Shown: positions 1 to 64,000 of the stretch, piece by piece
Numbering within the stretch: the first letter of the stretch is position 1
Layout: every line of letters begins with the position of its first letter
Assembly (NCBI GenBank): GCA_030295235.1
Contig: AP026172.1
Coordinates: 248,001 to 312,000 of the forward strand
Source: Fistulifera solaris
Taxonomy: Eukaryota
Reading direction: 5' to 3'
Length of the DNA: 64,000 bases
Translations under genes and position numbers: made by a program
The notes under the pieces: model-generated
Databases searched by the model: none
What the model saw: only the letters and a program-made list of their open reading frames with translations
What the model was told of the DNA's origin: nothing

Positions 1-639
1 TCTCCGGGAATATTCCACCAACCACTACTCGGTCGTCTCCTACTTCATGTCAAGATTGGCGATCGAAACGCTGATTACAGCAATTCAGATTTTTGTTCTT
101 TGTCTATTGACCTACTACTTGATTGGTATGCAAGGGGGATTTGGTATTTTCTACACTGCAATATTTGCGCTGGCAATGTCAGGCACTGCACTGGGCGTGG
201 CCGTGGGATGCTCGACTGTGGATCCCAAGATGGCTATTGAACTATTGCCGGTAATGATTGTTCCGCAAATTCTTTTGCCGGCATCTTTGTTCAGATTGAT
301 TTGATTCCGAAGGTAAGAAAGATAACATAACTTGTCGCATTGCCTCACGATACCCTTTTCACTCATAATCGTTACTTTGTGTAGTTCCTGCGATGGGCCC
401 GCTATCTGTTTGCCCTTACTTATGCGCTTCGAGTCCTTGTAGTCAACGAGTTCGAAGATTGCGCGTCTGAAGAATTCTCGCAGTTGAATCCGCTCAATTA
501 TTGTCGTATAGTCCTCGAAAACACCGATTCAGATCCAGACGAGACATGGTGGAACTGGATTGTACTTGTATCTCTGTTCGGCTTTTTCCGTCTTCTCGCC
601 ATGCGAATTCTTCAAGTGAAAGCAATGAGATACTATTAA
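1..639 (+). CDS. ABCG/White-family ABC transporter, C-terminal transmembrane part (5'-partial)
   Basis: Reads REYSTNHYYSVVSYFMSRL...PQIL(F)AGIFVQIDLIPK|FLRWARYLFALTYALRVLVVNEF...WWNWIVLVSLFGFFRLLA, an ABC2-type TMD. GT-AG intron 313-384; stop TAA 637-639. One T is missing in the run near 273. Confidence 0.85.
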
Positions 640-1083
640 CAATATGTTTGCTACGTATGAGGAAGACAGATTCAGCCTCTCTATTAAGTACTTTTCTTTC
701 GTCGAAAGTTGTTACCCTCAGCGTGACATGACTCGAGTCCAGTGTGTTCACGAAATACTTCCATGCGTGATATTACCAGGTACGCTAGGTATGACGCAGA
801 AATGCGATGAGTTGGCCATTCCCGTTGAACAAAAACGGATGATGTGTTCATCACAGTCACCCGAAACGAGAGGATTTGATTGGCTGAAACCGCCATTAAC
901 AATATAGAATCAGATATAATGTAGAGACTTTTCCGTTCTGACTTCAACGTCATCACCCAACAACATAAGAAAAACCATCCTCTCAAAATCGCGGAAGCAA
1001 ATTGCGTTCATCCTCATCAAAATCAACCATCAACTCACGCCCGTACAAGTACAAGTAGTTATAATCACTAGCCATCCAATACC

Positions 1084-1943
1084 ATGAAACTTCCTGCTGC
1101 CATCTTTTCGCTTCTCCTTCTCAGCCCGGCTCTGGGTTTCGCACCAAATAAGGCTTCGAAAACGTCCACGGCCTTGCAGAATGACTTGTTTAAAGAACCT
1201 AGTGGCGACAAGAAGAGTGAAATGTCCAAGGCACTTCCTTTTGTGAAACGACCGAAACTACTTGATGGAACCCTCGCAGGAGATGTAGGCTTCGAGTAAG
1301 TCTGAAGTTGATTTGGGTGACTTTTGTTTGATACTCTGCCTTCCCTCACTTGGCAGTTCTTCTCCGACAGTCCTTTTGGTTTTGCCGGAAACGACATTCC
1401 CACTCTCGTTTACATGCGGGAGGCTGAGATCAAACACTGCCGCTTGGCCATGCTTGCTGTGGTCGGATGGCCCATTGCTGAGCTTTTTGATAAGCCCATT
1501 GCCGAGACGTTGGGCTTGCCGACTGCTTTGACCAAGTCGGGAGCTTCTCCGTCGGTCCTCAATGGTGGACTTGATCGAATCGATATTGCGTACTGGGTAA
1601 GAAATGAGGGAAAGTGATCATATCAATTACCAATTAATAGGCTTCATCTCACTCGAGCGTTGCTCTTGTTTAGGTTGCCGTTGCTGCTTTGGCCGGAATT
1701 GTCGAGTTGGAGAATGCAAAAGTCAAAGAAGAGAAAGGAAAGAAATACACACCGGGTGACTGCGGATTTGACCCCCTTAACTTATATCCTAAGAGCGACG
1801 CGGATAAGAAAGTAATGCAGACGAAAGAAATTAAGCATGGCCGCGTTGCAATGATGGCCATTTTGGGTTTCGTCGCCCAGGAAGCTCTCTACCGAATCCC
1901 TGTCGTTCAAGAGACGCCAATCTTTTTCAAACCTATTTTCTAA
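1084..1943 (+). CDS. Light-harvesting fucoxanthin-chlorophyll a/c binding protein (Lhcr/Lhcz-like)
   Basis: Signal peptide followed by ALG-FAP plastid motif. Contains GDVGFDPFG, REAEIKHCRLAMLA, GFDPLNL and KEIKHGRVAMMA. Introns 1296-1370 and 1597-1673. Confidence 0.95.
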
Positions 1944-2289
1944 TTAATAAAGAATTGCGCAGTATGTCATTTAAATTGCTAATATGTCTAGGTTTTGAAG
2001 CATGAGGTTGTTTGTGCAATCTGTTACCTAGTACTCCACCACTTTTTCCTGTCTACAGAGCTCTCACCATAGTCGCGACGGTTTCCGTCGCGTTTGCATT
2101 TTTCGCTCCAGAAGACCCATTGATATCTCTAGCTAGCCTCAACAAGGTAAGGTTTATTGCAGTAGGTCGTTCTTTGTTAATTCGTTTACGACTCAATTTC
2201 CAGTCCCGACAATGAAAAAGTAGAATAAAAATGCGCCCTCCTGTGCAGACTTTCAGACGCTTGTTTTTTTAGGTATGATTGATAGCCTA

Positions 2290-2436
2290 TTAAGGGTCGG
2301 CAGCACAACGGCGCGATGAAATCTGTTCCACGAAGGTTAAGGGTCAAGCAGCGCCACATCGCGATGAAATGTGTTCCACGAAGGTTAAGGGTCAAGCAGC
2401 GCCACATCGCGATGAAATGTGTTCCACGAAGGTTAA
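2290..2436. repeat. Tandem repeat, 3 x ~48 bp
   Basis: Unit TTAAGGGTCAAGCAGCGCCACATCGCGATGAAATGTGTTCCACGAAGG is identical at 2337-2384 and 2385-2432. A diverged copy lies at 2290-2336 and a closing TTAA at 2433-2436. Confidence 0.9.
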
Positions 2437-3030
2437 AGTGATTGAAGCGGATTGCCGGACTGTGCTGCGACGCGCTCTCTTGTCCCAAGTACTAGAAATC
2501 TAGGGTACCAGCAAGGTGCGGGAAAAAGTGTACACTCACGTAGGCCCCCGTAGAGAAATGTACCAAGCAGAGGTGCGTTCCCGTGTCTCCCAGGTACCTG
2601 GTAACAACGAATTCCGTCGACTGCCTGTACAAGTAGACTTTGTAGTTTGCTCGTTGAAGTTTGTTGTTCGCGCCAGCTAAGGTTAATGTTCACTTACGTG
2701 TCGTAGCGACACTGTTACCCTTGTCCCTTGTGCTCGTGCCTTTCCGTCGCTACATACAAAGCAATAGTAGTCACTTCATTGCTGGGTCACGGATGATAAC
2801 TATCGGTTTTAGCCTCGTCCTTTTCTTGATGAAACGAAAAAAATATGAAAGCGGCGGCAAAAGCAGCAAACCCATCTTTGTCGCAAGTCCTAGCCATTCC
2901 AGCGGCTACAACCAACGGAGTTTTACACGAACGAGCAAGAATTATTATCGATTCAAATCGATTGTTCTCCAGAATTAACGTGAATCACTGCTGCAAGATA
3001 CTTCGAAGCCTTTAAACAATCGGAGGGAAA

Positions 3031-6000
3031 ATGTGGAACAGCAACAACAATCCGAACGATCATCGGAATCGACATTACCCACCACAGCCACCGCCGGGCT
3101 ATCATTACCGTCAATCGCCTCCTACGTACCCCGATCCGCGGTACCCCCCGCATCATCCTCCCTACGGATACGGTCCTTACTGGCCTCCGCCGCAACATCA
3201 GCCTCCTCACGGTGAACGCCCCCGGAGCGGCAGCCACGGAGAGAACGTTTATTACCCGGAATTCAGGCACCACCCCGGAGATCATGCCAGAGAAGAAGAT
3301 ACGTTCGTGCCCGTCGCGCACCCAGAGGACGAGGAGGTCGCGGATGTCGCCGTTAGTGGAGTAGCTCCCCGAGGAAAACCGGAAGCCATGGCACAAGCCC
3401 TGGCGGCCGCGAAGATTGAGACGAAACGTGAAGAAATTGCGGAAATGAAACGCAAAGAGGAGGAACGCATGAAGTATGACGAAGACATGGAGGAAGATCC
3501 TGTCATGGAGGTGGAAGTCGAGGCAGAACCTATTCCAGAAGAAGACGAGGATGAAGCAATTGCCGAGCCTGTAGTTCAGTCATCGTCGCTTATCAAGAAA
3601 CCATTGGAAGCGAAAAGAAAAGCCCTAGTCGCAAGAAGAAACCAAAGCCGCCACTGTCGTCGTCAAGTTTGGAAGGTACTGGCTCAAATCTTTTGAGTCG
3701 TCCGGTGGATCCTGTTTCAGAAGTGGAGTGGGAAAATTTGGATGCATTAATGAATCAGTTCTGCCGCGTTCCTTTATTGGCAGAATTCAGTCGGCCTGTC
3801 TCGCTCTTACACCCAGAAGTAAGTATGATGTTGGGAATGTAGCATTGTGGAGCGATTTACCGGACTAACACCGGAATGTTCCGTTTTATTGCAGCTTATT
3901 TCCACTTATTCAAAGATCGTCAAGCATCCATTGGACCTTGGCCATATATGCCGAGGCATACGTCGTCGTCAATACAAAAACCTTCGCGATATACGCCTAG
4001 ACATGTGGCGCGTCTTTGCCAACTGCGTCAAGTATCATTCGCACCCGAACAACAAAGAGGCTGTCCCCTCCTTTGTTTCGATTGCTTTGCATTTGCGCGA
4101 ATTCTTTAATAATTTGTGGAACGAATATATGCTACCATCGGATCTCCCGGACAACGCTTCAACCACTATGAAAGAAATGTTCCAAACGAGACAGAAAGAT
4201 CGCAAATCAATATTGGAAAACTCAGGTGTGCTTACCATTACTCTGAAGATCACCGGCGTTACATCTCGTACAATCAGGAAATTCATCAAGGACGGTGGCA
4301 GGGTTGATGCGCTTGACACAGACGCTGTCTTTGGGCCGGATGCCAAAGAACAAGATAGAGATCTGGAAGTCGTTGTTGCGAATTTGACAAAGATTCGAGA
4401 AGACCTGATGGAGAGAGAGGACGATTATGCTCTTGAAAAATTTTACCAGGATCTAAAAGCTGCGTATACAATTGATGTTCTGGAAGAGAATCCGGCTCTT
4501 CGCAATCGCATTGGAAACCGCATTACACGTATGTTCTGGAAATTGTTCTTGCCGTTGCACGAAGCAAATACGAGAGGTGTGTCACAGTCGAGTATATGGG
4601 GCAACATTGCTGCGACTATCTGGGCCAGAGAAAGCAGTAAAAAACCGTTTTGGCCTGCACTTTGCCTCGGAATTTTGGCTCCAGAAGACCAAAGAGAGTC
4701 GTGGCACGAAAGCATTACGCAACGAAATGAAATGAGGCTCCCGGAGAAGCTTCGAGCGCCGTTGGAGGCGTCGCGAAACAAGTGTACCTTGGCACAACAG
4801 CGACAGCCCCTAAGTTACTTCATGGTTGAGTTTCTTGGAACCCACGAATTCATCTGGGTCCGCGAAACGGATATCATTGAAAACTTCGATGCAAGCAAAG
4901 ACCCGAACAAAGATGCTTCTTCTTCGAAGAAAAAGCGTGCGTCGAGAAGCGCAACGTCTAGTGTCATTGGATCGAAGACTTATGCCACGGCTCTGGAGGA
5001 ATGTACTTGGGCCATGGAAGAATACGAATCCGTGTTGCAGGATTGCTACAATAACACAAGCATTGGTGACACTGCTCAGGTCAATGAAGAAGAAGACGGC
5101 GATGATGTCAACTACAGCTACGCTGTTTTGGCACAATCCGACGACGAAGCTGACGACGAAGACACTCATGGATACGCTTATGATGATGCGACAATGTCCT
5201 TGTCGGATGTAGACGAAGCTAATTTCCTCTTGGAACATACAGGCTTACTGGACACTAGTTCTGAAGGCCGAAAGAACGCTAAAAAACGGGCACAAGCCAT
5301 GAAGAAAACGAGTATCGAGAAGCTTGGCGACACAAAGTCAAAGGGACGTAAAGATTTTAAATCAAAGAAAGAATCGAAACGAAAGGATGCCCAGCGGGCG
5401 AAAGAAGAAAAAAACTCGAGAAGCTCAGCGAGCAAAGGATTTGGATCGGGAGTTGAGGAAGGAAGAAAAAGAACTAGAAAAACGAAGAAAGAAACGTATG
5501 CGAGAGCGAGAGAAGGCTCTTCGACTAGAGACCCGCAAAAATAAAAAGCGCAGGTCGAGTCTCGGTAATGAAGACGATGATCGCGGATTGACTCTTGATA
5601 AACGAGCTAGAGCAACGGCGATAGTAAAAGCGTATCTGACACGGCTTGCACAAGATGACGACCATAAAAATCTTGGTATCGGTGGGGTAATGAACATCCC
5701 TGCGGTTATGATTGACTCGACTGGTCTTCTCGGCATGGCACTCGCTTTTCGATCTGCTGCTGGCGAGATTCCTGTCCCTGACGATGGGGACGATTCGATG
5801 GCTAGGTTGAAGCCCTGGGCTGCTGTTGACACGGAATCGCAGAAAACAAGTGCTGAGCGTATTGAAGCTCTTCAGACCAAGATACGTCTTCTAGAAGCCC
5901 ACATCAAGAAGAAGAGAAACAATATCAAGGTCCGAGGGGAGTTGACACAGGAAGCAATATCCAAACGGCTCAGTATGGAGGAGAGAATCGTTGCTGACGA

Positions 6001-6283
6001 TGAGCTGGCGCGCCGCAATCCATACAAGAAAAAGAAGCGGTACCCTTCACCAAAATCGACGACTAAGTCGAATCGGTCAAAGGAAGCAAATGACGAGACT
6101 GAAGATGACGAGGAGGACGAAGAAGATGATGCTGGAAGTGAGAAGCTACGGAGGGAGGACGACGACAACGGCGACGATGAAGATGATGACGATAAAACTC
6201 TAGAAAGTGCCAATCGCTCCGATGAAGATGTAGAGAGTGCAGCGTCTGCTGACATCGACGCTATGGACGTTGAAAACCCCTAG
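3031..6283 (+). CDS. Bromodomain + PWWP-like chromatin reader protein
   Basis: Pro/His/Tyr-rich N-terminus. Bromodomain EFSRPVSLLHPE|LISTYSKIVKHPLDLGHI...DMWRVFANCVKYH. PWWP-like IWARESSKKPFWPA...MVEFLGTHEFIWV. Basic and acidic tails. Intron 3819-3894; homopolymer frameshifts near 3600 and 5410. Confidence 0.8.
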
Positions 6284-6328
6284 ATAGTACTCCGTAATTA
6301 GAATACCTTTCCACAGTCTTAATCATAA

Positions 6329-8129
6329 TCATTGGTTTAAGGAATCCAAGTGGGGCTCGAACCGAAAATGATGATCTCTCTTGTTCTGTCTCATAATTTC
6401 GAGAAACGTTTGCTCGTAGCCAGAGAAGATTAAATGATCTTTGATGATAGAAGGTAGTTTAGCTTGACAAATGCGAAATTTCATTTCATGATATGTGGCT
6501 ACTGACACGACCTACCTTCTGCCATCCTACGTGTCACGTCAATCTCAGAGAAAAAAGTATTCGGTACGTAGCATCCTGCCATACCCACCCCGTCTCTATA
6601 AATATGGATCACTTGCCCAGGAACGAAAATCTCTGGTGTGATGCGATTTGTGACATCCCTCTCGATCAAATGATCGAAGTGCTCTCGAATGAGCGGAGTA
6701 ATCGTCTTACGAATCTTGCGTACTGCGTCATCGCTGAAAATCGTAGAGTTGAAAGTTTTCAGTGCTTTCAGAATGCTATCGATATCTCGCTGACTATACG
6801 GAATCCAATCGAATTCCTATTGAGCAAACAGCATGCGTGGAAAGATGAGAAAGTGCCAAACGAATTTTGTATTGTATCAGTAGCAGCGAAACGTACCACC
6901 AGGTTGAGCAGGAGATTTGTAATAGTAGCCGCACTGCATCGTGGAATCGCATCCGAATCATTGACAACGGTGGTGATGAAGGTTGACTTTTCGGCCAAAT
7001 CTTTTGAGAGGCACGCAGGACAACCGAAGCCAACAACCTCGACTTCAAAATTGCTCAACTCGTTGAATTCGATACCTGCAATCGACGCAGCACCAGCGCC
7101 AAGCGAATGTCCCACTAATTTGAGTTTGATTTTTGACCTCCCAGCCTTTCTACAAATTTCTTCTAGAGTTGCTCGATGTTTTTCGAATAGAAACTTTCCC
7201 CCTTTCAAAATGTAACCATGAGCCTTGCCTCCTCGATATCGTTCCGAATCACACAAGATATCCGTTATCGCATCCGCAATGGATTTGGTTCCTCGGACAC
7301 CCATGATCACTTCCAAGGGCGGAGCCATGAAGCCTTTCGTCTCTTGATTGCGCGGAATAGCGACATAATGCGCGGGCTCTCCGGGTGCACTGTCCACATT
7401 GGCATAGACCAAATCCGCCGGGACGGCCGCTCCACCCAATCCTTTCTCGATGTCGCTGACCGTGTCTGCATATGCCAGCAAGGCTAATTCGAGATCGCGG
7501 TTGAGTTCGTCGACCTTGTCAATGTCAATTGTGGAACAAAATCGGTGAATTCGCGCCTTCCAACTCGGATTCTTTCGTTCATCTTCACGCTCCAAGTAAT
7601 AAATGAATGTCGTTGGAGTCAATTTGGACAAGTCGATATCACCCACATATTTATCGGCGACTTGTTTGATGAGCGCCACGTACGTCTTGACCAATTCAAA
7701 GACTTCCTCAATGGTGAGATTATCGTGTAACTCTCCTTTTTGCATTTTATCACGTGCCTGTGCTACCAAATCGACCAATGCATCATTTTGCGCTTGTTCA
7801 TTCCCACTTATGAGAGACATGAAACCTGCCGCGATTTGTTGAAAGGCCATGATGGTATCTGGATGACGTTTATCGTCGTCTTTTGCGTCAGTTGTTTCGT
7901 CGTCGAGTGCCAACGCTTTTTTGAATGTATCTTTGATATCCGAAATATCGAAAGAAAACGGATGCGATTCTTCCGATGAAGCAGAAGACTTGCGTTCTAA
8001 TAGAGTTCGAGAAGCGTGAAAGGATTGAGCGGCAATCACTGTAGCCAACAAGGCGCGCGTTTTGGTCGATTGTCGAGCCAATCGTTGAACGGAATGTTGC
8101 AGCCGTAACTTTGCCGACGATCGAAACAT
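6329..8129 (-). CDS. Class 3 lipase (DAG-lipase-like alpha/beta hydrolase), possible mitochondrial presequence
   Basis: Motifs VRGT...D, AHGYIL, VGHSLGAG, VVNDSDAIPR, IFVPGQVIH and terminal DHL. Introns at about 6818-6896 and 6440-6515. Stop at 6329-6331. Confidence 0.85.
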
Positions 8130-8380
8130 GCGACGGGTTGTGCCCGGGGAATAATCAACTTGAATCAAACCGATCGATTTTTCAGAAAGAAAACAAAGGA
8201 AACTTTCGTGTCAAAAGAGCTTTGATTTCGGCTTCTTTAGCAACGGTTGGAATGAATTACAAAGCGTGTCTTTTGCGAAAAAGGCGTCCCGTACAATTGT
8301 CTACTTCATGGTCTGCTAAACCGCATCCATCCGGAACTGTACTGGTAACCTGTAACACTACCAGTACCCGGCCGGGGGGA

Positions 8381-8587
8381 GTAGTATTTTCACTGGTCCA
8401 GAAAATCTGGACCAGTAGTATTTTCAAAATGTCCCTAGCAAATCTGGGGGTGTGTTATTTACACTGGTCCAGAATATCTGGACCAGTTGTATTGTCACGT
8501 TCCCAGAAAATCTGGGCGACTGGTATTTACACGGGTCCAGAAAATCTGGACCAGTTGTATTGTCACGCTCCCAGAAAATCTGCATAC
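8381..8587. repeat. Tandem array of six ~34-bp palindromic units (alternating A/B, 68-bp dimer)
   Basis: Units start at 8381, 8415, 8452, 8486, 8520 and 8554. Core CCAGA-AAA-TCTGG; in A units the inverted repeat extends to ACTGGTCCAGA-nnn-TCTGGACCAGT. Confidence 0.9.
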
Positions 8588-8883
8588 TTCGTAGCCCATA
8601 GTGCAATGGATACGCAATCGAACCCAATCCTGGTTCCTGGTAAAAACTCGATACCCGAAGAAAGAGATGGACGACGACGTCGACTTGTTTTTGAGACTAT
8701 CAAATCGATTGATCATGACAACAGAGAGGCTGTTACTAGTGCGTTTATCAAGGTGTAAGGAAGCCAATAGTCGTCAAAGCTCAGGATTTTTTAGTAAAGT
8801 GAGGTCTTCACTCTTATTCTCCTGAAAAAACAAACTCGTCAGAAGCCATTTTCCCTGCAACGATTATTATCATCATCATCATC

Positions 8884-10826
8884 ATGCCTTCTCCGCGTGC
8901 TGCTTCTTCTTTCACAGGAAAGCGTGAAAAGCGTGTCGAATTTTCTCCGTCGCTCGAATCTATCGATCGTGATCATGAGCAGCCCGAGTCACCGCATCAT
9001 TCGAGCGCAGTCCCATGGGATACCGAGACAGGTACGAAGATGCTGATGTGCTCTCGAATGAAGGAGGTGTGTGTGTGTGTGTGTTCTCTCTCGTTTTCTC
9101 AGTCTTTTGGTGTCTTTTTACAAAACCTGGTAGACCACATGCTCTCGTATTTTCTCGGCGGAGAAATGGGGCATGGCCCGACTCCCATGTTCTCGACGGC
9201 GAACCCGAATTCGAGCAAAAAATATTACGAAGACGACGAGGATGCACCTCCTACCACACCGGCTGTTCCTTACTTTTATGCGGGGGCTCATCGTCGCAAT
9301 AATAATAAAACCGAGTCTCTGCAGCCCATGGCTGCGTCTTTGATTACTGGTGGACCCATGGTGACTTCACGACAAATATTGCGACAGTCCTCATCGACGC
9401 ATACCATGGATTCCTTGGAAAACCCATCACCAATTTCACCCGCGGCCTTGATTGGAAATGCGCACGAAAATTTAATGTTACCGCACAGTGATGATATATC
9501 TCCGCTCATTGCCTTTCAACGGCAGCAAATGACTTCGTCTTCCGATGCAAAGCCTATGGCATTTCAGCAAACTATGATAAATGGACCGGAAAAGTGGTGC
9601 CACCACCCTCAAGTAATGGAGAAACACTTTATCCGAGAAACACCGAAACGAGTCAACAACAACAACAACACATGGCCTGGTTACAAGAAATCAATGCCCG
9701 AGCCAAAATGTCGGGTCCGTCGGCGACGAGTACTCAGTTTGTACCACCGCCAATGCCCATGCAACCCGTGATGGCGTATTTCCCTCATCCTCATTTCATG
9801 GCGCAACATCCTTACTTATTTGCAGCTACCATGGCGCAACAACAGGACTCCAAAACTCCGGTCGAAAGTGAGGAGAAACGAGTCAAGCGTTTGGAGCGAA
9901 ATCGAGAGAGTGCTCGTAAAAGCCGTCGGAGGAAGAAGGAACGTTTAGAGACGCTGGAAGCCAAGGTGAACCATTTGCACGAGCAAATAGAGAACGAACG
10001 CAAGACTCTGATTCATGTCATGATTCAAAATACCAAGTCGTGGAGATGTGCGGAAATCGAGAAAGGACAGGTTCCGTCCGAGCAGGTGGTTCGCTACACC
10101 AGTCCATTTAGTCCCATGGCTCGTGCTGTCACGGAGTTTCAATACAATCGTTTACGGCAAGTAACGCTTCCGGGGTATCACAAATTCCTACTATGGTGTG
10201 TTTCGCGAGAAGATGATTTTTACACGTCGGCTCGAGAACAGTATGTGAAGCGTGTGGGTAACTCGGGAGGTGCCAACCGCTCGTCGGCCAACAAAATTAG
10301 TTCCAAACAGATCGGGGAAGAGTTGTTCAATGCTGGTACAAAGGTAGAAGAAAAAGAAGACCGCCAATTTCCAGCTTCGTCTTTTACGGATGATTATGAG
10401 AAAACGTGGCCGTTGATATGCTTCGAAATGAAATTCAGTGTCGACCAAGAAGAGAAATTCATGGCGTGTCGGAAGAAAGCCCGGGAGATTCCCAATTTAG
10501 ATTACATTCAGTCCGAAACGACCACAGCTGTTCGGACGGTCGAAAGCTTAAGCTCGGCAGTTGAATCTGTCAGCTATGCCGTGGGGAGACGTGAAGAAGC
10601 ATCGTTGAATTCCATCTTGACCCCGGCGCAGACTGCTGCCTATCAAGGGTGGCTGACACGGAACCGTAGTAAATGTCATCAAGCTTTCAACCGAGCGCAA
10701 GGGGATCAATCTCCTCTTCCGGCAGCAGACACAAGCGAGGCGGGTGTCAATCCAGCCAAGGATACCTCTCTGGTCGACATCTGCCGACGACTGAATGAGG
10801 TTCTACGAATTTCCAAACCGCAATAA
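8884..10826 (+). CDS. bZIP transcription factor
   Basis: EEKRVKRLERNRESARKSRRRKKERLETLEAKVNHLHEQIENE. Intron 9032-9133 contains (GT)n. Frameshift at the A-run near 9590. Confidence 0.9.
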
Positions 10827-10909
10827 TTGAAATGTTGACTCTGTGGACCAGAAAAGCTTTATCGACCGTATCAATTATACACGTAATCAATGGAATTAAC
10901 AAATTAAGA

Positions 10910-11909
10910 TTACAGTGTCGCGTTGAGAAGTGTCGGTTCTTTCGTTGTCAAAATCAAAATTATGATCCACGAAGCTCTATTCATTCGTCAAAAGAGCTAT
11001 GCGATCGGCTATGTATCTTCTACCCTGCACTACCTTGCGAATGTATTGACCTAGATGCTTGAACGTTCTCATCATGCTGTGGAGGCGAAGGATACTGGTT
11101 ACCAGGCGGAGGATGAAAAAGGGCTGGTGACCCCCGCTCATCCAGTTTGGTCCGTTGGGATAAGAAGGTCCGTAATTTCGGTGCATATGAGGAGGCATGT
11201 GATTGGGGGGACTTGCGTAATAACCTCGATAATCGGGTGGAGGATGACCTTGGTGATAAGGCATCGCTGGAGGACCCAGCGATGGTGGTGATTGATGGGA
11301 GTAATACGGTTGATGAGGAAAGGGCGCACTTGTCCTTGCTGCCGTTTCTGATGGGCTGTTTGTCGTGCCACTTCCGTGATCGTTGTCGACTGGTGTTAAC
11401 GTTGGGACCATCACGAGCACTTCCTGGAGATTATCAAACATCATGTGAGCCTAAAATTAGTGAAAGCGAAAACTTTGACATCATCTCTGACTCACTTTAT
11501 CGTCTTTTTCTTCTCCATTGTGATGAATTCTTCTAAGCTCCATGTTTTCGTTGTGTAACCTTCGAAGTACGTCTACACTTTTCCCTATCAGGTCCAGACG
11601 AGTCGATCCAGCGTTATCGACCGTATCTAGATCAACAGCATCTCCGACTGATTTCCTTCTTCGCTTTTGCTGACGATATGACATTGATTCGGACGATTCT
11701 TCCGGATCTATCAAGGATAAGATCGCCGCTAATTCGTCAAATGCGTTGGCTAAATCCGATCGGCGTTGTCTCTCGCGCTGTCGCTTTCGTTCCGATTTAG
11801 TCGCCTCATCTCCACCCGCAAGATCAGCATCCAGATCTTCTCCCGAAAAACCAGTCTCTCTTGCGTTGTCCATTGAATAATTACAACATTGCATTCCCAA
11901 GTTTATCAT
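10910..11909 (-). CDS. bHLH transcription factor
   Basis: KSERKRQRERQRRSDLANAFDELAAIL...TRLDLIGKSVDVLRRLHNEN. Intron 11424-11495. Pro/His-rich tail with a frameshift near 11118; the 3' end is uncertain. Confidence 0.75.
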
Positions 11910-12752
11910 TCACATGCTCTATATGTCAGCTTTTGGGTTGAATGAAATCGAAAATCCAGAGTTTCGTCTACTTTTTTAGTTTCTACCAGGTACCAGGTAC
12001 TGTTTAACAGAGAAATGAATTTGTTGGGGGCCGCTGACGGCCAATAGAGTGAGCATACTCTTTTCTATACAACAATCTCGCAAATCAAAACATTATGAAG
12101 GCCAAATGGCCTTTCGACGAAATATCTTGTCACTGCCAGCGCACGTACGACTGAAATAGTGTGAAAATGTTCGTGTCGGGTGAGCGAAAAAGCCTTGCAA
12201 CGCTATCAACGACACGTGCCTTTACTGATATTCGCTTGGCTTTTACTGGTACTGGTACCAGGTACATTATACTTTGTATCGAGCATCGAGCATCGAGCAC
12301 CGATAGCGCTCTTGTTGAAGACGCTAGAGTTAAGGTTGACGGATAATTACTTGCACCTTGCACCTTGATCGCACGTTTCGATCTGCGATAAACGTGCGAA
12401 ATAGATTGTGTACCACGCACCCTAAGTATCAATGACTTTCTTATAGTAAAATCCATCCTTTTTCGAGGAGACACATTGAGTAGATCTTTCTCAGTACTCC
12501 AACATCATAGTATCCTTCCGAGCGATCCAACTTACTGGACGCTTCTGGTTAACAAACGCTTGCTCTTGGACGGTAGGCAGTTTTCTTATTACACCTCACA
12601 AAACATTGGCGAGGATCAATAAAAGTCACAATTAAGAAACCAGACGTTGCGATGCAATCGGAGAATGATGCGTTTCAGCCTTGTCCCTGGGGCGATATTC
12701 GCTGACTGGGAACACAATTGCAAGAAAACGATCTGTCTACAAGGAAGCGAGC

Positions 12753-15671
<2,919 letters not shown>

Positions 15672-16344
15672 GACAATTAATATTATTTAGTCATAGTTAT
15701 TACGTTTGAAGCCGAATTTGTGATTATTTTTAAATTAAAAGCCGGCTAGGGACTCGGAAAACCATTGTCGTTTTTTATCCATGAGAAATTATTAGTACAA
15801 ATATCGTCTTGGACGTCAACTAACTTACAAAAGAAACCAAATTGTCGTTTAACGGGTATCCTACTATCTAACGAGACTTTCTAGAGGGGCTTGCATGCCT
15901 CCCGGGAATCTAAATACAGCTCGAGTTTTGGATCATTTGCAATCATTTCAACAAAATCGTTCAAATGCAGCATCACCAGGGCCCAAAAAGTACGAATATC
16001 GTTGCTGCTGCTGGGACATATAATTGGGCGTTGGTAGAACTGCCTATCAGTATCGTGTTAGTTCTGTTAAGATGCGTTCTCTCTCTCTCTCTCTCTAGAG
16101 CCTCTATTTGTTGCCTTGACCTCGCATCATTGTGTCCGAGTTTTCATGACTGGATTTTTCATTAGTCATGAGTTATCTTGAGCCGCCTCTCGCGCCTCGC
16201 ATCCGCACTCGCATCGCATCTCGCATCGCCATCATCCTCAATCACTCGCCACCTCTTTTTTTTAATAACGTGTCATCGTCTTTGATCCTAATTATCTCTT
16301 TAATTACCGATCGATGTTTCAAACAAACTGAAAAAGGTGCTACA

Positions 16345-19300
16345 ATGAACTTTGAAACGAGCTCTACCGTGAGTAGTTCCGCTTTTTCCATGGCATCATC
16401 GAGCTTTCGCAGCCAGCCGACAACTTCTTCTCCACCGCAGTCGTTTAAGGACGCGAAACCGAAAACAACCGGGAGTGTCGGAATCATGCTAGTTGGAATA
16501 GGTGGATACAATGGGACTACTCTCTTAGCGGGTATTATGGCCCATCGCTTGAATATCACGTGGCGAGGACCTTTCGGAGATATACGGACTCCAAATTACA
16601 ACGGTTGCATCACGCAATTAAAGATGAAAGGCGGCGGTGTTGGCTACAAAGATCGCATCAAAGGACTCGCAGATGCTACAACTGCTGCCGTCGGTGGTTG
16701 GGTACGTCGTTTCTATCTTGCTTGCTTCGTTTGAAAAGTATTCTTTCTTTTTTGGGGGGGACCTCACAAAAATTGTGGCAGGATATTCGACCCACTAAAT
16801 GTGGAGATGCTCTTTTGGAACAACAAATATTGGATTATGATCTTGTGCGGCAAGTACAGGACGAGCTTAATAATATTAATATTTTCAAGGGGGCTTACGA
16901 CAGTCGCTTCATCGGTCCTTCGCAACACGCCACCGCGACACACATTCTCACCGAATTCGAGGCCCCGAACGCATCGGAAACCATAAAATGCATAAGAGCC
17001 GATATTCGATATTTTAAATGGAAAAATGGTGTAGTAGGACACACGACAGTCATTTGGAGTGCGAGCGTCGAACCCAACAGTGAATTGGTGGGAACGTGGA
17101 AAACGGTCGATGAATTGCTCATGGCGTTTGAACAAAGTGAATCCAAACGCGGTGGACCCATTCCGCCCAGTCTCATTTACGCTACCGCCGCTTTACTTGA
17201 AGGATGCTCTTTCATTAATGGTGGTTCACAGAACACATTGGGTTGTCCTGGTCTTATGGATTTGGCACGGCAGCAGCAAGGCGTTTATTGTCTGGGAACG
17301 GATTTCAAGGCGGGGCAGACAAAGTTCAAAACCGCGGCAGTGGAATATTTACGAACCATGGGATTGACTCCGTTAGTCATTGCCAGTTCGAATCATTTAG
17401 GCAATAATGACATGCGGAACTTGGCTTCGGCGCCGGATACTTCGAAAGCAAAACTGCGTGTCAAGCACGATATATTTGCTCCTTGGGAAGAAAACATTGA
17501 CCATAAAGTCAGTATCATGTACACGGAGCTTATCAATGATGAAAAACGAGACTTTGTCGAATATACCAGCGCTGGGTTCCTGGGACAGCTTCACACTATG
17601 GTGACTTACACACGGGCGTCGGATAGCGTTTTGTGCGTTCCTTTGATTCTTGACGGTGCAGTCTGGTGTGATTTCTTTTCTCGGTGCAGTTGGCCTTACG
17701 AAAAAGTCGCCAAGGCACTAGCGTATCTCTTTAAGGTACCCGAAGGCGCAGCGATGGGTGTCGATCCCGGATTTTTTGCGCAAATGCGAGAACTCGAAGC
17801 ACAAGTTATAGCAGCAAACGAGAGTCGCGGTTCCGGTAGAGACGCTGGTAAGCGGGTTCGGATCATTACAAATGAAAAGGCAAAGACGGAATGGTCGGTC
17901 CCTGAAGGAGGAGTTATTTGCGCCGGTCTCGCTTGCGTAGACATGCAACTAAACAACGCGACGGGGGGTGACGGCGGAGAAGGAATCGAGTCATTCCAAG
18001 GCGAAAAGAGTATTGGTGGTGGAAGTGTCAGTATGGCGTGCAAAACGCTCGCTCGTCTTTGTCACGGCGAAGCAGTAGATCCAGCACACGCTCCGCCTCG
18101 GGCAGTGTTGTCAAACATAGTTCCGATCTGTAAGATCGGTATGGATGGTACTGGAGACAAGTTGCTGAATTTGTTAGAAGCAACCGGTGAAACATGTCGG
18201 AATGTGAATGTGAGGCACTTGAAACACAATCGTGACCCTGAAGGCAGAACAGCTTTGTCTGTCTTGCCTATCTACCGTGACGGTCGACGCGGATGCTTCT
18301 TTGATGCGGCTTCGAACGTAACATTCTCAGCAATGGAAATCATTTCGGATCTCAAGTCTTTGAGGAATAGAGAAAATTCGTCATATGGTGCATTCCTCTT
18401 CGGCTATCCTCATTTACTCCCCAAACTTCAAGGTGAAGCACTAGCGCAAGTGCTAATTGAAGCTCGCAATGTTCTAGTGAACGGAGGAATATGCGCTGTC
18501 GATTTAAACGGTGTCCCTGAAGTCTTGTTCCAGCGAGACAAAAGAAGCGGTCTCCGCGCTGATATGAAAAGTGACCCCATTATCGGAGCTGCTTTGCAGC
18601 ACACAGACATACTTCACATGAATGTAAGTTATCATTTCACGAATACTTATGGCGTGCTACAAAGGAGAACCTGTACTCACGTGTGTTTGAATCACAGGAA
18701 GAAGAACTGTGTCTGCTTACCGGTTGTATATTGACAGGGAATACCGTACAGGACGACGGAACAATTCGAACAGCAGCCCGGTTATTTTTGGACGCAGGAG
18801 TAGGAATTGTTGTGGTGACCCGAGGTAAGCAGGGAAGCGTCGTATACTGCAATAGTAAACTGCGCTCCACTCTCCCGGCGTTGTGGGAGGGTCGCTCTGT
18901 AACCACACCTGCATCGGTGTTGGCGAGAGGGACGATTATTAACTCCAACGGAGCTGGAGATGCGTTTACTGCAGGATTCCTGTTGGCTGCTATGCTACGA
19001 CACACGGGTTTCGATGTAAAGAGTGACGCGGAAATTAGCAGTCCAGCGTCATCGTCGCGAGGAACTCCCACGAAAATTCCGGCAAAAAAGCAGTTGACTC
19101 CGTATGCCTTGTACATGCAAGAAAACTACCTTACTTTGAAAACGCAACTTCAAGGAGATAAGAAAGCAATATTTTCCAAGTGCCATGAATTATGGGAGAA
19201 TGAATCACCTGCTGTTAAGGCAATGTACGAACGTCGAGCCTCCGAGGAGAGGAATACAGCGAACCAACCCGAGGAAGTGAATTCTTCATTCGACTCCAAC

Positions 19301-19480
19301 CAAATGATGACCGACTCGAATAAAGATCGTACGTTATCATTGGAATCTGCCGCTACATTAGCCACTCTCATCGCCGCGCGCCACATTGATGTTTCCACTC
19401 GAGATGACTTGCATCTGGATTTGAACACATTACTCGAACATTGTCTCTTATTGCCCAACAATGGCCTTGAAGAGATTTAA
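16345..19480 (+). CDS. INO1: Myo-inositol-1-phosphate synthase fused to a PfkB/ribokinase-family kinase with an inserted HMG-box-like domain (~993 aa)
   Basis: MIPS motifs: [65 protein letters not shown]. PfkB motifs: [49 protein letters not shown]-like [13 protein letters not shown]...[16 protein letters not shown]. Introns 16702-16781 and 18624-18697. Confidence 0.9.
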
Positions 19481-19557
19481 CACAACAAGACACGATATTA
19501 CTTTTAACTGCTAAACTGATTTTTTTACTGCCGCCATTGTTCATTCTAAAATTAGCA

Positions 19558-20705
19558 CTACAATCCCGCAAAAGGATCGTCGTCCTGTTGTGACTGGGAA
19601 ATACTCGTACTGGCCGTATTACTACCGACAAATGGGTCAAAGCCGTTTTGAAATGGAGCTGCCGGTGCGGAAACTACGGCAAACGGATCATGATAAGGAG
19701 CTGGAACGGGAGCTGTTGTGAAATCCAGCAAATCATGACCTGCAAATGGATCTGACGGAGGTTGATGTGCTGGCGGGTACGTGGATAAAGGTGCCGCAGA
19801 AGTGGGTGGTGGTGGTGCCTGATACATGGGTTGTGGTGGCGCCGAATAGGCAATGGTTGCTGCAGAATTGGAATACAAGGATGGCTGTTGTGATACGGTT
19901 GCCGGATAGTTGTTGGGAGTTGATGATGATGGTGCTGTATTCGCCCACGGCATACCATTGTTATTCAATGGCGGCTGCAGCGGTGGCGGCGGCGATATTC
20001 GAGCTGGTTCTGTTCCTGCCGCACCCCAGGGAGGTACATCCGGATTAGCTGGCACTCCATTACTTTGTTCTGTAACACTTTCTCCACTCAATTCCGCCAA
20101 TTCCTTTTCTTTCTCGGTCCGTTTCCTTCGTATCTTTTCCACATCCCTTCGACAAATATCATAAAACGAGCGAATTTCTCGATCTGTCGGCAACCATTGT
20201 TGCGTATCTTCTAATTTTTCTAAATCGGCATACATTTTGACCCCAAATTCTTGTTTGTGTTTCGTGATTTGTCCTTGTACTATGCTCAATTCGGTGGTCA
20301 ATGCGACTTCTTTGCCCGCGTACGCGGTCGTTTTCCCCGCATTGGCCAATTTTTCTTGCCAATTGGTGGCGGGTGCACAAGAAGCGGCTTTTTGGACTCC
20401 CGTCAATTGTACTTTTGTTTCAATTTCCCAACTTTGATTTCGAGTGCGGCAATTTCCCGTTGTGCCGCAATGAAATGCGGTTGTATCGATGCCGTGAGCA
20501 AATCATCCGAACTGTAAAAACTGTGATGTTTCGCGAGCGGTGCCACATAATCATAGAGTTGTACACCAAACGCGTATTGTCGATTGGTCAGTTCGCGATC
20601 AATGAACATCAGATCTGCTTTGCATTTGGCTTGCATCGATGCTTGACCGGCTACTTGTCCAACGGCCGCGGCGCCTTTGATCACGGTCGACCAAAGAACG
20701 TCCAT
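19558..20705 (-). CDS. Hypothetical protein: duplicated helical module plus Pro-rich tail with DPF motifs
   Basis: Two related segments (RQYAFGVQLYD and HKQEFGVKMYA). Tail has several DPF motifs. Two ORFs are joined by a 1-nt frameshift at the run 20413-20416. Confidence 0.65.
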
Positions 20706-21249
20706 TCTGTGCTTGTGAAGAATTGCTGGTCCGTATCAATCAAGGGCTACAGATACAGATACGGCAGCAATACAGTACATGCCAAGTAAGCAAGCAAGCA
20801 AGAAAGAGTGCTTCTGTAGAATATAGATACAGAATGCTTTTTTTTTTGCTTTGCTGGTTGGTTGCAATGCCCGTTTCGGTGCCTATTGACAAGAAATCAA
20901 AATGCACCGCGTGCGCCATCCTGCAAATAATACAGTACTACCTACTACGTAGTACTTACGTGTATGTACTTTGTACGTGGGAAAATTCGCCTTGACGCAT
21001 TCGGTGTGTCGTTGGTGTTGGTGGTGTTGGTTGTTCTACTTCCGATAGGAATAAGTGTAGATTGCTTGTTTTCACGATTGTCGCGTATTTCAGTCATGAG
21101 ACGCAATCATAACCCAAAGAAACGACGAACGAACGAGCGACATCAACAACAAAACAAACAAGGCGACGACCAAAATTTTCGAATATCTATGATCTGCGAA
21201 TGATTATAAAAGTATAACGGTATTATCGTTTACGAAAAACGAAACAAAA

Positions 21250-22875
21250 ATGAGAGTACTTTTAATCATAGTGGCCTTTGTAACGACGACGACGACGACG
21301 ACGACGACTCTTGCGGCAGCCCCGTACACGGCGTACCCAATCTATCCTCCGTACTGTTCGACGCCCACACAAATGCAACAACGTCGTATTCCACCATTAT
21401 TATTAGTAAAGGAAGGCTCGTACGGTGCCTCACAAATCAAACATGTCACGGCCATTATTCGACACGGTGCTCGGACACCGTGGGCTGGAAAATTGCCCTG
21501 TTGGTCCGATTATTACGATGATGCACATCCGCCGTGGAACTGTGAACTCCAAACCACGATCACACCCGAAGTGTCGGCCACGTGGTTTCGCAAACAATAC
21601 GACGCTCTCCAATCTCCCGAATTCAATTTGACGAATGAATTAAGCGGAGGAACCTGTCAATTGGGGCAATTGTTGGCAATGGGGGTCGTGCAAGAACTAT
21701 TGAACGGAGAACACTTGCGGGATGCCTACTTGGGTCACGAGGACAGTCGCATGCAATTATTATTCAGCCAAAATAATAAGAATAATAATCATAATCATAA
21801 TAAGCCGTGGGAATCCTTGTATTATCGAGCAGACGATGAACAACGGACGCTCATGTCGGGACGTGTCCTCTTGAAGGGATTGTTTGGCAATGAAGTGACA
21901 TCGTCATTGACGATTCCGATGCACACGGCCGATTATGAACGAGATATCGTCGGGGAAAACGAAAATGTGTGTCCGCGATTGACGCAACTACGGGAATTGT
22001 TTTATTTGACCGATGAATTCCGTCAATTCAATGCATCGGTTGAAGCCCAACAATTGCGCGACTTTCAACGACGTCAATTGCGTACAGATCACGACCTGGA
22101 ATTGGATTGTTTCATGACGACCATTTGTACGGATCGTATGTTACCCGATGCCATTAATGATTATGCCGGAGAAGATCAAACGGAAAGTATGTTTTTGCGT
22201 CTAGTCAACTTCTATATACGACAATATACCAGTTTTGCCATGGCCAATGATGCGGAATACAGCAAGTTGGCGATGGGTCCCTTGTGGGCGGAAATTATGG
22301 ACAATGTCGATCGTGTCATTGCGGAGAACGACGACACATACCCGCGCTTGGCGCTCTTCAGTGGACACGATACCACCATTATTGGTCTCCTCGCGAGTTT
22401 ATCGAAAGTATACGATGGCTCGTGGCCTCCGTACGCTAGTAAATTGTTGTTGGAAATTCACGAGATTGATCTGGATGGTCGAAAAGATAAATCATTGTAC
22501 ACGACAGGATATGGTTTTCGATTGATTTACAATGGTCAAGTGTTAACTGACAAAGTGGAAGGATGCCCCAAAGACGCTCACATTTGTGATGTCGCCATAT
22601 TGAAACGTCATTTGAATTTCCCGTTGCGGGATCGCGATTGCTCACTGTTGGATATTCCGACGACCGCATCATCATCTTCTTCATCATCGGAGAGTGGTAT
22701 GGCTCAAGTCTTTGATTTGTTTCTGTCACCATCAGGCTTTGGAGTCTTTGTGGTCGTTGTGTTGAGTAGTATGGCCGTAGGCAGTGTCCTCATGTTTGTG
22801 TTGTTATCGAAACTGCAACCTCAATTGATTCATCGAAGATCGTACGGAGCGGCCTCTCAAGAAAATCCTGAGTAG
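21250..22875 (+). CDS. Histidine acid phosphatase (branch 2), type I membrane protein
   Basis: Signal peptide; IRHGARTP, GQL, QRTLMS and FSGHDTT motifs; WPPYAS; C-terminal TM helix and a YGAA tail. Confidence 0.9.
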   Translation: MRVLLIIVAFVTTTTTTTTTLAAAPYTAYPIYPPYCSTPTQMQQRRIPPLLLVKEGSYGASQIKHVTAIIRHGARTPWAGKLPCWSDYYDDAHPPWNCELQTTITPEVSATWFRKQYDALQSPEFNLTNELSGGTCQLGQLLAMGVVQELLNGEHLRDAYLGHEDSRMQLLFSQNNKNNNHNHNKPWESLYYRADDEQRTLMSGRVLLKGLFGNEVTSSLTIPMHTADYERDIVGENENVCPRLTQLRELFYLTDEFRQFNASVEAQQLRDFQRRQLRTDHDLELDCFMTTICTDRMLPDAINDYAGEDQTESMFLRLVNFYIRQYTSFAMANDAEYSKLAMGPLWAEIMDNVDRVIAENDDTYPRLALFSGHDTTIIGLLASLSKVYDGSWPPYASKLLLEIHEIDLDGRKDKSLYTTGYGFRLIYNGQVLTDKVEGCPKDAHICDVAILKRHLNFPLRDRDCSLLDIPTTASSSSSSSESGMAQVFDLFLSPSGFGVFVVVVLSSMAVGSVLMFVLLSKLQPQLIHRRSYGAASQENPE

Positions 22876-22979
22876 ATAGACCGTCGTACGGGTAAAAAAA
22901 AAGAAATAGTATTTTAACATTGAATCAAATATATTACGTAATCGTTATTCCCAAACAACAAAGGACACAATCAATGAAT

Positions 22980-23657
22980 TCATCGACGCGCAAATTCGAG
23001 TTCTTCTTCCTCATCCAATAATCCCCGTCGTTCCGCGGCTGGCGTCACATCGTCCTCCTCGGATCGTGCTCCATTCTTGTTGAAACGTGACGCCAGCATC
23101 CGGAATTGGGAGGTAACATTTTCACCGAATTCATTGAGATGTTTTTGCACTGATTGCAAATTTTGTTGCAAGACGGGTCCAATGGGAGGTGCTGCCGTTC
23201 TCTGTTGAGTAGGGGGGACTCTCCGCGGGGCCGAAGTGCGACGTTCTCGTTGCTGTTGCTGATTTTCTTCTTGTTGCAAGCGACGCGCCAAGGCTTCATC
23301 ACTTTCGTAATCGGCCGGATTATAACCGGGAATGCGCAAAAGTCTTCGGGCAACAAGGTGGGTGTCCCACGGGCTCCACTACTATGACTGGTAGTACTTT
23401 CGGTTTGCGCCAATTGCCGCGCCAGTTCCGCATCCATGCGGGTCGTCGATTCGTCCGGATTCACACCGGCTTGCAACTGTTCCATCAACAGTTGCGGATT
23501 TTTGGTTGATGTGCCGCAAAATAAAATCGACCGTATTCTCCATATGACCTTTTTGAAAGCGTAGTACAGCATCGAGTGATTCACGGGTCCATGCGGACGA
23601 CGACTCGGAGAACATGGATTCGAGCGTCGACAATGCTTCTTCGTACGAGAGTGCCAT
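22980..23657 (-). CDS. CUE ubiquitin-binding domain protein with UIM-like motifs
   Basis: ALSTLESMF...SLDAVLRFQKGHMENTVDFIL; DAELARQL; LPEDF(L)RIP; DEALARRLQQEE. Frameshifts near 23500 and 23340. Confidence 0.75.
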
Positions 23658-24355
23658 TTTGGAGTGTAATGAGTAATGAGTAATGATTGATGTTCTTTCT
23701 CGTGCTACCTGGTAGTCAAAGAGAGATGAACCTTACTCCTTTACACAATTCTTGATTTCTGTAAGATGGTTTCGTTGCCTCGGATGTTCCGGAGAAGGTT
23801 TCTTTGATGATGATGATTCGTGCGGAAGGAATAGAAGATGAAAATGAAACACAGTGCGAAACAGATTTTCGCTGCTGCGGCTCGACCACGCCTGTTTCGT
23901 TTGTTCGTTTTGCTCGTTTGCAGCACGTCATCCTCATCGGTACAAGTACTTCTGTAGAAAACGTGGTAACTGAACAAGACTACAATAAGTCCTTCTTAGC
24001 TAGTACCGGAACGATTTCTGTGTCTTTGACATTCAATACTGTCTGACTGCCACCCGCCGATGAGAAGATCGTATCCTATATCTGCCGCGTTTTTGCGCGG
24101 GACGCGTCTCGCCCTCTTGCAAAATAATAAAATAAGGAGTAAATTAAAAAATATCTGTAACACAGTAAGCCAAACCAACAAAATCAACACAAAGCATTCA
24201 TTCTTATTATTATTTGTTGCTAACAGGTACCTGGTATCGCACGTTGAATGAAAAGCGAACTACAAAGACGACGGCTTCAATACAGTATTATTTTGTAACA
24301 ACCAACTAACTCAGCAAACGACCGCTCATGTTGCTTTTCTGGCTTTCTTTATTAG

Positions 24356-27098
24356 CAATATACACCGCGTCGGCCGACGATGTTGCTTCCCAGAACTGCG
24401 AGCAATTGCCATCGACCTTGACCTATACACAAGAAGAAGCTCCACGTGATTTATCTGGATTGGTGCGTCAAAATATAGAAAGAAAGAGGAGTCAACTCTG
24501 TTGATTGATTCTACGATACTCACATTCATTCTTTCTTGCTTTCTTTCTTGCTTGCTTGCTTGCTTTATCTCGGCAGTTACCTGTCGTTGTGCAACGCATC
24601 AATCAAGTATTGGATGGTGTCGTCGATGTCGAAGTCGAATGGACGGGAGCCGATTTGCACGGCAAAGTTGGAGAACATATGGTACAAACCAAGGTGACGC
24701 GTCACTTAAAAGAGAGTTTAGTGACACAATGTTTTCAAGTACCGTTTCGAATTTTGGATACGAACGAATGCTTGTTGCCCGAAGGGCACTGGATGCATCA
24801 TCACTGTCATGCTTCTGCCATTTGTATCAATACGATCGGTTCGTACGAATGTGTGTGTCCATCTGCCGAGGAGTCCTGGTCGGAGGAAGGTATTACGGTC
24901 GAAGAACCGGACGTTTTCGTCAAACTCATCGCGTCTCGCACCAATCATCCTTGGGAATTGTCCTTTGCCACCAGTCGGTTGACGTCGTGTCCTTCCTTAC
25001 CATCGACTCACAAATGTTGTCCCGAAAACGATCATGCCTGTCGTGCGGCCTTTCGGTGTCCCCAAGATCCTTGTCAAAAGAAAAATGATTGTGTCCAGGC
25101 CGCAACATGTGAAACCGCGGCATCTCCGTTGCAACAACCCAATTATACGTGTCGCTGTCCCGCCGGGTTGATGGGAAATGGACACCAATGTAAGGACCAC
25201 GATGAACCACCCATCCCCAAAGTCATGTACGATGGTGTCACTCCGACGGAAGAAACGGTCCGCAACAACTATTATTGTGATTGCACGAAACCCGTCATTG
25301 ATGCGTGTTCGGGTTATCCGCCGTGTGCGGGCAAACACGAAGTCTGTTTGGTGAATTCCGACAATGCACCGTATTGTGGATGCAAACCAGGATATGTGTG
25401 GCACGAAATGTACGGCTGCGTCGACAAGAGTCCGCCGGTCTTACGACTCAAACACGACGAAACTGGCACGATGAAATTAAAACAAGGAGATGTCTATCAC
25501 GAATACGCGGTGGAAATTCAAGACGAGAACGCCGAAGAATACATGCGTTCGTTAAAAATTGCCTACAGTCGTCCCATTCCCCACGGATGTTTTACACAAA
25601 TGGGATCGTTTCACGTCAACTACACCATTGCGACTCCATGGACGACCCCGCCCTTTGTGCAAGTGACCCGTCACGTCGTCATTGATGATATTGACGAATG
25701 TTCCCTGGATCAGGCCAAGTACGAAACGACGTGTCCTTCGTTAATTCCGCGGTGCGATGTGGCGGCGGGCGCTAAATGCGTCAATACTGTTGGGAGTTAC
25801 ACGTGCCAATGTCCGCCACACACGGAAGGAGATGGATTTTTGAAAGGCCTATCGTTAGACTCGTCTCCACTCGGTTTTCAAGGAGGCACGGGCTGTAAAG
25901 ATACCTCCCAACCGGTCATACAGTTACAAGGACCGAATCCGAGAGTGTTCTCGGTGTGCGCTTGCCAGGGTGTCACGGGCATTATGCAGGACAAGGCGAA
26001 CAAAACCAAATACCCGGATTTACGGCAATCGCAACAAGGACATTACCATGAAGATATCAAGGTACGTTCGCTTCTAGAGCAAATGAATGGCAATGAGAAT
26101 TTACAATGTGAACTCGCATGTCTTTTGTCAACTCACACTTTTCTTCTTGTTCAGAAACTTGTCCGGAAAACGGCCGGTGCGGAACTGTGTGCCACTCCTA
26201 CCAACAAAAACCCCAAAGCAACGGATTGTGTTCAGGCTTACGATGACACATATAAAGGACGTGTGAATCTTTCCGACAAAGTACGCATTGGAGAACCTGT
26301 TCAGAAATCCGCTTTGCACTGGGTGGTCTCATATGATGTAACGGACGAAGCAGGAAACGCCGCCACTACTGTATGGAGAGATATCATGGTCGAGGAAGTC
26401 GACTTGGCAAGCTTTCAGCGAGACACCGATGTTGAGGCTTTAGTCCAGAAGGCTTTGTTAGAAAAAGAGAAAGAACATCAATTAGAGATGCGCAGAAAAG
26501 TCGCAAAGGCTATTGAAGAAGATCGTCAAAAAGAGTCGGAAAAGCCTCCACGTCATGTCCCGATTGCCCGAGATGTGATTGCACTTCAGGGTCAGTGCAT
26601 TCTTCCAACTGCGAAAGCTATTGCACAAATAAAATGCAAGCATGCACTTTAAGTCACTATCAAGATTCTGCTTTGATGAAAGTCATGATGTGGCTGGAAG
26701 AATATGTACCTTGGCAAATTGTACCATTGCTGGTTACCTCCGTTGTTGTCATCTTCGGTGCAACCCTGCTGCGATGGATGATCACTGTTTTGCTGAGACC
26801 CTCCACAAGGCCGCGAACATACATTGCGTCTGACGAGCTAGAACGCCAGCTACAAAGTGCTGCTACAATACTGACGTCCTCCAACGGCAATACTGTAAAC
26901 GGAAATGGCTACCATCCGTCTGTGCAACAACACCAGCCTTCGCAACCACAGGCCCCATTCTTCAGCCCTGGGTTCGGATCGCCGCCGACCGAGGGTAGGG
27001 TTGCGGATGTTCCTCGATCATCTGGTTACGATGATATCTATGCTTCGCCGCCTCTCATAACCCCACGAAAAAGACAGACTCCTGGCTTTAGTCGATAG
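24356..27098 (+). CDS. Type I membrane protein with Ca-binding EGF repeats and bacterial-type Ig-like (DUF5011-like) repeats; 5' exons uncertain
   Basis: EGF-Ca motifs DTNEC...CINTIGSYECVC and DIDEC...CVNTVGSYTCQC. Ig-like DKSPPVLRL, DTSQPVIQLQG and YDVTDEAGNAA. Coiled coil, then a TM helix near 26715-26790. Introns ~24463-24575 and ~26062-26155; frameshift near 26530. Confidence 0.75.
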
Positions 27099-27240
27099 AA
27101 CCTGCCTCGTTGATGAGAACTGAGTGACGCATCTAGGTCCCTTGCTTTACCGCTACTAGTATTTTGTAGAATTAACGCGTAATAATAACGTTGGCGTATC
27201 CAAGTAATTATAAATCAGCGCGCTCACATGGCCAGTATTT

Positions 27241-28263
27241 TTACAATGGAGACGAACCGGAGGCGTCACCCGTGATGGAAGAAATGTCGATACCTGCCGA
27301 TTGCCAAATTCGAACCATCGCTGCCGCAGCATATTCTCCGACCAAAGGATCTCCCTCATGATCACTCATAGCACATTGCATTTTCGCGTAACCTTCTCCT
27401 CCAGGACCGAATCCCAGTTCTTCGACCAAGCTCGGGCTTCCGCCGAGGTATACTTGATTGATAATGACATTTTGTAGAACCTGGTGTTTCAATTGCAACT
27501 CAATTTCGGGATCATCGTCTGCGAATACAATAACACCAGAATGAGTGCGCTTTATCGTATTGTCATTCAAACAACAGCAGTAGTGCACTCACGACTAATT
27601 TTGGAGGTCTGCGTTTGAATCTCCAACAAGACACTGGGTTCCATCATTTTGGATGCCACTTTATGCATATGATTACGAGCATCCACAATTCCGAGTGAAG
27701 GAATATCTACCACATCCAAGGAAAACGCGGTGGCGACCATTTCTCTCCACGTATCTCTCCGAATGTCCGTGAGCACCATTTGCACGTCGGGATCCGCGTT
27801 TTGCAAACACGATTGTAAATCTTGCGCATATTTCGAGAGTCCCTGTTCGTTCGCCGTGTATCCAATGGACCCAATGACATGCACTTGTGTCACTAAAAAG
27901 AGAAAGATTTAGTGGAAATGAGTATTTCTGCATCTAATGGGCCCTATTACTTACTCAAAAACACTTCCATCATCTTTTGCCATTTGTGAAGAACCGGTTG
28001 CTCCGATTGGGCCAAAAATTCGAGACGCTGTCGGGACAATCCGTAGCGCATGTAAAATTGTGTAGTATCGGCAATCCCTTCGGCGATTTCGATGGTAATT
28101 TCTTTCGGGGATTGTGGTTTAAAATCGTCATCGTCATCCAACGACGGTGTCGACGACAGGAAAGCACGGTCGGGTTTAAAACAGACGATGCGTGGCTGCC
28201 GTAGCAGCCGCGGTGTTATTTTGCGCCGATATGAGTGGAGACTTTCTTCGCTATAGAAAACAT
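27241..28263 (-). CDS. Multi-exon hypothetical protein with a mitochondrial-type presequence
   Basis: Three coding blocks (27947-28141, 27567-27893, 27241-27520) are separated by intron-like segments. The N-terminus MFSIAKKV...PRLLRQPRIV is Arg-rich and requires one frameshift near 28220. Confidence 0.6.
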
Positions 28264-28604
28264 GTTTTATAATGAAGATAAAGAAATAACAGTAGCAACA
28301 AGGAGGATGAATGGAAGTGGGTTGCTGTACTGGTAAGGATCGAAAGGTGCAATAGAAGCGAAAATTTTACACCGCTTTAGAATATCGGAACGGTACACAA
28401 TCCTGTATATGTGATCATAGATCCTTCATCACAATCCGATAAAAAGAAGGCAAAACACGCAATCTGAATGTGGAAAACGAGTGGAGGAGGTTGCAGCTTG
28501 CAGCCTCCACACTTTGGATTGCGTTCTGTTACTGGTAGTCGCACAGAGATCAGAGATGTCAGAATTCATCGAAAGGACTTCACATAACGAGATCGCTTAC
28601 AAAG

Positions 28605-29491
28605 ATGAAAGCTCAACTTGCCCTCTCACTTCTCGCTTCCACTGATTCATTATCAACTATACCAATCACTTCCTGTAGAACATTTCTTACGAACAAATAC
28701 TGCCCGGATCGTCGAGGGTTTTTGGGGTGGACGGCCAGTTTGATCCCAACCTGTGCCAACGCGTTGACACCCGAGGAAGCATCTCGTCAATATGATACCT
28801 ATGCTCCTTCTTACGACGACTTGGATGGTGGAAAAGTCTCGGTGGCTCTGGGAATCGAAGATGCTCGTCGAAAATTGATTTCCAAGGCCAAGGGAGATGT
28901 ATTGGAAATTGGGGTAGGAACCGGTACGTGCGAAACATTGTTCAACATGTGTAGCCGGCGTTCTTTCGTCGTTCACACTCGTTTTCTTCAAAAGGCCTTA
29001 ATTTAGACAAGTACCTAGATTCTCAATTGACTTCACTAACGTTAGTGGATATTTCGGAGGGGATGTTGAAGGAAGCACTGAGTCGACTGGAGAGTTTGCC
29101 AAATCTAAAGAAGGTGCCAGTGAAGTGGGTACAAGCGGACGCAACTAGCCAACTCGTCGATTTCTTTGGGAAGAAATCATTTGACACAGTCATTGATAGC
29201 TTTTCACTTTGCGTCATGGGTAATACAGGCGCAGTACGATCGTTGCAACAAATGGCGGACGTTTCCAGAAACGAGGTCCTTTTGCTGGAGAATTCGCGCT
29301 CATCGAACGCATTCTTAGGATGGTACCAGGATATCACTGCCGATGCCGCCGCAATGGCGGGTGGAAAAGGTTGTGTCTACAATCAAGATGTTGCGGCAAT
29401 GATCCAATCGACCACGAACTTGCAGATTTTGGAGGAAACATCCTATGCTGCTGGGTTGTATCGTTCGTTTGTTTGCAAGGTGATGAACTAG
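28605..29491 (+). CDS. Class I SAM-dependent methyltransferase with targeting presequence
   Basis: GDVLEIGVGTG|LN, VDISEGML, QADA, FDTVIDSFSLC and LLLEN motifs. Intron 28924-28994. Confidence 0.88.
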
Positions 29492-29681
29492 GTCTTTGAA
29501 TTCGCCATCATCAGGAATATATACAGAGCACTGAAATGTCAAGGTTTTTTTGAAAATATTCTATCATGTAATCTTCGACATGTACACGATTTATGACACA
29601 GTTAACACACAATTAGCATGGAACGCGAGAGCTGTCGCTGCATGGCTCTTCTGTGCGTGAGATGACGGCATGTTTGTTATT

Positions 29682-31726
29682 TTATTGCAGACCGGCTGCT
29701 GCACCGGGGCCGTGTAAACGACGATCGGTATAAGTGAAGCCCTCAAAGGGGTTGTCGACTGGTGTTGCGGAGAATCCATGCAAAGCACGATTTTGCGGGC
29801 TTAAAATAGGCATGTTGGTGAATTCCTTGTCGAACTGGCTCGTATCTAGCATGCCAGAAATCGTAGGCTTCCAAGGTGGAGTCATTTTTCCAGCCGCTAA
29901 TTTATTCCAGTCGATATCCTTGAAAAATTCGTGTGATTTAATTTCTTCAGCATCCGTTGGACCGCTTCCCAATCTCTTAGTCGGATCTTTGGTCAGAAGG
30001 CCTACGAGCACGCTCTTTGCTGGTCGTGACAAACTAGGTGGGTAAGGGAGCTCACTGTGTCGAATTTTTTCAAAGAGGCGATGTCGGTCTTGGCAATAAA
30101 ACGGGGGTAAGCTCGTGAGCATTTCGTAAAGAAGAGCTCCTAGACTCCACCAGTCAACGGCTCGACCGTGTCCTTGACGATTGAGAATTTCAGGAGCAAG
30201 ATATTCCGGTGTTCCACAAAAACTATTGGCACCGCTCGAACTATTGCTGATCCCTTCTTTAGACAAGCCGAAGTCTGTAAGACGGATGTGACCCTCGGCA
30301 TCTAATAGAACGTTTTCTGCAATTTGTCGAAAACATTACGCCGTGAGAACATTCACGCTATATCGAGCAACAAAAGTGACGTTCTAATCCCGAAGAAATT
30401 AACTTACCCGGTTTCAAGTCTCTGTAAATAATGTCGAGACTATGCACGTAACTGATCGCGAGAATGATTTCGGCTGCATAAAAACATGCGCGAGGCTCTG
30501 GAAACTTTCCTATCTTTCCTAAATGAAAGAACAGTTCACCGCCTGCACAATAATCCAAAACAAAGTAGAGCTTATCCTTTGATTGAAAAGCCATGTTCAT
30601 TCCTACGATGAAAGGGTGTCTCACATATCCAAGAACACTACGCTCTGTCTTCGTATGCTCGACTTGATTTCGCTTAATAATGTTGTCTTTTCTTAACACT
30701 TTCAGAGCATAGATCTGTCCCGTCATGTTTTCTTTGACGAGAAAAACCTTACCTGCGTTAAGCCGCCAAGGAAACGTGAGAACGAACTAACTTGCGGTCT
30801 CGCGAAGCGCTGCATCAGAACTTACCAAAAGATCCTTTGCCAATCACCTTAATTAACTTGAAGGAATCTAGCCGCGGAGCAGACTGTATCGGTTTAGAGT
30901 TGAAAGCATTGTTACTGCTAATAATATTCTCGGACTGGGCTCGCTCGATAGCACCGCCAATGCCTCCAGAAGCGCCTTTGACTGTATTTCCTCCCATTTT
31001 GAGCCCTTGTGGTACCTGAGTGTTCTGGTTCACATCATGTGCTCTGTGTTTGATTTCAGCCTGCAACTGTAATGATCTTCCTAAATGAGAGGCTCCAAGA
31101 CTTTGCGCCAAGGATCCGATATCTTCCACCATTTCAACTTCGCCGGCGAGATCCATAAGTTCCATTTCTTCGGCGTTTGTTATCGCTTCATCTGTTGGTT
31201 TGTAACGCTCTAATGCAGAGGGAATATAATCACCTTCATCAAAGTTGTCATCGTCTGCTACATCACCGTCGTCTCCTGCCATGAACATGTCATCCATTTC
31301 CATATCATCTAGATTGGTAGATCCTCCACCCGCATGTGCGCCATTGGGCGAGGCTCGCTGTGGAGGAACCGCCATGGGATTGAATTGCGTCCACGCGACT
31401 CCTTCGTATTGCGGCGGAATCATATTTGCCCCTTGACTGAGAAAATGGCGCGCTTCGATGGATTCTTGTACTCCTGGATACATCAGAATATTAGTCAGCC
31501 ATTCCTGCAATTCATTCCTTGCCAACATCAGTGCATTTAGATCATATCCGGGAGATAAAGAAGGAGGACACGGCGGAAGGGATGGCAAGAATCGTGATAA
31601 CGTTTCACCCAAAACTTTTAACTCGTCATGAGATCGAAACACAGTCCATGATTGAACGGGCTGATTGACCGCAATAGCGCACACCAGCCCTCCGCCCAGA
31701 GTCGTTGGGGCGCACCCAACAATCAT
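29682..31726 (-). CDS. AGC Ser/Thr kinase (SGK/Akt/S6K-like) with N-terminal PX-like domain
   Basis: IGKGSFGK, YALK, YRDLKPEN, DFG, SFCGTPEYLAPE, turn motif FDKEFT and hydrophobic motif FEGFTY. PX-like WTVFRSHDEL...LQEWLTNIL...HFL. Two introns near 30317-30407 and 30754-30824. Confidence 0.92.
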
Positions 31727-33024
31727 GACTGCGAATTGGGCTTGTTGTGAAGAGTCGGTCTGGTGGAAACGTAGGAAAGATAATATTATGGTGAGAAAAG
31801 CGGATCACGGTGTTTCTGAGGACACAACTCGACGGCGTTCGTAGAAGAAAGCACCCAAAACATAAAGAACGCTTTTCACGCATAAAAAGGTTTTCGCTTG
31901 AAAAATTCAAATACAAGCGTGCAACCTTATTTCTCTTTAGCTTAAACGGCGGGCAACGCTGCGTTAAAAGCGCCATAAACTAAAACACAACTTTTCTTTC
32001 TTAACAACGAGTCTTTTTCCTTCGTTCTCTCACCTGTATCTTCCCCGGCGAAGACATGCTTTCACCACTCTGTTGATTACTCAAAACAAAAAAGGACCAA
32101 TAAGGTTAGTCGGATAAGAAGTATAACAACTACAACAGCGAGTCATGTGTCTTGTGTTAATAATGAGCTAACTCCATCACGAATCCTTCTGATTTTCTCC
32201 TCCGCCGCCAACGAAAATTCGAGAAAGAGCCAGGATGGAGGGAGGAGTAAGCAGAAAGCCGAGGTTCGGATCTACTTTTTCACACCACAAAAGATAGATA
32301 GATGTCCGGCTCACGGTACAACATTCACGAGCGCTTGTACACAAAAAGACTATTTTGGATTTTGGAAAACCAAAGACTAGGCAAAATTGTCGGCTCACCG
32401 CTCACCTTAATTACGTCTTTTTCCTATTACGTAGAATGTACGTGTTGCGTGTCTTAGTAGGTTAGAGTTGTACATGGGTGTACAATGAAAAGAACCAAAA
32501 GTAGAACGTCACATTGAAGATAGATTTATTTAGTACTTACTTTCTAATCTTGGCGAAATTTCATTGGTTTCAGCTTTCAGCATTCCGCTTTTCAAATTTT
32601 TATCCGAGCTAAAATTTCTGCAAAACGTAAAACGTCAGTCAGGAAGAATTACGTCGCACCGGTAAGCGCACAATTTAGAAGCCACCTTTTGCTCGAAACC
32701 TGAAACCTTAACGCGCAATGCAGAAATAGATCCTGTCGTTTTTTTGACTGCAATTGTTATAATCGTCAGAATCTAATCTTGACATTCGACTGAATACCGC
32801 AAGAATTTTCGTTGCATTGCGAAGGCCGAGATACTTTGTTTTGATTAATCAACCATCTTCCGCTAATTTGTTCAAAGTAAGTACATTCTTTGAATAAACA
32901 GCAATCCACGTTGCCTGGTCGACGTCTTCTGTGATGATGAACGAACACCATTTGAAACAAAAAGGCGTGCGGTATTCTTTATTTCTCAAACCACCTTCTG
33001 ATTCTATTATTTTAGCTTGAAAAG

Positions 33025-33243
33025 ATGGACGCACTTCCTCCCAATGATCCGAACGACCCAAACAGTCGACGTTCATCTCGTGAGAAGGAAATTCCTCATT
33101 CTGTGGGGCAGCAGCGAAGTGAACAGCGAAATGCAGACGGCACGATGGACGTCTTGGGTAATCTGCAGGATTCACCTATTGTCGTGGCAATGTTTCTGAT
33201 TGGAGTTGCAAGTTGGTTCTTACGAACTCGTTGCGTATGTTGA
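33025..33243 (+). CDS. Possible small single-pass membrane protein
   Basis: Short ORF with a hydrophobic C-terminal segment and a possible splice donor. No recognisable domain. Confidence 0.25.
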   Translation: MDALPPNDPNDPNSRRSSREKEIPHSVGQQRSEQRNADGTMDVLGNLQDSPIVVAMFLIGVASWFLRTRCVC

Positions 33244-33518
33244 GTGCGCACAAACTTATCTGCAAGTTCTCAGTGATCAGGAAGTAAATGAAACCACCAG
33301 GACGTTGCAGAGAACTTATTTCATTTCATTTATACGTAGTGTTTCGTCAACATCTGTTGTGGTTTCGTAAATAATGTAGGGTGTAATCGTATACCCTTTT
33401 CAGTCACGCGGCATGCTTTTCTAGCGCAATCCACCATTGTGCAATAGCGGTTCTAGCGGGTAGTAAAGAAGATTGTGTTGATGACAAAACAACCATTAAA
33501 CACATTAATAAATCACTC

Positions 33519-35810
33519 CTACGGATTAGTTTTCTCGGGTGTAACCATTGCGGGCATTGTTAACATTGTGTCCGTCGAATCGGACTTGAGAACTTCGATA
33601 CTTTCGTCGTGGTACATTTCATCAGAATTTATCGCGTCAGTTGTAGTGATGCCAGGCGATCCGGTGATGACAGAGAGCTTCGGTCGCCTGGCAATAATTT
33701 CCTCCTCTTCTTCATGAGCAGTCATGCATCTACCAAGAGAGAACGTGTGGGCGTGCACAAAGTTGCCGGATCTCATCACATGAGGTCGGGAAACAAGGAT
33801 GGGTTCCGGTTTGTCAACAATATTGCGAGGAGGAGAGTGATGAATGATGAGAGGCGACGACGTGGGAGAAGGCGTTGACGCCGATCTCGGTATCATGTAA
33901 GGACTCCGGGGCGGCCTGGCACGAAATTTGTCATGACGAACGCATTGGCTAATGGCAGGACTAGAGGACTTGTGCTTTCGCTCAATCGAGGCTTTCGCTA
34001 CCTCAAACACCAAATTTCCCATCTCGGCGGGAGAGTCTTCTCGTTCCTCACCCTCTTTCCCGTGGCCCGAGTAGAGGAGCTTTCTACTGTCTCTCGAAGA
34101 GAAAGTAGTTCCGGGAGCCGTTCAAGATAGGAAACAATTGTTGGAGGCGGTCCTTCTTGCGACGAGATGGAAGCTGTCGTATGAGTACCCGTTGTGCTTT
34201 CCGAAGTAGACGCTGATGTCGTCGTTCCGCTTTGTGTGCGGGTCATACCACTGACCTGCGATCGAACGAAAGAAGTAATAATCTGCCCTGTTGATAACGC
34301 CGTTTCCGTGAAAAACCGATCCAAGGGAACGTTGGCCCCATCACGGAGCGGAACTGGACTATTTTCGACCGGTAAATAACAGTGTGTTGCGGTACTCCCA
34401 GTAGAAGAAGAATGAACACTTGCCAAATCACTCTCATTTTTAGTGTGCGCAACATTCATACCGGTGACCCTTCTTCTGGCTTCCTTGTTGGTTTCCATCA
34501 CTTCACGGTCGGTTTCTGAAATTGTCGATAGGCCGGATGCACCCATGCTAGAACCGATCGAGGCGGCATGAGTTGCGTGACCCGAGCTCGAACCGGTCAC
34601 AGACGACCGGGCCGTTCCGGGTGACTCCGTTTCGCTGGCATCTCCTGCTGCCATGCGCGTTGGACTCGGACTAGGGAGTGTCTCCAGCTTCTGGTCCACC
34701 GAGGAGTATTTGATGCGAAGCGAATGTTCGTACTGCTTTTGCTCTTGTTGGTTTTCCGCATGATCTTCTGCCACTTGCGGATGGATGGGCGACGAGTTTG
34801 GGCTTTCCGACTGTAACTGAGCTTCAATGCGCTGATACGGTTCCTCTTCCTTGTCTGCGACTTCCGTATCCTTGATTGGAGGACTATACATGTCTTCGGG
34901 AGCCATTGGTAACGTAGACTTGTAGTCAGGCTCCGTTATAACAGTAATCGACGTGTCGGGCGCTGCGAGAGATTCGGCCTTAGCATCCCCACCGTTCTTT
35001 TCTTTTGCGTTTTGCCCTTTCTTGCCCTTGCCACCAAATCGCCGTCGGCGACTCAACACGCGCACATCTTCCAAGAAGCGAGCTGCCCGGGAAGCCGCTC
35101 CACGTCTTTGCGGAGTGCTGGCTTCTTGGGCTTCTTTGTCTGGCGTCATGTCCATGACCTCAATGGACGTTCGCTCCATATCTTCTAACTGCCATGCGTA
35201 ATACTTGACGGGGTCAAAAGCGGATCTTCGGGGATGCGTCACCGACGACGTATAGTTGACGCGCTGTGACGGTAAAGTGAAGGCACTTCGTCCTTCCGTT
35301 CCAATAGAAGTGCACATGCTATTTTGACGAAAGGAGGATGGCGTCGAACTCGACCTTTGCATAGGGTCAAGCGGAATCGGCGGGGGCATGATATTGGATT
35401 CTTCCTGATCCATTTCTTGGTCGAAGACCTTTGGTCGCCATTGAAGAGGCGACGAGCGGATATGTCGTAATTCGGGTTGCATCAAGTGTTGCGTGAAAGA
35501 AGATGGGCCGTCGGTAAGCAAGTTCAAATCTCCTTCTCCACACAGCTGTAAATCTTGGAAGCATTTGGATAGGCTGATCTTTGGCGTCATTCATGTAGTT
35601 CTCCCACCCTTGAACGAGTCTCGAAAAGGCTTCGGATCCAGTGTTCGCTCCGGGGACGAAATTGCTCATCACCGTCACATCTACACCGAGCGCAGCTGAT
35701 ACAGCCTGTAGTGGTTGAGGATATACAAGTGCTGTAGAGATCAATTCTTCGGCATCTGTTTCTTGTTGCGAAGCCGATTCGGCAGACGGTTTTTCCAGAG
35801 GACCGGTCAT
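33519..35810 (-). CDS. Large Ser/Thr-rich, probably disordered hypothetical protein
   Basis: Three overlapping ORFs (35367-35810, 33998-35590, 33519-34022) with coding-like composition, linked by frame changes near 35580 and 34057. Confidence 0.6.
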
Positions 35811-36509
35811 TTTATTTATTCGATAATCTGCAGCGAGAAAAAGAGGGTTTCGGCTTGATGAGACATTTTAATTCAAACAGAAACAAGACAGTCTACAGTC
35901 CTGGGAATATTCTCAACGAAGATCAACCGATCAGTGAACTCATTTCACCAACAAACCATCTTGTGGACGCACCTGCTGAGTCCTTTTAACAGCAATTTCT
36001 TTTCATTTACAGCTATCGTTCTCTTTTTACAACAATATAGATCGCTCGTCTTCGGATCACAATTTCAATGCAAGCCTGTTATCCAAGCCAAAACGTTCCT
36101 TGTTGTTTGCTATCGGAAATGCAAACACCGCGATAGCTCCCACCCATGGATCGCCGCTTGTCTAAGTGAAGCATTTTTTCGGATATAGGAGAAGAATTAA
36201 ATACAGCTTTGTATGGTCACTGACAAATTTCATTTCCGTTCCATTCTATTTCGGCACTGCTATTCTCTAAGTCGTTTGGCGCATTCTGGCGCGCCATTGG
36301 ATGGAGCTGTTAGTTCAACGGAAAGGGCGCTGCTTTGCTGTTTCTCCCTCCGCACGTCCGAACGTCGACCGTTGCTTTTGCTGCGGTCCGTCGTTGCGAG
36401 AAGAAACGTTTTTTCACGTCCTTCGACGACAAAGCAATAACCGGAAGTCCATCTTCTCAACTATAATACTTTTTTGTTGCTAGTTTTCTTCTATCGAAAT
36501 TAAATCAGA

Positions 36510-38763
<2,254 letters not shown>

Positions 38764-38873
38764 TTCGTCTCGCGTATTACTTTACAATTGTAATCTGAGG
38801 AAGAAACCATTAGTAACGACTTTACTAGATTCCGATGCATTTATCATGAATGATATCTTTATAATTCGAGTAT

Positions 38874-40042
38874 TTAACGCTTTTGTACGAGGTTTCTCAT
38901 CTTTTGGGTCTTGCTCGTGGGCATTTGTCGGGGTGCCATGCTGGGAACATGCATGACCTTTCCACCCGCCAGAGCCACTTGCGTGCGTCCTTCTATTTTC
39001 CGTTTCTTAGTAGCAGAAGCAAAGCTACAGCATCACCAAAAGAAGGATCACCTCGTTTGCTGGGACTTTGTATCAGTCGCTGATGCGATTGCACCGCTTC
39101 CTGGCGTATCTTGGAAAATTTACTCGCCGGAGCCACATTGAATGCCCGCTTGGCCACTGTTGAAGGACGTTCCAGTATACTATTTTGCTTAGCCGAGGCA
39201 GGTCGAACTTTGACTACTTTGGGTCGATCCGACGCTAATTTTTCTCGGGCTTCTCTCATTTTCTTTCCTTGACATGCTCGCAAATTATCCTGTCTCTCTT
39301 TTAATGCAGCAAATAGCTGTCTCCAACTCCAACACTTTTCCGCCAATTCCATATCCTTCAACAGAACTTCATCTTCTGGAGATTGTTGACCTTGTCCATC
39401 CGACGCAAGCGCCTTCCACGACCTCAGTGTCTCTTCCAACACTTCGATATCACTGGATGGAATTATCGCATCCTCCTTGTAACGTTTCACCAACTTGCGT
39501 AACATCTTTCCTGCTCCCGTCGCTTGTAAAAGCGAAACATTCATTGGTGATTCTCGTAATAGGTGCATCACTAAACTGCGTGCGTTCTCATCGTCACCTT
39601 CGAGCGTCGTCAGGCAGGTCTGGATCGATTTAACCAATTCCGGCCACGGCATCCGCAATGCCCGCGGACGACTCATTCCTTCTCTCCGAAATCGAAATTC
39701 GACACAATCCTTCCATACCAACCGATCGACTACGGGACTTTCCGCCAAATGTCGATTGTGGGCTTCGATTTGGGACAAGATCTTCTCCGTCAAGGCCGGC
39801 GCCTGTCGTCCACTGCCATCCAATCCACCCGATCCCGATCTCGGTTGCGTCTTTTGGTGTCGCAATCGAATTAAACAATCCCATTCTTCGGGATCGCACA
39901 ATCCAAAGACCTCAGGAGGATATTTTTCCAAATTTGCCACAAGAACGGATCGACACAAATCGACGAGAGATGTTTCGAAAGGATCGCGTCGTTGTGCGGT
40001 GGGGCGACTGTGCTGTTGATGTGTCGGACGTTCTGATTGCAT
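38874..40042 (-). CDS. Elongin A-like protein with TFIIS N-terminal-like domain
   Basis: BC-box-like SLVDLCRSVLVANL; ILSQIEAHNRHL...DRLVWKDC; SWRQLF. TFIIS-N-like LRESPMNVSLLQATGAGKMLRKL...LRSWK. Frameshift near 39022 gives a stop at 38874. Confidence 0.7.
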
Positions 40043-40560
40043 TCTTTGGGTTTTTGTTCATTTGATAAAGGGAAATGAATTGTACGATAAATCCGCACTT
40101 TTTTGAATAAATACTTGGTAGGAAGGAATAAAAAGAAAGGAATAACGACACGACACGACACAATGCGTGATGTGATCATGCAGGAAAGAAAACGCACAGA
40201 AAGAAACCGCTCCGCAATTTTAGTCACGCAGCAACGGTCGAACGACAAGCGAATTAAATTAGAGTATCATTCATTTTTACTGTAGACTGGAACGGAAGCT
40301 GTGTTACTGTACCTAAAACTGTGGTCGTAGTGTACCATGCCCGTTGACGATATAGCTCACCCAGTACCGGTAGGTCACCGCCATGACTCCTCAGCGAGCC
40401 AAAGCAGCGACGAGCGTCGAGCCAAGGATGAAACCATGGCAAACCTAATGTTTGAAAGCGCAGTACAAGTACCTGCTACAGCAAACTCTTTTCTTATTGC
40501 TTCAATAGTCGATTTACCGGAGATAATTACAAGTAACAAGTAAAGAAATCATTCAGCACG

Positions 40561-41573
40561 ATGACGACAGCAGAACCTAGCAATCCCGTTCCCGTCGACG
40601 CGACGCCTGGACCGATTTATATCGACACGCAGCACGAGGACATGGTCCACGACGCGCAGATGGATTATTATGGCTCCAAATTAGCCACGTGCTCGTCCGA
40701 TCGCACCATCAAGATCTACAACGTCAGTGAGAATGCGTATGAACTATCGGCGACGATTCAAGGAGGACACGAAGGACCGGTTTGGCAAGTCAGTTGGGCG
40801 CATCCGAAATTTGGAGTCTTGCTCGCAAGCTGTTCGTTTGATGGAAGCGTCTTGTTGCATCAGGAAGTGCGTCCTCGGGAGTGGACCGTCATTCACGCGG
40901 CTCGTCATTTGCACGAAAGTTCCGTCAATGGCGTGGCGTTTGCACCGCACGAACACGGATTGCTCGTCGCCGCCGCTAGTTCCGATGGTCGCGTCTCGGT
41001 CTTGCAACACGAAGCCGCCAACAACACGTGGGGTGTTCATTATCTTACCGATTGTCCATTGGGAGTCAATGCGGTGAGCTGGGCGCCTTGGGGGCTTTTT
41101 ATCAAGCGGATCAAGTCGAAGCGCCGCGTCTCGTGACGGCGGGTTGCGACAATCAAATTCGTTTCTGGATTTATCAGGAGGGACAGTGGACGACAGATTC
41201 GTCCATTGTATTGGATGTTACAGAAGTAGCACACAAAGACTGGGTACGAGATGTGGCGTGGGCACCGGTCTTGCTACCCAACCATAATATGGTGGCCAGT
41301 TGTTCGGAAGATGGATCCGTCATTGTTTGGACCCAAGTCCCACCCGCCAATGTGGATGGTGATGAGAATACCCAAGAAAGTTTCTCACAATGGAAGCCGA
41401 CTTTGCTTCACAAGTTCGACGCTCCGGTGTGGAGGGTCAGCTGGAGTGTTACAGGTCATTTCTTGGCTGTTAGTGCCGGGGATTCCGATGTTACACTATG
41501 GAAAGCTGGATTGGATGGTGCATGGTCGCAAGTCAGTACTGTGGATGCTCAATCGACTTCACAAGGACAATAG
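40561..41573 (+). CDS. SEC13: COPII/nucleoporin WD40 protein SEC13
   Basis: [56 protein letters not shown] and VWRVSWS. One G is missing at the run 41090-41094. Confidence 0.95.
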
Positions 41574-41692
41574 GCGCTTTCTAATAAGTCTAGGTAGTCC
41601 TTCTGATATCGCATTCGAAAATTAGAGAATTTTAACTAATATACCCCCGAATATAAAAACAACATAATCGACACATGTGTACAATCGCTTTG

Positions 41693-43498
41693 TCAAAAAG
41701 AACCAGCTTGGTGGAGCTGATCACGACTCTCTTCCGCACGGGATGACGTCGTGCTACTGGGTCGAAGTATCATCGGCGTAAACGAATCAAGTATTGAAGA
41801 AGTTGCCACCGGTGAGGGCTTAGAACGCACCGAGCTTAAGCCAGTGTGGCTACTCATCCGCAATCGGCCCGAGTATGCGGGCCTGTGATTATTATTGTAC
41901 GAGTGAGCATGATTTGAAGAAGAATGACCATAACCGTGATTTTGATGTGACGCTACGGATGGCTGGTATTGGTCTTCAAGATAGTCGTGAGGATGTCTCG
42001 TGTGATTTCCGAGTAGCAAGCCCATATGCCCACTCATCCCAGTGCGAAAGTTGATGCCTCCTGAGGATCCGCCTCGGGCTATCTGACCCTGTCGTTCTCT
42101 CCATGCTTGAGCACCAGCACGCATAGCGCTGGGTGACGGGTGTGATATGGAAGGGAGGAGAGCACCGAGGGTAGCCTGATGTGGCATAAAGTCCAAAAGA
42201 GAAGATGTTGGCATGTCAGGTAGAACAGCACGATCACTCGCGTAATTATCACCATCATCACCATCCCCGAAGAGTCGACCGGCAAAGCATGAGAGTCTTG
42301 CATTCTGGAAAGGTGGTGTTGGTGGCCGCTGTTGAAGCTGAGCCTTTTCGATAGCAATGTCATCTCGTTCTGCCGTTGTGTCTCGACTTCGCACCTCTCC
42401 GTACGCTGCGGTTGGTGTCACGTCCACTTCTGAGGCGTCATCCAGAGCGTTGCCCGAGAAGGCGGCGGCTACAATGACAGTCAAATCTTCATCATGTTCC
42501 ATTGAGGCCTGCAGACTATTCAGCATTCGAATAAACTGATTGTCGATATCACTTTGTTCAAGACGAAGCTCTTTCTTTCTCTTCGAAAGATTTCTCAGTA
42601 TCGCTTCTAGTTTGCATGCACGATCAAGCGAGTTCCCGACTAAAGAAGGAAGCGAGTGTCAGAAAGTGTCGACATAGCATGAGTTAAGAATATGAATTCC
42701 TTTCTCACCTTTCACAAGTTGTTGCCGATCCGCTTTCACATAACCATATCCCCTGGCTAGTTTTGCCCATCCCGAGTCAACTGACACAACTTGTACGCGA
42801 TCGCCGTAACTTAACCGTGCAGGACTGTCTACACCGGCAGAACCCTCTTTACTATCTGAAATCCGAAGAAGAGTGTCAATATCTTCGTCAGCTAGCGAAA
42901 CAGATTGTTCCTGCATTGCAGGTCGCTCGGGATAGATATCAAGTCCCTCTTTCTCGGCTACTGCATACGTCCCCGCCACTCCCACAGCGAGTGATGTACC
43001 CATCTTTATCTTTTCCTCCTCGTCATCATCGTCATCATCATCAATCATAGACCCCATGTTACGAATCTCTTCCACGCCTACAGCCGCCGACTTGTGCTCC
43101 GAATGTTCCCTCGGCGAATCTGAATACTTCCCCCAGTCATCATGCGAGGAAGAAAGGGCTGTCACTTCCACAAGAGATAATAAAACAACATTCTTGGGCA
43201 AGGGCAGTCGTTTTTTTACCTTGCGAATTTGCGGGTCACGGTTCTCCGCGGATCTTTGGCGCCCGGAATTTGCCCAGCTAGATCTCGAAGGAGCTATTGG
43301 AGAATGAGGGGCATTATTGTCTGCTGGTGCATAATAATAGAGCGGCGTCCGGCACTCCATACATTTTTCGAGTCGCTGAGCACATTGACAGCAAACATAA
43401 GTATGCCCACAGGGCAAGACGACCGGATAACGATCTTCGAGAGTGAACTCTTCGTAGCAAACGAAGCAATGAAACGAAAAGGGAGAATTCTGTGCCAT
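41693..43498 (-). CDS. RING-HC finger protein with SH3b-like domain and coiled coil (putative E3 ligase)
   Basis: CFVC...LPCGHTYVCCQC...CMECR; RLSYGDRVQVVSVDSGWAKLARGYGYV. One intron near 42640-42708. Confidence 0.8.
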
Positions 43499-44080
43499 TT
43501 TTCTTTCCAGCGAAAGATTTCAAACAGCAGATAAAACGATTCTTCTTCGTCTTGCACCGCTCTTTACTTGTGCAACAGATGTTCGGGTGATCAACCAAAG
43601 TTTCGCAAGACACGATCTTTGCACTTAGGCAGGGCGGGCTCTGGGCGACTTTCCGTTCAGAGACCTGCAACGGCGTTTCAAACAGAAAAGTCTATAGCGA
43701 TGGATCATAGTATAGAGTTTTATGTAGATGATGTCGTTTAATAATTGTATTGCAAACTGATAAATAACAGCGTGATCTCTATTTGAAGCAATGCTTCATC
43801 ATAGCTAGGATGTACTATGAAGAAGATACAATTTTCGCTATAGTCACTTACAATGTACTAGGTCCCAGACTTTGGATGAAGAAACTTCAAAGAGTAACGA
43901 AGCCGTGGCGCGGCGTCTTCTCGACATTTGCAGATTGGACCCGCCAGGAGCTATCGAGGCTAAACTAGCTAACGTCAGCAAAACCCGTAAGCTCTATTTT
44001 TGTCCTTATTAGACTCCCGTTGCTGGACAAAGTTGCGAGTCATGCAAAGTAAAGTGCCGAGTGCCGAGATTCATCGCAAA

Positions 44081-46032
44081 TTAAATAGATATAAGGATAG
44101 AACGGAAAGCCCGTAAACGGGTCGAAACCAAATCCGAAAGCAATATCGGTTCAGAAGACTTCATCTTATTCACCTCTTCGCATGCCAGGCGCCATACTTC
44201 TTCTCGCAGAGCTAGTGTCTCTGCATTCAGCGATAGCAGGTGCTCGCGAAGAAGCGCAGCTGTACCGTTAGACAAGAGCTCGGCGAACAAAGCATTCCAG
44301 TAAGTTTTCTTCTCCTGAAGTAATTCGCTTGAGTAGACATCAATGATTCCACCAGACCAACAGTACACCATGATTGGAATCGAAGACTTGGTGAATTTAC
44401 GATCATCCGCAGAATAGTGCAGAACGCCAGCAGAAAAATAATCAACACGGTGGGGAGGATTGTCTGTATCAATATCGTTTGGATAAGTCATGGTATGAAT
44501 CACGTCAGACTGTTCTCCTTTGTCCGCGGATATGCACGGAATTAGGTACGACGTCCCACCTCGGAGACAGCAAACAACATTCGGTAAAACATCTTCGCCC
44601 GACGTCTGCAAAGAGCAACCAGCCCCAATGGCGGGAAAAGACAGCAAAAACTGATCGTGTGTCGCTCGGATACACCATTCAAATTCACCATCGACCATAT
44701 TCGTGGTGATAAACAACATGCTGCCCTCGGCTAGTATAGCGACACATGCCAACATCGAGTCGTCTTCTAGAGATAGCTCGATACGAACAAGACTGTCTGT
44801 GCCACCAATCGGGACCCAAGCTCGATTCTTAAAATGGAGATCCGTGGAAGGCTCCAGTAGGCTCGTCGTTGGATCGATCACTTCCATTCCTGGTCGTGCT
44901 AGCAATGAAAACTCGTCTAATTGGACTTGGGTAGCGTTTTCATCATGTTGTAGCAATTCCTGGTAACCATTGGCTATCGCCGTGACGTTCAGAACTTCAA
45001 CCATCCCTACTGTCGATATCATCTGCTCTTCCTGTATTGTTGCAATTAAGAATTCGTCCGAATCATTTGGAGTTTCATTTTCGGTAGAGGTTTTGGGAGG
45101 AAGATGCTGGAGTTGCATAACCGACCGAATTTCCGGGGCGCTTGCAAAAAACCCTCGCCATAGAAGCTTTTTCCGGTAGATAGTTTCAACTTTTTCTAGG
45201 GCCTTGGAAGCGGCGATAACTTTTCTTGCCGACTTGCGAGCCTCCAGCTTCCAAGACTCCAATCGACCGAAACGGTATCCAACAACGATTGCACCCATGC
45301 TCGTCGTTGTAACACATTGCAAGCCAGCTTTTCCGGTTGAAAAGAGGCTGCAACAGAACCCATGAGTGGGTTGTAGTCGTCGCTTAGGTTGAAAATATGG
45401 GCGAAGCCGGCGACCGAAACAGCCACCAAGACGTCGTTGCCATTGCCAAGTACCGCCGGAGAACCAATACAGATCTGTGCAATTGCTGCTCCATCTCCGA
45501 GCGTAGAAGCTGATTCTGCCTCTCCCTTTTCATCTTGATGCGTATTAAGTACTAGATCGGGTGTATGGCTCGTGTGAATTTCGAATGCAGAAACGTCAGC
45601 CTCTCTCGCAACATCGTGAAGACCCGATCCTTTGACACGATCTTCTCCTTCGCCGTCCTCATTTATCTGATCATCTACATCAGCTACGTTGCTTCTGAGA
45701 GCTTTTGTCAGATCCCATAAGAGAATGTGGCCTGACAACGTAGGTGCTATTATGTATTTCTCTTTCCAGATGATCGGAGGCGCTGACCATACATATGTTG
45801 AAGGATTTCGAGCGACCAAGGTAACTAAATGTTGGGGAGTTCTCGGAATCTGTTCACACTGCTTCCAACCGTCGGATAGTTTAAAAACCGCCGGTGAGCT
45901 GTCAATGGCGTCGAAGTGTTGTGTTGATGATTCGTCGCCGTCGCCGCTCCCAGGACGGAGGATGGGACGAGACCTTCGACGTCTCGTGTTGCGATGATTT
46001 CTGTTGGCGTTATCGGGTTGTCCTTCGCACAT
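44081..46032 (-). CDS. Hypothetical protein, possibly a divergent beta-propeller
   Basis: Two long ORFs joined by a frameshift at the run 45340-45343. WD-like SGHILLWD and GRLESWK segments. Confidence 0.6.
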
Positions 46033-46776
46033 TTTTCAAGTACTTGCAAAAACTAGAAGCCTGCTTCTCTTGTCGTGGGTAATAAAGAAGCAAGGAAAAA
46101 GATACTCCGGGGTATCATCGAATGAATTTTGCTTGGTGTCGCTGTGGCGTTTATACGAAAGGTCGTGTTGTCTTGCCTCACGATTTTTTATTGATTTATT
46201 CGACTTAACAATCTACTACACTAAGGTTAGCGTTTTCGGTGTTTTTCGCGGACTGATGGTGAAACGTGAAACCGTGAACATTATCGAAAAAATATCAACC
46301 AAGAAGTCGCTGTTCATTCACGTTTTGGAAAGTTAACACTTCTGTTTCCATTTTCTTAAGCCCCGAACCGAATGGCGAAACACTGTTTCAGATCTACAAT
46401 AATCTCGATAGCAACTAAAGATGCCTGTGACTTGTGACTTTGATTTCAAATACACTTTCCGCTATAGATCTGCCTATTGGACGGTCAAAATTCTACTTCC
46501 GGGACTCACAATCTATTTGTACTCATTTTCCATACAATGGTCAATCAACATGGCAATACTTTGTAGTGTAGCAAGCCAATTTCGCCTTTCTCCCTGTCTG
46601 CTCGTGAATGAATCACACTGGCTTCTACTGTATTATAACCGGGGTTCCCGATCGCGGACAGCAAGCATGCAGGCTTCACGCCTCGTCTGATTTTCCCATC
46701 GGGGCAAATTCACCCCAACAAGCAATAAAACGAGACTTCCCATTTCTTTTCATGCCCCAATAAACAAGCAATTAAA

Positions 46777-48315
46777 ATGCAAAGTCCTGTCAAATCAGTC
46801 ATCAAAATGCGCGGGCTTCCTAGCTTGCATCTTCCGCTATCGCCAAACTCGCCACAGCGTACGATTTCAGCGCGACGTGCTTTGTCCTCCGTTCGAGCGC
46901 CCCCGTTCCCTCGCGAGAGTTCGTGGGCTCTGAAAACAGGCGCCGCCGCTGCTGGTGCCTGCTGCATTTACGCCATCGATCAATCCCACTCACAAGAACA
47001 AGTGAACATCACCCGTACCGAAGGATCCTTCCTGCAACAGCCCAGTTTCTCTCTCGTTCAGGACCTCGCGCAAGAAGCCAAGAAAAGTTTGATCCAGCGA
47101 TGCATGACCAAATCATGCGTTCCCGCCAGCAATCATCATCTTTCTTACAAAGGAATCAACTTCCGCAGCATTTCTCCCCAAAGAGCACACCGAATCATTG
47201 CGGCGCTTCATTCTGGGAAAATACTCGATGGAGCAACGTTGATGTCTTTATCCAATGCTGCGGTAGAAGCATTCAAGTCTGAACCGACGGTTCTCGATCT
47301 ACGAAAAGCCGGTGATAACATAACTGTCGTAGGCGATGTACATGGGAGTCTCCCTTGTTTGAAAAAGGTCATGGATTTGGTCGGAAGTCTGGAAGATGGC
47401 GGGATTTTGGTCGTGGCGGGAGATTATGTGGATCGAGGCGAACACAGCCTGGAAGTCTTCTGCACCTTTCTTCTACTGAAACTCGCGTACCCCAACAGTG
47501 TCTACTTACTGCGCGGCAACCATGAAGACAACGAAATCTGCGCAGAGTATGGTTTTCTGGACGAACTGCAAGAAAAGTACGGCTACGAAACGGAAGGTGG
47601 TGGCATTTGGGAGGCCCTTTCGGATGTCTTTGCTTCGCTACCACTCGCCGCCAAGACAGAAACTTCACTGATCTTACACGGTGGACTACCTTCTGCCGAC
47701 TTTCAGCTTGCGGATCTAGAAGCCATCGATGCCGAAACACGCTTTTCCTTCAAGACACTTACCGATGCCAGAACACCGGCGGAGAAGCTCATCGAAGGCG
47801 TTCTATGGAGCGATCCATCATCTCATGACGGAATTTCACCCAATGAGCGCGGTTACGGCATTGAATTTGGCTCGGATATAGCGAAAGATTTCCTCGATCG
47901 TCACGGATTGAAATACTTGATTCGGGCGCATGAACATGTGGAACAAGGATCGCAATTGCTCGACTGCGGCGAAGGCAAAGGAGTTGTGACGGTTTTTTCG
48001 ACGGCAAACTATCCGTTTGGCGAAGGAACCAACGCAGGGGCTATCCTCAAGCTCGACCAGAAGGGTGACTACGAGTCGATATCTTTCTCCTACTCCGACG
48101 CGAGTATATTGGATGCTTTCCGATATCTCGACACCGATAGCAACGGAATGGTGGCCAGATCTGAATTTCTTGCCGGCATCGAAAAGTTGAATCAAACATT
48201 GCCGGAAGAGAAACGTCTCAAGAACGCCGAAGAAGTTTACAATATTTTGGATCAACGAAAACAAGGTCAAGTTGACCTTGATACCTTTACTCAGTTCTTT
48301 CAGCGAAGCATCTGA
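46777..48315 (+). CDS. PPP-family Ser/Thr phosphatase with two C-terminal EF-hands (PPEF/RdgC-like)
   Basis: GDVHG, GDYVDRG, LRGNHE, HGG, WSDP, IRAHE and TVFSTANY motifs. EF loops DTDSNGMVARSE and DQRKQGQVDLDT. Confidence 0.92.
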   Translation: MQSPVKSVIKMRGLPSLHLPLSPNSPQRTISARRALSSVRAPPFPRESSWALKTGAAAAGACCIYAIDQSHSQEQVNITRTEGSFLQQPSFSLVQDLAQEAKKSLIQRCMTKSCVPASNHHLSYKGINFRSISPQRAHRIIAALHSGKILDGATLMSLSNAAVEAFKSEPTVLDLRKAGDNITVVGDVHGSLPCLKKVMDLVGSLEDGGILVVAGDYVDRGEHSLEVFCTFLLLKLAYPNSVYLLRGNHEDNEICAEYGFLDELQEKYGYETEGGGIWEALSDVFASLPLAAKTETSLILHGGLPSADFQLADLEAIDAETRFSFKTLTDARTPAEKLIEGVLWSDPSSHDGISPNERGYGIEFGSDIAKDFLDRHGLKYLIRAHEHVEQGSQLLDCGEGKGVVTVFSTANYPFGEGTNAGAILKLDQKGDYESISFSYSDASILDAFRYLDTDSNGMVARSEFLAGIEKLNQTLPEEKRLKNAEEVYNILDQRKQGQVDLDTFTQFFQRSI

Positions 48316-48398
48316 AACGAAAATTATTCTAATTCCTTTATAACTTTCATTGTATAATAGATAGACACAATTTGTAAAACACTCTCGTGTCTACTTAG

Positions 48399-51300
48399 TT
48401 AAGATCCACTCATATAGTTTTCGACAAGCGACGACGTGCCGAACTCCCTAACTTCATTTGGGGACAATAGCATTACCTCGACGAACAAAGGCTGCAGATA
48501 ATTCCATGCTTTGTCAAATCCCATAGTTGTTACAAAGGCGCCGATCAAAGCATGGAAAGAGAAAGTGAGTACGGACGTATCTTTAGGTCCAACCTTTTTC
48601 GTCTTTCCACAAAGGCGACCACCTCTCAAGGCAGTGTAAGCAGGATCCCTGTTGCTACAAGACCGTTTCCGAAATTCTTCCGTCCCGCCAGGGACTAACC
48701 AACCTCCGTGAAGATCCCAGGATTCTTTACCTAGTATTTCTGCCCTTCTCGAGTGCCCGATAAAGTTGTCAGCAACCCCATCGTCAAAAAGTGCGTTGTG
48801 GAGACCGTTTTTCGTGAAAATATACGCCAGAGTATCTTCAGAAACAACTATTGAAAAGAGCAGCATGAGGTCACCTGCAGTAATGTGCGGATACCTCTCA
48901 TATAAGTAACTTGTTACACCGAGCTGTAGCGCTCTGCATCCGATGACGTTTAGCATCTTTAGCAACGACCAGGTGTTCTTAAGTTCCGCAAAGCCTGACA
49001 GATCAGGGCAGCATAAATTCTCATTGTAGATTGCAAAGTAATTGATTTCCGCGTTGTATAGAGAGCACAATATCAATGAATACAAAGAACAATCCTCCTG
49101 AGCCTTCGATGTGAGCTGAGTTCCTAGCACCTTGTCAACTACTTCTAGTCCTTTCTTTAGCTTGTTGGACGCAGCAGATGGTATATTAGAGAAGTACTCT
49201 TTCACGACATTGCTGCGCATCTTGCCCAACGGCGAGGACTCGAACAGTTCCTTTCCAGAAAAGGATATCGTTTCCGCTGACCCTTCCATCGGTAGCTTCG
49301 CTTTTTCTAGTAGAGCTTTGAGTAGTCTTAATTCCTCGTCGCATCTTTGGCTTGCAAGGAATGTAGCCGCAACGCAGGCTTCAAATACATCCGAGAGAAA
49401 ACAATCAGGGAATTCAAGCGTTTCCCCTTTTTGCGAATGATTGTATGAGTACGCACTCGACCAAGAACAGCGCTTTGACAGTATAAGGCGAGGCAGTCCG
49501 ATTTCCAAAGCCCCGCCCGCGATTGAGCGATTTTTGGCTGAAGTCGAGAGCGAGTCAAAGGGGGTAGAATAAGTCTCGCTCAAACAAAAATGCGACTCGG
49601 TCAACGCAAGCGCGACAAAGAACGCTAAGACACGGTCACCGAAGAACTCTAGGCGTTCGAAAGGTGTTGCTGCTTTTACAGTGCATCGAGTCGTCGCAAC
49701 AAATATTAGATCAGTAAAACGTCGAGAAAACGCCTCCACTTCTCGAATACTGTCAAGACAAGTTGCTGCAGATGAATCACGCAAGCAAGAATGTATTGCC
49801 GACGTAGCAAGACGACGTACATCAATCTTCCTTTCCAAAAATGGCATGAAAGAATCCGCTTGGTCCAGAATATAGACAAAGTCACGGGGAAGTGGAAGTA
49901 GGGAACACAATTCAGGAACAAGATACACCGGCTCAGGAGGCGGTGATTCCATAGGATTGGCATCAGCATGTTTGTTTATTCTCGATGCCCTGATCATAGG
50001 TACATGTCCGTACTGAATCCTTACATCATACCTGCAAACAAGATAGAGCATTGAGCTGACCCAAAGCTGCCAATAAGGAGCGAGAATCGATACTACGTAC
50101 TTTTTCAAGTAATAATCGGAAAACGTTGCGGTATCAAGATCAAGGCCGAAGCGCGTTTTGAGTTGCTCCTTTTAGCCCTCTTCACACGGAATCCAATTAG
50201 TTTCGAGTTCGATGAAACGTTATGGCTACTGGCAATAGCATGTGGCGCATATAGGTCACCGCAGTGCCGGAGAAAGCGGTTGCATATTACACTTTCGCAA
50301 AAATTTGATCTTGGTTCCTTGCGTACACTCAACAACCCCCACATTAAAATGACAAATGCAAGTGCCTTTGACGACCAGGTATCTTGTCCGGCAAATACAC
50401 ACCAACCAAAAAAAGAAAACGGTAATGATGGGGAAACGCTTATCCAACTTGCCCAGGTATGGAACAATCCAGTCTCCAAAATTCGCATCGTAAAGGGGAC
50501 GGGCTCGTCGGAAGCGGACTGTTTCATTGATACAGTGCCAGTCGATGCAGATTGCGGACGATTTGGAATCAAGAGGAACAAACATATACGTCCGATCACG
50601 TAAGTAACATTCATTCCCAGCGTACTGAGATTTACGTGACGCACACATCGCAGAGTCGTACTGCTTTCCAAACCCATATTGCTTCCATTTTGCCAGGAGC
50701 TCATTGAATGCAACAAGCTCCTGTAAAGAATTGGAAACATTTTGACCTTCATCGTTATCAAATCGGAGGACAGTTCGGTCCACAAGCTCGACTTGACACG
50801 AGGCTAACTTTCCATCCTCTACCAGGGCCTGAAATTGGATCGTGTCGGAATATGAAGCGCACGCATCGCTATGACTCAGTGGATCCTTCGGCAGTAAAAC
50901 ACCAATCCGTGTGCACGCTTTCCTGCTCTGTATCCACGGGATCTTCTCTTCCGCAACAAGTTTTCCCGACTTCGTTTTTAATACAAGTTCGTACAAAAAA
51001 TAGGTTTCATTTCGTTCAAATGGAGAAGACGCCCACGACGGGAGCTTGTTGTTGTAATGTGTAGATTGTGGTAAGGCCTGGAGGATGCTTTTTCGATTGC
51101 TGTTGGCGTTATGAGGGGAAAGCCTTTTTATAAAAGAAACGTCGAGATGTTTGTGCAATTCCTGAACTGCAGACTGCAACGCAACAGATTTCGAAGTACA
51201 TGAAGTTCCAGTGACAGACAGTCGAACCGGATCTCGTACAAATATTTTGCAATACAAACGTGTCGGCTTTGTTAAATTCCAATCGTCGCATTCATCGAGA

Positions 51301-52052
51301 TCGCTTTCTTGGTGAAACGAAATTTCCGGTTTCCGGATGCCCAAATCGTGAATCGTACGTACCCAGTCCGGAAACTGGTCATAGCCATTTTCTAAACACT
51401 CTTCTTCTTGTGCGTCATGCAACGGAATCGGCTGTTCGGTAACAAAGAGTGGAACAGCTCCATCATGCCAGCCCAATCGACTAGGATCCAGCCGTAAAAT
51501 AGCCACAAGGGCGCAACTTGCCTTGGCAGCCTGCTTCTTATCCCAGTATACACATCCATCGATTGTTATGTAATCCGCCGAAAAGAAATTGCGCGTAGCT
51601 TTCGCCAAAAACGTCGTCGAATCCGGACTTTGCAAGAGTGCTTGCGGAAGACCCGAACTCACTTTTATACCCGAAAGTGGACATTCGAAGTAAAATCGCC
51701 ACCAAATTTTACTTTCCGACAAAGACTCGCATCGAATGTTGTCTCGAACATTCAGTTTCTTTTCTTGTAGTCGCGTTCGTTGCGCCTTGTCGTCGTAGTA
51801 TTGCATCAAAAGTGATATGGGATTTCGCGACGGTTCCTTCTGCAGCCAGTCGTATAGTTGAAAGACGGCTTCCGTGCTCTTTTCGATTGTTATGGGGCAT
51901 TCGGTAGCAAGCGATTCGAGAGAATTGTCGTCTTCATCGACATTTCGGCTTTTATTTAAACCCTCACCCCTTCCGTTCGCAAACGAAAACGAAAACGGCA
52001 ACTTTGATTCACACCACTTTCTCTGCAAGGAAGACTGTTTGAAACCATTCAT
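48399..52052 (-). CDS. DCR: Dicer-like protein (2 dsRBD - platform - PAZ - RNase IIIa - degenerate RNase IIIb; no helicase)
   Basis: dsRBD-like NPISLLMQY...KKQAAKASCA and TSKSVALQSA. Platform YMFVPL...IDW. PAZ TFSDYYLKK|YDVRI...PMI and YLVPELC. RNase III ERLEFFGD and SDVFEA. Intron 50032-50100; frameshifts near 50410 and 50172. Confidence 0.85.
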
Positions 52053-53054
52053 TTGTTATAATTATACCAAGTATGGTGCAGGTACAAGGCATCTCACATG
52101 AAATGGCCGATCTGTCGTTTCCCTCGTTGGGTCGCGTCGAAGATTTTTGGATTTCCTTCATGACTGAAATAATGTAGTCGTGGTTTTGTTCAATCAACTC
52201 TGTGGTCTACCGTAGAAATGCGAAATGATGTGATGCGCATAATTTACTATGACGAAAGAATACGAATTACGCATTTGAAATTCTGATTTAGACTAGTTGA
52301 TTTCTCATTGAAGATAATACAAAGCTCTCGCCAAAAGGAGGAATGCGTTCACACGAACTCATGTTTCGGTTCTGGAAAAATGGTTCATGATTGGAATGGA
52401 GGAGGTGGAGTCATGATGAAAAGGTCGCCTACACGTTGGGTCTATAGTATTTACAGAAATCTACGATCTGCAAACTACTTCATAGGATCTTAAAGTGCAT
52501 CTGCAGTCTGTAGTGAAGAAATCGCATTGCATCGTAATTCGCAATGATAAGGAGGTTGTGGGTTGTGGCGTAGCCCTCTGGCCAGGAGCCATGATGGGTG
52601 ATTGTGCACTGTACTTTTCGATCATTATTTGCAATGGAAATAGACGACAAATAATGAGAAAGAAGAAAGAGATACATACCAGGTACCAGAGGTCTAGAGC
52701 AAGAACACGTTGTCAAAATATCCTTGACCATTGTAAGCAAGAAGCAAGACGCCAGGCAAGGTCACCAGACTTTGGTCTATGGAATGCAATCGGCGTACGG
52801 AGTTCAAAGAGGAAAGACATAGAACACAGAAACAGAAGAATGCCAGATGAACTCGTGACTGTTATGTATTAGTTTTTATATAAGCCTTTTCTCGCCGGAA
52901 TCCTGGGCGTCCGAAACAAAGAGTGTTTCTCGCGCTCCGCACAACAATCCACATTATTTCGCAAGCAATCTTCGTCCCGTTTGCCGTCGATAGAACACTT
53001 CACAAAAGCAATGGATCGTTTTGAGCCTGTAAACGACACTTTCTCTATCGCATC

Positions 53055-53834
53055 ATGAATGTTCTTTTGATAGTCTGGAGTTCTGTCACGATCCTAACAG
53101 CTACTGCACATGCGGAGTTGAGCCTGCCGAACAGCAGTCTTCTCAGTGGTCCTAGTTTGACTTCCGAACGTTGGCTTCAAGGTTGTAGCTGGCTCGGACG
53201 AAATGATGACAAAGAGGACGATGTGCCGCGATGCTCCAGTCCGGCCCCTTGCAATGCGCAGCATGCGTTCATTGCATCCGTTCTAACGTATAATGATCAG
53301 CCCTGCGAATGCAACCTGTGCGGCGATGTCGTGACGCTTCAGTGTAGTTACTGCACTGCGTGCGGCGCCTTTCCTGGTAAAGATTCCTGCATTGAAGCTC
53401 AAACGTCATTCGAGCTCACTGATTTGAAGAATGGTAACTACACGTTCATGAGCGTTGCAGTAAGCGTCAAGTCTAGTGGTAAGGACAGTGCCTCCAATCA
53501 TGTCGTGGCGGAAATGACCTTTGCGGAGAAAACTTTCAACTGGACGCTTTTCAATGAAAATACCACGTTGTTGGGTAGTGATGACGACGTGAACCTTTCA
53601 GTGAATGGTGTTAGTTGCCAGAGCATCTCGCTTGAACACGATGAGTGTGCCGTCTTTGATTGTCGAAACATCGACCCTGACTACTACTGGACTTGCAACG
53701 ATGGCGATGAACTCATCAACGACACGTCCAATCCTTTGCATGGGTTCATCACAGCTACCCTGTATTGTCCCGAGGATGACAATCGCTTGGAACAGACATT
53801 GAACGAAATCCGTTTGCCACCGCCCTTCCTCTAG
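53055..53834 (+). CDS. Secreted Cys-rich hypothetical protein
   Basis: Signal peptide ending AHA, RWLQ motif, many Cys; SVNGVSCQS and FDCRNI motifs. Confidence 0.7.
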   Translation: MNVLLIVWSSVTILTATAHAELSLPNSSLLSGPSLTSERWLQGCSWLGRNDDKEDDVPRCSSPAPCNAQHAFIASVLTYNDQPCECNLCGDVVTLQCSYCTACGAFPGKDSCIEAQTSFELTDLKNGNYTFMSVAVSVKSSGKDSASNHVVAEMTFAEKTFNWTLFNENTTLLGSDDDVNLSVNGVSCQSISLEHDECAVFDCRNIDPDYYWTCNDGDELINDTSNPLHGFITATLYCPEDDNRLEQTLNEIRLPPPFL

Positions 53835-53842
53835 TTGTACCC

Positions 53843-54039
53843 CAACATTATTCATATTTCCATTATCCTCCCGTTATCGTTCTCATTCTAATAGATAGCC
53901 ATTTATTGTACTTAAGATTGCTTCCGTAGTTTTATTTGCAACAATTATTCATATTTCCATTATTCTCACGTAGTCGTTCTCCTTTTAATAGATAGGCATT
54001 TATTGTATTTAAGATTGCTTTCGTAGGTTAATTTGCAAC
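53843..54039. repeat. Tandem duplication, 2 x ~98 bp AT-rich
   Basis: ATTATTCATATTTCC...TAATAGATAG.CATTT..TTGTA.TTAAGATTGCTT.CGTAG...ATTTGCAAC occurs twice, directly after the stop codon at 53834. Confidence 0.85.
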
Positions 54040-54326
54040 AAAAACTGTGATGAAGAGTGAGCAAAGGAAGGATTGTTATTGTGTGCGACCGATAGCATTA
54101 GTATTCGTGACTTAAGTCATGTTGCAGTCCTGAGTACTTTCCCGAAAAGAAACGGTCCAAAAAGGTTCGTCATTGACGATGGCCGTGACGCTCTATAAAG
54201 AACGATTTCTTATTATCTCGCAAGTCGTGTTTTTTTTATAAAATGTTCTCAAGAGCCTACAACAATCATCAATAGACACGAGAAAGGTGAATGAATGCTT
54301 CAAACTAATACAACAAAGCTGTGAGC

Positions 54327-55294
54327 ATGAAGAAGACTGGCGAACAGAACTCCGATGGTTTTTCCAAACGACCATCCTTGTCATTTCCACCACGAATGGT
54401 GGAAATCGTTGCGCCTGCACCATGGTGGAAGGTAAGTTTTGCAATTTCGTAGCCTTCGTTAATTAAAACTGTCTCACCCTGTCGATGCTGCGTTCTTGCA
54501 GGCTTTACCTTTATGGCGACCCATGACGGCGAATCGTTGCCCATCACAGTCGTACGTACCTCTTGTGAAAAATACTGTTGTTTCATTGAGCACACTCGGC
54601 GTCATCCTAATACACATCATTCGTTTTTTTCTTTCTTATCGTTTCACAGCCCCGCGGCGGCGTCCAGCAAGGCCAGGTATTCTCCGTACCTTATCCAGGG
54701 CAACGTGAAGTCGCTACCGAAATTACACCCTTCTTTCTGCATCACACCGATGAAGGATACTGGAAGGATGACTGGTGGCAGTGTTGCCGATACGGATCGT
54801 GTCACGTGAGTCTATGGAATGCCATGTGCTGTCCACAATTACTGGCGGCGCAAATATTGACGCGATTGCAACTCAATATGTGGGGAAATTCCGATCATCG
54901 CCATCACGGCAAACGAACCTTTCGGACCATGTTTATTCTCGTCGTTGTGTACTGGTGCTGGATTTTGGCTTTGACGTTTCCGTTGTCGTACAATATACAA
55001 ACCGATCCTGTGGTACTTTCGCCTTTCACGTCCTTTCTTTACAACTTTGTTTCGTGGGGATTTGGTTTTTACACGTGGTTCCTTTTGACGAAACTACGAG
55101 CCGCCGTACGCGCTCGTTTCAAAATTCCATCGTCCTGGTGGGGAGAAGATACTTGCATGATATTGTGGTGTAGCTGTTGTTCTGTTTCTCAAATGGCGCG
55201 ACAAACTGCCAATTACGAACAGCATTCGGCGATTTGTTGCTCCACGACGGGCATTGGAGCCCCGTTGCCGTACGAGTCCATTCTTACCGTATAA
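54327..55294 (+). CDS. PLAC8-family Cys-rich membrane protein
   Basis: GYWKDDWWQCC...NAMCCP; LRAAVRARFKIP...EDTCMILWCSCCSVSQMARQT. Upstream exons have GT-AG introns (first 54432-54500). Confidence 0.85.
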
Positions 55295-55634
55295 ATAATC
55301 TACTGATGAGGCTGGGGGGACAACAGCAATAAGCAGAGCAAGCAATTAGATAGAATTAGAGACACAAGAAGCCATACAACTACACAACTTGATAAACTAT
55401 GTACTCTATCGTGTGCGATGACTTGCACTATTGCATTCTAGAAGAACGCGGTAATGGTTCGGACGAAAATGGATTCATGAAGGGTCGCTCACTATCTACC
55501 AGTGTGCTGTTATTACCTGTAGAGAAAACTAAGTTTTCATAAGATAGTTTGGTACCGGTACGCCAAAACCGCCAGAAGCGTGCAGACTTTTTTTGACCTC
55601 GTGCCCTATATTTTTATTCTTTCAGAACACCACC

Positions 55635-57318
55635 ATGATGAGGGCAGGTTTGAATCCTTTCTTGCGAGCGGCGTTAGTAATCTTGCTGCTGCTGTTTCTA
55701 TTGCAATATGTGAAAGCCTTTTATCTAACCGAAAGCAATCCTCGATCTTTTGAGAAGGGAGACACGTAAGTGAGACAACGATCGATGAAGCCGAGCTCCT
55801 GTTATGTCGTGACGCGTAGCTTCAATAGTTGTGCTGCGGAGATTTCCCACCCATTGTCATGTAGTGTCGCGCTATATTCAATCCTGTTTTCAATACTATT
55901 TGCCTTTCCTAAAATCGCTTCTAATCGCGTTTTGCATCGCCCACAGTGTTGCATTGAACGTCAACAAGATCACATCGACAAAGACTCTCTACCCAATGGA
56001 TCAGTACAGTCTTCCGTTTTGTCCCCCCATGGAGGGAGCGAGACTCATAGGTGGAAATTTAGGAGAATTTTTGTCTGGTGATCGTATTTTGAGTTCCCCC
56101 CTATCTTGTAAAAATGAAAACAGATATGTTCTGTGAACAGGTCTGCATGGCGAATCTGGGTCGCCTCGAGCAGAACGGACACGCGCTGTCGAAGCTTGTC
56201 AAGGCGATTCGCATGGACTACCATGCCAAATGGATCTTGGATAATTTGCCAGCCGCCAGCAAAACTGAGGATGAAAATCAGATTGAAACGCGTTACTGGC
56301 AGGGTATCCATCTTGGTTACATTGACAACGCAACCAACAAGGCCTACGTTTACAACCACGCTAACATCGAGGTCGGCTACCACGAAGTGGAAAGTGACCC
56401 AGGTCATTATCGGATCGTTCAATTCTCAATTCAACCATTCAGTATCAATCATGACTTAAAGCCTAATCTTGATCTTTTTTATTGAAGACGGACATTATCT
56501 TCCGTCCATAGTGAAGATCAACAACCCTATCGATTCCTGCGCTCTCAAATCGAATGTGAAGTGTAAACGGATATGTCACCGCGAAACTTTACAAGACCTT
56601 TGATGGATCGCAGCGACAGCGTGCGACGACTGCTGCGGCGATCGCCTTTCCTGGGCTTACCTTCTCCTTGTCTCTGATTTTGAATGCACTAGCACTTCAC
56701 ATCAGGTCGACCTATGCGATTCCGTTTACATACATGCTCATTTTGGTTGGCCTTTGGCTCGGTATTGCCACTCCGCTGGTATTCTTAGGCGCTTCTTTAG
56801 GCTACAAGCATGATATGATTGTGTTTCCTGTCGACACAAGCAGTACTTACCGTCAGATTCCGGACCAGCCTTGGTTTATGGGACTACCCGTCACCGAGGC
56901 AGTCGCTGGTGTTCTTTCCTTTGCATCCTGTTTTGTCGAACTACACTTCATTTTCACGGCGTTGTGGATGGACTGCTACTACTACGCGTATGGCTTTCTT
57001 CTGCTGGTCTTCCTGATCCTTGTCACCACATGCGGGCTAGGTACTATTCTACTAACCTATTTCCAACTCTGCAAGGAGGACTATCATTGGTGGTGGCGCT
57101 CATTTTGCAACGCTGGGTCTCTCGCTATTTATGTTTTCATTTACTCCATCATCTATTGCTACAATCAGCTTGAGGCAAATGCTCTTGCGTCTTACCTTAT
57201 TTATTTTGGTTTCATGGCTTTCTTCTCGACAGGCTTGTTCATGATGATGGGTTCCATCGGAGTTTTTAGCTCTTTATTGTTCAATCAGAACCTTTTCTCT
57301 ACAATCAAGATTACATAA
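55635..57318 (+). pseudogene. TM9SF/EMP70 nonaspanin with a large internal deletion and frameshifts
   Basis: Signal peptide-AFYL, VNKITS, LPFC, NLGEFLSGDRI, DNLP and YNH motifs. The sequence then jumps near 56560 to NGYVTAKLYKTF. C-terminal RQIPDQPW, FVEL, EDYHWWWRSF and IKIT are present. Confidence 0.7.
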
Positions 57319-57592
57319 AATTTTTAAAATGAAATTTAATTTTGCTAAAGAGAAATTCCAGTCGTACCTAGAGGTCAAGCCCTGTTACGTGTCTTTGGCA
57401 TTGTTGCGTAGCTGTCTCTAGTTCGATGAACCAAATGGTAAGACGAAACGCCAGTACCTGATACGAACACTTCATCTCGATCGGTACGCTACTCTACAAG
57501 CTAGCAATTTTCTAGCGTACTTCGTCCTGACGTAGCAGAAACAATCGCGGTTGAACGAAAATTCTAGCGTCAAGACTGAACAACATTGAACG

Positions 57593-58733
57593 CTATGCCC
57601 GACGACCCAACATTTCTTGTTCCATGTACTTGACAATCAAAGGATGATAGACATCTGCGGTAACCTTACTATCACGCGATACTTGATACCGATCAAAGTC
57701 AAGAACCGGAATATTGAATAATCGTGCTACGGGAAGCAACGGTGACAAGTATTCAATCATCACGTCGTTCGTACTTTCCGTCAAAAAGGAAATATGATTG
57801 GGAGCGTCGGGTCGATCGTAGACAATGGCAGCCCTTTTGGGGATGGGTTGATTCATAATAGTGCCTTCGGGAAGACGAATTACATCCGAGGGAATCGCAT
57901 TTGGACTCGACAAGAACCGGTTGGCGAGACCATCCCCATGGAAGTCACCAAAAGATAATTGCCCTTCAAGGGGCTTCCATCCCGTTGTCGAGTGAAACCC
58001 GAAATAAAAACACGCGCCCAAGAGTCATCACCGGTCTGAATTGCTGTTCCACAACCTAATGAATGACCAATGATACCGTACGCTGACGCTCGTATGTTCC
58101 AGTCCTTCTGTAGAGCCTCCAACAACGCATCCGTATTACCTTTCGATCCAGTCCGGGCACTGGATCGTAAGAAGAAGCCAACGACTCGGGATATTCGGCT
58201 GCTACACAAACAAAGCCTCGACTGGCCAATACTTCGGCCAAGTGCGATAAATCAAAGCGACTTCCGAGATAGCCGTGTGCTAGCAAAATGATCGGCATCT
58301 TTTGGCAAGGGTAGGAGAGTGCACTACCATCGACCACATAATTTCCCGTCGGCTGTAGCATATAATCACTAGCGAAAAACCGAGGAATGTTCCATTGAGC
58401 GAGCATTTGACCGATTTTGCGTACCGAAATTCGATGTTCGTACGTCGGTTTGGTGGGAGTGAAGTCTTCTTTCGTATCGGATAAGGGAAACCAACACGCC
58501 ACCGGGACCTTGGTGTTGTATTCAGGTATCGATAGTGATTGCGATTTGTATGCTACGGTAAACGGGGCGGTCGCTGGAGTCACTTGGCTCTGCAAAGCCA
58601 GGGCCGGCAAAGCGGTGAACGCCAAGATCGTTGTCGAGAGATCTCGTAGAAACATTTTCCTCGTCGCTACTGATGATAGGGCGTCAGAACGGGCTACTAA
58701 GCAAAACAAAAGGAGGGCCAAACACTTATGCAT
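57593..58733 (-). CDS. Alpha/beta hydrolase (PAF-AH/chlorophyllase-like) with targeting presequence
   Basis: LAHGYLGSR...LASRGFVCVA; GHSLG nucleophile; MGDG; PNHISF. Frameshifts near 58142 and 57935. Confidence 0.8.
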
Positions 58734-59215
58734 ATGATATACAAAGTTATGAATAAAGATGCGATCTCATTGTCTTCTTATTCCGCAAGAACCGCCACTT
58801 TTCATGAGGTGATTAGGTGAAAAAGTTTGTGGCTTCATTTGCTGCAGTTTTGCAGCCGACGAATGCCACGTCCACTTTTCAATTCTCTAAAAGCTTCACT
58901 ACTGTATGGATCTCAAAGATAATTTCAGAAGTCGTACCGCGTTCAGACGTGTGAGGGCTCGCGCTTCTCGCTTTTTGAACTTTCTGAGCCTTAATTCTCT
59001 CGATCTCCGCCTCTGCATTATTATTTATTGAGACACTTATCGTCATCATTCTTGTAAAAATAAATTGACAGAACCTCCATTAAAAGCAAACAGAAGCAGT
59101 CTACCCTCCCTTTACTTCTATAAAGCGTAAAGAAAGACTATCACATTTTGAGAGGTGCTCAATCGAGGGGAAAACCACCCAACAAAATAATCGTTTCAAA
59201 AAGGCATCCACGAAA

Positions 59216-60396
59216 ATGACTTCTCTGGCACCTCCACCATTTCCCACTCCCGTCTATTTGTCGGCGCGGAGAATCACGGGATATGTACTCACTGAAATAC
59301 CTCGCGACGAGCAAGCCATGGCACCACCAACTCTAGAAAGAAGAACGTCCGTGGCGGGTAACATATTGCTCCTCGAGGATCAAGGAGAGACGACGAGAGC
59401 CTATTCGTTGCAACGCAAAATTAAAGATTCTTCCATGCATAGTTCCGTACGAGTGGGATTTGAGTTGAATTTGTTACCCGAGGTTGGGCCGGCCATGTAT
59501 GAACTTGTTCCGGATGGACAATGTGACAGATTGGAGAACGACGACAATGAAAGGAAATACAAAATGGTGTCTGTCAAAGTATTTTCATTGCAGGAAGAAT
59601 CCAACGAAGAGACAACGAATGAAGTTGCCGCTCTGCAGTGGATTACAAGCTCGGGAAAAGAGAGTCATCATTTACAGGGGCCTGTTGTCGTCGGAAAAGA
59701 TGCCACGCATATTTATATGATAACGCCTTATCACAAGGAAGAATCGCTGTTTGACTATTGCGGCCGAATGGGTCGATTGAGGGAAGACCAGGCTCGATGT
59801 TTCTTTCGTCACATTCTTCAGGTGCGTATTGCCACCATTATTGGTCTTTCGCTTCTTTGTCGACCCCCTTATACTGTTCTCTACTTTAAGGGTTTGGAAG
59901 AATTGAAAAATTTGGAAGTTTGTCATCGGGGACTTGATTTGGATAGTATTCTTCTCAAAGGAGCAACTTGTACATTTTCGAATTTTGAACATGCATTAAG
60001 AATACCTGTATCAGATGGACAAACCGCTGTGATACGCTCGCAAGAGCCACATGGGAAGAATCCTCAGAATGTTGCCCCGGAACTTCTCAAAAGTGAACCA
60101 TTTGATGGAAATGCTGTCGATTTATGGTCGGCTGGTGTCATACTGTTCCAGATGCTGTTAGGCTGTATCGCACTTTTGATGCTCCAATCGCCGAGGATTC
60201 AAAGTACGATGAAATATGTATACGTTCTGATTTGAAAGGTGCGCTGCAGCGGTGGATGCCAAATGACCAACATCCTTTGAGTGCTGAAGCAATTGATTTA
60301 TTGAAAGGAATGCTCAAGGCGGATCCTCACAAGCGATTGACACTTCCCGGAGTACAAAATCACCCGTGGGTGATGGCTGACAACAAGAGAACTTGA
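59216..60396 (+). CDS. CAMK-like protein kinase homolog with degenerate catalytic motifs (pseudokinase)
   Basis: VSVK, NEVAALQ, ARCFFRHILQ|GLEEL, HRGLDLDS, NFE, APE and DLWSAGV motifs. Intron 59822-59890; frameshift near 60175. Confidence 0.8.
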
Positions 60397-61267
60397 CGCT
60401 CTCTCCAGGGAATGAAACAGAGTAGCGCAGCCTTGCGCTCTCTATGCAATGGTAGCTGGAGTTCAGAGTTCAGTACTCAGCAGATGGCCGCTGATGGCGG
60501 GATCTGGAATTTCATCAATTTCTTGTCAATTGATTCAAACGAAAGCCTAAACTAGGGCTACTAACAACTTACAACCTTTACGAGCCAACTCTACATCCGT
60601 AGTCACAAGTTTGACGAGTTGAAGATATCTAGTCGCCACATAGCTCTTAAAGGTTTGACCGTTCAGTACAGAGAACCAATAGCTGGAAGCGTGACATGAG
60701 ATATGGACTTGAGCGAGACGTGGGACTGGGACTGGGATCGTAGACTCTTAGACTAGGGACTAGACACTCGAGACTAGAAACGAGAGAGTATTATTGACAC
60801 TAGACACTACCAGACTCTCGACGCGCAACAATTGACAAGTTCAAGCGATTGGTCTACTTATTTCTTTGTACGACATACAGAGTGCTGGTAAGTGGTGACA
60901 GGTAACACGCAAGCAAGATGTCACACCCGTTTCCGAAAGAATCATTAACCACAAGCCACAAGCGGCAACTCGCAATCCAGCCTGTTTGGTGTCTTGTACT
61001 AGATACCTTCAGGATGATCAATAACAATTCATACCTGGCACCTGGTACTTGTTAGTTGTAGCTTATGAATCATAACTCAGCGTTGGAAGCCAGGTCCTAA
61101 CTGTGTTGCGCAATGCGTCGATACGAATGTCACTGGTGCCGATAGAGGGGTAAGTTGCTATCTGAGACGAAGATCTGTTTGGTGAAATTATACATGCCCG
61201 ATTTCTCTCACGGTCGATTGATGTCTATTGGTGATTCCAGTGCCCCCGACGTTCTCTTTATTGCGTC

Positions 61268-61809
61268 TTGGAAGATGGATCCGATCCGTCAATTGGTGTC
61301 CCTGGAGTAAAGTGCTCCATTTGTTCTCCGGCTACTTGTGAACGCAGGGCTTTTGCGATCCGAAGCGTGGTTGCTACTACATCTACATCCACGTTCCTGC
61401 TTCATTTCCAACCAGTGCCCCGTCTCATTTGGCAACCAGTGACCCGACCTTTTGGCCGACCAATGCACCAACCCATTCGCCGACTAGTGCGCCCACCACC
61501 AAAGCACCAATTGCGACTCCGACAACCTCCGCGCCAGTGGTGATTGAACCAACAACCGCAGCACCAGTTCTCTTCAGGGAGTCTACATTATCATCATCAG
61601 AGGCTCCAATCGAGCAAGATAAATGTGAAGGATCAAATATTTGCAGCGCGGAGCTCGACTTGCTTATTAGCCGCCTTATTTCTTTTCGACGAGAATTTCG
61701 AATTCGAGTGTACTTTGTGCGGCGACCAACTTACCCTGGGAAGGACGTTAAAATTCTGCCTCCCAGTACAAGATTCTACCTAGCGTCTACAACGAGGCAG
61801 AAAATTTAA
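61268..61809 (+). pseudogene. Fragmentary Pro/Thr-rich (PTxAPT) secreted-type gene remnant
   Basis: PTNAPTHSPTSAPTTKAP stalk flanked by Cys-containing fragments in different frames. No clean start or signal peptide. Confidence 0.35.
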
Positions 61810-62094
61810 CGCCGTTCCCTGGTACTTTGTACGTTTGTACGGAGTACGGGACAAGTACCTACCGGTACCGGGTACCGGAACCTCCTCTGGACTATTATAG
61901 GTCCTTGCCTCTGGATGATATACGTCGCTCCCGGCCGTTGCTAGCTTTGTCGCACCGTTATTTCGACCTGCTCCGCAACGCGCATCCTTTTCGTTCTTAT
62001 ATTATTCATTCGCAAAGAACCGTCACTTTGATGAATTATTTGACGACTAATACGGAGTAGGACAAATAGCAGATTGAACCAACTACACACAAAA

Positions 62095-62916
62095 ATGACG
62101 ACAAGCAAAGACACCCGGGAAGTTACTTTGATCAGCTCCGACAAGCAAGAATTCAAATTATCGGCCGAAGCTGTCAAACTCGCTCGTATGGTGCGTTCTT
62201 GTTGTCTATCGCTTGTCGTGCAGCGGTTGTCGCGTTCTCATCAATCCTTGCTTCCGACAGGTCGCTTCCTCTCTCAATTTGATTCAGGAGGATGACGATG
62301 GCGACGAGGATGACACAGCAGCGGAACTGGATCCGCTTGAATTGTCGCGTGTCGAGGGATCCGTCTTGGCCAAGGTCGTCGAATACCTATCCCATTACTT
62401 GGAAGAACCGATGAAGGAAATTCCGCAACCGCTAGGAGGAACCACTTTCAATGAAGTGAGTTCATTTGTAACGCAAAGGAATTGTCGCAGTATTTTGTGT
62501 TGTTGATGACACGCTCTCACTTTCTTCATTGTTTTCTATGCATTTCTGCAGGTCATGACACAGGAATGGTATCAAACCTATGCTTATGGCATGTCGGACG
62601 AGCTTTTGTTTCAAGTTCTGACGGCCGCGAACTATATGGAAATTCAGCCATTGCTCGACTTGGCTTGTCTGCGCGTGACATTCCAGTTGCAAGGAAAGTC
62701 GGCCGAAGAGGTAAGTCTGATGTTGGTCGCGGAGAAAGATCTCGTCACTATCCAGCTCGTCGACTAACGCTAAGTTCGATCATCTTTTCAATATATATAT
62801 TTGAACGGTCTGAACTACAACAGATTCGCGCGATTCTAAACTTACCAAAGTTGACGCCAGAGGAAGAAGCTCGTGCTCGGGAAGAGCATCGTTGGGTGTT
62901 TGAAGAGACTAGCTAG
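62095..62916 (+). CDS. SKP1: SKP1 (SCF adaptor)
   Basis: VTLISSD, VEGSVLAKVVEYLSH, QEWY, LTAANYMEIQPLLDLAC and GKSAEE|IR...TPEEE...W motifs. Three introns (~62191-62260, 62456-62551, 62711-62823). Confidence 0.92.
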
Positions 62917-63470
62917 AGGATCTACAGATGAAACCTTTATACTATTTCTACCAATCAAAAAAATCTGTCGTCCTCCCTTTATTGAGCCAACATCGTCACA
63001 GATACATGATGGAAAAGTCGATTTTACAGAAATCAAAGAAATTATACGATCTTCGACTATTTTCATCGTGTATGTATCATAAGCTGATTGCTTCCATCGA
63101 ATTTACTAGTCTTTACATCTAGATTCGAAAGGTTAAATAATGAGATTCGAGTTACATCTCCGAGAAAATCGGGATGATGATCCGGGATTGGGTCCATCCG
63201 TGGTCCGTAAGGTGCGCTCAAACCACGAACCACACAAGCAACAGAGTGCCGCGGTAACATGTACTTAAATTTGTAGAGTATTTTACTCGCGGAAGATTTT
63301 AAGTACTTTTTCCCGCCACTTTTCAAAGTGGGCAAAGACTGCTGCTATTTGCTATTCCTTCGCACTCGTGCTGTCACGATGGATTTTCTCGAGCTCATTT
63401 TGACCCCAGCAGGGCAAATCCATTTCCAAACAAACAATTTTTTTTCCTTTGAAATCCTATCATTTCTAAC

Positions 63471-64000
63471 ATGCAGTCAGAAGAAGAATTCAAAATCGTC
63501 CTGCGCGGTTGTGACGATGTCAAGGTCGAGATTGATGCGAAAGTTTGTGAACCTTCCGAGTTCCTCCAAAACCAGCTCGAAGATATCGAAAATGCAGATG
63601 TTGGCGAGATCTCTGTGCCCAAAGTCGAGGGTGCTATTCTTGAACTTATTGTCAAGTTCCTGAATCATCATGCGGAGGAGCCGTTGATCAAAATCAACCA
63701 CCCCATTGAAGGCGATACGGTGGAAGATGTAAGTTCATCTGAAGCATAGCAAAGCTTCAGACCCGCAAAACTCATATCGCATTCCCTTTTGCGTTTATAG
63801 GTCGTGAAACAAGAGTGGTACGCTACATTCATCAACGAGTTGCATGAAAAAGTTGTCTACAAGTTGCTCTTGGCGGCCAACTTTATGCACATTCAGCCGC
63901 TTTTGGATTTAGTCGTGCTTCGCATTGCTTGGCTTTTTTCGAAAAAGTCTCCCGATGAGGTACGTCTCTTACAAAAGAACAGCGTGATGGAATTGCAGAA
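63471..64000 (+). CDS. SKP1: Second, divergent SKP1 paralog (3'-partial)
   Basis: VPKVEGAILELIVKFLNHH, QEWY, LLLAANFMHIQPLLDL and KSPDE motifs. Intron 63729-63800 and a further donor near 63960. Confidence 0.88.

Follow-up and report, generated by a model that had tools for sequence, protein, structure and literature searches.

In the diatom Fistulifera solaris, one expressed three-exon gene joins a predicted eukaryote-type myo-inositol-3-phosphate synthase, or MIPS, to a predicted kinase of the PfkB/ribokinase fold in a single polypeptide. The gene lies on the + strand of contig AP026172.1 (assembly GCA_030295235.1), with exons at 16345-16701, 16782-18623, and 18698-19480 of the window, by which we mean the whole stretch of 64,000 nucleotides that was analysed. 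We consider it nearly certain that this is a real, conserved, bifunctional MIPS-kinase fusion. With a probability of roughly 0.5, we predict that the fusion forms the entry module of a soluble inositol-phosphate route, in which the kinase would act on Ins3P or on free myo-inositol.

Gene structure and transcript support

The spliced coding sequence of 2979 nt translates into 993 amino acids with no stops. Exon 1 (119 aa) carries a Ser-rich N-terminus and the start of the MIPS NAD-binding domain, and its start is identical to that of P0004, a Fistulifera solaris homolog with 94% identity to the locus product. Intron 1 (16702..16781; 80 nt, GTACGT..CAG, phase 0), which if retained brings a stop after 9 codons, separates it from exon 2, a frame open for 614 aa that holds the remainder of MIPS, an inter-domain linker, and the N-terminal two thirds of the kinase. 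Beyond intron 2 (18624..18697; 74 nt, GTAAGT..CAG, phase 0), exon 3 supplies 260 aa plus a TAA stop codon and encodes the C-terminal third of the kinase, an HMG-box-like insert, the last kinase helices, and a conserved LEEI end.

Both introns are skipped exactly in contigs of public sequencing runs: intron 1 in runs X2 and X3 (joint 16700/1->16781/2, GT..AG) and intron 2 in run X4 (18623->18698, GT..AG). That these runs represent RNA is inferred from the spliced contigs alone, no matching run being on record as RNA among the sequencing runs listed, and they cover the gene only in patches (9 of 30 bins in X2 and 5 each in X3 and X4), with no single contig reaching across the whole gene. The two canonical introns and the frame of about 993 aa proposed in an earlier reading of this DNA, made from the letters alone and called here the sequence-only reading, are borne out by these contigs and by the uninterrupted translation. 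Of 16 differences carried by contigs from a second haplotype or homeolog, 15 are synonymous, and the gene therefore appears to be under purifying selection.

Two adjacent genes might have been merged by read-through or mis-assembly, and entries holding a single half do exist in the databases; the limits of these entries, however, fall on exon borders or on internal Met codons, as would those of partial gene calls. The domain junction (17802..17912) lies entirely within exon 2, where the frame is open, and run X2, which also has a spliced contig, includes a 283-nt contig (17679-17961) that covers it. The linker between the domains is conserved, and both halves are present in about 100 independent database proteins and in complete MMETSP transcripts. 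We give such a merger almost no credence and regard it as refuted for practical purposes, in agreement with the sequence-only reading, which had placed the junction in one exon.

The MIPS half

The MIPS domain, delimited by Pfam, PDB profile matches, and invariant alignment columns, spans residues about 45-459 (16477..17801, interrupted by intron 1, + strand). PF07994 is matched in both exon 1 (E 3.4e-12, 46.9 bits) and exon 2 (E 5.9e-40, 138.1 bits; cut-off 25) and PF01658 in exon 2 (E 7.6e-20, 71.5 bits; cut-off 27), and the PDB matches include 9m53 (8e-44, exon 2) and yeast 1jkf (1.8e-36). A motif search located GIGGYNG (16495-16515), WSASVE (17055-17072), NGGSQNT (17217-17237), DFKAGQTK (17301-17324), NHLGNND (17391-17411), NDEKR (17535-17549), SDSV (17619-17630), and YLFKVP (17724-17741), all on the + strand. 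The equivalents of yeast D320, K322, K327, N354-N355-D356, K369, K373, K412, and D438-S439 are all retained and do not vary in the alignments, and nor does the C-terminal LFK motif; the K369, K412, K489, D356, and D438 set, for which we assume the catalytic roles assigned in the yeast MIPS literature, is likewise aligned and invariant. Judged by these residues, the N-terminal half would be a eukaryote-type MIPS in which every catalytic position that we checked is retained. Its activity might be altered, given that Ala replaces the Ser of DDxKSGQTK throughout the algal MIPS clade and that diatom fusions have Tyr or Ala in place of the first of the two Asn residues in GxGGNNG. Three motifs had been singled out as atypical by the sequence-only reading (GIGGYNG, WSASVE, and NGGSQNT), and all three are present; WSASVE and NGGSQNT, however, also occur in stand-alone diatom MIPS and are for that reason clade traits, and the Asn to Tyr or Ala change in GxGGNNG alone is peculiar to diatom fusions.

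The linker and the kinase half

A linker of about 37 residues (about 460-496; 17802..17912, + strand) connects the halves; it has low pLDDT in a homolog model and includes a conserved KRVRI..EK.TEW stretch from 17850. The PfkB/ribokinase-fold core follows at residues about 497-835 (17913..19003, interrupted by intron 2, + strand), as delimited by Pfam, the fold of the homolog model, and family invariants. Its motifs, again located by motif search on the + strand, are a ten-residue stretch at 17913-17942, GGGS (18015-18026), DGRRGC (18279-18296), GYPHLL (18402-18419), HMNEEE, the NxxE element (18615-18706, across intron 2), and NGAGD (18947-18961). The C-terminal helices, which include a 17-residue segment, and the LEEI tail (19334..19477, + strand) are conserved and complete the PfkB fold, the homolog-model alignment spanning residues 41..579.

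In Pfam, PF00294 is matched above its cut-off by exon 3 only (E 2.9e-7, 30.6 bits; cut-off 25.8), and the kinase portion of exon 2 alone has no PfkB match at E<=0.1; in the full-length homolog P0004, PfkB extends over residues 512-826 (E 1.1e-11, 45 bits), so that the domain check suggested by the sequence-only reading comes out in favor of PfkB. The GG, NxxE, and GAGD elements are invariant in alignments of 53 and 14 sequences. Folds were compared using an AF2 model (pLDDT 76) of P0013, a kinase-only homolog of 57% identity, rather than the locus protein itself. The top Foldseek match of this model is YdjH (3h49, E 1.5e-15), to which VIA-align superposes 297 of 307 residues (Z 30.2, rmsd 2.7, 25% identity), and YdjH, pseudouridine kinase, and ribokinase are its closest folds (Z 28-30) among the 50 best fold matches. 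On the strength of this homolog model, the C-terminal half is probably a complete PfkB/ribokinase-fold kinase with its GG, NxxE, and GAGD motifs retained. The earlier claim of MIPS core motifs followed by a complete PfkB fold with GAGD is thus upheld by Pfam, by the motifs found, and, for the fold, by the homolog.

Other searches place the kinase only broadly. The PDB profile search gave generic matches (ribokinase 2.2e-5, adenosine kinase 2.8e-4; 51 sequences at E<=10), the NCBIfam matches were generic PfkB and sub-threshold throughout, the best of them (iolC N-domain, 37.7 bits where 300 is required) spanning the ATP half only, and the ESM Atlas returned generic PfkB clusters only. Where ribokinase has GGKGANQ, the fusion kinase has GGGSVSM, replacing the Lys and Asn that we take to be the sugar contacts. 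The motifs GYPHLL, G-R-G-C, LHAN..EE, and NANGAGDAF are also found in stand-alone kinases of red algae and ochrophytes, and by its motifs the fusion kinase appears to belong to this red-algal/ochrophyte PfkB subfamily.

An HMG-box-like insert

A three-helix module of about 60 residues (863-922; 19085..19264, + strand), flanked on either side by disordered linkers, follows the GAGD helix and precedes the last helices of the PfkB fold. In the locus protein, Pfam assigns it to HMG_box (PF00505) with 25.7 bits against a cut-off of 25.4 (E 1.6e-5). An AF2 model of 19061-19297 has three helices with pLDDT above 90, and all 47 Foldseek matches listed for it are HMG boxes (probability 0.54-1.0, TM 0.57-0.71), with weak E-values of 0.2-3.3 (best 0.21). 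The insert could be aligned in 47 of 47 homologs, with conserved Pro, aromatic, and Trp positions; HMG_box is found at E<0.01 in six of nine homologs scanned, three of these six above the cut-off, and is flagged in the precomputed Pfam column of 20 of the 120 matches listed. The module is seen in diatom versions only. An HMG-box-like module within a metabolic kinase is unusual, and the sequence-only reading had overlooked both this insert and the stand-alone paralogs of the two halves.

Classical DNA-binding HMG boxes are strongly basic. The insert core has a median net charge of -1 and a pI of 5.9 over 48 sequences (+2 and 8.8 in the locus protein), and by these values it does not have the basic surface of a DNA-binding box. 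Because its charge is near neutral, the module is more likely to mediate protein contacts or localisation than to bind DNA in the classical manner.

Distribution and paralogs

Among the 120 matches listed, 100 contain both the MIPS and PfkB Pfam domains by hand count of the domain column. Holders of the fusion include Fistulifera, Amphora, Chaetoceros, Nitzschia inconspicua, and a Bacillariaceae sp., and two MMETSP fusion transcripts are called complete (P0063, 1045 aa; P0118, 1065 aa). Fusions lacking the HMG-like module are P0186 (Phaeothamnion), P0189, P0194, and P0134. The spread of the fusion, which the sequence-only reading had proposed to map, is on this sequence comparison diatom-wide: it is conserved across pennate and centric diatoms, and outside them at least Phaeothamnion, another ochrophyte, has an HMG-less form.

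Diatoms also have stand-alone MIPS paralogs of about 475 aa (for example, Cylindrotheca P0356, Seminavis P0357, and Thalassiosira profunda P0365), and stand-alone kinases of the fusion subfamily occur in diatoms and red algae. The stand-alone diatom MIPS terminate in a conserved GIITxEQAxxL tail, present in 67 of 73 near-complete MIPS-only sequences. In the MIPS tree the diatom fusions are separated (98 SH-aLRT) from the stand-alone diatom MIPS, which fall together with the HMG-less fusions, this tree and the kinase tree both being unrooted and built without canonical MIPS or outgroup kinases. A fused ancestor followed by fission in diatoms is one hypothesis for the history of these genes.

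The fusion is annotated automatically in databases. A full-text literature search, whose reach does not extend to supplementary gene lists, found no paper on a MIPS-PfkB fusion: the accessible part of PMC10276504 names MIPS in a figure legend and the abbreviations list only, that of PMC4182424 mentions ribokinase only generically, and a text search of that of PMC6973038 returned nothing relevant to the fusion. As far as such a search shows, the fusion is uncharacterised.

Possible functions of the fusion

Because they have been fused or paired over a long evolutionary span, the two enzymes probably act in one pathway. At the entry to such a soluble (lipid-independent) route, the MIPS half would convert glucose-6-phosphate to Ins3P and the kinase half, using ATP, would phosphorylate the inositol ring or maintain its phosphorylation, either by converting Ins3P to InsP2 as a consecutive step, which we slightly prefer, or by converting free myo-inositol to InsP in salvage. 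The stand-alone MIPS would serve housekeeping inositol and PI synthesis. Since stand-alone copies of both halves exist, fusion is dispensable for function. We put the chance that the kinase acts on inositol or an inositol phosphate at about even. The enzymes with the nearest folds have sugars, sugar acids, or nucleosides as their substrates, an observation that points away from an inositol-type substrate.

MIK and MI3K are PfkB-family enzymes, and enzyme fusions usually join consecutive steps. The sequence-only reading had linked the fusion kinase to plant MIK/lpa3 and archaeal MI3K; on that view it would be a myo-inositol kinase whose product, Ins3P, is also that of the MIPS half, and the protein would simply combine de novo synthesis and salvage. 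A PfkB kinase with intact catalytic motifs, of the family to which MIK and MI3K belong, is compatible with that proposal, and the attachment of MIPS to it speaks for a substrate related to inositol. NCBIfam, the PDB profile search, the ESM Atlas, and the relatives listed, however, brought out no specific likeness to any inositol kinase: the PDB matches are generic ribokinase and adenosine kinase, the closest folds are those named above, and none of the 120 matches listed for the stand-alone kinase subfamily is named as an inositol kinase. MI3K is also missing from the 51 PDB sequences at E<=10, and no proven inositol kinase or MI3K is among the 50 best fold matches of the P0013 model, absences that in themselves show nothing either way. 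A fusion of two routes to one product would, moreover, depart from the general habit of joining consecutive steps. The claimed link thus has no specific similarity from these searches behind it, and we judge salvage alone to be rather unlikely as the full account; as an idea, it is neither supported nor refuted by the present results and stays conjectural, nothing in these searches tying the kinase specifically to plant MIK or archaeal MI3K.

If the kinase instead phosphorylated a hexose (glucose or fructose), it would feed hexose-6-phosphate to the MIPS half. PfkB kinases include fructokinases, the ten-residue motif at the start of the kinase core resembles G-E-R-x-F-x-F, which we take to be a stretch of fructokinase-type PfkB enzymes, and NCBIfam gives weak fructokinase and hexose-kinase matches of 22-31 bits; these matches, however, are far below their cut-offs and limited to the ATP-binding half, and glucose-6-phosphate is abundant in central metabolism, so that a dedicated supply kinase would not obviously be needed. 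We consider this distinctly improbable. The same low standing goes to halves that are metabolically uncoupled, in which case the kinase would have some unrelated substrate (a sugar, sugar acid, or nucleoside, as for YdjH, ribokinase, and pseudouridine kinase) and the fusion would serve co-regulation or localisation, perhaps via the HMG-like module. Its closest solved folds and the existence of both halves as stand-alone proteins in diatoms, and of the kinase alone in red algae, would suit such an arrangement, but it is difficult to see why diatoms and a further ochrophyte class would retain the fusion, and keep each active site intact, unless the halves shared a function.

An entry module for soluble inositol phosphates, our preferred reading, can be extended further, at what we would call long odds. 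The GYPHLL subfamily of red algae and ochrophytes might be the soluble-route kinase for Ins3P to InsP2, acting directly at MIPS and marked as such by the fusion (a Rosetta stone), and the diatom HMG-like module might anchor this source of Ins3P and InsP2 at chromatin or a nuclear partner and so link the making of inositol phosphates with gene regulation.

Retention of the fusion across diatoms beside stand-alone halves predicts a role in inositol metabolism for an uncharacterised PfkB subfamily of algae. The first soluble inositol phosphorylation steps are poorly assigned: according to the available part of PMC4844270, plant MIK makes InsP1 and the plant kinase from InsP1 to InsP2 is only a candidate. 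The fusion protein would be a testable candidate for soluble inositol phosphorylation in one major group of marine primary producers.

Comparison with known systems

MIPS is normally a stand-alone enzyme, and the fusion differs from eukaryotic MIPS (INO1; 9m53, 1vko, 9f2k, and yeast 1jkf) in being joined to a kinase. It has the same two Pfam domains and about 300 alignable residues (E 1e-36 to 1e-44), and it retains the GxGGxxG, DxKxGQTK, NHLGNND, D-x-K, DS, and C-terminal LxK motifs, but identity in the alignments is just moderate, most of the N-terminal arm of about 60 residues is replaced by 44 Ser-rich residues, and the sequence reads WSASVE, NGGSQNT, and Ala for the Ser of KSGQTK. Stand-alone diatom MIPS are closer, with 55-58% identity to the fused MIPS half and with WSASVE, NGGSQNT, and DFKAGQTK in common, but they keep GxGGNNG and lack the kinase.

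With YdjH (3h49/3in1), pseudouridine kinase, ribokinase, KDG kinase, and adenosine kinase, the fusion kinase shares the complete fold and the GG, NxxE, and GAGD motifs, whereas similarity in sequence is marginal (best PDB E 2.2e-5), and the subfamily motifs, the large inserts, and the attached MIPS set it apart. The insert matches the three-helix fold of HMG boxes (HMGB1 box A 4qr9, HMGB3 2eqz, and UBF box 5 2hdz) with a Pfam score barely above the cut-off, but it sits inside an enzyme domain and its charge is near neutral or acidic. We take the fusion kinase to be of the same superfamily (PfkB) as plant MIK/lpa3 and the Thermococcus myo-inositol 3-kinase; profile, fold, and name searches, made in place of a direct sequence comparison, revealed no specific similarity to these enzymes, and what the fusion kinase plausibly has in common with them is a pathway.

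Gene structure and expression evidence

The MIPS-PfkB gene occupies 16345-19480 on the plus strand as three open pieces, each in another frame: exon 1 (16345-16701, 119 residues in translation), exon 2 (16782-18623, 614 residues), and exon 3 (18698-19480, 260 residues, with TAA at its end), separated by intron 1 (16702-16781, 80 nt, GTACGT..CAG) and intron 2 (18624-18697, 74 nt, GTAAGT..CAG). The spliced coding sequence is 2979 nt, or 993 aa, with zero stops. When contigs from public sequencing runs X1 to X4 were aligned to window 16000-19800, intron 1 (16701/2-16781) was skipped exactly, with GT..AG ends, by one contig each in X2 and X3, and intron 2 in the same way by one contig in X4; the RNA nature of these runs is a guess and their coverage is patchy. 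Run X1 covers the introns and their flanks and thus behaves like DNA. The domain junction is spanned by a 283-nt contig of X2 (17679-17961), and both halves lie on MMETSP transcripts of other diatoms that are called complete (P0063, 1045 aa; P0118, 1065 aa). The sequence-only reading had proposed a two-intron, single-frame fusion of about 993 aa, and this is borne out by the stop-free frame and the exactly spliced contigs.

X1 contigs differ from the window at 16 listed sites of exon 2 (17334-17717 and 18179-18275), of which 15 are synonymous, so the frame is under purifying selection. These differences, with the 94% identity of the window protein to the full-length Fistulifera solaris homolog P0004, suggest a second haplotype or homeologous gene copy. 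X1 also departs from the window at two non-coding sites: it lacks 1 nt of the 5' leader (16256) and has one extra G within the intron 1 G-run (16753). Upstream lies a 972-aa protein (12753-15668, plus strand) that begins like a signal peptide and contains two DUF7467 domains (E 1.7e-61) and long Pro-Val/Pro-Ala repeats; it is probably secreted or located at the cell surface. A convergent 314-aa Pro/Gln/Ala-rich ORF (19558-20502, minus strand), with no Pfam family at E<=0.01, ends about 78 nt from the stop codon of the fusion gene.

Two enzyme halves and an HMG-box-like insert

In the MIPS half, PF07994 and PF01658 score well over the Pfam cut-offs, and the nearest solved structures are eukaryotic MIPS: 9m53 (8e-44), 1vko, 9f2k, and yeast 1jkf (1.8e-36). 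By position count on the yeast alignment, it retains the equivalents of D320, K322, K327, N354-N355-D356, K369, K373, K412, and D438-S439, which we take to have the catalytic roles assigned in the yeast structural literature. These residues, and an LFK motif aligned with C. elegans LLK, are all invariant in the family alignments; the phosphate-loop Ser (yeast S323) is replaced by Ala. The three motifs earlier singled out as atypical are present, but two of them, WSASVE and NGGSQNT, are clade traits, since stand-alone diatom MIPS have them too. Stand-alone and fused proteins also have DFKAGQTK in common, whereas GxGGNNG is kept in the stand-alone proteins, so that among the three motifs only its N to Y/A change is special to diatom fusions.

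The PfkB match in the window's exon pieces falls in exon 3 only (30.6 bits against a cut-off of 25.8), with none at E<=0.1 for the kinase part of exon 2 alone; in P0004, PfkB covers residues 512-826. We modelled the kinase from homolog P0013, a kinase-only partial ORF of 590 aa that is 57% identical to the window kinase part, with a 53-sequence alignment (pLDDT 76, pTM 0.72). With Foldseek the model matched 396 PDB entries at E<=0.001, led by the E. coli PfkB-family kinase YdjH (3h49, 1.5e-15). VIA-align (Z 30.2, rmsd 2.7) paired 297 of the 307 YdjH residues with model residues 41..579, so the kinase fold is complete and includes the helices C-terminal to the insert. The next-nearest folds are pseudouridine kinase, ribokinase, KDG kinase, and adenosine kinase (Z 26-29). 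The window kinase holds GG (GGGS), NxxE (HMNEEE, with intron 2 inside), and GAGD, all invariant in the family alignments, and the active sites of both halves look intact.

The insert is an HMG-box-like module overlooked by the sequence-only reading (19085-19264, plus strand, exon 3 residues 130-189; Pfam HMG_box 25.7 vs 25.4 bits, E 1.6e-5). HMG_box is found at E<0.01 in six of nine scanned homologs, three of them over the cut-off, and is flagged in the precomputed Pfam column for at least 20 proteins among the 120 matches listed of 201; a family profile reaches the HMG boxes of TOX and NHP1 at E 0.007-0.01. Modelled with 47 homologs, the 79-residue window piece (19061-19297) forms three helices with pLDDT above 90. 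It has no Foldseek match at E<=0.001, and all 47 rows listed are HMG boxes (best HMGB1 box A, E 0.21, probability 0.99, TM 0.64). All 47 aligned homologs match it over 69-84 residues, and its P, Y, E, K, F, C, W, and E positions do not vary among them. The module follows the GAGD helix and precedes the last PfkB helices, with disordered linkers on either side. DNA-binding HMG boxes are basic, whereas this core is close to neutral (across 48 sequences, a median net charge of -1 and pI of 5.9; +2 and pI 8.8 in the window), which makes DNA binding by the module doubtful.

Distribution and proposed origin of the fusion

The window kinase part retrieved 201 proteins; among the 120 listed, the Pfam column shows MIPS together with PfkB for at least 100. 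Named sources are Fistulifera solaris, Amphora coffeaeformis, Chaetoceros, Nitzschia inconspicua, and a Bacillariaceae sp. When 1.84 billion representatives were searched exhaustively with a profile, 294 proteins matched at E<=0.001; four of the 25 scanned among them are fusions without an HMG box (P0186, P0189, P0194, P0134), P0186 coming from the ochrophyte Phaeothamnion confervicola. Stand-alone kinase relatives of about 370 aa occur in Fibrocapsa and Porphyridium, and a profile from eight stand-alone kinases found 164 further proteins, the 120 listed including diatoms (Amphora, Thalassiosira, Cyclotella, Discostella, Stephanodiscus, Trieres, Odontella) and red algae (Porphyridium, Chondrus, Rhodosorus, Pyropia). 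Stand-alone and fused kinases share GYPHLL, G-R-G-C, LHAN..EE, and NANGAGDAF. With the MIPS half as query and a length limit of 186-594 aa, 379 proteins matched at E<=1e-10; below the fusion fragments came stand-alone diatom MIPS of about 475 aa, 55-58% identical to the MIPS half (named sources Cylindrotheca, Seminavis, Nitzschia sp., several Thalassiosira, and Corethron).

Trees were quick, unrooted IQ-TREE runs (LG+G4, SH-aLRT support only). The MIPS tree (116 rows: 71 fused, the window included, and the first 45 of 63 stand-alone, with 47 unlabelled fragments excluded) has a 98% branch separating diatom fusions from all 45 stand-alone diatom MIPS and five HMG-less fusion rows. P0335, a 480-aa MIPS on a 1.6-kb contig labelled as a Myxococcota MAG, falls within the diatom stand-alone clade and is probably a mis-binned eukaryotic contig. 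The kinase tree has 132 rows: nine of 59 fused, chosen by a hand-picked list and completeness filter, and 123 labelled stand-alone, with four fragments excluded. Here the diatom fused clade (100%) is sister to the diatom stand-alone clade (96%; joining branch 96%); Phaeothamnion, P0194, P0189, and Fibrocapsa fall outside this pair, and a clade with the named red-algal and many unnamed rows is set apart from the ochrophyte rows. Two rows taken as stand-alone, P0068 (which has the HMG insert) and P0125, nest in the fused clade and are probably partial ORFs of fusions.

Both trees, unrooted and with several long branches, fit our hypothesis of an ancient ochrophyte fusion followed by a duplication in diatoms. 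On this view, one copy would have remained a fusion and acquired the HMG module, and the second would have come apart into two genes. A C-terminal tail, GIITxEQAxxL, ends 67 of 73 near-complete MIPS-only rows; MAFFT aligns it (P0327-P0398, MIPS alignment A4) to the fusion linker segment RVRI..EK.TEW, so that the tail is a possible relic of a common linker.

Possible functions and relation to known pathways

The two enzymes have long been kept fused or paired. Our best reading, with a probability of roughly 0.5, is a protein that supplies a soluble inositol-phosphate route, with inositol or an inositol phosphate as the substrate of its kinase. Enzyme fusions usually join consecutive steps, and a separate MIPS can cover free-inositol needs, so we slightly prefer a kinase step from Ins3P to InsP2, consecutive to MIPS. 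The closest rival is the salvage role proposed in the sequence-only reading, in which the kinase would turn free inositol into InsP; the 51 PDB sequence matches to the kinase at E<=10 include no entry for the Thermococcus myo-inositol 3-kinase, and no inositol-kinase name appears among the 120 listed of the 164 stand-alone-profile matches.

The kinase might instead be a putative hexose kinase supplying the MIPS half, or it might phosphorylate an unrelated sugar or nucleoside, the fusion then serving regulation. The sequence likeness of the kinase to any solved PfkB enzyme is marginal (best ribokinase 3ry7, 2.2e-5), NCBIfam gives sub-threshold matches only, all over the ATP half, and the ESM Atlas matches are generic PfkB clusters. 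One Porphyridium relative is annotated 'putative sugar kinase YdjH', and the automatic JGI label of the fusion is 'myo-inositol-1-phosphate synthase/sugar/nucleoside kinase (ribokinase family)'.

Each of the domain families is known, and public databases already contain the fusion under automatic names. A full-text literature search, with supplements outside its reach, found no paper on a MIPS-PfkB fusion; as far as can be seen, the architecture, its HMG-like insert, and the coexisting split paralogs are undescribed. In plants, InsP1 is made by the myo-inositol kinase MIK, and the kinase taking InsP1 to InsP2 is no more than a candidate (PMC4844270), which is why a kinase linked to MIPS is of interest.

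Follow-up and report, generated by a model that had tools for sequence, protein, structure and literature searches.

HMG boxes are hallmark modules of chromatin and transcription proteins, and those that bind other proteins usually bind DNA as well. The HMGB-type boxes, which are not sequence-specific (HMGB1 box A, HMG-D, NHP6A, Plasmodium HMGB in PDB entry 2mrc), belong to free chromatin proteins and share a three-helix fold, an aromatic core and a basic arm. In yeast and animals, inositol phosphates regulate chromatin remodelling and mRNA export, and the inositol polyphosphate multikinase Arg82/IPMK is an inositol-phosphate enzyme that is attached to the transcription machinery. In plants, the PfkB-like proteins FLN1 and FLN2 are reportedly part of the plastid RNA polymerase complex (PMC3409070). 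For the diatom protein analysed here, Arg82/IPMK and FLN1/FLN2 are functional analogies only; they are not homologous to it in the relevant part, and none of them carries an HMG box. PtHMG1 from Phaeodactylum tricornutum was described as a free-standing HMGB-like regulator of 342 amino acids with a disordered-box-disordered layout (PMC13490174). Its layout is similar to that of our diatom protein, but PtHMG1 is encoded by a different gene; the paper on it contains neither the word 'inositol' nor the word 'kinase', and identity of the two proteins was ruled out. The host domain of our protein is a PfkB domain, as in PfkB-type myo-inositol kinases, and 'myo-inositol kinase' is reportedly mentioned together with 'pfkB' in published papers (PMC4765147, PMC5931981). 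Literature searches yielded neither a description of an HMG box in this putative inositol kinase nor another PfkB-family member with an HMG box between the GAGD motif and the last helix, and to our knowledge no other PfkB-family member has an HMG box in this loop. The combination of an HMG box with an inositol enzyme is an unusual pairing. The architecture is already visible in database domain tables, where PF00505 is precomputed for 19 of 93 relatives.

The gene lies on the forward strand of a 64,000-nt stretch of Fistulifera solaris DNA (the window; contig AP026172.1). It starts with an ATG at 16345, ends with a stop codon at 19478-19480 and encodes 993 amino acids (119 + 614 + 260) in three exons, as deduced from open reading frames and splice sites (Table 1). 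The last residue of exon 2 is the Asn of the NxxE motif, and the junction across intron 2 agrees with the sequence [15 protein letters not shown] of P0002, the closest database relative, in which both exon junctions (GGW/DIRP and HMN/EEEL) are contiguous. A mis-joined gene or a retained intron was ruled out as origin of the insert, because the box and the two flanking PfkB parts are read through without interruption, in exon 3 of this gene and equally in the relatives.

Table 1. Positions of the gene and its parts in the window.
Feature	Position	Strand	Basis or remark
Whole gene, MIPS (INO1)-PfkB kinase fusion with HMG-box insert	16345..19480	+	ORF frames, GT..AG introns, Pfam domains
Exon 1, Ser-rich N-terminus and start of MIPS NAD-binding domain	16345..16701	+	Pfam NAD_binding_5 E 3.4e-12, residues 45-99
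Intron 1, 80 nt, GT..AG	16702..16781	+	read from sequence; splicing restores frame
Exon 2, remaining MIPS, inter-domain linker and N-terminal PfkB half (from about 17905)	16782..18623	+	
Intron 2, 74 nt, GTAAGT..CAG	18624..18697	+	splits PfkB N/EEE motif
Exon 3, whole	18698-19480	+	box and both flanking PfkB parts in one frame
Exon 3, C-terminal half of PfkB core, N-G-A-G-D (18947-18961) and next helix	18698..19009	+	Pfam PfkB E 2.9e-07
N-side linker, 24 aa, Ser/Pro/Thr-rich, contains TPTK	19010..19081	+	pLDDT < 50
HMG box (Pfam envelope, P0001 residues 130-189)	19085..19264	+	Pfam, AF2, Foldseek
Box helices 1, 2, 3	19100-19147, 19160-19201, 19208-19261	+	AF2
C-side acidic linker	19265..19336	+	pLDDT < 50
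Last PfkB helices ([17 protein letters not shown], 19337-19387), C-terminus ...GLEEI, stop	19337..19480	+	

On sequence grounds, the host protein is a myo-inositol-1-phosphate synthase (MIPS) fused to a downstream PfkB/ribokinase-type kinase. The MIPS half matches both profiles of the family, PF07994 and PF01658 (in exon 2, NAD_binding_5 with E 5.9e-40 and Inos-1-P_synth with E 7.6e-20), and has a predicted MIPS fold, with Foldseek E-values of 1.5e-21 to 1e-19 for the P0002 model against the enzymes from yeast, rice and worm. The assignment of the second half to the PfkB/ribokinase-like kinases is based on profile, motifs and predicted fold. Exon 3 by itself scored 30.6 bits with the Pfam PfkB profile, and P0002, where the match covers residues 512-826, scored 45 bits. 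The GAGD motif with the catalytic Asp (N84 G85 A86 G87 D88) is invariant in 94 aligned rows, the Asn and Glu of NxxE (N728 and E731) are invariant in alignment A4, and the PfkB half of the P0002 model retrieved ribokinases with E-values from 2e-15 to 7e-13 and a TM (target) of about 0.7. By its sequence matches, the kinase half is very divergent from members of the PfkB/ribokinase family: a phmmer search of the PDB with the box-less relative P0125 gave no chain at E <= 0.01, and NCBIfam yielded PfkB matches only, all far under their cut-offs and none assigning a kinase substrate. The fusion to MIPS is our one reason for proposing that the kinase acts on an inositol-related substrate, either inositol or an inositol phosphate. 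The diatom fusion enzyme would make inositol and probably also phosphorylate it.

The earlier note had placed an HMG-box-like domain at 19085..19250, and nucleotides 19085-19249 of the forward strand indeed translate exactly into the 55 residues given there ([55 protein letters not shown]); the end given in the note lies a single nucleotide beyond the final codon. The match to the Pfam HMG_box profile (PF00505) is marginal but reproducible: exon 3 scored 25.7 bits (E 1.6e-5), where the curated cut-off is 25.4, and the excised 106 amino acids scored 28.4 bits (E 2.2e-6). The HMG_box_2 profile stayed at 17-20 bits, under its cut-off of 22.4. At E <= 0.1, HMG_box was matched by 47 of 47 and 45 of 46, together 92 of 93, relatives from diatoms; in 19 of the 93 the score reached the cut-off, and in 74 it was lower. 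Matches in the PDB were weak, both for the insert profile A3 (TOX HMG, E 0.14; HMGB1, E 0.34-0.64) and for the single sequence (Plasmodium HMGB, E 0.036), and the positions of the aromatic core align to their counterparts in all three proteins. CXXC1, the best PDB match of the insert profile (E 0.045 over 28 residues), and the allophagy receptor ALLO-1, found with the single sequence (E 0.031), were taken as spurious.

Structure prediction with AF2 yielded three helices (H30-45, H50-63 and H66-83) with mean pLDDT values of 91, 93, 94, 95 and 87 in consecutive blocks of ten residues (31-80), which points to the three-helix HMG-type fold that the earlier note had proposed to look for with AlphaFold. 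All 48 PDB matches listed by Foldseek for this model were HMG boxes (probability 0.51-1.00), with a TM (target) of up to 0.84 and, for the best of them, rmsd values of 1.1-2.5 A over about 60 columns; the E-values were between 0.12 and 2.4, none of them <= 0.001. The best superpositions among the matches listed were obtained with HMG box 5 of UBF (2hdz; TM (target) 0.82, rmsd 1.1 A) and the HMG domain of BAF57 (7cyu; 0.84, 1.5 A), which share 14-20% identity with the diatom box at E-values of 0.48 and 1.5 that are not significant alone. Both hosts are nuclear proteins of transcription or remodelling, whereas the diatom host is a metabolic enzyme. The diatom box is assigned to the same Pfam family as the HMGB-type boxes and has their aromatic core and, by prediction, their three helices; its FSK-C-x-E-x-W segment aligns to FSKKCSERW of HMGB1 and its TPYALY to SAYMFY of 2mrc, and it is followed by an acidic stretch, as HMGB proteins have acidic tails. 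In contrast to the HMGB-type boxes, it is inserted into an enzyme domain, is shorter (54 aa) and nearly neutral, has a small or polar residue in place of the SAYM Met and has an acidic WENE after the core Trp; compared with 2mrc, the loop between helices 1 and 2 lacks three residues.

In the full-length P0002 model, the helices of the box (861-876, 881-893 and 897-919) are located between segments with pLDDT < 50. The GAGD helix spans residues 814-827 of this model; the last PfkB helix spans residues 941-956 and falls in blocks with a mean pLDDT of 96 and 90. The model and the box-less relatives agree on the insertion point, which follows the GAGD (anion-hole) helix and precedes the last PfkB helix; in the box-less relatives, this last helix starts only 2-17 residues after the GAGD helix. 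The topology proposed in the earlier note, an insert in Ser-rich linkers between these two helices, agrees with both lines of evidence, and by the predicted structure the box is spliced into a surface loop of the kinase half. The N-side linker contains 6 Ser among its 24 residues, varies between 22 and 65 aa in the relatives and carries a [ST]P site in 72 of 93. The C-side region (P0001 residues 183-214) has a median net charge of -6 and a length of 27-69 aa. Both linkers are predicted to be disordered (pLDDT < 50). Taken together, profile matches and models identify a genuine HMG-box domain, held by two linkers of low complexity and high flexibility inside a PfkB loop behind MIPS.

The box was kept in 92 of 93 diatom relatives, and one, P0094, has a degenerate segment at the site. 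The taxonomic range is given by a few named hits (Fistulifera, Seminavis, Epithemia, Nitzschia, Mayamaea, Amphora, Amphiprora-like, Pseudo-nitzschia and Chaetoceros-like), among which both diatom clades sampled are represented. The fraction of the majority residue was 0.76 in the box and 0.72 in the PfkB core, compared with 0.26 in the N-side linker, 0.42 in the C-side linker and 0.68 in the last PfkB helices, so that the box is conserved in orthologs. All three computational checks proposed in the earlier note (HMG_box profile, predicted fold, conservation) thus support its structural claim. Similarly, the window and P0002 are identical at 56 of 57 positions in the box and at 17 of 24 and 22 of 28 positions in the linkers. 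The box has a constant length of 54 aa, with a maximum of 58. Four residues (Y136, F159, C162, W166) do not vary in any of the 93 rows, and Y139 (90/93) and Y177 (88/93) hardly do, which is consistent with the conserved aromatic and hydrophobic core of an HMG box (Tyr or Phe in the N-terminal strand and helix 1, Trp in helix 2, Tyr in helix 3). This conservation pattern indicates that the box is maintained by selection. The surface combines a basic arm, KK(Q/K)LTPY, in which Lys is present at position 130 in 47, at 131 in 84 and at 132 in 65 of 93 rows, and a Lys pair before helix 2 (K155 91/93, K156 82/93) with conserved acidic residues (E142 92/93, D154 89/93, E167 91/93, E169 90/93, also E183/E184). 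The net charge of the box has a median of +2 and ranges from -3 to +5; canonical DNA-binding HMG boxes are much more basic, and WENE is found where a basic residue usually follows the core Trp. A number of HMG proteins carry the wedge that intercalates into DNA at the position corresponding to residue 137. Position 137, which aligns to the Met of SAYM in 2mrc, is occupied by Ala in the window and by Thr (37), Ser (23), Ala (13), Gln (10) or Asn (10) in the relatives, so that a hydrophobic wedge is not present there. The wedge is typical of the HMG family, but some true HMG boxes lack it, and therefore its absence bears on the binding mode rather than on membership in the family.

We tentatively favor a function of the box as a tethering module for DNA or chromatin, to which we assign a probability of roughly 40%. 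The box would act as an autonomous tether that might bind DNA or chromatin weakly and without regard to sequence, using KK-x-L-T-P-Y, its conserved basic arm, together with the concave side of helices 1 and 2, and thereby a part of the inositol-phosphate-producing enzyme could be placed or held at chromatin. The acidic C-side linker and the Ser/Thr-Pro sites upstream of the box could modulate this binding. With linkers of such length and low conservation, any coupling to catalysis would more likely work by location than by tight allostery. The low net charge, the small or polar residue at position 137 and the acidic linker after the box call for caution with this interpretation, and the exposed conserved residues of both charges, together with C162 and H163 (87/93), would equally suit a specific protein interface. 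A protein-binding role of the box is nearly as likely as tethering to DNA or chromatin. Specifically, the HMG fold may have been re-used as an adaptor to recruit a specific partner (for example a regulatory protein, a factor for import or a further enzyme of inositol-phosphate metabolism), which we consider possible, if somewhat doubtful. The near-neutral charge with conserved acidic surface residues, the invariant C162 with the largely conserved H163, the residues found at position 137 and the long flexible leash, which suits the catching of an external partner, are all compatible with an adaptor. However, a partner is neither known nor predicted, the conserved basic arm and Lys pair as well as the basic tract in distant relatives would more typically be expected in proteins that bind nucleic acids or enter the nucleus, and a protein-binding HMG box would usually be a DNA-binding one, too.

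Intramolecular regulation, either by docking of the box on the kinase or synthase or by docking of the acidic linker on the box, might gate the nucleotide site or the oligomeric state. The insertion directly after the GAGD helix is suggestive in this respect, since this loop borders the nucleotide pocket in ribokinase-type kinases, and conservation of the box equals that of the enzyme core; the long, variable linkers, which are predicted to be disordered, nevertheless argue against tight mechanical coupling and make such regulation rather unlikely. It is even less probable that the box serves mainly for nuclear or organellar targeting, with the basic arm as import signal and no role after import. 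The conserved K-K-K cluster at the N-terminus of the box (K130, K131, K132), the Ser/Thr-Pro sites beside the arm in most relatives and the strongly basic tracts of P0147 and P0169 would fit an import signal, but a signal would not need 54 residues of invariant length with a conserved hydrophobic core, and in the window the arm is merely PAKKQL. A chance or low-complexity match was rejected, and a decaying, functionless remnant is very improbable: although the Pfam score exceeds the cut-off by only 0.3 bits, most relatives score lower and P0094 is degenerate, the match recurs in nearly all relatives, the box is conserved like the catalytic core and far better than its linkers, the four invariant residues are retained, and the HMG fold is predicted with confidence.

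If tethering to DNA or chromatin applies, a constrained HMG box within a kinase whose fusion partner catalyses the first step of inositol synthesis would point to inositol-phosphate metabolism being coupled directly and physically to DNA or nuclear processes in diatoms, a major group of ocean primary producers, and a built-in module of DNA-binding type would make the connection between inositol phosphates and chromatin testable with one protein. The moonlighting, metabolite-coupled role in chromatin or transcription that the earlier note suggested for the fusion is putative. We consider it improbable that the diatom MIPS-kinase acts as a chromatin-resident factor that is kept on DNA by its HMG box and either produces inositol phosphates locally or relays the glucose-6-phosphate or inositol status to DNA binding and gene expression; if true, it would be a metabolite-coupled architectural factor without counterpart in animals, fungi and plants. 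If the box binds a protein instead, it would represent a clean natural case of domain insertion that re-uses the HMG fold.

The existence of close relatives without a box (P0125, P0130 and P0137) indicates that the enzyme can do without it. In a tree of 48 PfkB domains with the insert columns removed, calculated with 39 of the 93 relatives and without P0161, which has an aberrant C-terminus, the backbone lacked resolution with respect to gain or loss of the box, and these three proteins were not placed. In P0147 and P0169, which represent a distant lineage, the same loop contains a strongly basic tract (net charge +8 and +12, respectively) followed by a box-like segment. These inserts gave no Pfam HMG_box match at E <= 1, and hhalign against A3 returned a probability of 96.8 for P0147, in an alignment that also spans the flanking PfkB helices, and of only 27 for P0169, so that we treat the identity of both inserts as HMG boxes as a lead. 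A basic tract with a box-like insert in these proteins would fit an ancestral nucleic-acid-related or nuclear role.

Reading frames and canonical splice sites on the + strand yield a gene model of three exons, which encodes a fusion protein of 993 aa (119+614+260). Pfam recognizes two MIPS (INO1) families in exons 1-2, PfkB spanning exons 2-3 and HMG_box at residues 130-189 of exon 3. Both exon junctions, GGW/DIRP and HMN/EEEL, have the same uninterrupted read-through in P0002, the closest database relative. This deposited Fistulifera solaris protein differs from the fusion protein of the window in length (986 aa) and has 90% identity to it across exon 3, which marks the source as a diatom close to Fistulifera. 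Fistulifera solaris is an allodiploid with homeologous gene copies, and the difference would fit a second homeologous copy or the protein of a close relative. At window 18621-18706, intron 2 divides the catalytic NxxE of PfkB exactly between the Asn and the Glu run.

Features of the fusion gene, its neighbors and the full-length AlphaFold model of P0002
Feature	Position	Strand	Basis or remark
Start codon ATG	16345	+	reading frames
Exon 1	16345-16701	+	119 aa
Intron 1	16702-16781	+	canonical splice sites
Exon 2	16782-18623	+	614 aa
Intron 2	18624-18697	+	GTAAGT..CAG, 74 nt
Exon 3	18698-19477	+	260 aa; contains HMG box
Stop codon	19478-19480	+	reading frame
GAGD helix	P0002 814-827		model
Segment with pLDDT < 50 before box	P0002 836-854		model
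Three box helices	P0002 861-876, 881-893, 897-919		model
Second low-confidence segment	P0002 918-934		model
PfkB helix	P0002 941-956		model; blocks with mean pLDDT 96 and 90
Large ORF, three DUF7467 repeats	12753-15668	+	Pfam E 1.7e-61
Convergent gene directly 3' of fusion gene	19558-20735	-	reading frame
Histidine phosphatase gene, branch 2	21250-22872	+	Pfam His_Phos_2 E 8.4e-21; RHGARTP motif

The earlier note had proposed an HMG-box-like domain of 55 residues within the kinase; these are the exact translation of window 19085-19249 (+), and only the end it gave, 19250, lies one base too far. HMG_box (PF00505) scored 25.7 bits (E 1.6e-5) on exon 3 at a curated cut-off of 25.4, and 28.4 bits (E 2.2e-6) when the 106 aa of window 19013-19330 were searched separately; HMG_box_2 stayed under its cut-off. 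On its own, the single-sequence score is marginal, but the match is reproducible. Among 93 longer relatives, HMG_box was found at E <= 0.1 in 47/47 and 45/46 proteins, 19 of which reached the cut-off. Sequence searches of the PDB gave weak matches to Plasmodium HMGB (0.036), TOX (0.14) and HMGB1 (0.34-0.64); two further matches listed beside them were regarded as spurious. AlphaFold2, given these 106 aa and an alignment of 103 rows, predicted helices at residues 30-45, 50-63 and 66-83, with mean pLDDT of 91, 93, 94, 95 and 87 in the ten-residue blocks of residues 31-80 and values < 50 in both flanks. All 48 PDB matches listed by Foldseek were HMG boxes (HBP1, HMGB1/2/3, UBF boxes 4 and 5, NHP6A, HMG-D, SOX, LEF-1, SSRP1, BAF57, TFAM and Abf2p; probabilities 0.51-1.00), with E-values of 0.12-2.4 and none of the 48 <= 0.001. 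The best superpositions were with UBF box 5 (TM-target 0.82, rmsd 1.1 Å) and BAF57 (TM-target 0.84, rmsd 1.5 Å). Its profile match, predicted fold and core residues place the segment in the HMG-box family, and we consider the domain assignment sound.

Conservation, expressed as the share of rows that have the majority residue (93 rows, P0094 left out), was 0.76 in the box, 0.72 in the PfkB core of exon 3 and 0.68 in the C-terminal helices, compared to 0.26 and 0.42 in the linkers before and after the box. By this measure the box is as strongly constrained as the catalytic core, and the three computational checks proposed in the earlier note (HMG_box profile, predicted three-helix fold, conservation in orthologs) all came out in favor of the domain. 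In nearly all rows the box is 54 residues long, and it never exceeds 58, whereas the linkers range from 22-65 residues before and 27-69 after it. Between the window and P0002, 56/57 box residues are identical, compared to 17/24 and 22/28 in the linkers. In exon-3 numbering, Y136, F159, C162 and W166 are invariant, and at least 84/93 rows keep each of K131, T134, P135, L138, Y139, M140, E142, Y144, L147, K148, D154, K155, I158, H163, E167, E169, K174, Y177 and R179. Cys162 (window 19181-19183, helix 2) aligns with the Cys in the HMGB1 segment FSKKCSERW. A second Cys, at position 151 where helix 1 ends, occurs in 47/93 relatives; in the window this residue is Leu (19148-19150). In HMGB1, the Cys pair of helix 1 and helix 2 is a redox switch, and by analogy about half of the family may have a switch of the Cys151-Cys162 type.

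The earlier note was right that the insert, with its Ser-rich linkers, follows the GAGDAFTAG helix and precedes the terminal helix, as seen from box-less relatives and the model of P0002 (64-row alignment, mean pLDDT 78.6). The loop from the GAGD helix to the last PfkB helix measures 2-17 residues in box-less relatives and about 105-150 in box-bearing proteins. The P0002 model matched MIPS structures (E 1.5e-21) and ribokinases (about 2e-15, TM-target about 0.7). Since N-G-A-G-D and the Asn/Glu of NxxE are invariant in the aligned relatives, the kinase looks catalytically competent. Searches of PDB and NCBIfam gave no substrate assignment; inositol or an inositol phosphate is a putative substrate, suggested by the MIPS fusion and by the fact that PfkB-type myo-inositol kinases exist. 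Together, the models show an HMG-type module, predicted to be folded, that is attached by two disordered, fast-evolving linkers to a surface loop of a kinase that seems to be active.

Given the length and poor conservation of the linkers, the box is most likely an independent binding module and not a rigid allosteric element. Tentatively, with a probability of roughly 0.4, we favor a DNA/chromatin tether. Such a ligand is favored by the assignment to the HMG-box family, by the conserved basic arm K-K-x-L-T-P-Y and a Lys pair preceding helix 2, and by the strongly basic tracts that P0147 and P0169 carry in a distant lineage. Ser/Thr-Pro sites next to the arm, present in 72/93 relatives ([ST]Px[KR] in 37/93, including TPTK in the window), also count in its favor; phospho-regulation is known for other HMG proteins and is suggested here by analogy. 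However, several features argue against strong canonical DNA binding: the median net charge of the box is only +2, the acidic W-E-N-E after the core Trp is conserved, and the linker behind the box is acidic (median -6). In addition, position 137, which we take to be the intercalating wedge site of HMG-D/NHP6A-type boxes, is Thr/Ser/Ala/Gln/Asn and aligns to the Met of SAYM in Plasmodium HMGB; the hydrophobic wedge typical of HMG boxes is thus lacking. The acidic tail of HMGB1 masks its box, and the acidic linker could act likewise.

A function as protein adaptor is nearly as likely; the many conserved charged surface residues, with the invariant Cys162 and with His163 (87/93), would also suit a specific protein interface. 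That the box is an intramolecular regulator is rather improbable, given that the linkers speak for an autonomous module, and we give still less credit to an import signal as its only function. A chance match or relic is very improbable, since the HMG_box match recurs in 92/93 relatives at core-like constraint.

Nearly all of the 93 longer relatives are diatom MIPS-PfkB fusions. Few carry taxon names, and on these rests the taxonomic range: the box occurs in the raphid pennates Fistulifera, Seminavis, Amphora, Epithemia, Nitzschia, Pseudo-nitzschia, Mayamaea and an Amphiprora-like MMETSP entry, and in a Chaetoceros-like centric. An exhaustive phmmer search of exon 3 against 1.84 billion representatives returned no more than 86 proteins at E <= 0.001, most of them fragments from this family; none was a free-standing HMG protein, and therefore no recent donor is visible. 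Among these hits, three box-less relatives with about 50% identity in the kinase part (P0125, P0130, P0137) have only 5-17 residues at the box site; the box may have been lost in them, or they may be paralogs, splice variants or artefacts of gene prediction. Since the distant MIPS-PfkB fusions P0167 and P0162 also lack the box, as do the PfkB proteins P0156 and P0174, the fusion is more widespread than the insertion. In a quick tree of 48 PfkB domains without the insert columns, the box occurred in a pennate clade (25 rows, SH-aLRT 97) and a second clade of 10 box-bearing rows including the Chaetoceros-like sequence (SH-aLRT 98), to which P0094 attached at 84. The tree did not resolve the backbone, and the box-less forms may reflect loss or may predate the gain. 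P0094 (31% identity) is the only one of the 93 without an HMG_box match and has a degenerate segment at the site. In its lineage with P0142, the insert has kept its length but not the HMG signature; the Trp is lost, as are most of helices 2-3, which looks like decay of the box. P0147 and P0169, also hits of the phmmer search and 40% identical to each other (E 1e-26), carry in the loop of the box insertion, at residues ~85-215 and ~265-345, a tract of strong positive charge (net +8 and +12) and, behind it, a box-like segment of 60-62 aa with the pattern F-x-L-F...C-x-R-x-W...K-x-E. Pfam assigned no HMG_box to these inserts, and hhalign to the diatom insert profile gave P0147 a probability of 96.8, with the flanks in the alignment, and P0169 one of 27; the two inserts may stem from an earlier insertion or from one that arose in parallel.

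In its predicted working, the arrangement most resembles an HMGB-type box with an acidic segment behind it, here placed inside an enzyme. Arg82/IPMK, an inositol-phosphate enzyme with a role in chromatin and transcription, is one of the two nearest functional analogies and has no homology in the relevant part. The same applies to the other, FLN1/2, the PfkB-like subunits of plastid polymerase. The diatom HMG-box protein PtHMG1 is a separate 342-aa protein (PMC13490174). Searches of the literature on MIPS, PfkB, myo-inositol kinase, diatom HMG boxes and domain insertion found no MIPS-PfkB-HMG protein described; for HMG boxes together with PfkB they gave an unrelated soybean paper. The architecture is already implicit in database domain tables, where PF00505 is precomputed for 19/93 relatives.

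The convergent gene has a Pro/Gln-rich tail with DPF motifs and no Pfam family at E < 0.01. The large ORF has a signal-like N-terminus and long (Pro-Val)n tracts, and probably encodes a secreted or cell-surface diatom protein. The next gene downstream of the fusion gene, about 1.8 kb off, encodes the histidine phosphatase, with a hydrophobic N-terminus and a hydrophobic stretch at the C-terminus. Since branch 2 includes phytases and inositol-polyphosphate phosphatases, its position beside an inositol gene is possibly meaningful.
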